Assembly: GCF_006345805.1 (NCBI RefSeq)
Contig: NC_043019.1
Location: forward strand, 2,046,001-2,110,000
DNA: 64,000 nt
Direction of reading: 5' to 3'
Source: Octopus sinensis
Lineage: Eukaryota
Part shown: in pieces, positions 1-64,000 of the stretch
Layout: the number at the start of each line of letters is the position of its first letter
Numbering within the stretch: the first letter of the stretch is position 1
Made by a program: the position numbers and the translations under genes
Notes under the pieces: model-generated
The model's database searches: none
Seen by the model: the letters and a program-made list of their open reading frames with translations, nothing else
What the model was told of the DNA's origin: nothing

Positions 1-33
1 ACTGCTCCCTAAGCAGGAAAATCTTTTTTAGCC

Positions 34-834
34 ATGTTGAACATGGCAAAAGAGATACAAAAACATTCTAACCATCACTCAACACCATCCTATGCTATTA
101 CCCCAGTGCACCAATTCCCCACATTGCTGCCACTAACACACACAAAAAATCCAAGCCCCCTGCAACAGTCAAAACCAGCCACTACACTAACCTCCACATT
201 CCTACTCAATGCACAAGGTGTCAGCCCTTCCATCAATGCACAAAAATGGAAGGTCCAATTCATTGAAGACTGGGTTGGTAACCATTCACACCACATCCCT
301 TTCTTCATTCTCACTGAGACCCACCTTGACAACTCCCACTTGGAAGCCGAAGTGAGAGTGAAGAATTTCACAACCATCCGCGCGCATCGTATCGGCAGGA
401 GGAAGGGTGGAACTGCCATTTTCCTGCATGATTCATTTACGGCAGATGGAAATAGTATATTCTCCAACGGCTACTGTGAATCAGTCACCGTGCACAACAA
501 AGCCAATGACCTGACAGTAATTGGGCTCTATAACATGAAATTCCACCAGCCGAAAGCTAATCCTAGTGACCTTCCTCCAGCCCACCCATTTGACAACATG
601 GATCTCCATAATGCCAACTGGGATGCAATCAGGAACGAGCTATCGCATGTTGACTGGTCCTTTACACATACACACATCTCCACCAACCATAAGACATCTT
701 GGCAGATCTTTGTAGACACCGTCACAGACATATGTGCAAAACACTCCCCACCAAGACCTGTGAACAAAAAGTGCAGAATCCCCAAAACAGAAAAACCATT
801 ATCAGAAAATAAAAAGAACAAACAAAAAAATTAA
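34..834 (+). pseudogene. LINE ORF2 endonuclease region, internally deleted and frameshifted
   Basis: After VIGLY (~530) the protein jumps to the post-endonuclease linker (ANWDAIRNELSHVDW); GDFN and SDH motifs are absent. Two apparent 1-bp losses in A-runs near 785 and 808 separate it from the RT frame. Confidence 0.8.
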
Positions 835-919
835 CAAACTAAAGTACTGCCAACAGCAACACACACATTCGACGGCTATCGCACTGCTTGAATCCAAAAA
901 ATATAACCTCCAACAATGC

Positions 920-2800
920 ATGAAGACCCTCATCAATAACCAAAGATCAGCTGAGGAGAAGTGGGCCATTGAAAAAATCAAACTCAACCCCAAAGTGTTC
1001 TTTTCATTTGCGAGGAAACGCAGGGTCACTGTCTCCACTGTAGGCCCTCTAATTGACGAAACTGGCACTCTCCAAGATAATGCCAAATCCATGGCCGAGA
1101 TACTGCAGAAACAATACTGCTCTGTTTTCAGCAATCCTGATATGGCCGATCTGGGCTGTATCAGTGATGTCAACCCCCAACACACTATATCGGACATAAC
1201 GTTTAGTGCCCCTGATGTCTTAGCGGCGATAAACGAAATAAAACACAATTCAGCAGTAGGCCCCGATAGGTTCCCTGCTTGTGTCCTGAAGGTGTGTCGA
1301 CACCAACTTGCATCTCCCCTTGCTAATCTGTGGAGAAACTCACTGGATGCTGGCTATTTTCCAAAAAACCTTCTGTCCCAGTCTGTTGTCCCAGTTTTCA
1401 AAAAGGGAAACAAGTCCCTTGCAGTGAATTACCGTCCGATCTCACTCACCTCTCATATCATCAAGGTATTTGAGAGGGTGGTGAGATCTCGAATAACCCA
1501 ATTTCTGGAAGGCAACAGACGGCTGATCTCCAACCAACATGGGTTCCGTAATGGAAGAGACTGCCTAACGCAGCTCCTGCATCACTTTGAGGACATTTTG
1601 AGAGCTTTGGGAGAGGGCTCCAACACCGATGTCATCTACCTTGATTTCAGTAAGGCCTTCGACAGGGTCGATCACAAGATCCTATTGAAAAAACTATCCA
1701 ACATTGGTGTCTCTGGAAAGTTATTGAAATGGATCAAGTGTTTCCTGACAGACAGATCTCAACATGTTGTAGTTGAAGGGGTAAAATCAAGCCCAGCCAA
1801 AGTCAGTAGTGGCGTTCCGCAAGGCACTGTGCTGGGCCCACTTCTTTTCATCATTTACATTAATGACATTAATGACATTAATGACATCATCAAGCACAGC
1901 AACATAAAAATCTTTGCAGATGACTCCAAGCTACAGAAGGTCATAAATGAGGCGAGTGACCGGACATGCCTTCAGTCAGATCTACTGGCTGTTATCCAAT
2001 GGGCAGAAAAAAACAATATGCTGCTGAACGAGGATAAATTTGAGCTAATCCACTTTGGAAAAGAGGATGCCCTGAAACTCCCATACTCCCTTCCTTCAGG
2101 TGAAACTCTCGCGGCGTCCAACAACATCAGAGACCTGGGAGTAATTGTGGACAACAACATAAGCTGGGCCACTCATATAAACACCAAAGTTGACATGGCC
2201 CGCAGAATGTGTTCCTGGATTCTCAGAACTTTCCAGTCGAGAGATATCCACACCATTATCCTTCTCTTCTCCACTTTTGCCCGACCCCACCTTGAATACT
2301 GTTGTCCACTGTGGTCTCCCCACACAATACAAGGTATCAAAAAAGTTGAAGCACCTCAAAGGGCAATCACAAAAAAGATAGATGGCATGACAGGCCTCGA
2401 CTATTGGGGTCGACTAGAAAAGCTAAAACTCTATTATCTCCAACGTCGTCGTGAGCGCTACATCATCTGCATGATGTGGAAAATATTCCATCAGCATTGC
2501 CCAAATGATGTTGGCATCACCTTTAAGGTACATCCAAGGCTTGGGCCCCGTGCCATCCGCCCAAAACAAAAATCGCACTCTCATCTCATAACAACAATAC
2601 GGCACAATTATTTCACCTCAAGTGGCCCCGCTCTCTTTAACATTACACCAAAACACATTAAAACAGAAACTGACCCTATAGGGTTCAAGAAGTCTTTGGA
2701 CAGATTCCTTCAAGAAATCCCGGATAAACCCCCTACACCCGGATACGTCTCTGTAAACAATAACTATCTACTTGAGTGGGCCATAGTGCCCAAATTCTGA
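920..2800 (+). CDS. Reverse transcriptase domain plus C-terminus of LINE ORF2 (626 aa open frame)
   Basis: Non-LTR RT motifs in correct order; C-terminus FKKSLDRFLQEIPDKPPTPGY is typical of CR1-group elements. Confidence 0.92.
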   Translation: MKTLINNQRSAEEKWAIEKIKLNPKVFFSFARKRRVTVSTVGPLIDETGTLQDNAKSMAEILQKQYCSVFSNPDMADLGCISDVNPQHTISDITFSAPDVLAAINEIKHNSAVGPDRFPACVLKVCRHQLASPLANLWRNSLDAGYFPKNLLSQSVVPVFKKGNKSLAVNYRPISLTSHIIKVFERVVRSRITQFLEGNRRLISNQHGFRNGRDCLTQLLHHFEDILRALGEGSNTDVIYLDFSKAFDRVDHKILLKKLSNIGVSGKLLKWIKCFLTDRSQHVVVEGVKSSPAKVSSGVPQGTVLGPLLFIIYINDINDINDIIKHSNIKIFADDSKLQKVINEASDRTCLQSDLLAVIQWAEKNNMLLNEDKFELIHFGKEDALKLPYSLPSGETLAASNNIRDLGVIVDNNISWATHINTKVDMARRMCSWILRTFQSRDIHTIILLFSTFARPHLEYCCPLWSPHTIQGIKKVEAPQRAITKKIDGMTGLDYWGRLEKLKLYYLQRRRERYIICMMWKIFHQHCPNDVGITFKVHPRLGPRAIRPKQKSHSHLITTIRHNYFTSSGPALFNITPKHIKTETDPIGFKKSLDRFLQEIPDKPPTPGYVSVNNNYLLEWAIVPKF

Positions 2801-2890
2801 CTTGAAAGACTTCACCAGGTGGTGCTATTAAGTTAGACATGGCCTGGGCCAATAATGGCCGAAACCTATCAAAGTATCAAAGTATCAAAG

Positions 2891-2927
<37 letters not shown>

Positions 2928-2964
2928 ATAATAGATTGTTAGATAGATTGATAGATATATATAT

Positions 2965-3029
<65 letters not shown>

Positions 3030-3175
3030 GAAATAGATAGATAGATAGCTATCTGTTAAAACACATATTCACACACACAAACACACATATATACATTTAT
3101 AAATACATAAATACAAACATACATGCATACATAATACATATAGATAGATACAAGCATATATATATATATACGTAT
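2891..3175. repeat. (TA)n/(TG)n/(TAGA)n/(CATA)n compound microsatellite
   Basis: Direct reading. Confidence 0.95.
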
Positions 3176-3828
3176 ATGCCTAGTTACACGCATTTCAATG
3201 TTTGTTTAGTTAAATACTTGATTTCCGACAGCAGCCTACAGCTATGTTTAACGTAAAAGACCGGTCACCGTAAGTGCTTGTAAAGCTGAACCGCCATATT
3301 TGTCAATTGGTTATTTCATCGAACATAAAGCTGAATAAAATGTCTCCTGCTGTTTCTAGACATCCACTTATATCTAAAGTGTTTTCTTATCAAACTTTTT
3401 TGCCTTTTCTCTCGGCCCTCTTACTGCATGTCTGTCATTTTTCAACGACTCCAGTACGCTGGCTTAGCGACAATTCTGTTATACTATATATTTATCTTAA
3501 TTTATTAATTTGTACTTCAACATTTATATCAACATTCCTACGTGATTTATCATGATTTACCGAAAGAATTATCAGTTTGATTGTTTATTTGAACGCTGAA
3601 ATCAAGTATTTAGTATCAGAAATAAATGTATGCCTACTCAATACGTCATAACATTTAGCTTAATGTTAAATATTGTCTTCACTTAAACGATAACAAAACA
3701 TTAAGGTATACAATAAATGGTGGCCATGAAATGAATCGATTATCTTTATAAAAATAACTTGAAATTTTTTGTTCTAAGAACAAATGAGCTGCAAATATAA
3801 ATATTCAATCTCAGTTACATTGGTATAT

Positions 3829-3838
3829 TATCATCATC

Positions 3839-3891
<53 letters not shown>

Positions 3892-3915
3892 CATCATCAT
3901 CATCATCATCATCAT

Positions 3916-3948
<33 letters not shown>

Positions 3949-3952
3949 AATT

Positions 3953-4002
<50 letters not shown>

Positions 4003-4055
4003 AATTATCATCATCATCATCATCATCATAATTATCATCATCATCATCATCATCC

Positions 4056-4091
<36 letters not shown>

Positions 4092-4106
4092 CCATCTCCG
4101 TTGTCA
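3829..4106. repeat. (CAT)n microsatellite with CCT/AAT/TAT interruptions
   Basis: Direct reading; explains the poly-H/M/D ORFs. Confidence 0.97.
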
Positions 4107-4374
4107 TCTTTCGACAACAACTTTGTTTTGTTCTAACTAAGATGGCGGACGCATCCCACCCTGTTCTATCACAGGTCTTTCCAAATTAGTCAGTAGTCAC
4201 TGTACCACTGTCCCACATCAGATACTTCATCAACGGTTTCAAAATTGGACGCAATATTACCTAAGCATGAGTAACTCACTTTAGCTTAATGGCTATTAAA
4301 GAATGCATATTACTTATATGTGTTAGGGAAAATGCTGCCTAACTAGGGACAGGACACTTCTAGTTGCGTTAGTG

Positions 4375-4466
4375 CATACATACATACATACAATCACACA
4401 CACACAAGCTCATACATACATACAAACATAGACAACAACATACATACATACACACAAGCACATACA

Positions 4467-4534
<68 letters not shown>

Positions 4535-4643
4535 CATACATATATATATATACATATAAATATACATACATATATATACATATATATATATACATATACA
4601 TATATATATATATATATTATATATACATATATTATATATATAT

Positions 4644-4724
<81 letters not shown>

Positions 4725-4725
4725 T
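4375..4725. repeat. (TACA)n/(TA)n microsatellite
   Basis: Direct reading. Confidence 0.95.
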
Positions 4726-5049
4726 AGTTTGTAAAAGTTTTTAATTCTCATCTCACTAAATTTATCCAGCTATTGTGTATCTAGTACACTCTTCGCCTTG
4801 AATGTAATGATATATGTATAATATATGGCGTGTACTGGTACACCGGCGATTATAATTAATTTTATTGTATCGCATTTATCTTTGTTTACATATTCTCTCG
4901 ATAAATTTCTGACCGTTAGACGATATACCACAATCCCCTATTTTGTCGGGTTTGTTCGGAGTCTGCGCAGTGTTTTGAATAGTTTAGAAAGAGCATTTCG
5001 ATAGACGCACATGGATCTATTGGTATGGTCTTTCCATCGTTAACAGGAA

Positions 5050-5122
5050 TCTTACTGAAGAGCCAGCCTGAGTAAATAAATACTATTTTTATTACTGAAT
5101 TTGGCGAAACTGCAGTATAAGA
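5050..5122 (+). ncRNA. Type I hammerhead ribozyme, copy 1
   Basis: TCTTA-CTGAAGA-GCCA..TGGC-GAAA-CTGCAG-TA|TAAGA. Helix I TCTTA/TAAGA, canonical core, palindromic helix III ACTGCAGT, GUA cleavage after 5117. Confidence 0.88.
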
Positions 5123-5457
5123 AAAGTTAAGTTTGTAAAAGTTTTTAATTCTCATCTCACTAAATTTATCCAGCTATTGTGTTTCTAGTACACTCTTCGC
5201 CTTGAATGTAATGATATATGTATAATATATGGCGTGTACTGGTACACCGGCGATTATAATTAATTTTATTGTATCGCATTTATCTTTGTTTACATATTCT
5301 CTCGATAAATTTCTGACCGTTAGACGATATATATACCACAATCCCCTATTTTGTCGGGTTTGTTCGGAGTCTGCGCAGTGTTTTGAATAGTTTAGAAAGA
5401 GCATTTCGATAGACGCACATGGATCTATTGGTATGGTCTTTCCATCGTTAACAGGAA

Positions 5458-5530
5458 TCTTACTGAAGAGCCAGCCTGAGTAAATAAATACTATTTTTAT
5501 TACTGAATTTGGCGAAACTGCAGTATAAGA
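5458..5530 (+). ncRNA. Type I hammerhead ribozyme, copy 2
   Basis: Same as copy 1; predicted cleavage after 5525. Confidence 0.88.
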
Positions 5531-5861
5531 AAAGTTAAGTTTGTAAAAGTTTTTAATTCTCATCTCACTAAATTTATCCAGCTATTGTGTATCTAGTACA
5601 CTCTTCGCCTTGAATGTAATGATATATGTATAATATATGGCGTGTACTGGTACACCGGCGATTATAATTAATTTTATTGTATCGCATTTATCTTTGTTTA
5701 CATATTCTCTCGATAAATTTCTGACCGTTAGACGATATACCACAATCCCCTATTTTGTCGGGTTTGTTCGGAGTCTGCGCAGTGTTTTGAATAGTTTAGA
5801 AAGAGCATTTCGATAGACGCACATGGATCTATTGGTATGGTCTTTCCATCGTTAACAGGAA

Positions 5862-5934
5862 TCTTACTGAAGAGCCAGCCTGAGTAAATAAATACTATTT
5901 TTATTACTGAATTTGGCGAAACTGCAGTATAAGA
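5862..5934 (+). ncRNA. Type I hammerhead ribozyme, copy 3
   Basis: Same as copy 1; predicted cleavage after 5929. Confidence 0.88.
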
Positions 5935-6266
5935 AAAGTTAAGTTTGTAAAAGTTTTTAATTCTCATCTCACTAAATTTATCCAGCTATTGTGTATCTAG
6001 TACACTCTTCGCCTTGAATGTAATGATATATGTATAATATATGGCGTGTACTGGTACACCGGCGATTATAATTAATTTTATTGTATCGCATTTATCTTTG
6101 TTTACATATTCTCTCGATAAATTTCTGACCGTTAGACGATATACCACAATCCCCTATTTTGTCGGGTTTGTTCGGAGTCTGCGCAGTGTGTTTTGAATAG
6201 TTTAGAAAGAGCATTTCGATAGACGCACATGGATCTATGGTATGGTCTTTCCATCGTTAACAGGAA

Positions 6267-6341
6267 TCTTACTGAAGAGCCAGCCTGAGTAAATAAATAC
6301 TATTTTTATTACTGAATTTGGGACGAAACTGCAGTATAAGA
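6267..6341 (+). ncRNA. Type I hammerhead ribozyme, copy 4 (helix II disturbed)
   Basis: Core intact, but TTTGGC reads TTTGGGAC; predicted cleavage after 6336. Confidence 0.7.
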
Positions 6342-6506
6342 AAAGTTAAGTTTGTAAAGGTTTTAATTCTCATCTCACTAAATTATCCAGCTATTGTGTA
6401 TCTAGTACACTCTCGCCTTGAATGTAATGATATATGTATAATATATGGCGTGTACTGGTACACCGGCGATTATAATTAATTTTATTGTATCGCATTTATC
6501 TTTGTT

Positions 6507-6550
<44 letters not shown>

Positions 6551-6779
6551 TATATATTATATATATATATATATATCGGCCGCACAATTTCCAAGTTTTT
6601 TGCAGTCTCAGAGGTGTATACACATCTTCTGACTATGGACAACCAGCGAGGAGAAAATAAAGATGGCTTCTAGCTGAAGATATTCAGGATAATTCTTTGG
6701 TCAACACAAGATGCATAGATGCTTTGATAAATTAGAGTCACCAGATAATTTTAAATATATTTCCAGATGGTATACATTA

Positions 6780-6999
6780 TACCTATTTCTCTACTACCCA
6801 CAAGGGGCTAAACACAGACAGACAAAGGGATTAAGTCGATTATATCGTCCCCCAGTGCGTAACTGGTACTTATTTAATCGGCCCCGAAAAGATGAAAGGC
6901 AAAGTCGACCTCGGCGGAATTTGAACTCAGAGCGTAGCGGCAGACGAAATACTGCTAAGCGTTTCGCCCGGCGTGCTAACGTTTCTGCCAGCTAGCCGC
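6780..6999 (-). mobile_element. tRNA-derived SINE family A (Nin-domain-like body)
   Basis: Head GGCGAGCTGGCAGAAACG, B-box-like GAGTTCAAATTCC, body GACTTTGCCTTTCATC..AAGTACCAG, tail AAAGAAATAGG; many copies in window. Confidence 0.85.
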
Positions 7000-8189
7000 T
7001 ATGCATTATACCATTAACCGCACAATGATGTCAAGTAGTCGACGACTAGATACAGCTGAACTTTGTTATTAAATCTTATAACTCCAACTGTATTGAATGT
7101 AACATGTGTTGAGTGTTACTTTCATTTGTTCCTTTACACATACATATATAATGTAAGATCAATAAATATGGAATTAGAACAAGACAGAGAGAAAAAAGTT
7201 TGACAAATATGGTATTAGTTTTATGCATGCGTAGTTGAAAGGATTTGGAAGTGTTTTAACGTTTTAGATATTACTCCTTCTAACATAAAGTAAAAGAGAA
7301 GCAGAAAGGCATTAAAGAGGAAAAGAAACATATTGAGTGTATAAAAAAGAAAAAGATAGATAAAAATTTACAAAGTTAAAAATTCAGGAAAGAAGGAATG
7401 GAGGTTGATGGTGAAGATTTATGAACAAAGTGGGAATACTATTCTGAAGAGTGATTTAAGGTAGTAGGAAGAAAATGCACTTTCAAAGATGCCTGTGTCA
7501 CAGTGTTTCAGTTTCTGAAATCGAGCATAAGAAAGAACATTGGACACATGAGGCTTGGAGGGGGAATATGCATGTGTATAGATGCGGGTAAGAATCGTAG
7601 TATGGTGCTGTTAGTTAGCGGGTTTTCTGGGAGGACATTGACGCGCTTGTAACTGTTAAGTAGGTGGGAATTCATGTATATTACACTGTGGAGGCAAATG
7701 TGTGTGACTAAAGCTATCCATGAAGTACTTCAACACAACATGTGCAATGTATGAGGTATTATTTCCATGTAAATGCCAACCCACACAAGCTTGTAAGAGT
7801 GGGAAAGGGTTTTCCAGGGATGGTGGTTGGGAAAGAAAGAACAAACAGTTTTTAACTGTCGACATGCTAAAGTTTCGAGATGAAGTGCTCAATCCGGGAA
7901 GCTGCTAGAATTTTAAGAATATGGTAAACGTTTCGAGAAAGTGAAGGTGTCGAAGAAGTAGTTGGAATAACATAGATGCTAGAAGATAAAAAGTAAGACG
8001 TAGGGCGTCTCATTGTCTTTTTTACTTTCTCAACTAAGAGCTGAACAAAAGTGGATATTAATTAAATGCAAAAACAAATTGACGAAAAACTTAAAGGAAA
8101 GGTTTTGTAAATATTTTCATAGTCGTCACGTAGGTAGGACATTTTCCTTTCTCTCTCTCTCTCTCTTTTCCTCTTTCTTTCTTTCTCTC

Positions 8190-9146
8190 TGGCAGAAACG
8201 TTAGCACGCCGGGCGAAATGATTTGCAGTACTTCGTCTGCCGTTACGTTCTGAGTTCAAATTCCGCCGAGGTCGACTTTGCCTTTCATCCTTTCGAGGTC
8301 GATAAATTAAGTACCAGTTGCACACTGGAGTCGATGTAATCGACTTAGTCCGTTTGTATGCCCTTGTTTGTCCTCTCTGTGTTTAGCCCCTTGTGGGTAG
8401 TAAAGAAATAGGTATTTCGTCCGCCGCTACGTTCTGAGTTCAAATTCCGCCGAGGTCGACTTTGCCTTTCATCATTTCGGGGTTGATTAAATAAGTACCA
8501 GTTGCACACTGGTGTCGATGTAATCGACTTAATCCGTGTGTCTGTCCTTGTTTGTCCTCTCTGTGTTTAGCCCCTTGTGGGTAGTAAAGAAATAGGTATT
8601 TCGTCCGCCGCTACGTTCTGAGTTCAAATTCCGCCGAGGTCGACTTTGCCTTTCATCATTTCGGGGTTGATTAAATAAGTACCAGTTGCACACTGGTGTC
8701 GATGTAATCGACTTAATCCGTGTGTCTGTCCTTGTTTGTCCTCTCTGTGTTTAGCCCCTTGTGGGTAGTAAAGAAATAGGTATTTCGTCCGCCGCTACGT
8801 TCTGAGTTCAAATTCCGCCGAGGTCGACTTTGCCTTTCATCATTTCGGGGTTGATTAAATAAGTACCAGTTAATGGGATCGATATAATCGACTTAATCCG
8901 TGTGTCTGTCTTGTTTGTCTCTCTCTGTGCCCTTTAGCCCCTTGTGGGTAGTAAAGAAATAGGTATTTCGTCCGCCGCTACGTTCTGAGTTCAAATTCCG
9001 CCGAGGTCGACTTTGCCTTTCATCATTTCGGGGTTGATTAAATAAGTACCAGTTAATGGGATCGATATAATCGACTTAATCCGTGTGTCTGTCCTTGTTT
9101 GTCCTCTCTGTGTTTAGCCCTTTGTGATTAGTAAAGAAATAGGTAG
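8190..9146 (+). mobile_element. SINE family A: one head followed by five tandem bodies (~184-bp period)
   Basis: AATAGGTA junction at 8411, 8595, 8779, 8962 and 9142. Confidence 0.93.
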
Positions 9147-10389
9147 TGACAGATCTGAAAAATTGTGTTTATGAGTGCAAATATATATTTGGTTCTGAAG
9201 CCTGATGGTTTAAGCAGCAGCAGCCGAAGAAGGAGAAGAAGAAGAAGAGGAAGAAGAAGAAGAAGAGGAAGAGGAAGAAGAAGAAGAAGAGGAAGAGGAA
9301 GAAGAAGAAGAAGAAGAAGAAGAAGAAGAAGAAGAAGAAGAAGAAGAAGAAGAAGAAGATAAGAGCGGTATTACCTATTTCTTTGCTACCCACAAGGGGC
9401 TAAACACAGAGAGGACAAACAAGGACAGACAAACGGATTAAGTCGATTACTCGACCCCAGTGCGTAACTGGTACTTATTTAATCGATTCCGAAAGGATGA
9501 AAGGCAAAGTCGACCTCGGCGGAATTTGAACTCAGAACGTACCGGCAGACGAAATACGGCTACGCATTTCGCCCGGCGTGCTAACGTTTCTGCCAGCTCG
9601 CTGCCTTAGACAGGATCAGTATTACCCCGTAGTAAAGGCTGTCAGTGAAATCCTGCTTTAATGATCAAGTGGCCTCACAGTGATCTGTTGTGGTTGTAGT
9701 AGCAGTAGTAAACAGTAGAACTGTTCTAAATATGTCTATCGTTTTTAATATTTTCTCCTATAGGAGTGTCATCGGTGGCGAAAGCATTCAAATAAGGTTT
9801 ATATTCTGTGATAAAATATGATTCTTTGCTAATGCACTGATTATAGGTTGCATTGTCCCTAAAATTATAGAGGGGAAAATTCTAAAGCTGGGTTGTTCAT
9901 TATTGGCGCAAATGTCGGTGTGTTGACTTAACGCTATTTTTCTGTATTCTCGTATTTTAATCTGGGATCTGTTTTCGGTTATCCTCTGGCGTAGACTGTA
10001 TTTAGACTGACATAAGAATTTTTCCCCTCTACAATACAACCTATAATCAATGCATTAGTAGAGAATGATATTTTATTGCAAAATATAAACTCCTTTTAAA
10101 TCCTTCCACCATAGACAGCACTACTACTGGGATCTTGGAATAATGTCCACGGGAATATTCAAAACGATATAGTCAGAACAATCATTACCAACGATTTTAT
10201 TCAGAACATTTCCTACAGGTACTGCTACTACAATCAAATACTGTTATTATGAGGCCACTTGACCATTAAAGCAAATTCCACGGGTAATAACACTCCTCTC
10301 TTTTTCTTCTTCTTATTCTTCTTCTCCTCATCCTTCTTCTTCTTCTTCTTCTTCTTTACTTCATTGTTTCTTCTTTCTTTTCCTCCTCC

Positions 10390-10427
<38 letters not shown>

Positions 10428-10920
10428 TTCTCCTTATTCTTCTTCTTCTTCTTTTTTCCTTCATTGTTTCTTCTTTCTTTTCCTCCTCCTCCTCTTCCTC
10501 TTCTTCTTCTTCCTCTTCTTCTTTTTTCCGTCATTGTTTCTTCTTTCTTTTCCTCCTCCTCCACCTCTTCTTCTTCTTCTTCTTCTTCTTCTTCCCTCTT
10601 CTTCTTTTTTCCGTCATTGTTTCTTCTTTCTTTTCCTCCTCCTCCACCTCTTCTTCTTCTTCTTCTTCTTTTCTTCTTCTTCTTCTTCCTCTCCTTCTTC
10701 TTCTTTCTTTTTTTCTTCATTGTTTCTTCTTTCTTTTCCTCCTCCTCTTCTTCTTCTTCTTCTTCTTCTTCTTCTTTTTCCTTCATTTTTTTCTTCCTTC
10801 TTCTCTTCTCCTTCTCCTTCTTCGGCTGCTGCTGCTGCTGCCGCTGCTTAACCCATCACGCTTCAGAACCAAATATATTTTTGCACCCCAAAATACAATT
10901 TTTCAGATCTGCCTCTACCT
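9141..10920. repeat. Diverged ~1.8-kb fold-back with (GAA)n/(TTC)n tracts in the arms
   Basis: Reverse-complement pairs: 9150-9235/10805-10910, 9655-9710/10220-10280, 9793-9850/10036-10095, 9867-9882/10015-10031. Confidence 0.8.
9373..9605 (-). mobile_element. SINE family A inserted in the left arm of the fold-back
   Basis: Full head, body and tail; no counterpart in the right arm. Confidence 0.88.
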
Positions 10921-11169
10921 ACCTAACGAACATTCACAAAGGAGAAAAAGAGGCTGCGAGACAGAAAAAAGGAATATTTCCGACCTATTTGAAGACTATA
11001 TTTTCAAAACATTTCATTTCATGTTTTCTTCAATTTAAACATTTTTCTTCTTAATTAGTATCCACATTTGTTTTACTCTTAATTGAAACGTCGAAAAGAC
11101 AGGAACCGTTTATTAACCATTACAAAATGTATTTCATAATAGAATTACTTTAGCATTTTCTACTTTGGT

Positions 11170-11226
11170 CTTATTTTCAATATATGTTATATATATATAT
11201 CTATATTATATATATATTATATATGC

Positions 11227-11305
<79 letters not shown>

Positions 11306-11341
11306 TATATATATATATGTATAATATGTTATATATATATC

Positions 11342-11376
<35 letters not shown>

Positions 11377-11439
11377 TTATATATTTTATATATACAAAAC
11401 ATATATTTATGATATACAGACACACACACTCATTTATAT

Positions 11440-11492
<53 letters not shown>

Positions 11493-11519
11493 CATTTGTA
11501 TATATATATATATATCTAT
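11170..11519. repeat. (TA)n microsatellite
   Basis: Direct reading. Confidence 0.95.
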
Positions 11520-11928
11520 AATATGTTACGTTACTCGGTAGTCAAGATAAAACTCTGAGTTTCAGATGCTGAAGTGGAAATCCACAAACACATCTCTTCG
11601 GTTATCTGGCTATTTGAAAACGTTATGAAAAAATACCGTTAAAAATGAAGGGAAATTACTCTGTTATACACTCTGCTTTGCCTGCGTACTTATACATCGC
11701 TCGCATTTTTCGTCATAAAAATTATATAAAAATACGAAAAATATATTTTTATGTATTAAAAGTACGCAGGCAAAGCAGAGTTAAACAGAGTAATTTCCTT
11801 CATTTTTAACGGTATTTTTTCATAACGTTTTCAAATAGCCAGATAACCGAAGAGATGGTGTTGTGGATTTCCACTTCAGCATCTGAAACTCAGAGTTTTA
11901 TCTTGACTACCGAGTAATGTAACATATT
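11520..11928. mobile_element. Fold-back of a Penelope pseudo-LTR-like sequence carrying two inverted hammerhead motifs
   Basis: Arms 11520-11697 and 11751-11928 are near-perfect reverse complements; related sequence at 60180-60355. Confidence 0.85.
11841..11903 (+). ncRNA. Type I hammerhead-like motif, U4C core variant (mirror copy at 11545-11607 on -)
   Basis: AGATAA-CCGAAGA-GATG..CATC-T-GAAA-CTCAGAG-TT|TTATCT; 6-bp helix I and near-palindromic helix III. Confidence 0.7.
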
Positions 11929-12013
11929 GTATAGAAATTTCCTCTATTTACATAATATTGAGGTCTCTTTCTTTCTTTTGTTATCTTACCGTTTTATCCT
12001 AATATATAATATA

Positions 12014-12061
<48 letters not shown>

Positions 12062-12493
12062 CTAATATATATACATATATATATTGTACTGCAAGTTCAT
12101 TCTACCTCTTTTTATCGATCATTCCTACATAAACATAACTCTTGTTAAAACGGACCAACATCAGACGCTTTACAGTCTATGTAATCATACATATGTAATT
12201 GTGTATGTACGTGTATGCCTGTGTGTACACACATATATATGACAGATGTGATGGAGGCATCGTTTCTAAATTTCTTCAAGAAATTGAATTAAACCAAAAT
12301 AAAGTGAGACAGTGTTAAATACTTTATATTTTAAATTTCATGTCTAGCGCTGGCGAATTTCACTTTTTGTCTGAACGTTACACAAATTATAAAGATTTAA
12401 TGAGTTTAACAATATTTCGTTTTATTTAACTTAATTTATTGAATATTTTTTTTACATATATGCAAATAAGCTGAGGAAACAAACACAATCACC

Positions 12494-12514
12494 ATTGATT
12501 TATCATCATCATCA

Positions 12515-12572
<58 letters not shown>

Positions 12573-12583
12573 CATTATTATTA

Positions 12584-12620
<37 letters not shown>

Positions 12621-12676
12621 CATTATTATTATTATTGTTATTATTATTATTATTATTATCATCATTATTATTATTA

Positions 12677-12716
<40 letters not shown>

Positions 12717-12745
12717 CATTATTATTATTATTGTTATTATTATTA

Positions 12746-12800
<55 letters not shown>

Positions 12801-12822
12801 TATTATTATTATCATTATTATG
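12494..12822. repeat. (ATT)n microsatellite with periodic ATC/GTT variants
   Basis: Direct reading. Confidence 0.97.
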
Positions 12823-13095
12823 AAAGACTCTCGGATAGTTCTTAATTACTCTTTATTCTTTACTTCAAAGCAGGCAATAACAAATCAGCAGAGGTTTCAA
12901 GTATTACCCTCTCATGTGACTCAAAGAGACAACGCTCTCCTTACAATGCGAACTGTACCCAACAATGCTGTCTTCTGGATCATTTCGAGCCTGACAACAG
13001 CTGCAATATTCTTAATATGCTTTTCAAAGCCCTTAGAAACTGCGCCTAATGGTCCAATTACCTCCTATTTCACCATTACTTTCCTCATGCCCATT
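12823..13095 (-). mobile_element. 3' end of an R4/Dong-type RLE non-LTR retrotransposon
   Basis: Minus-strand translation VIGPLGAVSKGFEKHIKNI..EMIQKTALLGTVRIVRRALSL* (stop 12921-12923), followed by a short UTR running into (TAA)n. Confidence 0.72.
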
Positions 13096-13261
13096 ATCAT
13101 TATTATTATCGTCATCGTCATTGTTATTATTATCATGTAATGCAGCGAGCTGGCAGAATCGTATATTCGCCGGACAGAATGCTTAACAGCAATTCGTCCA
13201 TCTTTGTGTTTTGATTTCTAATTCGGCCTTTCATTGTTTCAGAGTTATTAAAATACTTCCC

Positions 13262-13383
13262 CTATAATTGAACTTGATTTTAGTTGAACGTATGCAAAGT
13301 TTCGTGAAGATTGGTTTACCAGTGTAGGTATCAAGATGATAACAAACAGATCGACAGACAGAAATTTCCATTTATCTATTAGA
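13262..13383 (-). mobile_element. 5' fragment of a non-autonomous Helitron (Lep1/DINE-like)
   Basis: Reverse strand TCTAATAGATAAATGGAAATTTCTGTCTGTC..AACCAATCTTCACGAAACTTTG; same layout as 47539-47907. Confidence 0.5.
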
Positions 13384-13524
13384 TATACACGACGGGCCTC
13401 CTCCGGTCTCCGTCAACCAAATCTAGACATAGGCCCCTATCAAACAGAAACACATAAAGATCCTTAGTTTTTTGATTTTTTAATCTTGAAATATATTTCG
13501 GAAGCTGTTGGTTTGGAAGATCTC

Positions 13525-13915
13525 TTTTACTCTTTTACTTGTTTCAGTTATTTGACTGCGGCCATGCTGGAGCACCGCCTTTAGTCGAGCAAATCGACCC
13601 CAGGACTTATTCTTTGTAAGCCTAGTACTTATTCTATTGGTATCTTTTGCCGAACCGCTAAGTGACGGCGACGTAAACACACTGGCATTGGTTATCAAGC
13701 AATGCTAGGAGGACAAACACAGACACACAAACATACACACACATATATATACATATACATATATATACGACGGGCTTCTTTCAGTGTCCGTCTACCAAAT
13801 CCACTCACCGAGGCTATAGTAGAAGACACTTGCCCAACATGCCACGCAGTGGGACTGAACCCGGAACCATGTGGTTGGTAAGCAAGCTACTTACCACACA
13901 GCCACTCGTGCGCCT
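13525..13915 (-). mobile_element. tRNA-derived SINE family B (CORE-like box, AAAAGAGT tail)
   Basis: Head AGGCGCAGGAGTGGCTGTGTGG..GGTTCAGTCCC and 3' GGCGGTGCTCCAGCATGGCCGCAGTC; other copies listed separately. Confidence 0.85.
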
Positions 13916-14159
13916 GTTGATAAATATATACAAACATAGGTACAATACCGTACGAAACAGTACTGTACTGTGAAAAGCAGTAGTAATTATAAAACTTTAT
14001 CATTTACCACAATTCACCATTAAATTAGTCAGAATCTAGCGATATTCTTTTGTCTTTTCACATTTTTATGAACAAGTACTTTACAACAACAATAAAACAT
14101 TTTATGATATCAAAATATAGCGAAAGAATTTAATATCTAATATGTTGTTTTGACTGAAG

Positions 14160-15180
14160 CTAGAGATAATGTTTGTTTAGCTGCAGCAGTTATTGGAAGT
14201 ATTTCATGTATAATTTGGCAAATTCTACAAAATTCTACAAATTAAGTGCTTGCCATTGGCTGTTTTGTTTCATCCTGGTTGTCTCTTAACAACAAAGCTG
14301 TTCCACAAAGCAATTCCAATACCGAAAGATGAACTATCAAAGAACCAATGGCCAACAGAGATCTTTCGAAAAACAACTTCAAATATTGGACGTCTAGATA
14401 TGAAAGAATTAATAATCAATCGCATTTGCTTACCTTTCTTTAATGGAGTATTTTTATGAAAACGTGTTTTGTTTAGTTTTTTTTTCTTGCTTTTGTTTGC
14501 TTATAAGAGAAATATATCTCTCTTCAAATACATGATATAATACAACTCTTTCGATCAAAGCATTTCTTAATGGAAGAGTTTGGTGAATCTACAGTTTCAA
14601 AATACTCATGTGTATAACTCTCAAGATCTCGATAGATATATATATCTTGCCCCACTTTCCATTTCAAATTTTTAAAGGCTTTTCGAGTTTTCCATTTTTA
14701 AGCAATACTAGAGATGATGTGACTCTGCTTTCTGCACAAAATCATAATAAAAAGTACCCTGAATTCCCATTCCACTTACCCCATATCTTTCAGAACATTT
14801 TCACTGCAATCTTTCAAAACTTGTTCAGCCACTTCAACCATTCCTTCTCCATCTTTAAACATTATAACAATTTGTGAAAGGTAGAAGAGTCCAGTTTGCT
14901 GGACATTGTTGTAGAGCTGAAAACGAGGCAATTTTTGCTCTTCTCCTCTGGAAGCCATCTGCTCGCGATACCAGAGGGCGCACACTCTCCTACCCTGATG
15001 TAATCTCCAGGGATACAGGCATCCAATAATGCTATGATGGACTGTGAGGACTGGCGTAACAGTAAATTCCATTGTCTCGACCACGGTCGAACAATGATGA
15101 TGAGTGTATGCCCGTACAGAAGCTGACCGAAATTTAATCCCAAAATAATTTTAAAGTTTCTATTTCAACCTATTATCCAA
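14160..15180 (-). pseudogene. Unidentified degenerate coding-like segment
   Basis: Repeat-free, protein-like minus frame (KLPRFQLYNNVQQTGLFYLSQIVIMFKDGEGMVEVAEQVLKDCSENVLKDMG) that resumes after a frameshift as GIQGTFYYDFVQKAE, with stops; family not recognised. Confidence 0.35.
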
Positions 15181-15354
15181 CCATATTGCTCTGAACATTA
15201 GATGTAAATTTGCTTTCATTCTATTCGTCATTTTCTTTTCAACTTGAAACTTAAGTCTTTTCTTTTCGTCGATTACCTGTCATTGAATGTTATTGTAATT
15301 CATCATAAATTACCTTACTTTTCGTTGTGGTTTCTTTTAAGCTCATGCTTATGG

Positions 15355-16005
15355 TTCCGAGTTCAGTCCCACTGCGTGGCACCTTCGGCAAGTGTCTTCT
15401 ACTATAGCCTCGGGCCGACCAAAGCCTGGTGAGTAGATTTGATAGACGGAAACTGAAAGAAGCCCGACATATATATATACTCTTTACTCTTTTTTACTCT
15501 TTTACTTGTTTCAGTCATTTGACTGCGGCCATGCTGGAGCACCGCCTTTAAACGAGCAACTCGACCCCGGGACTTATTCTTTTGTAAGCCCAGTACTTAT
15601 TCTATCGGTCTCTTTTGCCGAACCGCTAAGTAACGGGGACATAAACACACCAGCATCGGTTGTCAAGCAATGCTAGGGGAACAAACACAGACACACAAAC
15701 ACACACACGCATATATATATACATATATACGACGGGCTTCTTTTAGTTTCCGTCTACCAAATCCACTCACAAGGCTTTGATATATATATATATATGGGGG
15801 ACGTATGTTGTATGTCTGTGTTTGTCCCACCGATGCTGGTGTGTTTACGTCCTCATAACTTAGCGGTTCGGCAAAAGAGATCGATAGAATAAATACTAGG
15901 CTTACAAAGAATAAGTCCTGGGGTCGATTTGTTCGACTAACTGCGGTGCTCCTGCATGGCCGCAGTCAAATGACTGAAACAAGTAAAAGAGTAAAAGAGT
16001 AAAGA
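15355..16005. mobile_element. Nested SINE family B copies: a + copy split by a - copy
   Basis: + 5' half 15355-15470, - copy 15480-15778, + 3' half 15800-16005. Confidence 0.82.
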
Positions 16006-16097
16006 GTATACACATATATTCACAACTTACTTTAGCAACACACGCGCCTGCTCAGTACCAAATAGAAGTACTAACATATACACACAAGGACACATGA

Positions 16098-16420
16098 GGA
16101 GACCCCTTCGACCATGACTGACCATGGGATTGCACCTAGAAAGTTACCCTCCGAGCCACAAGTCCGGGCAAGGTTGTTTTATGGAAAACCAGCCGTCGCC
16201 CATGCATACCAGCCTCCCCTCTCCGCAGCACTGATGTTATCCAAGGGAAAGGCAAAGGGGCCGATACAGCCTGGCACCAGTGATGTCGCAACTCATTTCT
16301 ACAGCTGAGTGAACTGGAGCAACGTGAAACAAAATGTCTTGCTCAAGAACACAACACGCAGCCCGGTCCGGGAATCGAACTCACAACCTCACGATCAACG
16401 CTCTAACAACTGCGCCATGC
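16098..16420 (-). mobile_element. tRNA-derived SINE family D (partial copy also at 53400-53560 +)
   Basis: Head TGGCGCAGTTGTTAGAG..GAGTTCGATTCCC, CORE-like GTGTTGTGTTCTTGAGCAAGAC. Confidence 0.75.
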
Positions 16421-16935
16421 AAGGACACTTAAATATCAGCACACATACACACACTGCAATAGCACACAATGTTGTACACTAAGCTCACACTTACTTTCTC
16501 CTATAAATCCCATTCACCTCCAACGTAGCTCCAACGAATAAATTTCTCTTTTGTCTCCGTTAATCCATTCTTCTATCCTTTTAAATTTATCTTTCTGAGA
16601 AGAACTCAAGCACGAAACGCCGAAGATACTGCGTCGAAGATACTGCTTCCAAGCCTTTATCTCCGCACAAACTTAGCAATTACAGTATTACTAAATTTTT
16701 CTCATTTTCCGCATTATTTTTTCTTAAGTTTGCTTCTGTATGTGTGTGCGTGCGCGCGCGTATGTGTTTATGTTTGTGTGTGTGAGTGTGTGCATGTGTG
16801 CGTGTTTATATATGTATGCATATTTATATGCATGTATATATAATAGGGAGAGTTTACGAAAAAAACAAAAGACGAAGAAAGGTGATGCACAAAACAAACA
16901 GATGTCTTAGTATAACGCTCAGGAATAGAAAATGT

Positions 16936-16971
16936 CTTTTACGTTTCGAGCCTACGCTCTTCTACAGAAAG
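16936..16971 (-). ncRNA. Minimal hammerhead-like motif (CUGUAGA core) in a Penelope-type repeat
   Basis: CTTT-CTGTAGA-A-GAGC-GTAG-GCTC-GAAACGT-A|AAAG; related copy at 36940-36975. Confidence 0.62.
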
Positions 16972-17036
16972 GGACACAGAATAACACAAGGAGAGAAACA
17001 AGGGGAGACAAAATGTGTGTAGAGGCTAACGATCTA

Positions 17037-18328
17037 CGAGGGGCGTTCAATAAGTAATGCTCCTGACCCATTTCCCATAGCAGTAGAGCAACGAAACTTG
17101 GAACAGTTATTAGTCTTTTTCTACATAGGAACCACCCAGAATTACGCATTTCTCCCATCGTTTGATGCAGCTCTGAAGACCGTCTTTGTAGAAGACCCCA
17201 GCTTGGTCCTCCAACCACGACGTGACTTCAGAAATCAAGGCTGCATCATCTGGGAAACGCTTTCCTTTCAAAAACAACTTCATGGCTGGGAAGAGGTGAA
17301 AATCAGAGGGTGCAAGGTCAGGAGAGTAAGGGGGATGGGGGATGAGTTCATAGCCGCACGCCTGTGCTTCTGATCTGGCGACACGCGAGTTGTGGATCGG
17401 AGCGTTGTCCTGCAGGAGGAGGATGCCTTTGCTGATCTTGCCCCGCCTCTTGATTTTGATAGCTTCTCTTAATTTCCTCAAAAGTGAAGCATAATAGACT
17501 CCTGTAATTGTGGCACCCTTTGCCAGGAAATCTGTCTTCACTACTCCGTCCTGGTCCCAGAAAACTGTAAGCATGACCTTGCCAGCGGAGGGCTGCACCC
17601 TTGCCTTCTTTGGAGGAGGTGAGTCACGGTGCTTCCACTGCATTGACTGGGCTTTGGTCTCTGGATCATAGTGATGGACCCTGGTTTTATCCTATGCAAT
17701 CAGTCTTTTGAAAAGGTTTGACTCATCTTCTTGGCACATCTCCAAATTCATCCTCGAGCAATCGACGCGTTCTTGCTTCTGGAAAGGTGTGAGCAACCTG
17801 GGAATCCATCTGGCAGACACCTTTTGCATATGCAAATGGTCATGAATGATAGTTTCCACAGACCCGGTACTAATCTTGACCTCATGGGCTTTTTGGCGAA
17901 TAGTTATGCGTCGATCTTCCAAAATGGCAGCTTCTACTTGACAGACAGATGCCTCATCAATGGCAGAAGGGGGCGACCAGATCTGGGAGCTGTTTCCACA
18001 GAGTTCCGACCATGTTTGAATTCACGATGCCAGCGTTTTACAAGGTCATATGATGGGGCATCATCACCATAAGTTACTTTCATTTCATCAAAAGTCTCCC
18101 GTGGTGTGCGTCCTTTCAAATACTAAAACCGGATCACTGCTCGACATTCAACATGCTCCATTTCACACTTGACTCAGTTCAAACACCTGTAAATCAGAAA
18201 CCACAATTAGTTCAGAATTGTAATTTGCCACTTAATCTATAGAGATATAAATAATTGCACATGCAAAACTTCAGCTAGATCAAACAACTGCAAGTGGGTC
18301 AGGAGCATTACTTATTGAACGCCCCTCG
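17037..18328 (-). mobile_element. Full-length mariner transposon (1292 bp, DD34D), inactive
   Basis: Perfect 34-bp TIRs CGAGGGGCGTTCAATAAGTAATGCTCCTGACCCA; TA duplication at 17035-36 and 18329-30. Confidence 0.97.
17110..18161 (-). pseudogene. Mariner transposase with two stops and one frameshift
   Basis: MEHVECRAVIRF*, RSGRP (frameshift ~17970), WIPRLL, IA*DKT (first catalytic D region damaged), QDNAPIH, YSPDLAPSDFHLF. Confidence 0.95.
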
Positions 18329-18445
18329 TATCATATATACATATACATATATATATATACACACACACACATACACATCTTCTAACACAGCCAAATGACA
18401 CTAAAGGCGTACAGCTTCCTAATTGTTCGCCATGTGTATATGACC

Positions 18446-18790
18446 TGAAGATGTCATGCTTAAACATCAGAACCAGAACCATCATGTACAAAACTGACAG
18501 CCTCAGGCCTTATCGACATTCTGTTCTTGCACATGAACTCTCAATACTGAAACATGAATATCACTGCCCTCAGTGAAGTATGTTTTGCATATGAAGGTAG
18601 CCTTTAAGAATAAGGACAGGCTACACTCTCTATTGATCCGACAAGTCATACCCTGAACGACATTTATATGGCGTCGGCTTCATGATCAGAAACTCAATTG
18701 CCTCGAAACTAGAAAGCCTTGCAACAGTTTGTATAAACTGCATCATCTTTATGCCTCTTCCCATCCAACAGAAGCATCTCCAACCCTACC
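18446..18790 (+). mobile_element. Decayed RTE-clade endonuclease fragment
   Basis: CLNIRT..LAHEL..NITALSEVCF..GYTLY..GVGFMIRNSI, with stops and frameshifts. Confidence 0.75.
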
Positions 18791-19825
18791 AAAACTATAC
18801 ATTAACTCCGTTCCTTCCGTCTCTGCGATCCTGACCTAGAATCTTTGACTCGGGTCCCAAACATGGCCAGTCTATTCTTTTGACGTATTTACCCACCTTT
18901 AACCAAGCTTCTGTCTCCCATCCATGCTGCAGCTTGTAGTTCTCTTGCTCCACGAATTACACCCAGCATCTTCTTACTGCTCCCGTACCATCTCTCAGTC
19001 CTGACCCGACCCACCAACGTACCATAGACAGTCGCTTCTGCCATCTCCAGTACGAATACGTCACTTTTTGTTTCCATCACCTCAGTACTACATCTGCACT
19101 ATTTTCCATACGTTATTGCATCTCTACTATTTAATCTGTTTTGACATTTTGCAATTTTGTCGAGTTTTTATCTTTTGAAATCATTGTAATTTTACCAACT
19201 TAAAATTTGGGGGGACTTTGTATTTCGTTTTGGATTTCCAGCATTTCGAAGATTATATTAATGGATTTTTTGGAAGGCGAGGTTCAGTTTTTATCTTTTT
19301 TTTCACAGTTGCAAGCCTGAAAAAGCCCATTTTGATAACTACGTACATTTCACTTCTTTTCTACGCAAGCACATGCGCACAAATAAATTCTTTCACCTTG
19401 CACACACCATCCTGCACCACTTCACACGCTTCTTAACACATGCACACATGCATACATGCTCACTCAGTCTTGCAAATACATGTTTATACCACCTACTTAC
19501 ATTTACACTGAAATATATCCCCTGTTCTCCGCAGGCCATCGCCATCAAATTTAAACACCAACACACACATCTATAAACTTTCATACGTATCAATAACAAA
19601 CATGCCAACACGATTCTCTCTATTGTCAGCTTCCAAACGCAAACACTCCGAAATTTACAACCAACCACGCACCTGCTATGATGAGCTATGGGAAGAGGTT
19701 GAAATAACAGCAACTTTATACTATGGTGTAATTTATGAATACATCAATAAATCTCACTGAAACAGCTGTGGTAAGTTTTAAAATTTTAAATCCAAATTAA
19801 GTTCGTGATATATATATATATATAT

Positions 19826-21525
19826 ATTATATAAAAGGGCTTAGTAAAATAAATTACTTTGCCGCATACTGAACTCATTAGAAATAGCAGCTAAAAAAAC
19901 TTTTATTAAAACTATTCTAATACTTAAAGAAAACCTCTCTCATATAGTGTTTGCTCAATTCACTCACGAAAGTATGGGGGTAGAGATATTAAAAAATCAA
20001 ATGCAAAGGTTATTTGAGAACGTACGTTTCAAGATTAGTCAAAATCGACATTTCTATCATCAGCTCAGAACTCCCTGGTTTGGATTTGAAAACACTGAAA
20101 GTGGGAGCATACCCTTCGGCTTATTATCGCTTCTGAAGATCCGCTCGAAACTAACAGTGCCAGCAAACTCAAATATGCAAGCGAAGAATTTTGCTCTCCC
20201 CTTTCCACCAGCGTGGGTTAAAATCAGTAAACACTATGCTTTTTTTCGGTAAAATCCGAGGCATTTAAATAGAGAGAGATGAATTATAATTTCAACAATT
20301 GAGGGTAAAATTAATTAATTAATCAATTTCACCAAGTATTCAGTATGCAAAGGGACCATTTAAGGCGAATTCAATATTACATTATATAAAAGGGCTTAGT
20401 AAAATAAATTACTTTGCCGCATACTGAACTCATTAGAAATAGCAGCTAAAAAAACTTTTATAAAACTATTCTAATACTTAAAGAAAACCTCTCTCATATA
20501 GTGTTTGCTCAATTCAACTCACGAAAGTATGGGGTGGGTAGAGACATTAAAAATCAAATGCAAAGGTTATTTGAGAACGTACGTTTCAAGATTAGTCAAA
20601 ATCGACATTTCTATCATCAGCTCAGAACTCCCTGGTTTGGATTTGAAAACACTGAAAGTGGGAACATTACCCTTTCGGCTTCTATCGCTTCTGAAGATCC
20701 GCTCGAAACTAACAGTGCCAGCAAACTCAAATATGCAAGCGAAGAATTTCTGCTCTCCCCTTTCCACCTGCGGGGTTTTAAAAATCAGTAAACACTATGC
20801 TTTTTCGGTAAAATCATAGGCATTTAAATAGAGAGAGATGAATTATAATTTCAACAATTGAGGTAAAATTAATTAATTAATCAATTTCACAGTATTCAGT
20901 ATGCAAAGGGACCATTTAAGGCGATTCAAATTATTACATTATATTAAAAGGGCTTAGTAAAATAAATTACTTTGCCGCATACTGAACTCATTAGAAATAG
21001 CAGCTAAAAAAACTTTTATAAAACTATTCTAATACTTAAAGAAAACCTCCTCATATAGTGTGTTGCTCAATTCAACTCACGAAAGTATGGGGGTAGAGAC
21101 ATTAAAAATCAAATGCAAAGGTTATTTGAGAACGTACGTTTCAAGATTAGTCAAGATTAGTGTTTTCAAATCCAAACGAGGGGAGTTCTGAGCTGGTGAT
21201 AGAAATGTCGATTTTGACTAATCTTGAAACGTACGTTCTCAAATAACCTTTGCATTTGATTTTTTAATGTCTCTACCCCCATACTTCGTGAGTTGAATTG
21301 AGCAAACACTATATGAGAGAGGTTTTCTTTAAGTATTAGAAATAGTTTTATAAAAGTTTTTTTAGCTGCTATTCTAATGAGTTCAGTATGCGGCAAATAA
21401 TTTATTTTACTAAGCCCTTTATATAATGTAATAATTTGAATTCGCCTTAAATGGTCCCTTTGCATACTGAATACTTGGTGAAATGATTAATTAATTAATT
21501 TTACCCTCAATTGTTGAAATTATAT
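19826..21525. repeat. ~555-bp tandem array (about 2.4 units) ending in a fold-back copy; hammerhead on - strand
   Basis: AGGGCTTAG at 19836, 20391 and 20949; arms 20844-21154 and 21214-21524 are reverse complements. Confidence 0.92.
20015..20067 (-). ncRNA. Type I hammerhead motif (second copy 20572-20624 -; A6G variant 21189-21241 +)
   Basis: TGAG-CTGATGA-tAGA..GTC/GAC..TCTt-GAAA-CGTACG-TT|CTCA; palindromic helix III ACGTACGT. Confidence 0.7.
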
Positions 21526-21537
21526 ATATATATATAT

Positions 21538-21580
<43 letters not shown>

Positions 21581-21608
21581 ATATATATATAATATATATA
21601 TATATAAT

Positions 21609-21784
21609 ATTAATTAGACACAAAACCACTATATTGCAAATCAAACAAGGAAAGACTTAATCAATACATAAAAAATTTTAATAATTTTAATTATTTATTT
21701 ATTTACTTATATTAAAATTTTTTTATGTATTGATTAAGTCTTTCCTTATTTGATTGCAAAATAGTGGTTTTGTCTCTAATTAAT
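21609..21784. repeat. 75-bp-arm inverted repeat
   Basis: Arms 21609-21683 and 21710-21784 with a few mismatches. Confidence 0.9.
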
Positions 21785-21877
21785 TTATATAATATTTTAC
21801 TATAAAAATGGATTTCTATTCAATCCTAAATTGATTTTCCCTGTAATTTGGATTTATTCCCTAATATTTATTATTAT

Positions 21878-21946
<69 letters not shown>

Positions 21947-21949
21947 GGT

Positions 21950-22170
21950 ATTAACCGTTGTTGTTCAAATGATGAATAGCATTGCGAAACCATTGGTTCG
22001 TTTTGTTCTCTTACTTTGTTATCATCTTATAATCATCTCATAATAATGACTTTTATGACTCGTATTACTACCTCAGTCAATCTAAGTGTATATATTTGTC
22101 GTTACCTGTCATAAATAGCCTTTTTCTATTTGCAATATGCATTTTCGTTGATTTTTCATATTTCACCCCT
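21950..22170 (+). mobile_element. Penelope pseudo-LTR-like repeat with degenerate hammerhead (second copy 36644-36815)
   Basis: TGATGA..GAAA-CCATTGG-TT|CGTTTTG at 21970-22005; downstream ~170 bp recur at 36644. Confidence 0.55.
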
Positions 22171-22649
22171 ATATATATATATATATATATATATCTTAAG
22201 ATGCTTGACTTCCTTTCTCTTCCGCAATTTCTTCATTTCCCCTTCCTATTTTCATCCATTTATTTTTCTCCACCCATCAGTTACTTCCTTACCTTTAAAT
22301 TCTTCAACAACCTTCACTCTCTGCATCGTGTGTGTATACGGTATATATATATATATATCGCCACTACCATTACGATTCTGCAATTTAAATTCCCAATTCA
22401 ACTTACTTTCTTCTTCAATTTCAACTCTCGATCGATGCCCGCAGCAAATTCAAAGAATATTCCAAAGTGCTATGTGCTTTAATTTGACATGTCTGCTGAC
22501 AGCTGGAATGTAATCTTTCAGCTGACAGGAACATTTGGAGGAGATTCATAGGAGAAGCAAATTGTATCCCTTTTGTAAACTGCAAGGCCTCACAGACAGG
22601 CAGACTCACTGTTGGTATAGAATATGAAACCAGTCCTGATTCATCAGCC

Positions 22650-24149
22650 TTGTTTTGGTTATCACCACTTCAAACTGCTGGAAAGCAGCATCCATATTTA
22701 TACAGCCAATGTGAGCCAATTCATGCCCGGAGTTTTGTACCCTGTCAGGATTCACCTGGAGTTAAGTTTCCTTACACAGCAAAGGTGACAGTCTTAAAGG
22801 AATTTGTGGTCTTGATGAGTGCACTTCAACAGAGTTCCAATGTATGTCGATCAAATTCTTCAAAAATGGAATTCTTCTTCAAACAGCCAGTGCCAATACC
22901 AAGTTATTTGATCGCTATTGTTGTTGGAGACTTGGCCAGTCGTAACATTGGACCCCGTAGCAAAGTATGGTCAGAGACGGAATTTCTTGACAAAGCAGCT
23001 TTTGAGTTCTCTGAGACTGAAGAGATGCTGAAAGTTGCTGAGAACCTGATGGGACCCTATGTATGGAGTCAATATGATCTTGTTGTGCTCCCACCATCTT
23101 TTCCTTATGGTGGCATGGAAAATCCCTGCCTCACATTTGTTACCCCAACACTCTTGGCTGGAGATAAATCACTAGCTAATGTTATTGCACATGAAATATC
23201 TCACAGTTGGACTGGTAACTTGGTCACTAATTCTACATTTGAACATTTCTGGTTAAATGAAGGCCATACGACATTTGTAGAGAGAAAAATTTGTGCTAAG
23301 CTAGGTTGTGGGGAACCATTAAGAAATCTTTTAGGCATGATTGGAAAAAAATCCTGGGCAGATTATGTTAATAATCCGAACACTAAGCCTAATTTTACTC
23401 GATTGGTACCCGAACTCAAAGGAGTATCTCCTGATGACTCCTTTTCTTCTGTGCCTTATGAAAAAGGCTATGCCTTACTCTATTATTTGGAAGACCTTGT
23501 TGGTGGACCAGAGGTTTTTGAACCATTTTTAAAAGCTTACATTGAACATTTCAAGTATCATTCAATTAACTCTCACCAATGGAAAGAGTTCCTGTTGTCT
23601 TACTTTACAGAAAAGGGCAAGGGCAGTGCTTTAAGGAGAGTGAACTGGAATGACTGGTTCTTTGAGACTGGAATGCCAGCAGTACCGATATCGTATCAGT
23701 CATGCCTTGCTGATGCTTGCCAGCAACTAAGTGAAATATGGTGTTCAACTGGAGACAGTAACTTTGGACAGTTCTCTTCATCAGATCTTGACCAATTCTC
23801 CACTCCACAGACGTTGGAATTCCTCAACCAGTTGATGGAACAGGACCCCTTTAGTTTGACCAAGATTGCTCATATGGAATCGGCATATCACTTATTTTCT
23901 CAGGGAAACTCAGAGATTCTGTTTCGGTGGTTAAGACTTTGTCTGCGAGCTAAATGGAACAAGTGCATTCCTCATGCTGTTAGCTTCATTAATAAACAAG
24001 GCCGGTTGAAATTTCTCCTACCAATATACGAACTTCTGTATCAGTGGGAAGACACCAGACAATTGGCAATTGATAATTTCCAAGAACACAAAGAGGAGAT
24101 GCACAATTTAGCTGTCACAAAGATTTCTAAAATGTTGAAACTTACATAA
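22650..24149 (+). CDS. LTA4H: Leukotriene A4 hydrolase / M1 aminopeptidase, uninterrupted frame lacking the N-terminus (probable retrocopy)
   Basis: Colinear with LTA4H as recalled: ETSPDSSALFWLSP..GKQHPYLYSQC, PPSFPYGGMENP (GGMEN 23109-23123), HEISH (23190-23204)..WLNEG, SSVPYEKG, NSEILFRWLRLC, QGRLKF. Frame is open from 22500; first ATG at 22815; the TTG start in the ORF track is not supported. Confidence 0.95.
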   Translation: MFWLSPLQTAGKQHPYLYSQCEPIHARSFVPCQDSPGVKFPYTAKVTVLKEFVVLMSALQQSSNVCRSNSSKMEFFFKQPVPIPSYLIAIVVGDLASRNIGPRSKVWSETEFLDKAAFEFSETEEMLKVAENLMGPYVWSQYDLVVLPPSFPYGGMENPCLTFVTPTLLAGDKSLANVIAHEISHSWTGNLVTNSTFEHFWLNEGHTTFVERKICAKLGCGEPLRNLLGMIGKKSWADYVNNPNTKPNFTRLVPELKGVSPDDSFSSVPYEKGYALLYYLEDLVGGPEVFEPFLKAYIEHFKYHSINSHQWKEFLLSYFTEKGKGSALRRVNWNDWFFETGMPAVPISYQSCLADACQQLSEIWCSTGDSNFGQFSSSDLDQFSTPQTLEFLNQLMEQDPFSLTKIAHMESAYHLFSQGNSEILFRWLRLCLRAKWNKCIPHAVSFINKQGRLKFLLPIYELLYQWEDTRQLAIDNFQEHKEEMHNLAVTKISKMLKLT

Positions 24150-24816
24150 TTATTATAAATCCTGTGTTTTTTCCCTTTTGATTTTTTTTTCCAAGTCAAA
24201 TTTTTTGTTTTACTTGATCAGATTCTGTTTAAAAAGTTAATTCTGGAATAGAAAAATCCTCAAGGTTTAATGGAAAAACTAAAAGAAAATTTTTATAACT
24301 TTAATTATAATTTCAATGATACTATTTTTGCGTAAAGACCTCGGAATTTGTTTTAACACTCATGGCATTTTTAAAGAATCCCAATAATTAGCAATAACAA
24401 AGAAGCAGCCACCATTTGTTTTGATCCTGACCTCACCAAAGTATAAGAGACGCTCCAGTATGTTGTGAGAACTATAGAGAATTTCCTTAAATTGATATAT
24501 AATCCAATAACATTACAAGCTGCTTGCTTCTGCAGAGATCCTATGGATAGCAGAGGTCTTAATGATTGGTAAACTGCATGATTTCACAAGTCTAAACATA
24601 ATGCTAATAATAAATGGCTAGTATATATATGAGTGAGGCAGCTGCCTGTGGTCACTGGTACGTGGTAATGTTACAAGTCTGCAACTCCATTGTGCTTTTT
24701 CTACCTTTTTTTTTTTTGATGTGGTATGCATATGGCAAAACAATTCTTTTTATTCCTCTCCACTCTCTTTTTTAGGCTTTGTATCTATATAATATATTGC
24801 TATATTTCATACATAA

Positions 24817-25195
24817 AGGTGCAGGAGTGGCTGTGTGGTAAGTAGCTTGCTTACCAACCACATGTCCTGGGTTCAGTCCCACTGCGTGGCACCTTGGGCA
24901 AGCGTCTTCTACTATAGCCTCGGGCCGACCAAAGCTTGTGAGTGGATTTGGTAGACGGAAACTGAAAGAAGTGCGTTGTATATAGTGTATATATATATAT
25001 ATATGTTTGTGTTTGTCCCCACAACATCGCATGACAACCGATGCTGGTGTGTTTGCATCCCCGTAACTTAGCGGTTCGGCAAAAGAGACCGATAGAATAA
25101 GACCTGGGGTCGACTTGTTCGACTAAAGGCGGTGCTCCAGCATGGCTGCAGCCAAATGACTGAAACAAGTAAAAGAATAAAAGAAAAGAAAGAAA
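24817..25195 (+). mobile_element. SINE family B
   Basis: Matches 13525-13915. Confidence 0.87.
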
Positions 25196-25198
25196 AGA

Positions 25199-25232
<34 letters not shown>

Positions 25233-25239
25233 ATAAACG

Positions 25240-25540
25240 ATAAACGTCGCCCTTTTCAAGCCTAGCCAGGCTCATCGGCCCGGTTTCCCGGTTTCTGTGG
25301 CGTATGTGTTCCCCCCAGCTGGACGAGACGCCAGTCCATCGCAGCGTTACTCAAGAAACAGGAAGAGGGGAGAGAGAGAGAGAGAGAGAAAGTTGTGGCG
25401 AAAGAGTACAACAGGGTTCACCACCACCCCCTGTCTGAGCCTCGTGGAGGTTTCTTGGTGTTTTCGCTCAATAAACACACACAACACCCGGTCTGGGAAT
25501 CGAAACCGCGATCCTCCGACCTCGAGTCCGCTGCCTTAAC
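25240..25540 (-). mobile_element. tRNA-derived SINE family C (copies also 30440-30748 - and 54935-55350 +)
   Basis: Head GGTTAAGGCAGCGGACTCG..GGTTTCGATTCCCAGACCGGG; body TTTATTGAGCGAAAACACC. Confidence 0.82.
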
Positions 25541-25563
25541 CATATATATATATATATTAATAT

Positions 25564-25629
<66 letters not shown>

Positions 25630-25959
25630 GAATATATATCAAAATTGCCGTCGGTATAATTATTGCTTTTGCCACTACTTTGTCACTTTTGTAACTACAT
25701 TAAAAGAAATTTATAATCAAACTTTGGAATCACTTCGGAAGTTGTAAACATCTGTTGTCTTTTACAACATAAGATATGTGTGTATAGTTGAGTTACGTAA
25801 TTACCAACATAATTGTACAGTAACGGAATAATATTATAAATACGTGGCTGAAATAAACCTCAGAAATGCTTTGCCCGACGCAGAATCTCCAAGAGTTACC
25901 CAGACGTTATACAAACGTTTCTAAATCCATCACAATCCATCCATAGTAATGTTGGAAAC

Positions 25960-26632
25960 CCTACTGTATCGTCAGCTGCTATCCAAGTGTCACAAGTGTT
26001 TCGCATTTCATCCTGTACGCTTTGTCTGGGTGAAACAGCGAGGACTGAAATACTCATCGCCTGCAGGATACTCCTCTTTAGGTCTCTTATAAACCATAGC
26101 TACCTTGAGTGTGTTTCTGCTGCCGTTCTTTTTTCATTAGTGTCTTTCTGCAGTTGTCTCAGTTCCACACCAATCTTCTGTAGAAAATACTGCACCGATT
26201 TAGCTGAAAAGCAGCAGTGGCCGACGTCATAAGGAATGACGCCTCGTGCCTTCCCTTGACAAAGGCCTTGTCGATCAAATCCCGATATTTGGTTTTCTTT
26301 CACTGGTAAGAAATATTGAGTCTGTCCTTGCAGGGCGCTGTGGGGTCGACCTGATTATTGTTTTGTACTCATGGAGAACAAGAACATGCTCGGTCGGGAA
26401 AACGCTACTACTGTAGCCTCTGGCAAGTTGCGTCTGGTCTTCAAACCTGAGGCTGGAAGCAAAATAGAAAACTGGTCCTCCGCATTTACTTCGGACATAG
26501 AACGTATATTGCCTTCTCTTAGGCTTCTGACACCTTTAGTTCATGTTAGCAATGTTTTTTAGCCTTAAACACTTGCAGAACACTCCTCTTGGCAATCTCT
26601 GTAAGGCCTTTGTCATGTCTCCACTTATATCT
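25960..26632 (-). mobile_element. 3' remnant of a HERO-like RLE non-LTR retrotransposon
   Basis: Minus-strand frames RYKWRHDK..EIAK, RP(D)MFLFS, DPTAPCKDRLNISYQ..KYRDL, DVGHCCF, AAETHSR*LWF resemble the HERO/R2-group endonuclease end. Confidence 0.6.
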
Positions 26633-27047
26633 ATTTCTATTTCTTTATTACCCACAAGGGACTAAACACAGAGAGGACAAACAAGGACAGACAAACGGAT
26701 TAAGTTGATTATATCGACCCCAGTGCGTAACTGGTACTTAATTTATCGACCCCGAAAGGATGAAAGGCAAAGTCGACCTCGGCGGAATTTGAACTCAGAA
26801 CGTAGCGGCAGACGAAATACCTATTTCTTTTCTACCCACAAGGGGCTAAACACAGAGGGGACAAACAAGGACAGACAAACGGTGTTTAAGTCGATAACAT
26901 CGACCCCAGTGCGTAACTGGTACTTATTTAATCAACCACAAAAGGATGAAAGGCAGAGTCGACCTCGGCGGAATTTGAACTCAGAACGTAATGGCAGACG
27001 AAATACGGCTACGCATTTCGCCCGGCGTGCTAACGATTCTGCCAGCT
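26633..27047 (-). mobile_element. SINE family A dimer (head plus two bodies)
   Basis: Body junction GAAATACCTATTTC at ~26814. Confidence 0.88.
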
Positions 27048-27447
27048 CCAGCGTTCCTTCACTGCCTTCGCGTATCCACACTGCATGCAATATAAGTCTT
27101 CCGCTTCGTCCCATATTTTAAGGTTATTTGGCGTTGGCGAGGGAAACGACGGCAAAACAACCTTTGATTTCGTTCCAGAGGTAAATTGTTTTTAATTCAT
27201 GACACGAAGTGAAAATTAAAACATGACAACACTCTAGTTCAAAACAGTCAGAGGTTTATGACAAGGAATATAACTTTCAGAGATACTCTCAGCTAACGTG
27301 ACACCAACATTGCTACTTATATGGATTTTTACACTATCGAAACAAGTTTTACTCATTTCACAGCTTTCAAGTGACTGTGAAAATTAGCCACGTGCTCAAT
27401 TTTCCTGTCATTGTGATGGTCACGTTTGAACAGATACGACTTGAAAG

Positions 27448-27863
27448 GGAGGCGAGCTGGCAGAAACGTTCGCACGCCGGCGAAATGCGTAGCTGTATTT
27501 CGTCTGTCGTTACGTTGTGAGTTCAAATTCCGCCGAGGTCGACTTTGCCTTTCATCCTTTCGGGGTCGATAAATTAAGTACCATTCACGCACTGGAGTCA
27601 ATGTAATCGACTTAATACCTATGTCTGTCCTTGTTTGTCCGCTCTATGTTTAGCCCCTTGTGGGTAATAAGGAAATAGGTATTTCGTCTGCCGTTACGTT
27701 CTGAGTTCAAATTCCGCCGAAGTCGACTTTGCCTTTCATCCTTTCGGGGTCGATTAAATAAGTACCAGTTACGCACTGGGGTCGATGTAATCGACTTAAT
27801 CCGTTTGTCTGTCCTTATTTGACCCCTCTGTGTTTAGCCCCTTGTGGGTAGTAAAGAAATAGG
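27448..27863 (+). mobile_element. SINE family A dimer inside one 13-bp target-site duplication
   Basis: TACGACTTGAAAG at 27435-27447 and 27864-27876. Confidence 0.9.
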
Positions 27864-28215
27864 TACGACTTGAAAGCGAATGTTCTCGCCTCAAGAACAA
27901 AGCGTTGTGGGAATACGATCGCGATATGATAATTCGGCTTAAATAAGTTATATATAATACAACATGTATTGAGTACTCTGTCTTTGGCACAATTTCTTTG
28001 TATATATGTGTGGGTGGTGTGTTTAAGTACACACACACATACATACACACACATAAGATATATAAATGCATACATATATAAGCAGTTATTTATATGTGTG
28101 TATGCGCATGTGTATTTATATGTGTATCTAAGCATTTATATATATGTAATTATATATATATAAGCATTTATAAACATATACATACATAAATGTACGTAAA
28201 TATATACACACACAC

Positions 28216-28258
<43 letters not shown>

Positions 28259-29100
28259 TGAACACATATCGATAGATATTTGTGTTTAAAACATATATAT
28301 ATAATTATATATATATATAAAAGCATTTATAAACATATACATACATAAATGTACGTAAATATATACACACACACACATATATTACACGTACACACACACA
28401 TGCACACATATCGATAGATATTTGTGTTTAAAACATACGTTGTACCTACGTATATTTGTGTACATATAAGTAGATATGTACGTTTGTGTCTGGGTGGAAG
28501 TGTACATTCACTCACACGCATACACACGCACACATGTGTGTATATGTGTTTGTGTATACGCGCATGTGTGTGTGTGTGTATTATGTATATATGCACTGTT
28601 TGAGATATCAGATTGCTTTTGGGGTTTTTTTGGCTTTTTTGCTGATGTAATTGTTATTTGCTACGACTGTGTAGATGTATTTGTCTCCATCGGAAACTTA
28701 ATTTCCTCTTCAGATCATGTAAAAAAAGTGTTTTCTGTTAATGCTTCTTCTTTTCTTCTGCCAAATTCTTAACGTATAAGCAGATTTCGCATGATATTGA
28801 ACGATATACAGATTTTGCCAATAATTGCTGTTTTCCTGCGTGTAGATCAAGCTGCTGTTAAGAAAAAGACAAGATTATTGTGTTATATAATAAACACAAT
28901 TATTCCTTCAATACTGAGGAACTGCTGGATACTGTTGAAGCATAAAAATGTTTTACATCTGGACGATGTTACATATTGAGGAGAGTGTTTTATTCTCATG
29001 TACTATAGCGCAATAGGTATGAATATGTGTTATGCATATATATATATATATATATTTATGCATATATATATATATATGTGTGTATAGATATATATGTATG

Positions 29101-29141
<41 letters not shown>

Positions 29142-29228
29142 CATATACATACATATATATATATATGTATGTATTTATATACATATATTGATATATATAT
29201 ATATATAATATTATATATTATATATATA

Positions 29229-29286
<58 letters not shown>

Positions 29287-29801
29287 ATCAGTATATATAT
29301 TCATGTATCTATGTATATGTGCGTGTTAATGTATATGTATATATATACAGACACAGCGACACACATACATATGTATATATATATATATATATATATTCTC
29401 ATTCATTCACACGCACAAAACACAGGCACAAACACACACACACACACACATAGCTGATGATCGGAAACAAGTAACACTTTTTGAGTACTGGAAACTGGAG
29501 CTTTTCAGTTAAGATATATTAAAGGAACTTCCCAAATCTGTGTGTGGTGTGTGCGTGTGTGTGTGTTTTAAAAATCGTCAGGTGAAAGGTGAACAGAGAA
29601 ATAATCAATATTTTCCAGCAGATTCGAAAGCAATTATGCTAACCTCTATTGTTTTGCGTCACAGGACAAAGAATATCTTCACCTTTGCGACGAATATGTG
29701 TGCATAACGCACGCGATTTATCAGCACCAGAAATTTGGGCATACCCGGAATTTCGACATCGTTGTGCTTCGTCAGCCAGCAGCACGGTTGGGTTAATAAA
29801 A

Positions 29802-30221
29802 TACCTATTTCTTTACTACCCACAAGGGGCTAAACACAGAGAGGACAAACAAGGACAGACAAACGGATTAAGTCGATTACGTCGACCCCAGTGCGTAATG
29901 GTACTTAATTTATCGACTCCGAAAGGATGAAAGGCAAAGTCGACCTCGGCGGAATTTGAACTCAGAACGCAACGGCAGACAAGAATACCTACTTCTTTAC
30001 TTCCCACAAGGGGCTAAACACAGAGGGACAAACAAGGACAGACAACGGATTAAGTCGACATATCGACCCAGTGCGTAACTGCGTACTTAATTTATCGACC
30101 CCCGAAAGGATGAAAAGGCAAAGTCCGACCTCGGCGGAATTTGAACTCAGAACGCAACGGCAGACGAAATACCGCTAAGCATTTCGGCCGACGTGCGAAC
30201 GTTTCTGCCATCTCGCCGCCT
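29802..30221 (-). mobile_element. SINE family A dimer
   Basis: Body junction at ~29985. Confidence 0.87.
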
Positions 30222-31009
30222 TAATAAAATACTCGGATTAATAAAATACCGGCTGCCTTAGAACCCTTTGTAGTAATGAATGGAGTATGTTATTTATCTT
30301 GTACAGAAGCTGTTCACTTATGTAGAAATACAACAATGATAGCAAAGATTTGTGGGAATATATCGAGAGCAAATATGCAAGACACCATTTTGCTTCTAGT
30401 TGTTCCCTGTTCATATAACGAATTATTATAGTTTGGCATATCATCGTGATCACCGTGACCGACCAGGCTATCAGATGTAGTTACACATCGCTGGTCACAA
30501 TGCGTTCGCATTGTTTTAGCCTTCAAATGACGCCACCCCGCTGGCTAAGCGAGCAGGCCAACAGAAGAAAGAGTGAGAGAAAGTTGTGGTGAAAGAGTAC
30601 AGCAGGGATCACCACCCCCTGCCGGAGCCTCGTGGAGCTTCTAGGTGTTTTTGCTCAATAAACACGCACAACGCCCGGTCTAGGAATCGAAACCGCAATC
30701 CTACGACCGCGAGTCCGCTGCCCTAACCACTAGGCCATTGCGCCTCCACAGTTTGGCATATAGCACGGATTAATAATCAATTTTGTTCAGGTGCTTCTGG
30801 CTGACGACACACAAAGGTATCGAAACGCTGGATGTCTCGACATCTTTTGTACTAATGAATCGAAATTGTTATCAACAAGTCGAGAAGAAGAAGCTGCAGA
30901 AGATGTCCTTAATGAAGCCCAACAATGAATAGCAAATTTACGTCCGAATTTGCGAAAACAAATTCAGAATATATATGCAAGTCATCGATATAATGTTTAA
31001 GTATGTATG

Positions 31010-31055
<46 letters not shown>

Positions 31056-31209
31056 TATTTCACACAAAAAAACCGAAATTACTTCTTGCCAACTCAATAT
31101 GGTGTGTGTGGTGTGGTGTGTTTGTATGTGGTGTGGCATATACATATAAACACACATACACGTATATCTATATCTGTATGTACATATATTGTGTATGTAT
31201 GTGTGTATG

Positions 31210-31242
<33 letters not shown>

Positions 31243-31244
<2 letters not shown>

Positions 31245-31864
31245 CAATGATAAATCTCAGAGCGAGTTATAAACAGTAGCGGTAACACATCGTGTTGCAT
31301 ATTTGCCATTTGAATATGGCTACCCATAAGGGTGGATGCTACTTAGTTTGTAGCCCCAGGAAGTATCTCCTCTAGTTGGCTATAGACACACTATCTGTGT
31401 CCTGTCAGTATTTGTGAAGGGGAGTCATCCTCCCCGTCTTCAACACATGATACCACGTACCCGAGTTCAAGGTGTTTACCTTCATCAGCGTGTGACAATC
31501 ATGGTTGTCGACGAGAAGTCAGATCCCTTCACAAATACATATACTTTTCCAGTGTCGATTTGACACTGATAATGAATAATAACCCTTATGGGTTAGCCAT
31601 ATTCAAATGGCAAATATGCAACACGATGTGTTACCGCTACTGTTTATAACTCGCTCTGAGATTTATCATTGTTTGATTTCACTTTTTCATTATCAGTGTC
31701 AAATCGACACTGGAAAAGGTATGTGTATTTGTGAAGGGATCTGACTTCTCGTCGACAACCATGATTGTCACACGCTGATGAAAGGTAAACACCTTGAAAC
31801 TCGGGTACGTGTGTATCATGTGTTGAAGACGGGGAGGATGACTCCCCTTCACAAATACTGACAG
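31243..31864. mobile_element. Two divergent, circularly permuted partial copies of a ~350-nt hammerhead-bearing repeat
   Basis: Order A(31243-31333) B C(31402-31576) A'(31582-31673) C'(31686-31864). Confidence 0.85.
31769..31813 (+). ncRNA. Canonical type I hammerhead ribozyme (damaged mirror copy 31453-31494 -)
   Basis: CACACG-CTGATGA-AAGGT-AAAC-ACCTT-GAAAC-TCGG-GTA|CGTGTG. Confidence 0.88.
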
Positions 31865-32754
31865 CGATCGATCTTGAATATTGTAGGGGTATCCATATAA
31901 TCTGATAATTTTACCTAATCTTCAAACTGTCCGTCGTCTTTGCTTGAATAAAGAACTTTGTTACTATTAATAATGAGCGATGTAGCCACATCGAGACACT
32001 CTCGTAGTAGATTTCCTCGTTGTTATTGCAACTATTTTATAAAGTGGACAGAAAGAACAATTAAAAGCCTATATGGTCTGAATTGTAGCCCAAGCTTTCA
32101 TTACGAATTCCAAAGTTTAGTTTCCTAACAGCTTATGTTTTGTCCCCCATCATTGCTTGATAACCGATGTTGGTGTGTTTACGTTCCCATAAATTAGCGG
32201 TACTGCAAAAGAAACAGATAGAATAAGTGCCAAGCTTTAAAAGTTTTCGCTGATACAGTGATGTTAGTCTCGTTTAAAGCCATATATTATCAAATGTATC
32301 ACTCGAATATATTAAACTAAAAACATTAAAATTGTATATATTTGACATGATGTTAGAGCGGAGTGTCTGCTATATAAATGATTTTGTGTAAAAACAACAC
32401 GGTGAACCGTTTAGATGATGCTGAATTTGTAATCGATTTCTCGGTTCAAATATAGGGGGAAATTATATTGACATATTTAGCATAATGAAAGATATTATAC
32501 TAACAGCAAATAGCTATGTGCTGAAACGCGTTGCTCATAATTAATTAGACAGACAGTCGGGCAGATATATGAACTGATGGATGGAGGGAAAGATGCATGG
32601 ATGGATGGACAGAGAGAGAGGGGGAGAGCTGGAGTGAGTGGGAGATAGAAACATAGTTTGAGTGATAGAATCAGGCATACATAATTAGATAGGTAGATGG
32701 ATAGATTGACAAAAGCGTAGAGAGAGGTGGAGTGAATAAGATATAGGAAGAAAG

Positions 32755-33012
<258 letters not shown>

Positions 33013-33737
33013 TTAATAAAAGAAGTATCTGAAAGATTATTAACTAGAAATACTTACATCATACACGAAAATGATATTAGTCAATGATTAATATACGTTC
33101 ATTCGAATTAGTTTGGCAAGTACAGCAAGATAAATCGGAACTTGATTTGGTCTAGTGACCTCATCAGCGAGTCATCGACCTCACATCGTTGCAGACAGAC
33201 GTAGTGGAGAAAGACTCGCTATGCAAAGGTAAAGTGATGGTTGGCATACATAACTGTATATCCTGTTGAGTGATGATATAATGCATGTACAGTGTATATG
33301 TGGATGTATCTGATCTAGATACCGAGAAACTGTCAGGATATGTGTGTGGTGTGTGTGTGTGTTTGTGTGTTTGTGTGTGTGTGTGTATGTGTGCATATAT
33401 AGAGAAGTGTGTATATACGTGCGTGTGTGTGTGTGTCACTAACGTGAACAAGGGCACTAATCAGTACCAGTATTCCTAGAAATAAGAGTCAAAACTACTC
33501 AGTAGCCAACAAGAGTACTATCTTAATGAGCTGACAAGGGAGAAACTCTTCCCTATGTTCGCAGATAGAGCCAGATCATCGATGACTTCGCGTTCTGGTG
33601 CTAAAAGCATCTTAACGCTCATCAGTGGCTCTCACTGCGTCTAAGGTTAAACTCATTTCACCTTGTCAGCTTATAAGACTTCCGTTGAGACTATTCGCTG
33701 ATTTCAAAAGCGGTGAAAGCTGACAGGGCATCGAAGG

Positions 33738-34440
33738 CTTTTGGTTTTACCATCAGCATCAAGAAAACTGAGCTTAGACATCAGCATTAAAAACTGTTTC
33801 TTTCTTCACTTATATTCCATTGTGTCTAATAATGGTAAGATGGATGCAGAAATTGAGTCCAGAATCGAGAAGGCTAGTTCCACTTTCGGCAAGTTTTATC
33901 ACAGGCTTTGGAACAGCCACGACGTATCGTTGAAGGTGAAAGTCGATGTATACAAGTCGGTGGTTTTGACATCATTGCTTTATGGTGCTGAATATTGGAC
34001 CCTGTAACGAAAACGCATCAACCAGCTTGACGCTTTTCATATTTAATGCTTGCGTACTATCTCCGACATAAAACCGATTGATCGTATTCGTAACAATGAG
34101 GCGCTAACAAACTACAACATATCAGGTAGTGAATCCATCCTCATCAAACTACAATTTAGATGATCAGGTCAACCTTCACGTATGAATGATATTAGAAATC
34201 CTAAGCAACTTTTCTTTGGCCAAATCCCAACAGGAAAACGAGTTGGAAGGCCACTCTTGCGCTTCAAATACAAACTAAGTGAAAATTTGAAGCGATGCAC
34301 CATTCCCTTTACTTCATGGGAATACAAAACATCAGAACGCAAGACCTGGCGCCAGTCCTGCTTCTCCTCGGCTCAATGACTTGAGCTAAGTCGGCTCCAA
34401 CATCGGGCCAAACTTCCTGCAAGCACGAAAGCACGCTGGC
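33738..34440 (+). mobile_element. Decayed RTE-clade RT C-terminal fragment
   Basis: RIEKASSTFG..LWNSHDVSLKVKVDVYKSVVLTSLLYGAE.W; PKQLFFGQI..GRPLLRFK. Confidence 0.88.
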
Positions 34441-34457
34441 AAAGCGCTGTTCCTTTA

Positions 34458-34695
34458 AGTAGTTAGTTAGTTAATTTTTTGACTCAAATAGCAAAAAGCA
34501 AAGCCATGTAGGGGGACATGGAGTTATGTACATGGTGGTGTTCATGTAAAGAGTTCAGGCCACTTGAGGTCAAGGGAGACTTTGAACAAAGTGGTCGTCG
34601 GCATCTTCACCATCTCGTCTGGCAGCTTGTTCCACGGATCCGCAACCCGGACGGAGAAAGCCCCTCTCCTTTGAGTGAGATGAAATCGTCGCAGA
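34458..34695 (-). mobile_element. CR1-type LINE 3' end with (TAAC)n tail
   Basis: RRGAFSVRVADPWNKLPDEMV..FKVSLD. Confidence 0.8.
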
Positions 34696-36452
34696 TAGTA
34701 ACCTTATCTGTCGTTGTGCTTTTGTGGCAGGAAACAATGTAGTTATTGCTGTCCACTCAAAAAAATACTTAGTAAAATAATCTCATCTCATTTCTCTCTT
34801 CAGACTCTCGCCTTCGGTTTTCTACAATCCACCTTGCTTTATACTTGTTTCTGGAGAGATTACGTCTTTTCTTTGGTGGCATATATTTTTCAATATTGTA
34901 AACAAAAATGATGAACAAAGAAAGAAATTATTTTTGTAAGCAATTGTATGTATGTAGAATGTTTTTATTTTTCTATGTAGAATTAATTAACCGAATAGAA
35001 TGACACACCATTCTGCTGTGATGGATCGTTTTGTGTTTATCCCGCTCATTCGGTAAAAAAAAGATTTGAAGAGAGCAGAAATTGAAAGAAGAGAAAGCGA
35101 AAAGGACAGAAAAAGAAAGTGAAAGATGTACGTCAAATGAAATGGACGCACGTGTGTGTGTGTGTGTGAGTGTGTGTTGTGTGTGTGTGTGTGTGCGTGT
35201 GTGTGTGTACATGCGTGCGCATGTGTGTGAGAGAGAAAGAGAGTGAGAAAGGGAGATAGATTGAGTGAAGGTGTGTGTCGCGATGACTGATGTCTTTTAA
35301 GGTACGCATACATATAGAAAATGTGACGTAATCGTATAAAATGTTTACGATACTTGATTTATGGAAAAGATTATGATGTGAATGGAAATTGAGTTTAATT
35401 TTTAGCTGAAATACTACTGAATATTTTGATACCCCATACGTCAAAATCTGCATCTCGGTTTCAGAATGCATAATGTATATATATATATATATACCCTTAC
35501 AGACTTCTTTCAAACTGAAAGTATTATCTCACATTACAATAGAGACGTAATACTGAAATGACGTAAGAGATAAGACATTGCTCTTGGCTCGCATTAGACA
35601 AGAATTTGGAAATGATTTTGCCCCATGACACTGCATGGACCTTGGCTTTTGTATTTGACGCCTGTTGCTTTAAGTGTTATAGTTCGATCATATGAATATA
35701 TGTATGTATGAGCCAATGAGGGAGACCTCTACATGGTAGCTAGACCTTGTAGGAATAGGAGACAAATCTTCCCCAAAACACCCTACTGTCTTAATCCGAT
35801 AATTCTGTCTATTATGTAGTTTGAATGAGAAACTGTAACCAATGATTAAGATTATTAACCCCACAAATTTTAATAGCAAACAATTTTTTCTCTTTCTTGC
35901 TTAATTAAAGTGGTTGCCTTTTCATCGTAGTTTTTCATGTCAGTTGTAAAGGTGAAGAGGGTCAACTTGGACGGTGTTAAGTAGTGGAGATGTTTGGTGA
36001 TTGTATGTGGTGGTTACTTTTGACTGTTTCTTCTCAATAAGAGTAATTTATTGATAACACATTTTAACACAATATTTATACAACTTCAAGTGGAATCAGA
36101 CATCATTAGAGAGACAGAGAGAGGAGAGAAGAGAGACAGCATAGCGACGGTTTTGGCTGACCGACATCCTGTACTCCCCTTGTTGTCAGCGAGATGGCAT
36201 GTACCGGCTGTCTGAGCAACTCGTTGTTTTTAATGGCAGAAGAACAGGACGAACAAAAATTAAGAAAACAGCGATTCTCACTTTGAAACTGACAATTTTG
36301 AAAATCTATTTAGATCATGTAACTCTCTCATGTATCCATTTTAAAATATTCAGCGCCATCGGATGAACAAAACTCGAGTTATAAGAACACAGACAGACCG
36401 GATGTTTTTTTTTCCCTCCGTTCGCCCACCTCGGGATCTTTCTTTCTCTTAT

Positions 36453-36487
36453 GTTTCCGACGAAGAGCTCCGCTCGAAACGTCATAC
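36453..36487 (+). ncRNA. Minimal hammerhead-like motif, CCGACGA core (better-paired copy at 48551-48585 -)
   Basis: GTTT-CCGACGA-A-GAGC-TCC-GCTC-GAAACGT-C|ATAC. Confidence 0.58.
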
Positions 36488-36589
36488 CCTCCTTCTTCCC
36501 TTTTTCCTGAACGCCTAATAATAATACTTTAATTGTTCCACCTCCTTGTGTTGTTTTTTCTGTTTTGCCGTTTGGATTAACCTTATATA

Positions 36590-36643
<54 letters not shown>

Positions 36644-36810
36644 CGTTTTGTTCTCTTACTTATTATCATCTTATAATCATCACATAATAATGATTTTTAT
36701 GACTCGTATTAATACCTCAGTCAATCTACATGTATATATTTGTCGTTACTTGTCCTAAATAGCCTTTTTATATTTGCAATATGCATTTTCGTTGATTTTT
36801 CATATTTTAC

Positions 36811-36866
<56 letters not shown>

Positions 36867-37184
36867 AAACAAAAGACGAAGACAGGTGTATAAACAACAA
36901 GCAAGTGTATTTGTTTAACGCTCGGGGAGGTAAGAAAGTCATTTACGTTTCGAGCCTGCGGTCTTCAACAGAAAGGAAATCTGGAAAATAAAAACAGAGA
37001 GAGAATTTTAAAAACTTGCGGAGTTAGCGGTCAATCATATATATACGTGTTTATCTTCTGAGCATATTCACTTATATGTATCTATAGGTGTAGGAGTGAT
37101 GGTGTTGGTGTGTTTGCATGTCAAGCTTAATTTTCTTTACATGTAGCACTACTTCACAGCTTCTCACTTTCTTTAACTCTCTCT

Positions 37185-37575
37185 ATAGTCTTTTACTTGT
37201 TTCAGTCATTGACTGCAGCCATGCTGGAGCACCGCCTTTAGTCGATCAAATCGACCCCAGGACTTATTCTTTGTAAGCCTAGTACTTATTCTATCGGTAT
37301 CTTTTGCCGAACCGCTAAAATATGGGGACGTAAACACGCCAGTATCGGTTGTCAAGCGATGTTAGGGAGGACAAACAGACAGACAAACACGCACATATAT
37401 ATATTTACATATATACGACAGGCTTCTTTCAGTTTCCGTCTACCAAATCCACTCACAAGGCTTTGGTCGGCCCGAGGCTATAGTAGAAGACACTTGCACA
37501 AGGTGCCACGCAGTGGGACTGAACCCGGAACCATGTGGTTGGTAAACAAGCTACTTACCATACAGCCACTCCTGT
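37185..37575 (-). mobile_element. SINE family B
   Basis: Matches other copies. Confidence 0.87.
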
Positions 37576-37610
37576 GTATATATAATACACACACACAAAC
37601 ACACACACAC

Positions 37611-37657
<47 letters not shown>

Positions 37658-38638
37658 ATTAGCCGTTCAAAAACACACAGACTGTTAACTCTCTGCTGGT
37701 ATTCTTGATTACACAAACTAAGACAAACAGACACATTAATAACAAAATAAATTTGATGAAGCGCGAACTACTACTGCTAGTATTACTACTTCTACTACTA
37801 ATGCTCACGCTTCTACTGCTGCTACTACCACTACTAGATTCATGGTATTATTATATCTAAGGAATTCAAACATGAATACACAGACGAACAACACCTCCAG
37901 AATATACGTGACTGTTCAATTGTACGCTGATGAAATATCCGTCCTTAATTAACGACTCAAATACATCGCGTTTAAAAAGGTCAGTAACATTGATTATCTG
38001 TGTGAAATTGGAAGTAACATTCCAGACTGTAGACTGTTTGAAATTGACCTTCAGTAAGGAGGTTATGTCATTAAAGACAATAGGACTATGGCAAACACAA
38101 CTGATTAATTAATTAACTGAAAGACGAATTAGACAATCGATAAGTTAATTAGTTAATTAGTTAATCAATTGACGAATATTAAAAAAAGAAGTGAAATTGA
38201 AACAGGGCGTGTGTTTCTTATTGGTGTAATGACCGTCCCAAAATGCAAGAAAATGCTTGCATATGGTTTTGCTGCTTTCCTCCCCCTCTTCAAATTTATT
38301 ATACAAATTCGAGCATATTTACTGAGTAGAAATGTTTCGTTTGTTTACAAACTTTCACTAACTCAGTAATGTGTGTGTTTTTGTGTGTAAGTGTGTTTAT
38401 GCAGATATATAAATATATGCGTGTGTATGGATATACAAATATGTATGTATATACATATTTTATGTGTATATGAATGTGTGGGTTTATAAATATGCGCACG
38501 AGTATAAATATGTATATATGAATACGTACGTAATTTATGTATGTATCAACATATGTGTATATACTTTGTTTGCGTTTATGTATTTATATATATTTATTAT
38601 GCGATGCTTATGTATGTATATATATGTGTGGGGGTGTA

Positions 38639-38732
<94 letters not shown>

Positions 38733-39371
38733 GCATATATATGTATCTACCTATGTGTATACATATATTGATAGACAGACAGGTAGAATGACAGATATGC
38801 ATATATATGTATGTACGTGTGTGAAAATAAATATGTGTACGTATATATATATATGCGTATATATATACATATATATATATATACGTATATATATACATAT
38901 ATATATGTATATATATATTCTTTAGCAGTTAACTTAATCAAAGAATTAGCAATAAATTCTATGATCTAAATACAAACTCACTGACACAAACGATTTCAAA
39001 TTTGCTTTCTTTTCATTTTTTTATAAATCCATTTCAGATATCGAAAATAACATTTGTTTGCGACTCTTGATCGCTCTACCTACTTCAGAAGTTATATGTT
39101 TTACAGGAAGAAAAAAACTGTTTTCGACTCGCTGTATTTGGCACCGAGTTTCAAAGGAACCTTGTACAATCAACAGCGTGAAAAATCGGCTGGTTATACA
39201 CTAAGTTCTGTTTGAATTTGCTTGCTTCTACAACGTAAAAAAGATTTATTTTTCGCTCCGGATGTTGGTTTCTATTTATTTTTTAACGATTTTTAACCAA
39301 ATATAATGGCTCCAACAAAAGAGATTTTTAGAAATACATATTGGACACATATTCACTGAAACTGAAATGTA

Positions 39372-39464
39372 TATATATTTACACACCTACATATATAGGC
39401 AGACAGACAGACAGACAGACAGACAGGCAGGCAGACAGACAGAGAGAAAGACAGACAGACAGAC

Positions 39465-39531
<67 letters not shown>

Positions 39532-39577
39532 CAGATAGATAGATATCCATTTGAATATGTACAGATATACATATAGG

Positions 39578-39644
<67 letters not shown>

Positions 39645-39849
39645 ATACATATGCATAGATACATATACATTTGTATATATTTGTAGATAAATATTTATAT
39701 ATACACGTATCTTTACAAACATACACATACACACACACATATATATATACATATATATATATACATACATACGCATAGATACATATACATATACATTTCT
39801 ATATATTTGTAGATAAACATTTATATATACACATATCTTTACATATATA

Positions 39850-39901
<52 letters not shown>

Positions 39902-40548
39902 CATATATGTGCATACATACGTACATACATACATACATACATACATACATACATACATACATACATACATACAAATACATATACATATATATATCGTTTT
40001 TTGCATTTGGTTTGCAAGTTACTTGATGTGAACTCGAATATATGTGTGTATGCTGGTGTGTGTGTATACATACATACATACATACATACATACATACATA
40101 CATACGTACGTACGTACGTACATACATACATACATACATACATACTTACATACATACAAACATACATACATACATACATGCATACATACATACAAACATA
40201 CATACATACATACGTACATTATACATACATGCATGCATACATACATACATACATACATACATGCATACATACACACATACATACATACGTACATACAACA
40301 TACATACATACAACATACATACATACATACATACATTATACATACATGCATACATACATACATACATACATACATACATACATACATGCATACATACATA
40401 CATACATACATGCATACATGCATATATAATACATACATACATACATGCATACATGCATATATAATACATACATACATACATACATACATACATACATACA
40501 TACATACATACATACATACATACATTCATACATGCACACATACATGTT
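39372..40548. repeat. Compound (AGAC)n/(AGAT)n/(TA)n/(CA)n/(TACA)n microsatellite
   Basis: Direct reading; source of many spurious ORFs. Confidence 0.96.
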
Positions 40549-41054
40549 AACTATCTGGCTGTATTTATATTATTTCATTTAACTGCAATAAATGTGATCA
40601 CAGAGAATTAGTTAAACGCCAATTCAAAATTCAAATGCGTGGAAAACATTTTTTTCTCTGAAGATATTAATACTGATTGCAAATCGTTTCATCTCTAAAA
40701 AGATCTGAGAAATATTATGTGATTCATCTGAAAATTTGAGAAAATTCATTTTTATCGTTTGTATTAAACGAAATGTATAAAAATCTGTGTACTGATTGTG
40801 CAGTTATTTATACATTCGTACTTGAATGTCGATGGAGATATACTACATATGATGTGCGCTTTAACTCTGTGCGGCGCTGTTTAATTTTGTTCGTTTCTTT
40901 TGTCGTTAATGGATCCGAACAGCCTATTAAGAATCATTTGAAAATTGTACGTTTTATTTAGAAATGTATATATAATGAAACAACATTGATTTATATAGTG
41001 ACAGGAGAACAATCTGTAAATACACATACATACATACAGACAGACAGACAGACA

Positions 41055-41830
41055 TGATGATGGCTGCCCCCCTCGTTATCGAGTATGGCCAGTACAACCT
41101 GTTGCATGGTTGGGCCGTCGGCGACTAAACCGGCAACCCCACCAAGCTTGCTCGGTGAGGAGGGTGTTTATTGGACACCTTGCGGCATGAAAAACAAAAC
41201 CCGTCAAGGGGCGGAGGAACTCTTGAGAGTCAACGGCCATCCAATAAATTTGTAATTTTTTTTCTCTTAAGGCTTAAAGCTGTATCATGCGCGGTTAAAC
41301 CATTGGAAGTGAAGGACTCCTAGCCTTTGTTAGGGCATTCTTCTTGGAGAAAGTAACTCAGGTAACTGGGATAACTCCGATATAAAACCTGCGGCTCAGC
41401 GGTTACCGATGATGTTGACTTGTTCTTCTGTTCGAATTATGGCTGCTGTTGCTTAGTGAGTGGGATTGACTCAGTGCACAGCCTTTCCTCACTTAAAAAA
41501 AATCTTCTTGCTCAGGTATTGCACGATAACAACATTGTTCATGATTGTTGATTCAGTCTCAACTGAATGGCTGGCTATAGCCTTAAAAAACAAATAAAAG
41601 TCACATCCATACATACAAAAGATGATGATGGCTGTCTGCTCGTGACCGAGGAAGACCATCACTGACCATTGCCTATGCAATAAGCCAGCAATGTCCGAGC
41701 ACGAGGTTATTGCACTACTAATCGGCTTCATCCGGGTTCACGTCTACGGCTTCCACGCTCATCGCGGCGGCTTCCTCCTAGACCGGACATCTAAAGTTTA
41801 GCTCGCTGCTGATTCCACAACCTAAAATTT
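41055..41830. mobile_element. RTE-like termini: putative 5' UTR (+, 41055-41470) and 3' end with (CAT)n tail (-, 41620-41830)
   Basis: Terminal stem-loop plus (CAT)n on the minus strand, and a degenerate C-terminal zinc-knuckle-like frame; assignment from recall. Confidence 0.45.
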
Positions 41831-42170
41831 TAGATCCAATAAGGCTTGACCTGTACAAATGTCGTATTCACTGCGATTTGCCGTCGTTAATATTACTTGC
41901 CTTGGGCAGTAGGTGTTAGAAAATGCCAACAGCCATTTGAATACGCGCTCAGTTGAAATCATTTCTAGTTTCTTGGCTATCGTTAGCAACACGAACGGCA
42001 ACAAAGAGGCAGCACTGGAATGATTTTCTAAACGTTTGTTTCCTTATTGTAGATCAACATCGAAGCTTGAATTGATCTCGTGTGACACAGGCCCTGGTAA
42101 TAACAAAACATTGTATTATGCACGCAAAAGTAGTGTTGAGATTAAACAACCCTTTGGACCACAGTGAATA

Positions 42171-43633
42171 TCTATATTATATTTAAAATGAACTTCAATC
42201 TTGCTTGCTTGCAACGTTACACAGCCAAACTAGCGCATAATAGGAAAATATTATGAATTAAGATATTCCTGAAATGTGAATGCATACGGAATAAAATAAG
42301 CGTAAATCGGACCACTGGTTCTTGAGATATTGGGGATTTTGTGGGTACAAGTACCCGAAACGGTGCATAATGGGAAAATACTTCGAAAATAGCTTAAGCT
42401 TCAAAGGGAAGGAACTCTAACCTTTCGATTAGACAGATCATGACTAACGTACCAACGAAAAATTGCGAGTTGTTTATTACAGTAAATGTTTCTATTCACG
42501 GTTCTGTTAAACACAATATTTTAATCATTTAGAAGCATTTTTAAGTGAATGAAATTTCAAAAATGTATGTTTGTGCAGTAAATATTCATAATTTAGCTTT
42601 CATTAAACAGACAATATTATAATCATTTTAAAACTTATTTTCGAGTAACATTGCAAAACCTTTTGCGAAACTTTTGGTATATTTAAAAAATATTTTGAAA
42701 TCTAAATGACTTTTAAATTATGGCAAATATTTCGTAAAAGACCCGTTCGTAACCTCGGTGGGAAATCATTTTTCTATAGGTCTTTTTCGAGGGCATTCAA
42801 CTTATCTCAACTCCAAAGATTTGGCTGCTATTTCTAGCACACCCTGCTAGCATGTAACAACTATTTGCGATAAAAGACCCGAGATAGCTGTAACGTGGTA
42901 GCAGGTCGTGCAAAAAATAACAACCAAATTTTCCTTTTCTTAGAGAAGGAGCCGTTTGATGTCACGTTGCTTGAAACCATTCGAAATAACGAGGAAAAGG
43001 AAAAACTCACGAAACAAAACTCTGTTGGTGGAAAACTTCGAGGTCCCCACAAGTCTTTCCCCTCTCTTTTCCCGAATAAAGTGGTTTGCGGCGGGTTTGA
43101 AAGTGAGATACGTTGAATGTACTCGAAAAAGACCTGTGGAAAAATTATTTCAAACCGAAGTACGAACGGGTCCTTTACAAAATATTTACCCAAGATCGAG
43201 ATAGGCATGCGAATAGAGGGATCAATGAAACTGCAAAAGCAAGGGCTGAGTGTCTGTGGGAACAGAGGGAAAGAGACTGAAGCAGGAGAGATTAGAAATC
43301 GAATACTCGGAAAGCTGAGCGTCTGGCGAAAAAAGGAAAAGAGACAAAAGTTGACGTCATGAAACGGAAGCTCATATGAATACAAACGGAATAAAACAAG
43401 CTTTGCGTGATTCGGACCACGGGTAACCGAGATGCGCGGTTTTTCGGGTGCCTTTATAAATAGCCAAACTGGTGTGTAATGGGGAAAATGCTTTGAAAGT
43501 AAGGTAGCATATGAAATATGAATACACACGGAATAACAGAAATTTCGAGTAAATCGGACCACGGATTCCCGAGATACGCGGCTTTTTGGGTATCTTGGAC
43601 TATTGGTGACCCAACGGGTCACATGTAGTCTAG
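42171..43633 (+). mobile_element. Complete non-autonomous Helitron (1463 bp)
   Basis: A|TCTATATTATATTTAAAA 5' end; hairpin GTGACCC-AAC-GGGTCAC (43606-43622); CTAG|T 3' end. Confidence 0.78.
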
Positions 43634-44159
43634 TCATTGTATAAAATTGTTTTAATAAGTAAGAAGTATTAGGATACTTCTTCAATGGCATTTTGCCGTT
43701 AAGACTCACATTTTTCTTGAGGATCATTCGCTTCACGTCTGCGATAGATAGACAAATATAAAAAAATAATTTGTGTGTGTCTGTTCTTGTTTTCCTTATA
43801 GTCAGTATGCATTCGATTTTCTCAAATGTTTTCGTTGTCTCTGATGCTATTTTTCTTGCTGACAGCTTTTCGTTTCAGAAATCTGTTTTCTTAGAAACCT
43901 TGTTATTGCTTTTCTTATGTTTCTTTTGGAGGCCCTGGCTGATAATCAGAACGCGTGGAAGTTCATGTGTGACGCTGGAGTAGAGTGCTTTGAAACTGAA
44001 CGCACGAGCCTACATGAAGTGCGGAGGAAAGGTAGACATCAAACCCTCTGCTGTTGTTGTTCTTTGTCAATTTCGATACCCTTAGTGCCATAGAATTTGC
44101 TTATCTCATATCGATCTTGTCATCCACATCAGCGCCTATGCGAAACACTGTGCTGGAGG

Positions 44160-44412
44160 CATACGAGCACCAATAATTTGTGCGCCTGCCATACGAGCAC
44201 CAATAATTTGACCTCTTTGAAAGTCCGATAGATCTGTCATTCTCCTGAATTTTAATTACCTTTTTCTGATGATAACTGAAAAGAAACAGGAATTATAGCT
44301 AAACATACTCAGCAACACTATTAATAAATCAAAAAACATTTTAATGGTTTTATAGATATTTCAAATTTATGATGCTATGATGCTAGGTTTCCATTATTTT
44401 GTCCAGCCCCTG
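44160..44412 (-). mobile_element. Tc1-type transposon 5' fragment
   Basis: TA-CAGGGGCTGGACAAAATAATGGAAAC TIR; ATG at 44240 gives MTDLSDFQRGQIIGARMAG; 21-bp duplication with 30-bp period at the break. Confidence 0.8.
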
Positions 44413-44441
44413 TATATTGAGAGAGAGAAAGTATACACACA

Positions 44442-44478
<37 letters not shown>

Positions 44479-44479
44479 G

Positions 44480-44510
<31 letters not shown>

Positions 44511-44570
44511 GGATACATTTACATAAATATATATACATACACACACACACACACACACACATACACACAC

Positions 44571-44606
<36 letters not shown>

Positions 44607-44692
44607 TTATTCTTTTATTTCTTTCAGTCATTTGACTTCGGCAGCTTTCGTCCTATATTTATGGACTGCCATGTTAGCTTGGCGATAACTAT

Positions 44693-44739
<47 letters not shown>

Positions 44740-45313
44740 GTGTGTGTGTGTGTATACAGAGAGAGAGAGAGAGAGCGAGAGCTTTCCACGCAGTTTCCAT
44801 CCACCAAATTTACTTCCAACGCATTTGTCTCCCTGGGGCTACGGCAGAACACAAGTAATGAAGATGCCGCACAGTGGGACTGAAAGCAAAACTAGCTCGC
44901 TTGAAATCAATAACGTTAACCTCACGTCATACCACCAAATATTTTTTTCTATTTATTCAAGACTTTTGTTGTTTGTATTCTTATTTTTCTAGCTTGCAGT
45001 GTTTCGATGCTACCGTGATGACAAGATTTCTTAGTCTTTTATTATCAAATTAACACTTGACTGTCAGCCATGATGATGAGAAATCTATGTGAAATATAAT
45101 ACTAAGAGCAAATGTCACAGTGGAATATAGTTGATTTCGGTAAAGCCTTGACAATATTTTATGACCATATGTGTGATATGTATGGGCGGTTTTATGGAAT
45201 TGGTGAAAAAGAAAACTGTATGAATCATATGAACATTTATATAATACAGTACATATGCGAAAGCTATAAATAAGCTTATATAAACATTTTCGTATATTAA
45301 TAAAAACAGAGCA

Positions 45314-45760
<447 letters not shown>

Positions 45761-45829
45761 GGATAGATATGTTTCTTATTAGGCACACAGGGCTGCACAC
45801 AGATAGAACAAATTACCAGGTAGAGCTTT

Positions 45830-45840
45830 TCTTTTGAAGG

Positions 45841-45873
<33 letters not shown>

Positions 45874-45933
45874 GAAAGGGGAGTTCGATCAAAAGGGATC
45901 GTAAAAGGAGAGAAAGAGGACAAAAAAAAAGGG

Positions 45934-45969
<36 letters not shown>

Positions 45970-46790
45970 GGGAGAGGAAAAAAAATTGATCAATAGGGAT
46001 CGTTATCACAGAAATGTCAATATGAAGTGTAAAGGGAGGACAGGTGAGGTTTACCCGTGGAAGAAAGCCTACGGAAAAGACCACGGTAACCTCGGTCAAT
46101 GAAGTCACATTTTATATTTCTTTTTTTTTTTTTTTTTTGCAAATAAGCAACTCTCTGTTTTCGATTTCTGGGTTCATAGGACTATGCTCAAGGTGGCTTC
46201 GTCATTCATACGTGCCATTCTTGCTACATTCACCCATCTTTTTTTAAAACATTCGCTAGACAAAACTTGCCTCTCTACTCTCACTTTCTTTTCAAGTGGT
46301 ACTTGAAGAAGTGATGAGAGATTGACCAGAGAGGAAAGTGTTTGTCTCCAATCCTTTCAGACGCGTCCACCAGATACATTCTTTCGCCATAGCCACAAGG
46401 ATGATGAAAATAGCTCTTCCTTCCCGTTTGAAGGAAGGAGGCGTGACAATATTGACGATAGACTCAGCTGATAACCGACTCGTCCCACACGTGACAGCAG
46501 TTGTTCGACATAAGCCCACAGGTCGGAAATTGTTGGACACTGAACGAGTGCGTGCAGAACGGTTTCGTCGCTCTGACCGCATCTCGGGCAGGTCGGCCCG
46601 TGTTTCTCGAGCCGTGTCTGTAGAGCTTATCCGAACGGGTAGCGCTTCTCGGTAGCACTGCCAGGCCAGGGATCTCTGGAAGTTGTCCATGGGCCTGGCC
46701 CGAAGTCGTCCGAACAGGCGGGTCAGGTACTCCTCGTCGACGTCCAGGTTCGCCCCGAGCTCGTCGTCGTACCTCCCCTCCACTAAACCC
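45830..46790 (-). mobile_element. 3' remnant of an L1/Tx1-clade LINE
   Basis: LAWQCYREALPVR..zinc-knuckle remnant..VAMAKECIWWTRL..FFKYHLKRK; stop at ~46174; T-rich 3' UTR. Confidence 0.75.
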
Positions 46791-46821
46791 TATAGAATGC
46801 TTTGGTTGTGTTTGAAGTCAC

Positions 46822-46939
46822 TTAAGGTCGACCCAGGACGGCAGAGTTGCTTGAGAGCAACGCGACATTCGCGGTGCCATTCGCCACCGCGAATGTCGCG
46901 TTGCTCTCAAGCAACTCTGCCGTCCTGGGTCGACCTTAA
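46822..46939. mobile_element. Perfect 118-bp hairpin bounded by TTAA; candidate Kolobok-type MITE
   Basis: Arms 46822-46876 and 46885-46939 are exact 55-bp reverse complements; TTAA|GG..CC|TTAA ends. Confidence 0.6.
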
Positions 46940-46968
46940 AGATAGATAGAGAGATAAACGAATGGATG

Positions 46969-47022
<54 letters not shown>

Positions 47023-47035
47023 CAGATAGATAGAC

Positions 47036-47119
<84 letters not shown>

Positions 47120-47538
47120 GGATGGATGGATAGATGGATGGATGGATGAACAAATGGATAGTTAGATAGATAGATAGATAGATGGATAAACACACAGACA
47201 GACAAACAGACAGACAGATAGATATTGATATAAATAGATAATATTGACGTCATGAAAATTATACACACACATATACATGCACACACATGCACACACATTG
47301 ACATGCACACGCACACACATTGACATGCACACGCACACACATTAACATGCACACGCACACACATTGACATGCACACGCACACACATATATAGGTAAATCC
47401 AGAAGTACGTATATACATACGCACATGTGCATACACACGCAAACAGAAAAACTCGCGGATTACACACACGTACACATACACACACACATAAATGCATACA
47501 CGAATATACGCATTCGCAAATGTGCACGCCGAGACATA

Positions 47539-47907
47539 TCTCTCTCTATATAAACGGCAGTTTGTCTGTGTGTGTTTCTGTGTGTCTGTTTTCTCGTACC
47601 CTCACCCTGACCACGGCTTTCAACCGATTCTGATGAAACTTGACACACACATAGCCCAATGTCATAATTCAAAACTAACGCAGCGAAAATTTTGAAAAGT
47701 TCCCCCAGTTCTGAAAAAGATCGATAAATTCGACATGGGGTCGACAATCAGAAACACAAACCACAGACTGTCTAGGGGACGCAACTCGACATTTTTAACT
47801 AAAAAAAATTTACCATAATTTTTTTCCATTTTTTTACTATAACTCTCTAAAAATGCTTTATAGTTATTTCCCTTACAAACCCGAGCAACGCCGGGCGATA
47901 CTGCTAG
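47539..47907 (+). mobile_element. Complete short non-autonomous Helitron (Lep1-like, 369 bp)
   Basis: A|TC 5' end, (TG)/(TCTG) tract, AACCGATTCTGATGAAACTTG, hairpin CCCG-AGCAACGC-CGGG, CTAG|T. Confidence 0.8.
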
Positions 47908-48317
47908 TACACAATAAAATTCCACAGCGAATCTTGAATAGATATTGTGCTGGCATGACGATTCTCTGAATATTTGCTTAGAATATATATCAAGTGACAG
48001 GTTTTAATAGATCAACACGGACACATCTACATACATACATATATACATACATAAATACATACATACATACATATATACATACATAAATACATACATACAC
48101 ACACATATATGTACATGTGTATGTGTGTATGTATGTGTGTATGTGTATGTATGTGTGTATGTATGTATACAGCCTTCTTGTTTTCTATCCAGTAATATGT
48201 CAGTCAAGTAGATCGGGATATCCCATAGAGGCGCCCTCTATACAAATGAAATGCAAGTAGTAATACACCACACACTCATACATACACATAAATATATACA
48301 TGTGGTGTGTGTGTCTG

Positions 48318-48351
<34 letters not shown>

Positions 48352-48402
48352 TAATATATATAAATAAATATATACACATATATACATATATAATATACAT
48401 AT

Positions 48403-48469
<67 letters not shown>

Positions 48470-48949
48470 ATAGTTAATCCAAACAAGAAAGCACAAAAAA
48501 AAACACAACAACGCGAGGACGTGGAACAAATATAGAAGGAAATAAGGAGGGTTTAACGTTTCGAGCGGAGCTCTTCGTCGGAAACATAGGTGAAGGAAAG
48601 AACCAGAGAAGGGAAGACAGAGGGAAAAAAATCGCCAACGGTACAAACGATGTCACATTTTGAAAGACCGGAAGGAAAAGGGTGAAGAAAGATGTTTTCA
48701 AAGACAGGAGAGTAGTATTGTCAAAGACAGCAGAATGTAGAGGGGGAATGTGTGTGTAAGTGTGGATATGTGCGTGCGCGGAGGTCTGCGTGTGCGTATG
48801 TGTGTGTGTGTGTGCGCGTGTGTGTGTGTATGTGGTTGTGGTTGTGGCTGTAAACAAAGGGCTAGTAGTAGGGCAAGTAGTAGGGCTAGTTTGTAGGGCT
48901 AGTAGAATAAGGAGTGGTGTCTTTTTGTCCCTACCACAGGTCAATACTT

Positions 48950-49660
48950 TTACTTTGAAGGATGTGTGTGTGTGCGTGTATGTATATGTATCGTGTGTGT
49001 GTGTTTTGTTTGTAGTGTGTGTATGTATGTGTGTGTTCGTGTGTATATGCGTAGAGTTTGGTTGTGTGGCGAATAACTATGCTTTACTTAGTGTATGTGT
49101 GCGCGTGTGCTTGTACGTGCGTATGTGTGTATACATGTATGTATAATTGTGTGCCGTGTGTATGGGATGTATGTGTGGGTTCATTTGTGTGTGTCTGTGT
49201 GTGTATGTATGTGCGTGCGTGTCGTATGTGCGTGTAGTTGTGTGTGCGTGTACGTGTGCGTTTGTATGTGTGTGTGTAAGCGTATATGGATGTATATGCG
49301 TGTATCCGTGGGGTTGTGAGTTTTGGGTGTATGCATTGGTGTGCGTGTGTGCGTGCGTATGTGTGTGCATGTTTATGTGTGCGTATGTGTCTGTGTGTGT
49401 CTGTGCCTATATGTGTATACGTATGTGTATGTGTGTGTGCGCGTGTAGGCATATATTGTGTGTATGTATATGTATCGGTGTGTATGTGAATTTGTGTATG
49501 CGTGTGGGGAGGGGTTGGAGTTGTGTGGGTGTATTTTTGTGTGTGTGCGCGTGTGTATATGTGTGGAAGTATGTGTGCGTATATGTGCATGTATGTTGTA
49601 TGTGTGTGGTGTGTTGGAAGTATGTGTGTGTTCGTGGATACGTGAGTATGTGTGTGTAAT
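48950..49660. repeat. Degenerate (TG)n low-complexity tract
   Basis: Direct reading. Confidence 0.93.
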
Positions 49661-50356
49661 AGTTTCTGTATAAGGATAATAATTTATAAAAACAATAAAA
49701 TAATAAAAAAAGCAATAAATAATATAAAAGACGTAATAGCACGTAAGGAAAGGAAGGAAAAGAAAAAAAAGGAAGGAAGGAAAAAAAAGGAAGGAAGAAA
49801 TAAGAAATAAAAAATGTTGCTTGTTGCGGGAGGTGGAGCGCAGTCACTAAGAGGAGGGGACTGTGTTGAGTCTGTGTTGGGTATTAGTCTGTAAAGTGAA
49901 AATAAAGTGTTTCAACGTGCCGTTCTGATCAATTGCAAAGAAAATATCCTTATTTAAGTCGCTTTACTAGTTATCACCCCTTTAATTTTCATTTACGTTT
50001 TTAATTTTAACCCTAACTGAACAATTACCAAAGTAGATAGATATATGTATGATTGATTGATTCTAGTTTCAGCTCATGAGCTGTGGCCATGCTGGGGCAC
50101 CGCCATTTATATACGTTTTTATTATTATTTTGCAATTTACTTAATCATCGGTATATTATTGTTATTTTAATTTTAATATTTCTTTTATATGTAATTTTCT
50201 AGATGGTGTAATTTAATTGTTCATTTTCAATTGATAAAAGGTTGTTTTTTCTAATTTTTACATATATATATATATTATATTTTATGAAATTTGATTTAGT
50301 ATTTCTAAATTGGATTTTTCCCTGTAAATCAGAATAATGTTCCCTCAAATAATTAT

Positions 50357-50386
<30 letters not shown>

Positions 50387-50387
<1 letters not shown>

Positions 50388-50512
50388 GGGAAAAAAAGTC
50401 AAGATAGAAAATGCTAAAATAATTTTATAAAAAACATTTCAGTACCGGTTTCAGTCATTGAGATATTTTTTATAAGATTATTTTAGCATTTTCTATCTTG
50501 ACTTTTTTCCAT
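50387..50512. repeat. ~50-bp-arm inverted repeat with half a hammerhead motif in the spacer
   Basis: Arms 50387-50437 and 50463-50512; - strand GAAACCGGTA|CTG at 50440-50452. Confidence 0.8.
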
Positions 50513-50545
50513 ATATATCAACTCGTGTGTTCCTTTTCATCCTTA

Positions 50546-50593
<48 letters not shown>

Positions 50594-50924
50594 CTTCTAC
50601 GTATCCACATTTATTTGCATTCATACTGCCATATGCATGCAGTTGAACACCCATATTCGTGTCTTTGTGCGCGCGGGCACGTGGTTTTGCGTGTATGTCG
50701 TTTGGCTGGCATATTGAACATTATGCATAGATGCTTCCTAAAAGCTATAATCTCTAACAAATCATACATAAGTACATACATCCATATACATGTATATACA
50801 TGTGTGTCTGTGTATCTGTGTGTCTATGTGACTGTGTCTTTGTGTGTTTACATATATATATATATATTATATATTATATATATATAATTATATATAATAT
50901 ATATATATATATTATATATATATA

Positions 50925-50962
<38 letters not shown>

Positions 50963-51298
50963 TATTATGTATATATATGATATATATATATAGTATATAT
51001 ATATATAACAATTTATTATGCCCGCATTTCCTAATTCTTTTTTGTTTATTTAATAAGTTCTGTCCCATACATGCAAAAGACAGGTTTCAGCACAGTTTTA
51101 CCTCTGACACGGTATTATTCAATCAGAGTCTCTTAAGAACATGCCATCATTTACAGCTACGCGAACCGATCTGCCAAGTGGTTCATTAATTCCTTTGAAC
51201 ACAGACACAATGCAATTCTAAAAATAGGTTAAATACAACTTTGTATTACAGAAAGCTATAAACATGATCAATGCACGATCAGTTTCTGTCCCTTTCTG

Positions 51299-51344
<46 letters not shown>

Positions 51345-51994
51345 GCTCGCTATGAGTCTCCCTCTCTAGATTTCTTTCTCACTATTATTCAAACATGCAG
51401 AGACACAAGTACGTACCCTGACGCAGCTTTATATATTTACAAAGTATTAATACAAACGGTAGACAAACGGCGGTTATTCGAGCATTTTAGTAGACCCAAC
51501 GGTCGAGCAATATAAAAACAATTGCCACCTATGCAGATATAAAATAAATTACAGCTAGGAAATACCTTGCAGCATATTCATAAAATGAACATTAACCAAA
51601 ACATCATATTTTCTACAAAAAACCCTCCCCCCAAAAAAAACACAAGCTCAAACTCGTAAGCATGGCAACATCTCCAAACACTCAATATGATTTTTTTTGG
51701 GGGGGGGTTCGTTTTGATTTTTTACATTTTTTAGTCTTTGTACTGCGGCCATGCTGGGGCACTGCTTTCAAGTTAAGCAAATGAACTTCAGTATTTATGC
51801 TTGTTTTTTTCTTTGTTATTTTTTATTGCATTTTTATTTTTTTATTTTTTTTTGTCTTCGACTTATTCTATCGATATTTTATGCTGAACTGCAAAATTAC
51901 AGAATTACATTGACGTAAACACATCAACACTGTTTGTTATGCGGTGAAGGGGAAAACAGAAACCGTAGTTGGGAGTAGTAGTCTAAGTGTTTGA

Positions 51995-52577
51995 GGGCAG
52001 GTATCCTCCAGAGGACCATCATAGTTTCCTCGTCTTTACTTCTGAAAATTTTAAGGATCCATCAGTTGAACCTGCATATTATTGTCCCCTTAGTAATATG
52101 TATCTAGAAAGATACATCATTACTCATGCCCAGGTTGCACATTGAAGTTGATTCAGAGATTAATATCCATCCTGGGCCAATGTATCCTGTCTGCATTTCA
52201 TTCAGCTACGTATGCTAGTAGCGCAGGTCTTGGGAATTTTCAGCACTAAACTGCCTGTTATTGTTCCGAGCCCATTTGTATATTGCGTCAAACCCTGCTG
52301 CATGTGGGCATTAACTGTAAGGTTTTCTGAACGCTCTGAGAAACTTGTGTATCGGATGTATAGCTAGCAGGGGTGGCTCTCTGAGCAGCTGAGGATATAT
52401 CTGAGAGGGCAATAGGAATAGCAGTGACCCAAATACAGTGCCCTATAGAACACCGCTCACTATTTGTACCACTGAGCAGTGACCACTGGCCACCGGTGCC
52501 TGAATTCTGTCTTTTAAAAAGTTGTGCAACACCTCTCCAAGTTGTCCGACCATGCCGACATCACGCATCTTGTGACA
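51995..52577 (-). mobile_element. Old LINE RT fragment (CR1 group)
   Basis: NFLKDRIQ..VSGVL*GTVFGSLLF..ASYTSDT corresponds to decayed SGVPQG..YADD. Confidence 0.72.
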
Positions 52578-52964
52578 TATCACACCATATATATATATAC
52601 AGTGAAGGGGGAGGGGAGAGAGATACTGCCGTTTCTTTTTCTCTCTCTCTCTTTGTCATCTTATTAAATAATAATAAGTTTTGTCCACAGCGACCAACGC
52701 CAGTTTTATTAGGTTTTTTTTTTTATTGTACACAAATGTATATATGTTGGGCATGAGAGGGGAGACAACCAGGTGTAAAACCTCAGCATCATAGATCCGT
52801 TAAGCAGCATATCAAGTATATGCTTCAGAGCACTATTCCTTTCGTTACTCATTCGAAGAAACAACATGGTGAGTTATGCCTGAATGATACAACCTTAATG
52901 ACACGATTTACTGCAGACTCTACCCTTGTTGACTATTTTCGTGTTATCAGCAGGGATCTACATG

Positions 52965-53059
52965 CTTGGGCAAGTGTCTTCAGCTATAACCCCGGGCCGA
53001 CCAATGCCTTGTGAGTGGATTTGGTAGACGGAAACTGAAGGAAGCCTGTCGTATATATT

Positions 53060-53091
<32 letters not shown>

Positions 53092-53297
53092 CGTGTTTGT
53101 GTTTGTCCCCCTAGCATTGCTTGACAGCCGATGCTGGTGTGTTTACGTCCCCGTCACTTAGCGGGTTCGGCAAAAGAGACCGATAGAATAAGTACTGGGC
53201 TTACAAAGAATAAGTCCCGGGGTCGATTTGCTCGACTAAAGGCGGTGCTCCAGCATGGCCTCAGTCAAATGACTGAAACAAGTAAAAGAGTAAAGAG
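52965..53297 (+). mobile_element. SINE family B, 5'-truncated
   Basis: Matches other copies; 5' half also at 55963-56127. Confidence 0.85.
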
Positions 53298-53560
53298 TAA
53301 TACCTACATCTGTGCATAGATGTAAGTCACCGAGATTAAGTATGGTACTGTATTACGATAAACTCAACAATTAAAAAAAAATATATATATATATCGACCT
53401 TTGTCTTTCCCTTGGATAACACTGGTTGCGTGGAGAGGGGAGGCTGGTATGCATGGGCGACTGCTGGTCTTCCATAAACAACCTCGCCCGGACTTGTGTC
53501 TAGGAGGGTAACTTTCTAGGTGCAATCCCATGGTCTGTGTCGTGACCGAAGGGGGTCTCC

Positions 53561-53597
<37 letters not shown>

Positions 53598-54656
53598 GTA
53601 TATGGGTATATATATATATCATGCGTTAGTTTGACATAAACTTTGATTTATTAAATAAGTTTCTCCTTTTAAAATGTTTCTAATATTAAAAGTTTTGAAA
53701 TCTTGCGGAATAAGTATTCTGTAACGAAGGGAATATTTTCCTCGTAACAAATGTGAAATGACGTGTTTGTTTTGTTGGGGTTTTTTTTTTTTCTAGAATG
53801 TATTCATTACTATCTGTTAGGATCTATAAATTAATCTGCTTCTCTTCTGTCATTCATAGCTCGACAGATCTGTAGCGACCCTCTTGTGATTTGTTATCTA
53901 CGTAATGACTTTTAAATGTCAGTTAATTTGCTCCAAACTTTGATAGACAGAAATCTCGTCACAGCAATTAAACGATCCCTTCGGTATAGTTTTTTTTACG
54001 CTAAAGATGAAACAACTTAACACTTCTAACTATTATCTTGTTATTTCGTTATTTTCGTATTTATTCCCCCTCTCCCGCCCGTGATTAATAGTAAGCAGTG
54101 CATTATTGCTTTGAGCAAGCAATGGATGCAGGGTTACAATATGTAGACTATGATTTGATCTGATTATGTTTTTTTTTTTCGTTGTTACCTACGCTAAATA
54201 AAATAGGTAAATCATTTCTGCTTGTATTCTGAAAGCCGTTTCTTGCCTACAGCGAAATGTTTTGAATAATTAAATTGCTTAAACTCTTCCTAAATTTCTA
54301 TGCGAACAATTATATATCTTTAAAATTTATATATTTAATTCAAAGACGTTTTCCTTGGAGCAACATACTTCATAATTTATTTAATCACTGAAACATCAAG
54401 ATTGGTTGTGTTTACTGGTATCTGTTTCTATATGTGGAAGAAGTGAACACAGTAGCACCCAACATGGCTGTCCTTTTAAGCAATCATTTGTCAGTCACGC
54501 AAAAATATCGCAAGCTTTTAAGTGCTGACATCGTTAAGATTAGTAAGTTAGATAACTCTAAGGCGATGCAGTATAGATTCAGTATAACGATCACTAATGG
54601 AAATGAAAGGAAATATACGGGAATTACTGACAATAATTTTTAAAACATGCATTTTA

Positions 54657-54797
54657 TAAGGTTGTCCCAAAAGTTCGTAGAAAGTCTTGGAAAATAATGG
54701 TCTTTATTTTGAGGAATCATTTTTGTTGCTTTTGTTAGTACTTGGCGAGTAAAAATTCAATTTTCGCAAGTGTTTACGAACTTTTGGGACAACCTAA
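54657..54797. mobile_element. Mariner-type MITE (141 bp)
   Basis: TIR AGGTTGTCCCAAAAGTTCGTA / TACGAACTTTTGGGACAACCT with TA flanks. Confidence 0.85.
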
Positions 54798-56126
54798 TAC
54801 ATAGAGGGAGACAGAGCTAATTCCACCACTTAATTACGATATATCTGTAAATAAATGAACAAAGGAAACGAAAAATGTTACCATAATTTGTAATATCATG
54901 AAACAGTAATCCGATTCAACAACCGAGTCAAGTGGAGGTGCAATGTCCCAGTGGTAAGGGCAGCGGACTCGCGGTCGGAGGATCGCGGTTTCGATTCCCA
55001 AACCGGGCGTTGTGTGTGTGTTTATTGAGCGAAAACACCTAAAGCTCCACGAGGCTCCGGCAGGGGGATGGGGTGGCGACCCCTGTTGTACTCTTTCGCT
55101 CCAGCTTTCTCTCACTCTTTCTTCCTGTTCCTTGTCCCCGACTTCCTACGCAACCGCTGAGCCTGGATGCGCATTCATCCATCCGTAATTGCTTTCGGTG
55201 TCGGGGGTTGACCTGCTTTCTCTTCTGCAGGTCTTACGAATAGCAAAGGACCACGTTTCGGACTTCTCCCACGACAGACAATCCTGAGGCGCGGTCTTGC
55301 GAGCTCTGGGAGGAAGACCGCTTCGCTCAACAAACAAACAAACAACAGAGTCAGAAGTATGATTTATGCTTATTTTAGAGATTTTATATACTTTCATCAC
55401 TATCGGAATTGCAGAATTGAAATTCCGAACTAACATTTCATTGTCATAAACAGAAGTCGTGTTTGTTACTTTCCAACTCATACAGACTAATTGTTTTTTG
55501 TTTTGCTTTTGTTTTTGTTTTTTTTTGTTCGTTTTTTGTTTTGTTTTTTTGTTATACTTAACGCTAACTGCAACTCTGTCATAGGATGTGTATGTTGCCA
55601 AGTCACACAGAGTTATCATATCATAACAACAACTCCCGACAGTGTATGTAGTAGCGTGCCAGGGTCCGCTTTTGAACAGTAGAAGATATATCTAAACATT
55701 CGTGATACACCTCCTCAAGCTCACATGATCACCACACTTCCATTCGTCTTTTAATTATCTGAAACATGATAGATAGCGAGAGCATATGACTAGTGATAGA
55801 GAAAATTATTGATTTGTTCCACTAAACTACGCTAGATGTACAGAACTCTTTCTCTTGCATGAAGTCCCAAACATGAATGTGAGTGTGTGTATGTGTGTGT
55901 GTGGAGGGGTTATTTTGAGGGCTGCTTTATGACAGAAATATATATAAATATTTAACATAGATACAGGAGTGGTTGTGTGGTGTGTAGATTACTTACCGAC
56001 CACATGGTTCCGGGTGCAGTACCACTGCATGACATATTGAGCAGGTGTCTTCCACTATATCTATCCCCGGGCCGACCAAAGCCTTGTGAGTGGATTTGGT
56101 AGGCGGAAACTGAAAGAAATCAGTCG

Positions 56127-56158
<32 letters not shown>

Positions 56159-56171
56159 ATATATATATAAC

Positions 56172-56666
56172 ACAACTAATGTAGGATAAAATTTTTTTGG
56201 AAAAAAATTTTTTATCAATGGCCAGCATATTAAAAAATACCCTTAAAGGTTAAATTTATAAATAACTTACAAAATAAGAGCAAAAGAAAAATTCTAATGC
56301 CAAATATGCCGAAAATAGACAAAATTGTCAATAACCATTATAATTTATGCGTCTCGAAACAATACGAAAGAAATTTCTAAAAAATTCCGTTATTACCGTA
56401 TTGGTCCCAATTTCAGAGTTAATTCATAAGAATTTTCCCCTTCTCAGCGATAAATACGTAAGACATAAATGAAATACTTACTCATACCCATGGAAAAAGC
56501 AAGCACTAAGTCCTGCGCAGACCTAAGTACCCTAAATATATCCAAAATAGAAAATCTTCAGCACATTTCGAGGCACGTGTGATTCGAACTAGAAACTTTC
56601 ACAGAGTGAGAGAGTCCGGAAGTGAACACTATTAAATTTACAACTAATGTAGGATAAAAAATTTTT
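56172..56666 (-). mobile_element. One 468-bp monomer with terminal direct repeat and a hammerhead variant (56393-56453)
   Basis: ACAACTAATGTAGGATAAAA at 56172 and 56640; - strand TTATCG-CTGAGAA-helix II-GAAA-TTGGGACCAA-TA|CGGTAA. Confidence 0.62.
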
Positions 56667-56718
56667 CGAAAATGAATAAACAGACAGACAGACAGACTAA
56701 CTTACAAACATCAGAGAC

Positions 56719-56838
<120 letters not shown>

Positions 56839-57490
56839 TGATAGATAGGTAGGTACGTACGTACGTATGTATGTACGTAGGCAGGTAGGTAGTAAGAGAG
56901 ATAGATAGATACATACATACACACACATGTGCATGTATGCATGCATACATACATGTATGAATGCATCATACATACACGCATGCATGCATACATGCATGCA
57001 TATATGAATGCATGCATACATGCATGCATATATGAATGCATGCAAAATACATACAGCAGCACCGTCACCATTATATTTGTAATGAATGGAAACATTAGAA
57101 GAAAGCCATTATTTAACTTTTGAGTAATTAAAACACACATCCAAACAAATAAACACACAGAGAACACACACATACACACACACGAAATCCATTCTCTAAA
57201 AAAATATAAATCTTTCGAGAATGACAAAATAAACTAGCAGTACTCTCAAAGAATTGAATTTTTATTTATTTTTTTTTTTCTTTGCCTTGTTTTTACTTAA
57301 AAGCAGATGTCTCCACATTTTCACGATTCTATGCTTTTATTGTTTGCATTTACAAATATATTTTTTATGATAAAATGTAATAAAATGTAATTCAATGTTG
57401 TTATATATATGTATATATTATTTATAGCGAATTCTGTAGCTTTCAACTTTGCTTCATCACTATGTACGCTTTGTGTTATATTGATATATA

Positions 57491-57521
<31 letters not shown>

Positions 57522-57729
57522 ATATATATATACACACATTATATATATATATTTAGATTTAGATATATATATAATATTTAGATTTATATAATTTATATAT
57601 ATATATACATATATATTATACATATATATATTTATTATATATATCTATATAATATATATTATATATATTATATATATATATATATAATATATATATATAT
57701 AATATATATATATATATGTATGTAATATG

Positions 57730-57775
<46 letters not shown>

Positions 57776-58482
57776 ATATACATACATATGATATTATTTA
57801 TTTACTTATTTTAAGATTCGACTAAATGAAAATTACTTCTGTATACGGAAGTCTCGAGTGACGTAATAGTAGAGACGCGCATGTCATATGATTCTAATGT
57901 TTTGCGTCGCTCATGCACTTGAGAATATCGTGAAATTCACCATTTTTGTTTCTATTTCTATTGAAAGTTTAAAGACTGCCATGCAACTTCTCTCTAAGCA
58001 AACAAAGTCCTAGCGAGTTGTGCAATTTATGAGATGTCAGCATTAGGTTAACACCCAGCTTTAGAATAAGAGTGATGTGATTAAAATCTGAACAAGAATC
58101 ACGCACGTACACACATACGCGCATATGCACACCCACGCACACGCACACACACACACGCACGTACACGCATATTCATACGCACTCTTTCTCTCTCTCGCTC
58201 TTACTCTCTCTCTCGCCTTTTCTATCTCTAGTCACTTCTCTCTCTTTCTCGCCTCTTCTTTCTCGCCTCTTCTTTCTCTCCTCTTTTCTCTCTCTCACCT
58301 CTTCTCTATCTCGTCTTCTCTTTTACACCTCTTCTCTGCCTCTCCCCTTTGCTCCCTCTCCCTCTCTTCATATATATATATATATAAAGGGAGAGTTTAC
58401 GAAAATAAACAAAAGACGAAGGCAGGTGGAGTACAAACAAAGAAATGTATTAGTATAGCGCTCAGGAATATATATATCTATC

Positions 58483-58558
<76 letters not shown>

Positions 58559-58660
58559 TATAATACTTATCTACATACAGACTTATCGCTCTGTCTCTCT
58601 CTCTGTACATAAGAGTGTCTTTCTCTATATATATATATATGTATATATATATGTGTGTGT

Positions 58661-58692
<32 letters not shown>

Positions 58693-59187
58693 GTGTGTGT
58701 GTACAGACATACACACATACATATACATATAGATAGACAGACGGACACACAGAACAGCAACGAGAGAGAGAGGAACAGCGCGAAAAAGAGGAAGGAATAT
58801 CACGGTAGCTAAAATATTTGAGAGAAAGTGAGTGGAACTGGTTAATTAACTAAAATTTCGCCGATACTAATTAAAAAACCCATTACATACAGTAATGAAA
58901 AATGATGGTGAAGTAAAAAGCGGGGATTGCTTCAGAATTCACAATGCTCACATGTAGAATGTAATTAAGCAGCGAATATACTCTTTGCTGTTCGAGGACA
59001 ATTTAGGCATGGTTTGATGTGATTAAAATTCGTCACTAGAGAGTAGTGAAATTCTATTATAAACATACGTGTGGGGTGGGGGATTCGAGCCAAAATGCTG
59101 GGTGACATTTCGTTCGTCTTTATGTTCTGAGTTCAAATGCCGTCAAGGTCGACCTTCCTTTTACCTTTACAGGGTTGAACAGAATAA

Positions 59188-59420
59188 GTACCTATTTCTT
59201 TATTACCCACAAGGGGCTAAACATAGAGGAGACAAACATGGACAGACATAGGTATTAAGTCGATTATATCGACCCCGAAAGGATGAAAGGCAAAGTCGAC
59301 CTCGGCGGAATTTGAACTCACAACGTAACGGCAGCCGAAATACCGCTAAGCATTTCGCCCGACGTGCTAACGATTCTGCTAGCTCGCCGCAGAATAAGTA
59401 CCAGTTGCACACTGGGGTCG
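59188..59420 (-). mobile_element. SINE family A, rearranged
   Basis: The AAGTACCAG..CACTGGGGTCGA segment is missing internally and reappears after the head. Confidence 0.75.
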
Positions 59421-59439
59421 AAGGAAATGATTTATCCCG

Positions 59440-60128
59440 TGCCATCGAATTTGCTGACCTTGTGCCATTAACTTTTAACATCCTAGCCCACCGCTGCTGT
59501 TTACAGCAGTGCTTGGATGGAATGTGTGTAGCGTGTGAGCGTCGCATTGAGCATGACAGAGAAAGATGAGCAGAGAATCTGCATGAAATTTTGCCAAAAG
59601 CTTGGCGTTACCTGCTCAGATGTCTACGCAAAGATTTCAAAACGTTTTCATCGTTTTCGACACAATTAAGAAGGTCTTGTGCAACTGAAAAATCCGAGTG
59701 TCTTTCTGGTGAGCTGAAAGCAGTTTTCCCACAAACGTTGCAGAGATAATGAACTGAACTAAACCGTAACTAATCTGCACATCATCTGATAACTCACGGA
59801 TGGTGACTCGACGACTTACCTTCACAGCTGCGATGTCTTTTCTCAGTTCTGTTTGTTACGTGACTCCCTGAACCTTCGTTAATATCGTCATTTAGCCTCT
59901 GAACCGCTATCACCATGGCAACTTCCTCTGTCATAGTCAATGCGACGATCACGCGCTACACACCTTCCTCCGAAGCATTGCTGTAAACAGCGGAAGTGAG
60001 CTAGAACACTCAATCCTAGTGCGCATACACAGCAGACTTCAAGGTTAATCTGTGTCAAGAATCTTCACTGTGTGTGCTTTAGCTTTGTTTCTATAGTAAC
60101 AATCTGTATACTTATTGGTCAGACCTCG
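59440..60128. mobile_element. Mariner derivative made of two converging 5' ends
   Basis: + frame MTEKDEQRICMKFCQKLG (59555); - frame RRVTIRELSDDVQISYG; shared 5' UTR inverted (59476-59563 / 59925-60005); TIR CGAGGTCTGACCAATAAGTAT ends at 60128. Confidence 0.72.
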
Positions 60129-60139
60129 TGTGGATATAG

Positions 60140-60185
<46 letters not shown>

Positions 60186-60219
60186 GTAAATGTAATATGT
60201 GACAATTATTTGGTAGCCA

Positions 60220-60282
60220 TGATCAAACTCCGAGTTTCCGATGCCGAGGTGGAAATCCACGCCGCCATCTCTTCAGTTATCT
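60220..60282 (-). ncRNA. Hammerhead motif of the 11.5-kb family with canonical CUGAAGA core
   Basis: AGATAA-CTGAAGA-GATG..CATC-G-GAAA-CTCGGAG-TT|TGATCA; helix I partly mismatched. Confidence 0.6.
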
Positions 60283-60360
60283 GGCCATCGGAAAAAATCT
60301 ATTTACATAATATCGAGGTCTCTTTCATTCTTTTGTTGTCTTACCATTTTCATCAATATA

Positions 60361-60396
<36 letters not shown>

Positions 60397-60504
60397 TGTA
60401 TGTATGTATGTATGTATGTATGTATGTATGTATGTACGTACGTATGTATGTATGTACGTATATATATATATGTATGTATGTATGTATGTATATGCATATA
60501 TGTC

Positions 60505-60725
60505 GAGCTGGCAGACACGTTAGCGCGCCGGGCGGAATGCTTAGCGGTATTTTGTCTGTCGTTACGTTCTGAGTTCAAATTCCGTCGAGGTCGACTTTGC
60601 CTTTCATCCTTTCGGGGTCGATAGATAAAAGTACCACTTTCGCACTGGGGTCGATGTAATCGACTTAATCCCTTTGTCTGTCCTTGTTCGTCCTCTCTAT
60701 ATTTAGCCCCTTGTGGGCAATAAAG
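60505..60725 (+). mobile_element. SINE family A
   Basis: Full head and body. Confidence 0.87.
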
Positions 60726-60759
<34 letters not shown>

Positions 60760-61724
60760 ATATATATACGTATGTATGTATGTATGTATGTATGTATATA
60801 TGTATGTATGTATGTATACATCTGTGTGTAATGGTGTAAGCATATTAACAGTGTGAGATTAAACGAGGTTCTAGCAGTTTGCGAACAGATTCCTCAATTC
60901 TGTAATCTGTTCCCACTGTGGCAACTAACTGACTATAAACATACTAAGAAAAAAGCTAACATTAATCTCTTTCCTTAGAAATCTCCAACACAACACCGAG
61001 ATGTTATTCCTTTTGCTCGTACAATACCATTTTGCTGAGAAGCCTTTGTAGTACATTAAACTGTCTATTTATTATTATTTTGTTTTTTCAACCCATCATT
61101 CTATTATTTTATTGCTAGGAATTCATTTATTTAGCATGCCTAAAGCAGGAAACTTCGATTAAAAGTGAGAAAGGTTTTTACATAGAACTATAGAACTACT
61201 TTATTTTCCCTTCTGTTAACTTTGGTCTTTCATTAATTTTCCTTGAAGTGTGTATATGGCATGAACTTACTTTTGCGTCCATGTCATATAAAGAGCTAGC
61301 AAGATGTCGTAAACTTTCTGGGAATAATTCCAAGAATTGATTTGAGGTAACAAGATAAAAGGAAACGCTTGACAACATCAACGAGTGATAAAATTTCAAA
61401 GCAAAAATTAATTGAACATTAGCTTTAACGTGAAAGTGTTATGAAGATCCTAAGATTATGTATGATGAAAGAATTGCTCTTCCAGAGTATTGAACAATAA
61501 AGAGCAGCCTGAGATGTTCGAGAAAATTATGATGGGTTGCTCGTTATCAAGAAGAAACTTGACGGTGGTCATTGCACAGCTTTTGGGTCCATACGCATTA
61601 AAAAATAATTCACGTTTCAGAGCAATGGAAAAAGAAGTCGAGCCGTTTGAGAATGCATAAGGGACAGACAGACAGACGACAGACAGACAGACATCTTAAG
61701 AATATATATATTATATATATATAT

Positions 61725-62125
61725 AGGCGCAGGAGTGGCTGTGTGGTAAGTAGCTTGCTTACCACCACACATGGTTCCAGGTTCAGTCCCACTGCGTGGC
61801 ATCTTGGGCAAGTGTCTTCTGCTATAGCCCCGGGCCGACCAATGTCTTGTGAGTGGATTTGGTAGACGGAAATGAAAGAAGCCTGTCGTATATATGTATA
61901 TATGTGTAGGTGTGTGTGTGTGGGTATGTGTTTGTGTTTGTCCCCCTGGCATTGCTTGACAACCGATGCTGGTTGTTTTTACGTCCCCGTCACTTAGCGG
62001 TTCGGCAAAAAGAACCGATAGAATAAGTACTTGCTTACAAAGAATAAGTCCCGGGGTCGATTTGCTCGACTAAAGGCGGTGCTCCAGCATGGCCGCAGTC
62101 AAAATGACTGAAACAAGTAAAAAGA
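61725..62125 (+). mobile_element. SINE family B, full length
   Basis: Head to AAAAGAG tail; preceded by a Helitron-like 5' fragment on - (61620-61705). Confidence 0.88.
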
Positions 62126-62299
62126 GAAAAAAAATGAGATATATATATAAACTACAGTTTCAATATATAACAAAAATAAACAGGTCATTTTTAAATACAG
62201 AGGATCTGATTGAATTTAAAATTAAAAAGATGGATCAAATATGGGAGTAGGACTCCATATCTACGAGACAGCGAATTAAAAATTAAAAATAGAATATAT

Positions 62300-62580
62300 A
62301 TGAAAATGATGAGAAAAAAATCTAAAATTTACGTTATTATTGACAAAGCTTCATCGGTTTCAGATCTAATAGTTATCATTATTTTCTGGAAGATTGGGAT
62401 AAGAATTTATCACTCACAAATTTTCGCCATTTGGTTGCATAGAAATAATATATATTTCTGTGTTACAGACCCTGTAGTTGGATGAACATCTAGAAAATAA
62501 CCTGAAAGTATTTTGTTCTGACGGAGCAAATGTAATATTTGACAAAAATTCAGGAGTCGATGCTAAACGTCCGAATGAAC
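62300..62580 (+). mobile_element. Decayed hAT transposase fragment
   Basis: KIYVIIDKASSVS (cf. SIIIDESTDVS) and LKVFCSDGANVIFDKNSGV (cf. FCSDGASVMLGKKSGV). Confidence 0.55.
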
Positions 62581-64000
62581 GCAATAAATCACTTGAACAT
62601 ATTTATTGATATTCTTTGATAAAGCATAGAAGACTTCGTAAGTCAAACAAAGATCAGAGCTTATTAAAATTTTGGATAATTATTATTAGACATCCAAATG
62701 TAGCGTATAGCTTCTTGCCGCCTTAGCTCAGCATTTTCTTCTAAAGAAAAATATGCAAGAATGACTCACTGTATTTTCCATAAATCTTTCCTAGGAGGTT
62801 TAGCCATGATAGATATGTATATAAAGGAATTTATTTACTGATAAATGCCCACTAAGCCATAAATATGAAACTGCCATGAGTTGAAAAATAAAAAAGGCCA
62901 ATCAATACTTATGGTATTACACACAAAAAGAGAAGTGACACCTATGAAAAGAAAACATTTCAGCATATTGAATTTGTTGAAAATAAGAAATATATCAGCC
63001 TTTCAAACCAAGGACTGCTAAAGGCAGTAATATGAAATATGAAGCTAAAATTCATGGGAAGTGATATGTATTATAAATCAAGAAAACAATGCCCAAGACA
63101 CTAATAAAATTCATGAATTCATAAATATTGTTAACCCAGATTTTTGTAACGCAAATAAAGTTGTTGCTCCCTAGAAAGCAATTGATAAAAAGATACATGA
63201 ATTTTATTAACAATTTCAGCATAAAATCTCAGTCAACGACCTTCGAGATTATTTTGAAGCTGTTGAATAAAAATTACCATGATACGATCTCAATGCCGTA
63301 TATAAAGCAAAAAAAAATGTAATTATTATCGTTACTCTAAGTTCTCCAGAGGCAGGAAATGGGTATCTGATAATGAACATTACATATCTAGATAAAAACG
63401 AATTTCCTAGTTTCAGTTTGATGGTGATGAACAAAAATCACACAGCGAGCGATAAAAGAGAAAGAATGTAACTAATAAAGCAAAATAAATCAATGTGAAT
63501 TAACTTTTTCAATATGAATATATTTGAGGAGTGATTATAAAAAGAGGCATCGCATTACGTAAATGATGTTGCTATTTGCTTATTTCCTTTGTAGGTTTTT
63601 GGTTACTACACCGGCAGGCAAATTTTGCTGATGATCATCAATAAATTTTGAGGTAGGGGTGTTCAGGGTTCCAAATATATTCTACAACCGTATGCCACAG
63701 ATATCAGTTCTTATTCACTCATTATCTCATCATATGAATCAATAATGAGACGGTTATATGTTAACAAAATAAAGCAACCATGATATATGAAGATAAATGT
63801 TTATATATATATATTTGTGCATGCATGTACATGATCACATGATATATATATATATATATATATATTAAATATTATTTTTAGGAAATAAAAGTTCCGTCAT
63901 AACAGAGGTACAAATTATTCTCAATGAAGAAATATATTTTAATTTAGAGATAGTAGGGGTCTACTATTACTGAATTAAAATATATATATATATATATATA

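Follow-up and report, generated by a model that had tools for sequence, protein, structure and literature searches.

A 404-bp tandem repeat of Octopus sinensis, located on the + strand at 4726–6508 of the window (the whole stretch of 64,000 nucleotides that was analysed), is probably a retrozyme-type repeat, its non-coding AT-rich unit carrying one + strand type I hammerhead. It is apparently an undescribed octopus example of the known animal retrozyme repeats and not a new kind of element. Metazoan non-LTR retrozymes, mollusc examples included, were described in 2020 by Cervera & de la Pena in NAR (PMC7229834) as tandem repeats of ~150–450 bp that are poor in GC and contain a type I hammerhead. 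Their expression yields RNAs, both linear and circular, that are 170–400 nt long, and the mussel repeats measure 350–390 bp (PMC7229834). The criteria applied here (PMC7229834; Li et al. 2026) comprise a non-coding unit of 150–450 bp, GC below 45–50%, no LTR, PBS or PPT, and two or more successive units with a type I hammerhead. The octopus array has a 404-bp unit, 34% GC, three consecutive complete motifs and no LTR or ORF, and thus fits the published structural definition, in line with the assignment made in the first-pass annotation. That annotation knew of no description of the family; no report of a retrozyme or hammerhead repeat from a cephalopod was found in the searchable literature either.

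Tandem Repeats Finder places the repeat at 4726–6513 with a period of 404, 4.4 copies, 98% matches and a score of 3455, which confirms the 404-bp satellite proposed previously. According to the unit alignment the array is formed by a 392-nt partial unit, units of 408, 404 and 407 nt and a 172-nt partial unit. Its 5' end corresponds to unit position 13, i.e. 12 nt beyond the cut-site equivalent, and its 3' end to approximately unit position 172. The upstream flank is an (AT)n microsatellite (about 4462–4725), the presumed target site, and the downstream flank is a (TA)n microsatellite (about 6509–6576); both the offset of the start and this setting had been pointed out before and were found again. 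(TA)n constitutes merely 3.6–4.8% of the window, yet it borders both ends of the array. Every variant among the units is private to a single unit, and indels, homopolymer ones included, pile up in the 3' units. The units are too similar to each other for covariation to be assessed. Their identity was earlier read as a sign of youth, which homogenisation of the array could equally yield. The unit contains only short ORFs, none with a family match or homologues. No terminal repeats were found beyond the array units themselves, no LTR was detected, and a tRNA-like or Pol III part is absent in and near the unit.

The three complete hammerhead motifs are identical and are situated on the + strand at 5040–5130 (motif 1), 5448–5538 (motif 2) and 5852–5942 (motif 3), with predicted cleavage after A5117, A5525 and A5929, respectively. 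In motif 1 helix I is formed by UCUUA/UAAGA (5050–5054/5118–5122) and is continued beyond an internal loop (AGGAA/AAA) by the distal stem UUAAC/GUUAA (5040–5044/5126–5130), so that its 5 bp are followed by a distal stem of another 5 bp. The strand then proceeds through the core CUGAAGA (5055–5061), helix II with its extension (5062–5105, closing pair G5062-C5105), GAA (5106–5108), ACUGCAGU (5109–5116) and A17 (5117). Helix II of motif 2, delimited by folds and the Rfam alignment, occupies 5470–5513 and includes four Watson-Crick pairs and a G.U pair, beyond which come an internal loop and then an A/U-rich hairpin extension; this region is 44 nt in all, compared with about 14 nt in the Rfam consensus. 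The helix III segment of the same motif, the self-complementary 8-mer ACUGCAGU, lies at 5517–5524. The internal loops sit at distances suited to tertiary contacts between loop 1 and loop 2, one 5 bp into helix I (AGGAA/AAA) and the other 5 bp into helix II. The conserved core CUGAAGA, GAA, the A15.1-U16.1 pair (A5109-U5116) and A17 are identical in all four motifs of the array. G10.1-C11.1 is present as well, and the helices of motifs 1–3 follow in type I order (helix I open, helices II and III closed). All conserved positions being found, the intact core and type I topology ascribed to the motif stand.

The statement that each complete unit bears the full motif holds for motifs 1–3 but not for motif 4 (6257–6349, + strand, nominal cut after A6336). 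The latter reads UUUGG-GA-CGAAAC, and the unit alignment assigns the additional 2-nt GA to 6322–6323, beside position 11.1. This insertion abolishes pairs 10.2/11.2 onward and breaks helix II, while core, helix I and helix III stay intact. The sequence GAAACTGCAGTA occurs four times and gives predicted cuts after 5117, 5525, 5929 and 6336 and monomers of 408, 404 and 407 nt, the same positions and lengths as in the first-pass annotation; release of the 407-nt monomer is nevertheless doubtful because helix II of motif 4 is broken. The predicted cut junction (slash) reads GCAGUA/UAAGAAAAG or, in its longer form, ACUGCAGUA/UAAGAAAAGUUAAG.

The motifs were detected with an RNAmotif-style descriptor (CUGANGA, 4-bp helix II, GAAA, A15.1-U16.1 with one further pair, H17 and 4-bp helix I), which matches motifs 1–3 and fails on motif 4. 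Its chance rate is 0.023 per dinucleotide-shuffled window (both strands) and about 5e-5 per shuffled two-unit sequence. Rfam gave no match in the whole window at gathering score and none in 4700–6600 (1.9 kb) at E<=10. In searches of 106 nt, the only ones in which the alignment surfaced, motif 2 aligned with positions 1–45 of the 45 positions of RF00163 Hammerhead_1 (21.2 bits, E=0.0031), and motif 4 scored 18.5 bits with one helix II pair aligned only. The comparison with Hammerhead_1 proposed for this repeat therefore produced a full-length alignment, but with a score under the gathering threshold (21.2 vs 34 bits). Motif 2 stays below it because of the 38-nt insertion in helix II/loop 2, where the model has 8 nt. 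The gathering threshold is a detection cut-off and not a structural criterion. Since a curated Rfam threshold overlooks motifs with a long helix II insertion, descriptor-based scans are needed for annotation.

Helix III was previously described as a perfect palindrome. ACUGCAGU is indeed a self-complementary 8-mer, but it is unable to form a 4-bp hairpin in cis because zero loop would be left; instead it gives 2 bp with a UGCA tetraloop, a hairpin of +2.9 kcal/mol. Between two copies the same segments form an 8-bp self-duplex of -11.1 kcal/mol. Pairing of neighbours through the palindromic helix III, as was suggested earlier, is thus predicted to be thermodynamically favoured (-11.1 vs +2.9 kcal/mol). 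In these models two copies can pair through helix III in the classic double hammerhead arrangement. The full double hammerhead is formally a pseudoknot and infeasible for a nested-structure folder, and the duplex and hairpin energies of helix III were used instead. For a lone motif the MFE is -16.9 kcal/mol, which corresponds to an inactive fold; forced into the hammerhead fold, the motif reaches -10.4 kcal/mol. A cofold of two copies via helix III gives -39.1 kcal/mol vs -33.8 kcal/mol for two separate monomers. For each of the three consecutive complete motifs the MFE is -14.7 kcal/mol.

The circular monomer has an MFE of -79.5 kcal/mol with 61% of its bases paired, and shuffled sequences likewise show 61%. 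No structure beyond that of shuffled sequence was found for the monomer, either linear (z=-0.4) or circular (z=-0.43), and neither strand gives a signal. A rod-like replicon was rejected on the basis of this folding of the whole monomer (both strands, linear or circular). Retrozyme circles have been characterised in print as strongly self-paired, a claim made without a shuffle benchmark (PMC7229834); in contrast to them, the octopus monomer is not predicted to be unusually self-paired.

Search of the window with both motif halves (at <=3 mismatches) and with blastn of the unit found no further copy of the array, the remaining hits being low-complexity TA matches. A further 55 kb of O. sinensis DNA and the Argonauta hians locus were equally free of copies, which leaves one locus in about 145 kb of O. 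sinensis; the first-pass annotation had spoken of a family. The family-specific pattern had 0 matches among metagenome and viral contigs, while the generic pattern CTGANGAG...CGAAACTGCAGTA was found at 69 loci, 8 of them with complete type I hammerheads. Three of these hammerheads were checked and lie outside any tandem repeat, and all are unrelated to the octopus unit. A spurious 129-aa ORF inside the array, used as protein query against other assemblies, had no match.

An annotated 67.7-kb intron of an LTA4H-like gene contains the array in sense orientation. The O. sinensis LTA4H-like protein was matched at 100%, and the multi-exon gene structure found is that of the Argonauta hians locus, not of O. 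sinensis. Three other hammerhead elements, of the minimal (Penelope) type and all adjoining (TA)n, are located within the same 145 kb: at 31771–31811 of the window and at 43011–43053 and 38113–38155 of locus L001. The sole RT of the window is the ORF at 920–2800, separated from the array by microsatellites. Its Pfam match is to the generic RVT_1 only; by inspection it resembles a LINE RT, the ORF upstream of it being APE-like, and an exact look-up found nothing on record. A Penelope-like RT beside the array was accordingly rejected, and no Penelope-like ORF was found in the 145 kb examined. Penelope-like elements are reported to have (TA)n as a preferred target (PMC8557442), and in O. vulgaris, the sister species, 31 Penelope-like families have been active recently (PMC13282606).

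These features suggest how the array may work. It would be transcribed as a multimer, for which the LTA4H-like pre-mRNA is the most economical source because the array is sense-oriented in the 67.7-kb intron of that gene; an own promoter would be the alternative. On its own, a motif would favour the inactive fold, with UACUG from helix I and the core base-paired to CAGUA from helix III and the cleavage site. Neighbouring motifs would join their ACUGCAGU segments as an 8-bp shared helix III in a double hammerhead, and each would cut after A17 of GUA. Cuts at motifs 1–3 would free monomers of 408 and 404 nt with 5'-OH and 2',3'-cyclic phosphate ends. These might be circularised by an RtcB-type tRNA ligase, if the retrozymes of coral, mussel and axolotl are a guide. 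A Penelope-like RT with GIY-YIG endonuclease may then use circles or multimers as templates for reinsertion into (TA)n tracts, which would result in tandem units whose ends, like those of the array, are offset from the cut site. Such mobilisation is indicated indirectly, by the insertion in (TA)n and the neighbouring Penelope-type hammerhead elements. A more specific proposal appears unlikely as a whole, namely an active intron-driven cephalopod retrozyme whose multimer in the LTA4H-like pre-mRNA cleaves only as a double hammerhead into 404–408-nt monomers, these then switching to the UACUG/CAGUA inactive fold, which protects the circle, and accumulating in tissues as abundant, as yet unannotated circRNA derived from ribozymes.

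The points counted against the retrozyme reading are the sub-threshold Rfam score, the single locus, the monomer structure at shuffled level, the near-identity of the units, which leaves no covariation to point to selection on the motif, the damaged motif 4, the inactivity of 8/9 Xenopus dimers and the lack of a Penelope-like ORF. Several of them favour a somewhat unlikely alternative, that the array is a relic: a piece of a Penelope-like terminal repeat or an old retrozyme, amplified locally in the microsatellite by unequal crossing-over or replication slippage, no longer processed or mobile, its motif intact only through recent duplication. The sole locus in 145 kb, the position within a slippage-prone (TA)n tract and the absence of excess secondary structure in the monomer agree with this, as do motif 4, already broken, and the indels accumulating in the 3' units. 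Comparably predicted dimers of Xenopus also bear on it: one of nine cleaved in vitro and eight did not. This result and the damage to motif 4 also temper the earlier suggestion of potential activity. However, three motifs are flawless, the distal stem of helix I included, the private variants suit a single-template burst better than stepwise unequal exchange, and ends offset from the cut site are expected from copying of circles or multimers. It is rather improbable that the array represents the tandem pseudo-LTR of an autonomous Penelope-like element with its ORF elsewhere or deleted, and no independent non-autonomous family. Penelope-like elements do occur as partial tandems, have pseudo-LTRs with hammerheads and show a preference for (TA)n (PMC8557442), and the Xenopus retrozymes are homologous to such pseudo-LTRs. 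Yet no RT or GIY-YIG ORF adjoins the array, four consecutive ORF-free 404-bp units suit the layout of a retrozyme, and hammerheads of Penelope-like elements are usually minimal (PMC4209133) whereas the octopus one has a full helix I, internal loop and distal stem.

It is very improbable that an exogenous circular RNA replicon with a hammerhead, viroid-like or deltavirus-like, gave rise to the array by endogenisation of its cDNA. The unit of ~400 nt and the head-to-tail multimers do resemble rolling-circle replicons, and hammerheads reportedly occur in deltavirus-like RNAs of metazoans. But the other strand has no match to any Rfam ribozyme or to the descriptor, no ORF has a protein family match, and the 34% GC and the structure at shuffled level are unlike rod-like replicons. 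As for a chance motif match within an ordinary satellite, its probability is practically negligible. Although Rfam is silent at gathering threshold, the descriptor expectation per shuffled two-unit sequence effectively refutes such a coincidence; in addition, the Rfam alignment spans the full model at the above E-value, and the motif possesses extras which the descriptor does not require: the fifth pair of helix I, the 5-bp distal stem and the 8-nt palindromic helix III.

If the array is active as a retrozyme, ribozyme-derived circular RNAs and Penelope-dependent non-autonomous retroelements would extend to cephalopods. Cephalopod genomes consist of repeats to about two-thirds, and the recent detailed repeat annotation of O. 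vulgaris does not mention ribozymes (PMC13282606). With its perfect 8-nt palindromic helix III and the predicted competing inactive fold, an active array would also offer a clean natural system for testing the double-hammerhead mechanism. The known working of retrozymes is unchanged by the octopus array.

The motif agrees with the RF00163 consensus in the 6-position helix I, CUGAnGA, the G-C-closed helix II, GAAAC and GU plus H. Helix III of the consensus is likewise a zero-loop palindrome (<<<<>>>>); the octopus motif differs from it in the insertion in loop 2 and in the outermost position of helix I, which is A.A. Canonical metazoan type I hammerheads have a helix III of 1–2 bp capped by a palindromic loop and form dimers in tandem repeats (PMC4209133). 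The minimal hammerheads of Penelope-like pseudo-LTRs (PMC4209133) share with the octopus array the type I topology, a self-complementary helix III, the dimer logic and the association with (TA)n, whereas the octopus motif is canonical (full helix I, internal loop, distal stem) and is found in a multi-unit tandem with no RT/EN ORF attached. Schistosoma Sm-alpha (as cited in PMC4209133) and Dolichopoda pDo500 are, like the octopus array, invertebrate repeats of 330–500 bp with type I hammerheads; they show no sequence similarity to the octopus unit, which is devoid of a Pol III/tRNA-like part.

In newt/salamander satellite 2 and axolotl HHR_Amex1/2 the units are ~330–350 bp long vs 404 bp in octopus (PMC4209133, PMC6155905). 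Newt satellite 2 and the axolotl retrozymes act as double hammerheads, according to Forster 1988 as cited in PMC4209133 and PMC6155905. As predicted for octopus, a palindromic tetraloop closes a very short helix III, one motif alone is weak, and two in tandem have an extended helix III in common. The octopus helix III (2 bp and UGCA) is of the HHR_Amex2/invertebrate type, unlike the 1-bp newt type; the triplet is GUA, and there is no sequence homology. The metazoan non-LTR retrozymes, especially those of Mytilus galloprovincialis (350–390 bp), resemble the octopus array in being head-to-tail repeats of low GC with no ORF or LTR, no apparent PBS or PPT and one type I hammerhead per unit. The Mytilus repeats also have in common with it a mollusc host and, apparently, the coexistence with minimal Penelope-type hammerhead elements. 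The octopus array is distinguished from them by its cephalopod host and by the 44-nt extended hairpin of helix II, which takes the place of a short stem-loop.

At 4726-6508, Octopus sinensis carries a 404-bp repeat that is genuine and non-random: a type I hammerhead array of the retrozyme kind, complete in structure. Tandem Repeats Finder returns a single array at 4726-6513 (period 404, 4.4 copies, 98% matches, score 3455), with (AT)n on one side (4462-4726) and (TA)n on the other (6507-6576), which bears out the tandem organisation and (TA)n setting reported by the first-pass annotation. The GC content is 34% versus 36% for the window. Cutting at GAAACTGCAGTA delimits a first unit of 392 nt, units of 408, 404 and 407 nt and a 172-nt partial unit. 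The first unit is devoid of its initial 12 nt, as had been described for the array start relative to the cut-site equivalent. The first base of the array corresponds to unit position 13 and the last to about position 172, neither of which is the cut site.

The motif of a full unit reads 5'-UUAAC-AGGAA-UCUUA-CUGAAGA-GCCAG...UUGGC-GAA-ACUGCAGU-A/UAAGA-AAA-GUUAA-3' (the slash marks the cleavage site). All conserved hammerhead positions are found: C3-A9 is CUGAAGA, G12, A13 and A14 are present, and A15.1 pairs with U16.1. Helix II is closed by G10.1-C11.1, the cleavage-site nucleotide is A17 within the triplet GUA, and the helix order is that of type I. The motif was said to be intact in each complete unit; this holds for motifs 1-3 (5040-5130, 5448-5538 and 5852-5942), but in motif 4 (6257-6349) a GA insertion at 6322-6323 (UUUGG-GA-CGAAAC) disrupts helix II, leaving only its closing pair in register. 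Of the four motifs, three are intact and the fourth is damaged. The earlier account gave helix III as a perfect palindrome; a hairpin of 4 bp is not possible for ACUGCAGU, as it leaves no loop, and in cis the segment gives 2 bp with a UGCA tetraloop. Apart from these two points, the earlier description of the motif proved correct on checking the sequence.

The occurrence of the motif was compared with chance by an RNAmotif-style descriptor, whose required elements were CUGANGA, GAAA, helices I and II of 4 bp each, the A15.1-U16.1 pair plus one more pair, and H17. In the real window it matches motifs 1-3, not motif 4, and one unrelated site (31771-31811), versus a mean of 0.023 matches in the shuffled window (300 dinucleotide-preserving shuffles, both strands); the shuffled two-unit sequence gives 5e-5 matches (20,000 shuffles). 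Not required by the descriptor, yet present in the array motif, are a fifth pair in helix I, a distal stem of 5 bp and a palindrome of 8 nt. Rfam yields no match in the whole window at gathering scores or in 1.9 kb around the array at E<=10. With 106 nt searched under lax filters, RF00163 (Hammerhead_1) aligns over positions 1-45 of 45 with 21.2 bits (18.5 bits for motif 4) and E=0.0031, a value that holds for a region chosen beforehand. The Infernal/Rfam check suggested earlier thus gives a full-length alignment, but below the gathering cut-off of 34 bits, since loop 2, 8 nt long in the model, carries an insertion of 38 nt. The RF00163 consensus helix III is a zero-loop palindrome (ACGcgCGU, <<<<>>>>), i.e. 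the same dimer-type architecture as in the array. On the opposite strand neither a ribozyme of any Rfam family nor a descriptor match was detected.

The minimum free energy fold of a 98-nt single-motif segment (-16.9 kcal/mol) pairs UACUG (2.2, 2.1, C3, U4 and G5) with CAGUA (the 3' strand of helix III and A17), so that both core and cleavage site are predicted to be sequestered; the hammerhead fold imposed on the same segment has -10.4 kcal/mol. Cofolding of two copies gives -39.1 versus -33.8 kcal/mol for two separate monomers, the gain coming from an 8-bp ACUGCAGU duplex; helix III alone has +2.9 kcal/mol as a hairpin and -11.1 kcal/mol as a self-duplex. Canonical metazoan type I hammerheads possess a helix III of 1-2 bp capped by a 2-4-nt palindromic loop, and are weak as monomers and active as double hammerheads with a second copy close by in a tandem repeat (PMC4209133; PMC6155905). 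The computed energies are consistent with this account and favour the dimer pairing through the palindromic helix III that the first-pass annotation had put forward. The 404-nt monomer has no unusual predicted structure (z of -0.40 and -0.43 for the + and - strands, -0.43 for the circular form), with 61% of bases paired in both the real sequence and shuffles.

Units 0 and 2 are identical across their common length, and every inter-unit variant is private to a single unit: one substitution and an ATAT insertion in unit 1; inserted GT and GA and a deleted T in unit 3; three 1-nt deletions and one substitution in unit 4. The units are too alike for covariation analysis. Nearly all differences are 1-4-nt indels in short runs, mostly in the two 3'-most units (5930-6508). 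Real mutation, reverse transcriptase slippage and long-read assembly error may each account for these indels and cannot be told apart by sequence.

With 100% identity, the ORF at 22650-24149 matches the protein "leukotriene A-4 hydrolase-like [Octopus sinensis]", whose locus (L001; GCA_006345805.1, CM016881.1:1990612-2080149) places the window start at L001 position 55390. The annotated coding pieces are L001 10001-10165 and L001 77889-79535 (window 22500-24146). The array falls between them, hence inside the annotated 67.7-kb intron, and is on the gene-sense strand. Such a site is ordinary, since about 43% of Xenopus retrozyme copies are intronic, and it does offer a source of transcription without a promoter of the array's own. 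As annotated, the gene (L001 10001-79538) has two exons, the first short and the other of 1.65 kb (aa 54-602), on either side of this intron. At least 16 coding exons make up the Argonauta hians homologue (L002), a difference suggestive of a retrogene-like copy with an acquired upstream exon, or of massive intron loss.

The descriptor match at 31771-31811 (+) is a minimal type I hammerhead (CACG-CUGAUGA-AAGG..CCUU-GAAA-CUCGGG-UA/CGUG). It occupies the right arm of an element (31402-31864) that is an inverted repeat and begins at (TA)n 31163-31243; the mirror copy in the left arm is decayed, an A being missing from GAAA. Rfam finds no hammerhead in this element, only a sub-threshold miRNA-precursor model (MIR7504, 49 vs 83 bits), probably matched because of the long hairpin. 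Two further minimal type I hammerheads of 43 nt were located by the descriptor at L001 43011-43053 (+) and 38113-38155 (-), each close to one outer end of a near-perfect palindrome of 5.1 kb (L001 38013-43156), which lies in the same annotated intron as the array, some 17 kb upstream of it. The palindrome contains no ORF of at least 70 aa; one of its outer ends adjoins (TA)n, and the other has a (TA)n run no more than about 70 bp away. In the window, 5'-truncated tails of this same element occur as an inverted pair (~21610-21790) beside (TA)n 21521-21610. In the neighbouring minimal motifs, too, the helix III segments (ACUCGGGU and ACGAUUGU) are self-complementary, provided that G.U pairs are counted. 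Penelope-like elements are characterised in the literature by inverted pairs, 5' truncation, (TA)n targets and minimal hammerheads of the dimer type (PMC8557442; PMC4209133), and the palindrome looks like a non-autonomous element of this type. Because the (TA)n target is shared, yet (TA)n-like sequence makes up only 3.6-4.8% of the window, there is indirect support for insertion of the array by the same machinery. In the sister species O. vulgaris, 31 Penelope-like families were recently active (PMC13282606).

No Penelope-like ORF is present in the 145 kb examined. The reverse transcriptase ORF at 920-2800 was considered as a candidate and rejected: it matches only the generic Pfam RVT_1 (E=5.6e-30) and is LINE-like by inspection of its sequence and of an APE-like upstream ORF (34-834, endonuclease-like motifs, no Pfam match), the element spanning 34-2800. 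A mariner-type transposase remnant lies at 17110-17643 on the - strand (Pfam Transposase_1, E=3.7e-22). A SINE-like unit of 184-186 bp is repeated 2-5 times in short tandem arrays that occur in either orientation (8228-9145, 26637-27006, 27495-27865 and 29798-30173), and a fragment of it occurs at about 6780-6900, just 3' of the hammerhead array.

The most likely sequence of steps leads from multimeric transcription to integration at (TA)n. The array would be transcribed as a multimer, most simply by read-through of the host intron; adjacent motifs would pair as a double hammerhead and cut after A5117, A5525 and A5929, setting free monomers of 408 and 404 nt with the 5'-OH and 2',3'-cyclic phosphate ends expected from established hammerhead chemistry. 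By analogy with PMC7229834, RtcB-type tRNA ligase may close them into circles. Refolding to the inactive UACUG/CAGUA conformer, as the folding and a published idea of regulation (PMC4209133) suggest, could then shield the circle, and a Penelope-like RT/EN would carry out reverse transcription and integration at (TA)n. Since the array ends are not at the cut site, the template was presumably a circle or an uncleaved multimer rather than a cleaved linear monomer. The 3' junction, TTTA/TATATA in the array versus TTTACATAT in the unit, would be compatible with priming on (TA)n by microhomology. Expectations of activity should be kept modest, as only 1/9 predicted Xenopus retrozyme dimers cleaved in vitro.

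In agreement with the earlier statement that no description was known, the searchable literature, including that on octopus satellite DNA, yielded none of octopus or cephalopod hammerheads or retrozymes; the supplement of the 2020 retrozyme paper (PMC7229834) does not mention cephalopods, and the 2026 O. vulgaris repeat annotation (PMC13282606) does not mention ribozymes. An array-specific pattern found no match in metagenome and viral contigs, nor did a protein query from the array in other assemblies. Eight metagenome contigs (L007, L014, L017, L036, L040, L053, L061 and L056) contain compact canonical type I hammerheads (helix I 6 bp, helix II 4-5 bp) ending in GAAACUGCAGUA, as the octopus motif does; no tandem repeat was seen at the motif in the three contigs checked (L007, L040 and L056). 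The L056 motif adjoins (TAGGGT)4, a setting reminiscent of telomere-associated, endonuclease-lacking Penelope-like elements.

Structurally, the array fits both the definition given for metazoan non-LTR retrozymes (PMC7229834) and the operational criteria set by Li et al. 2026; the class is already known, and the octopus array adds a member. Its nearest described relatives are the mussel repeats of 350-390 bp by host, and, by ribozyme architecture, canonical type I motifs, those of newt/axolotl included. In contrast to these relatives, the octopus array has a long A/U-rich 44-nt extension of helix II, a monomer without excess predicted self-pairing and a cephalopod host.
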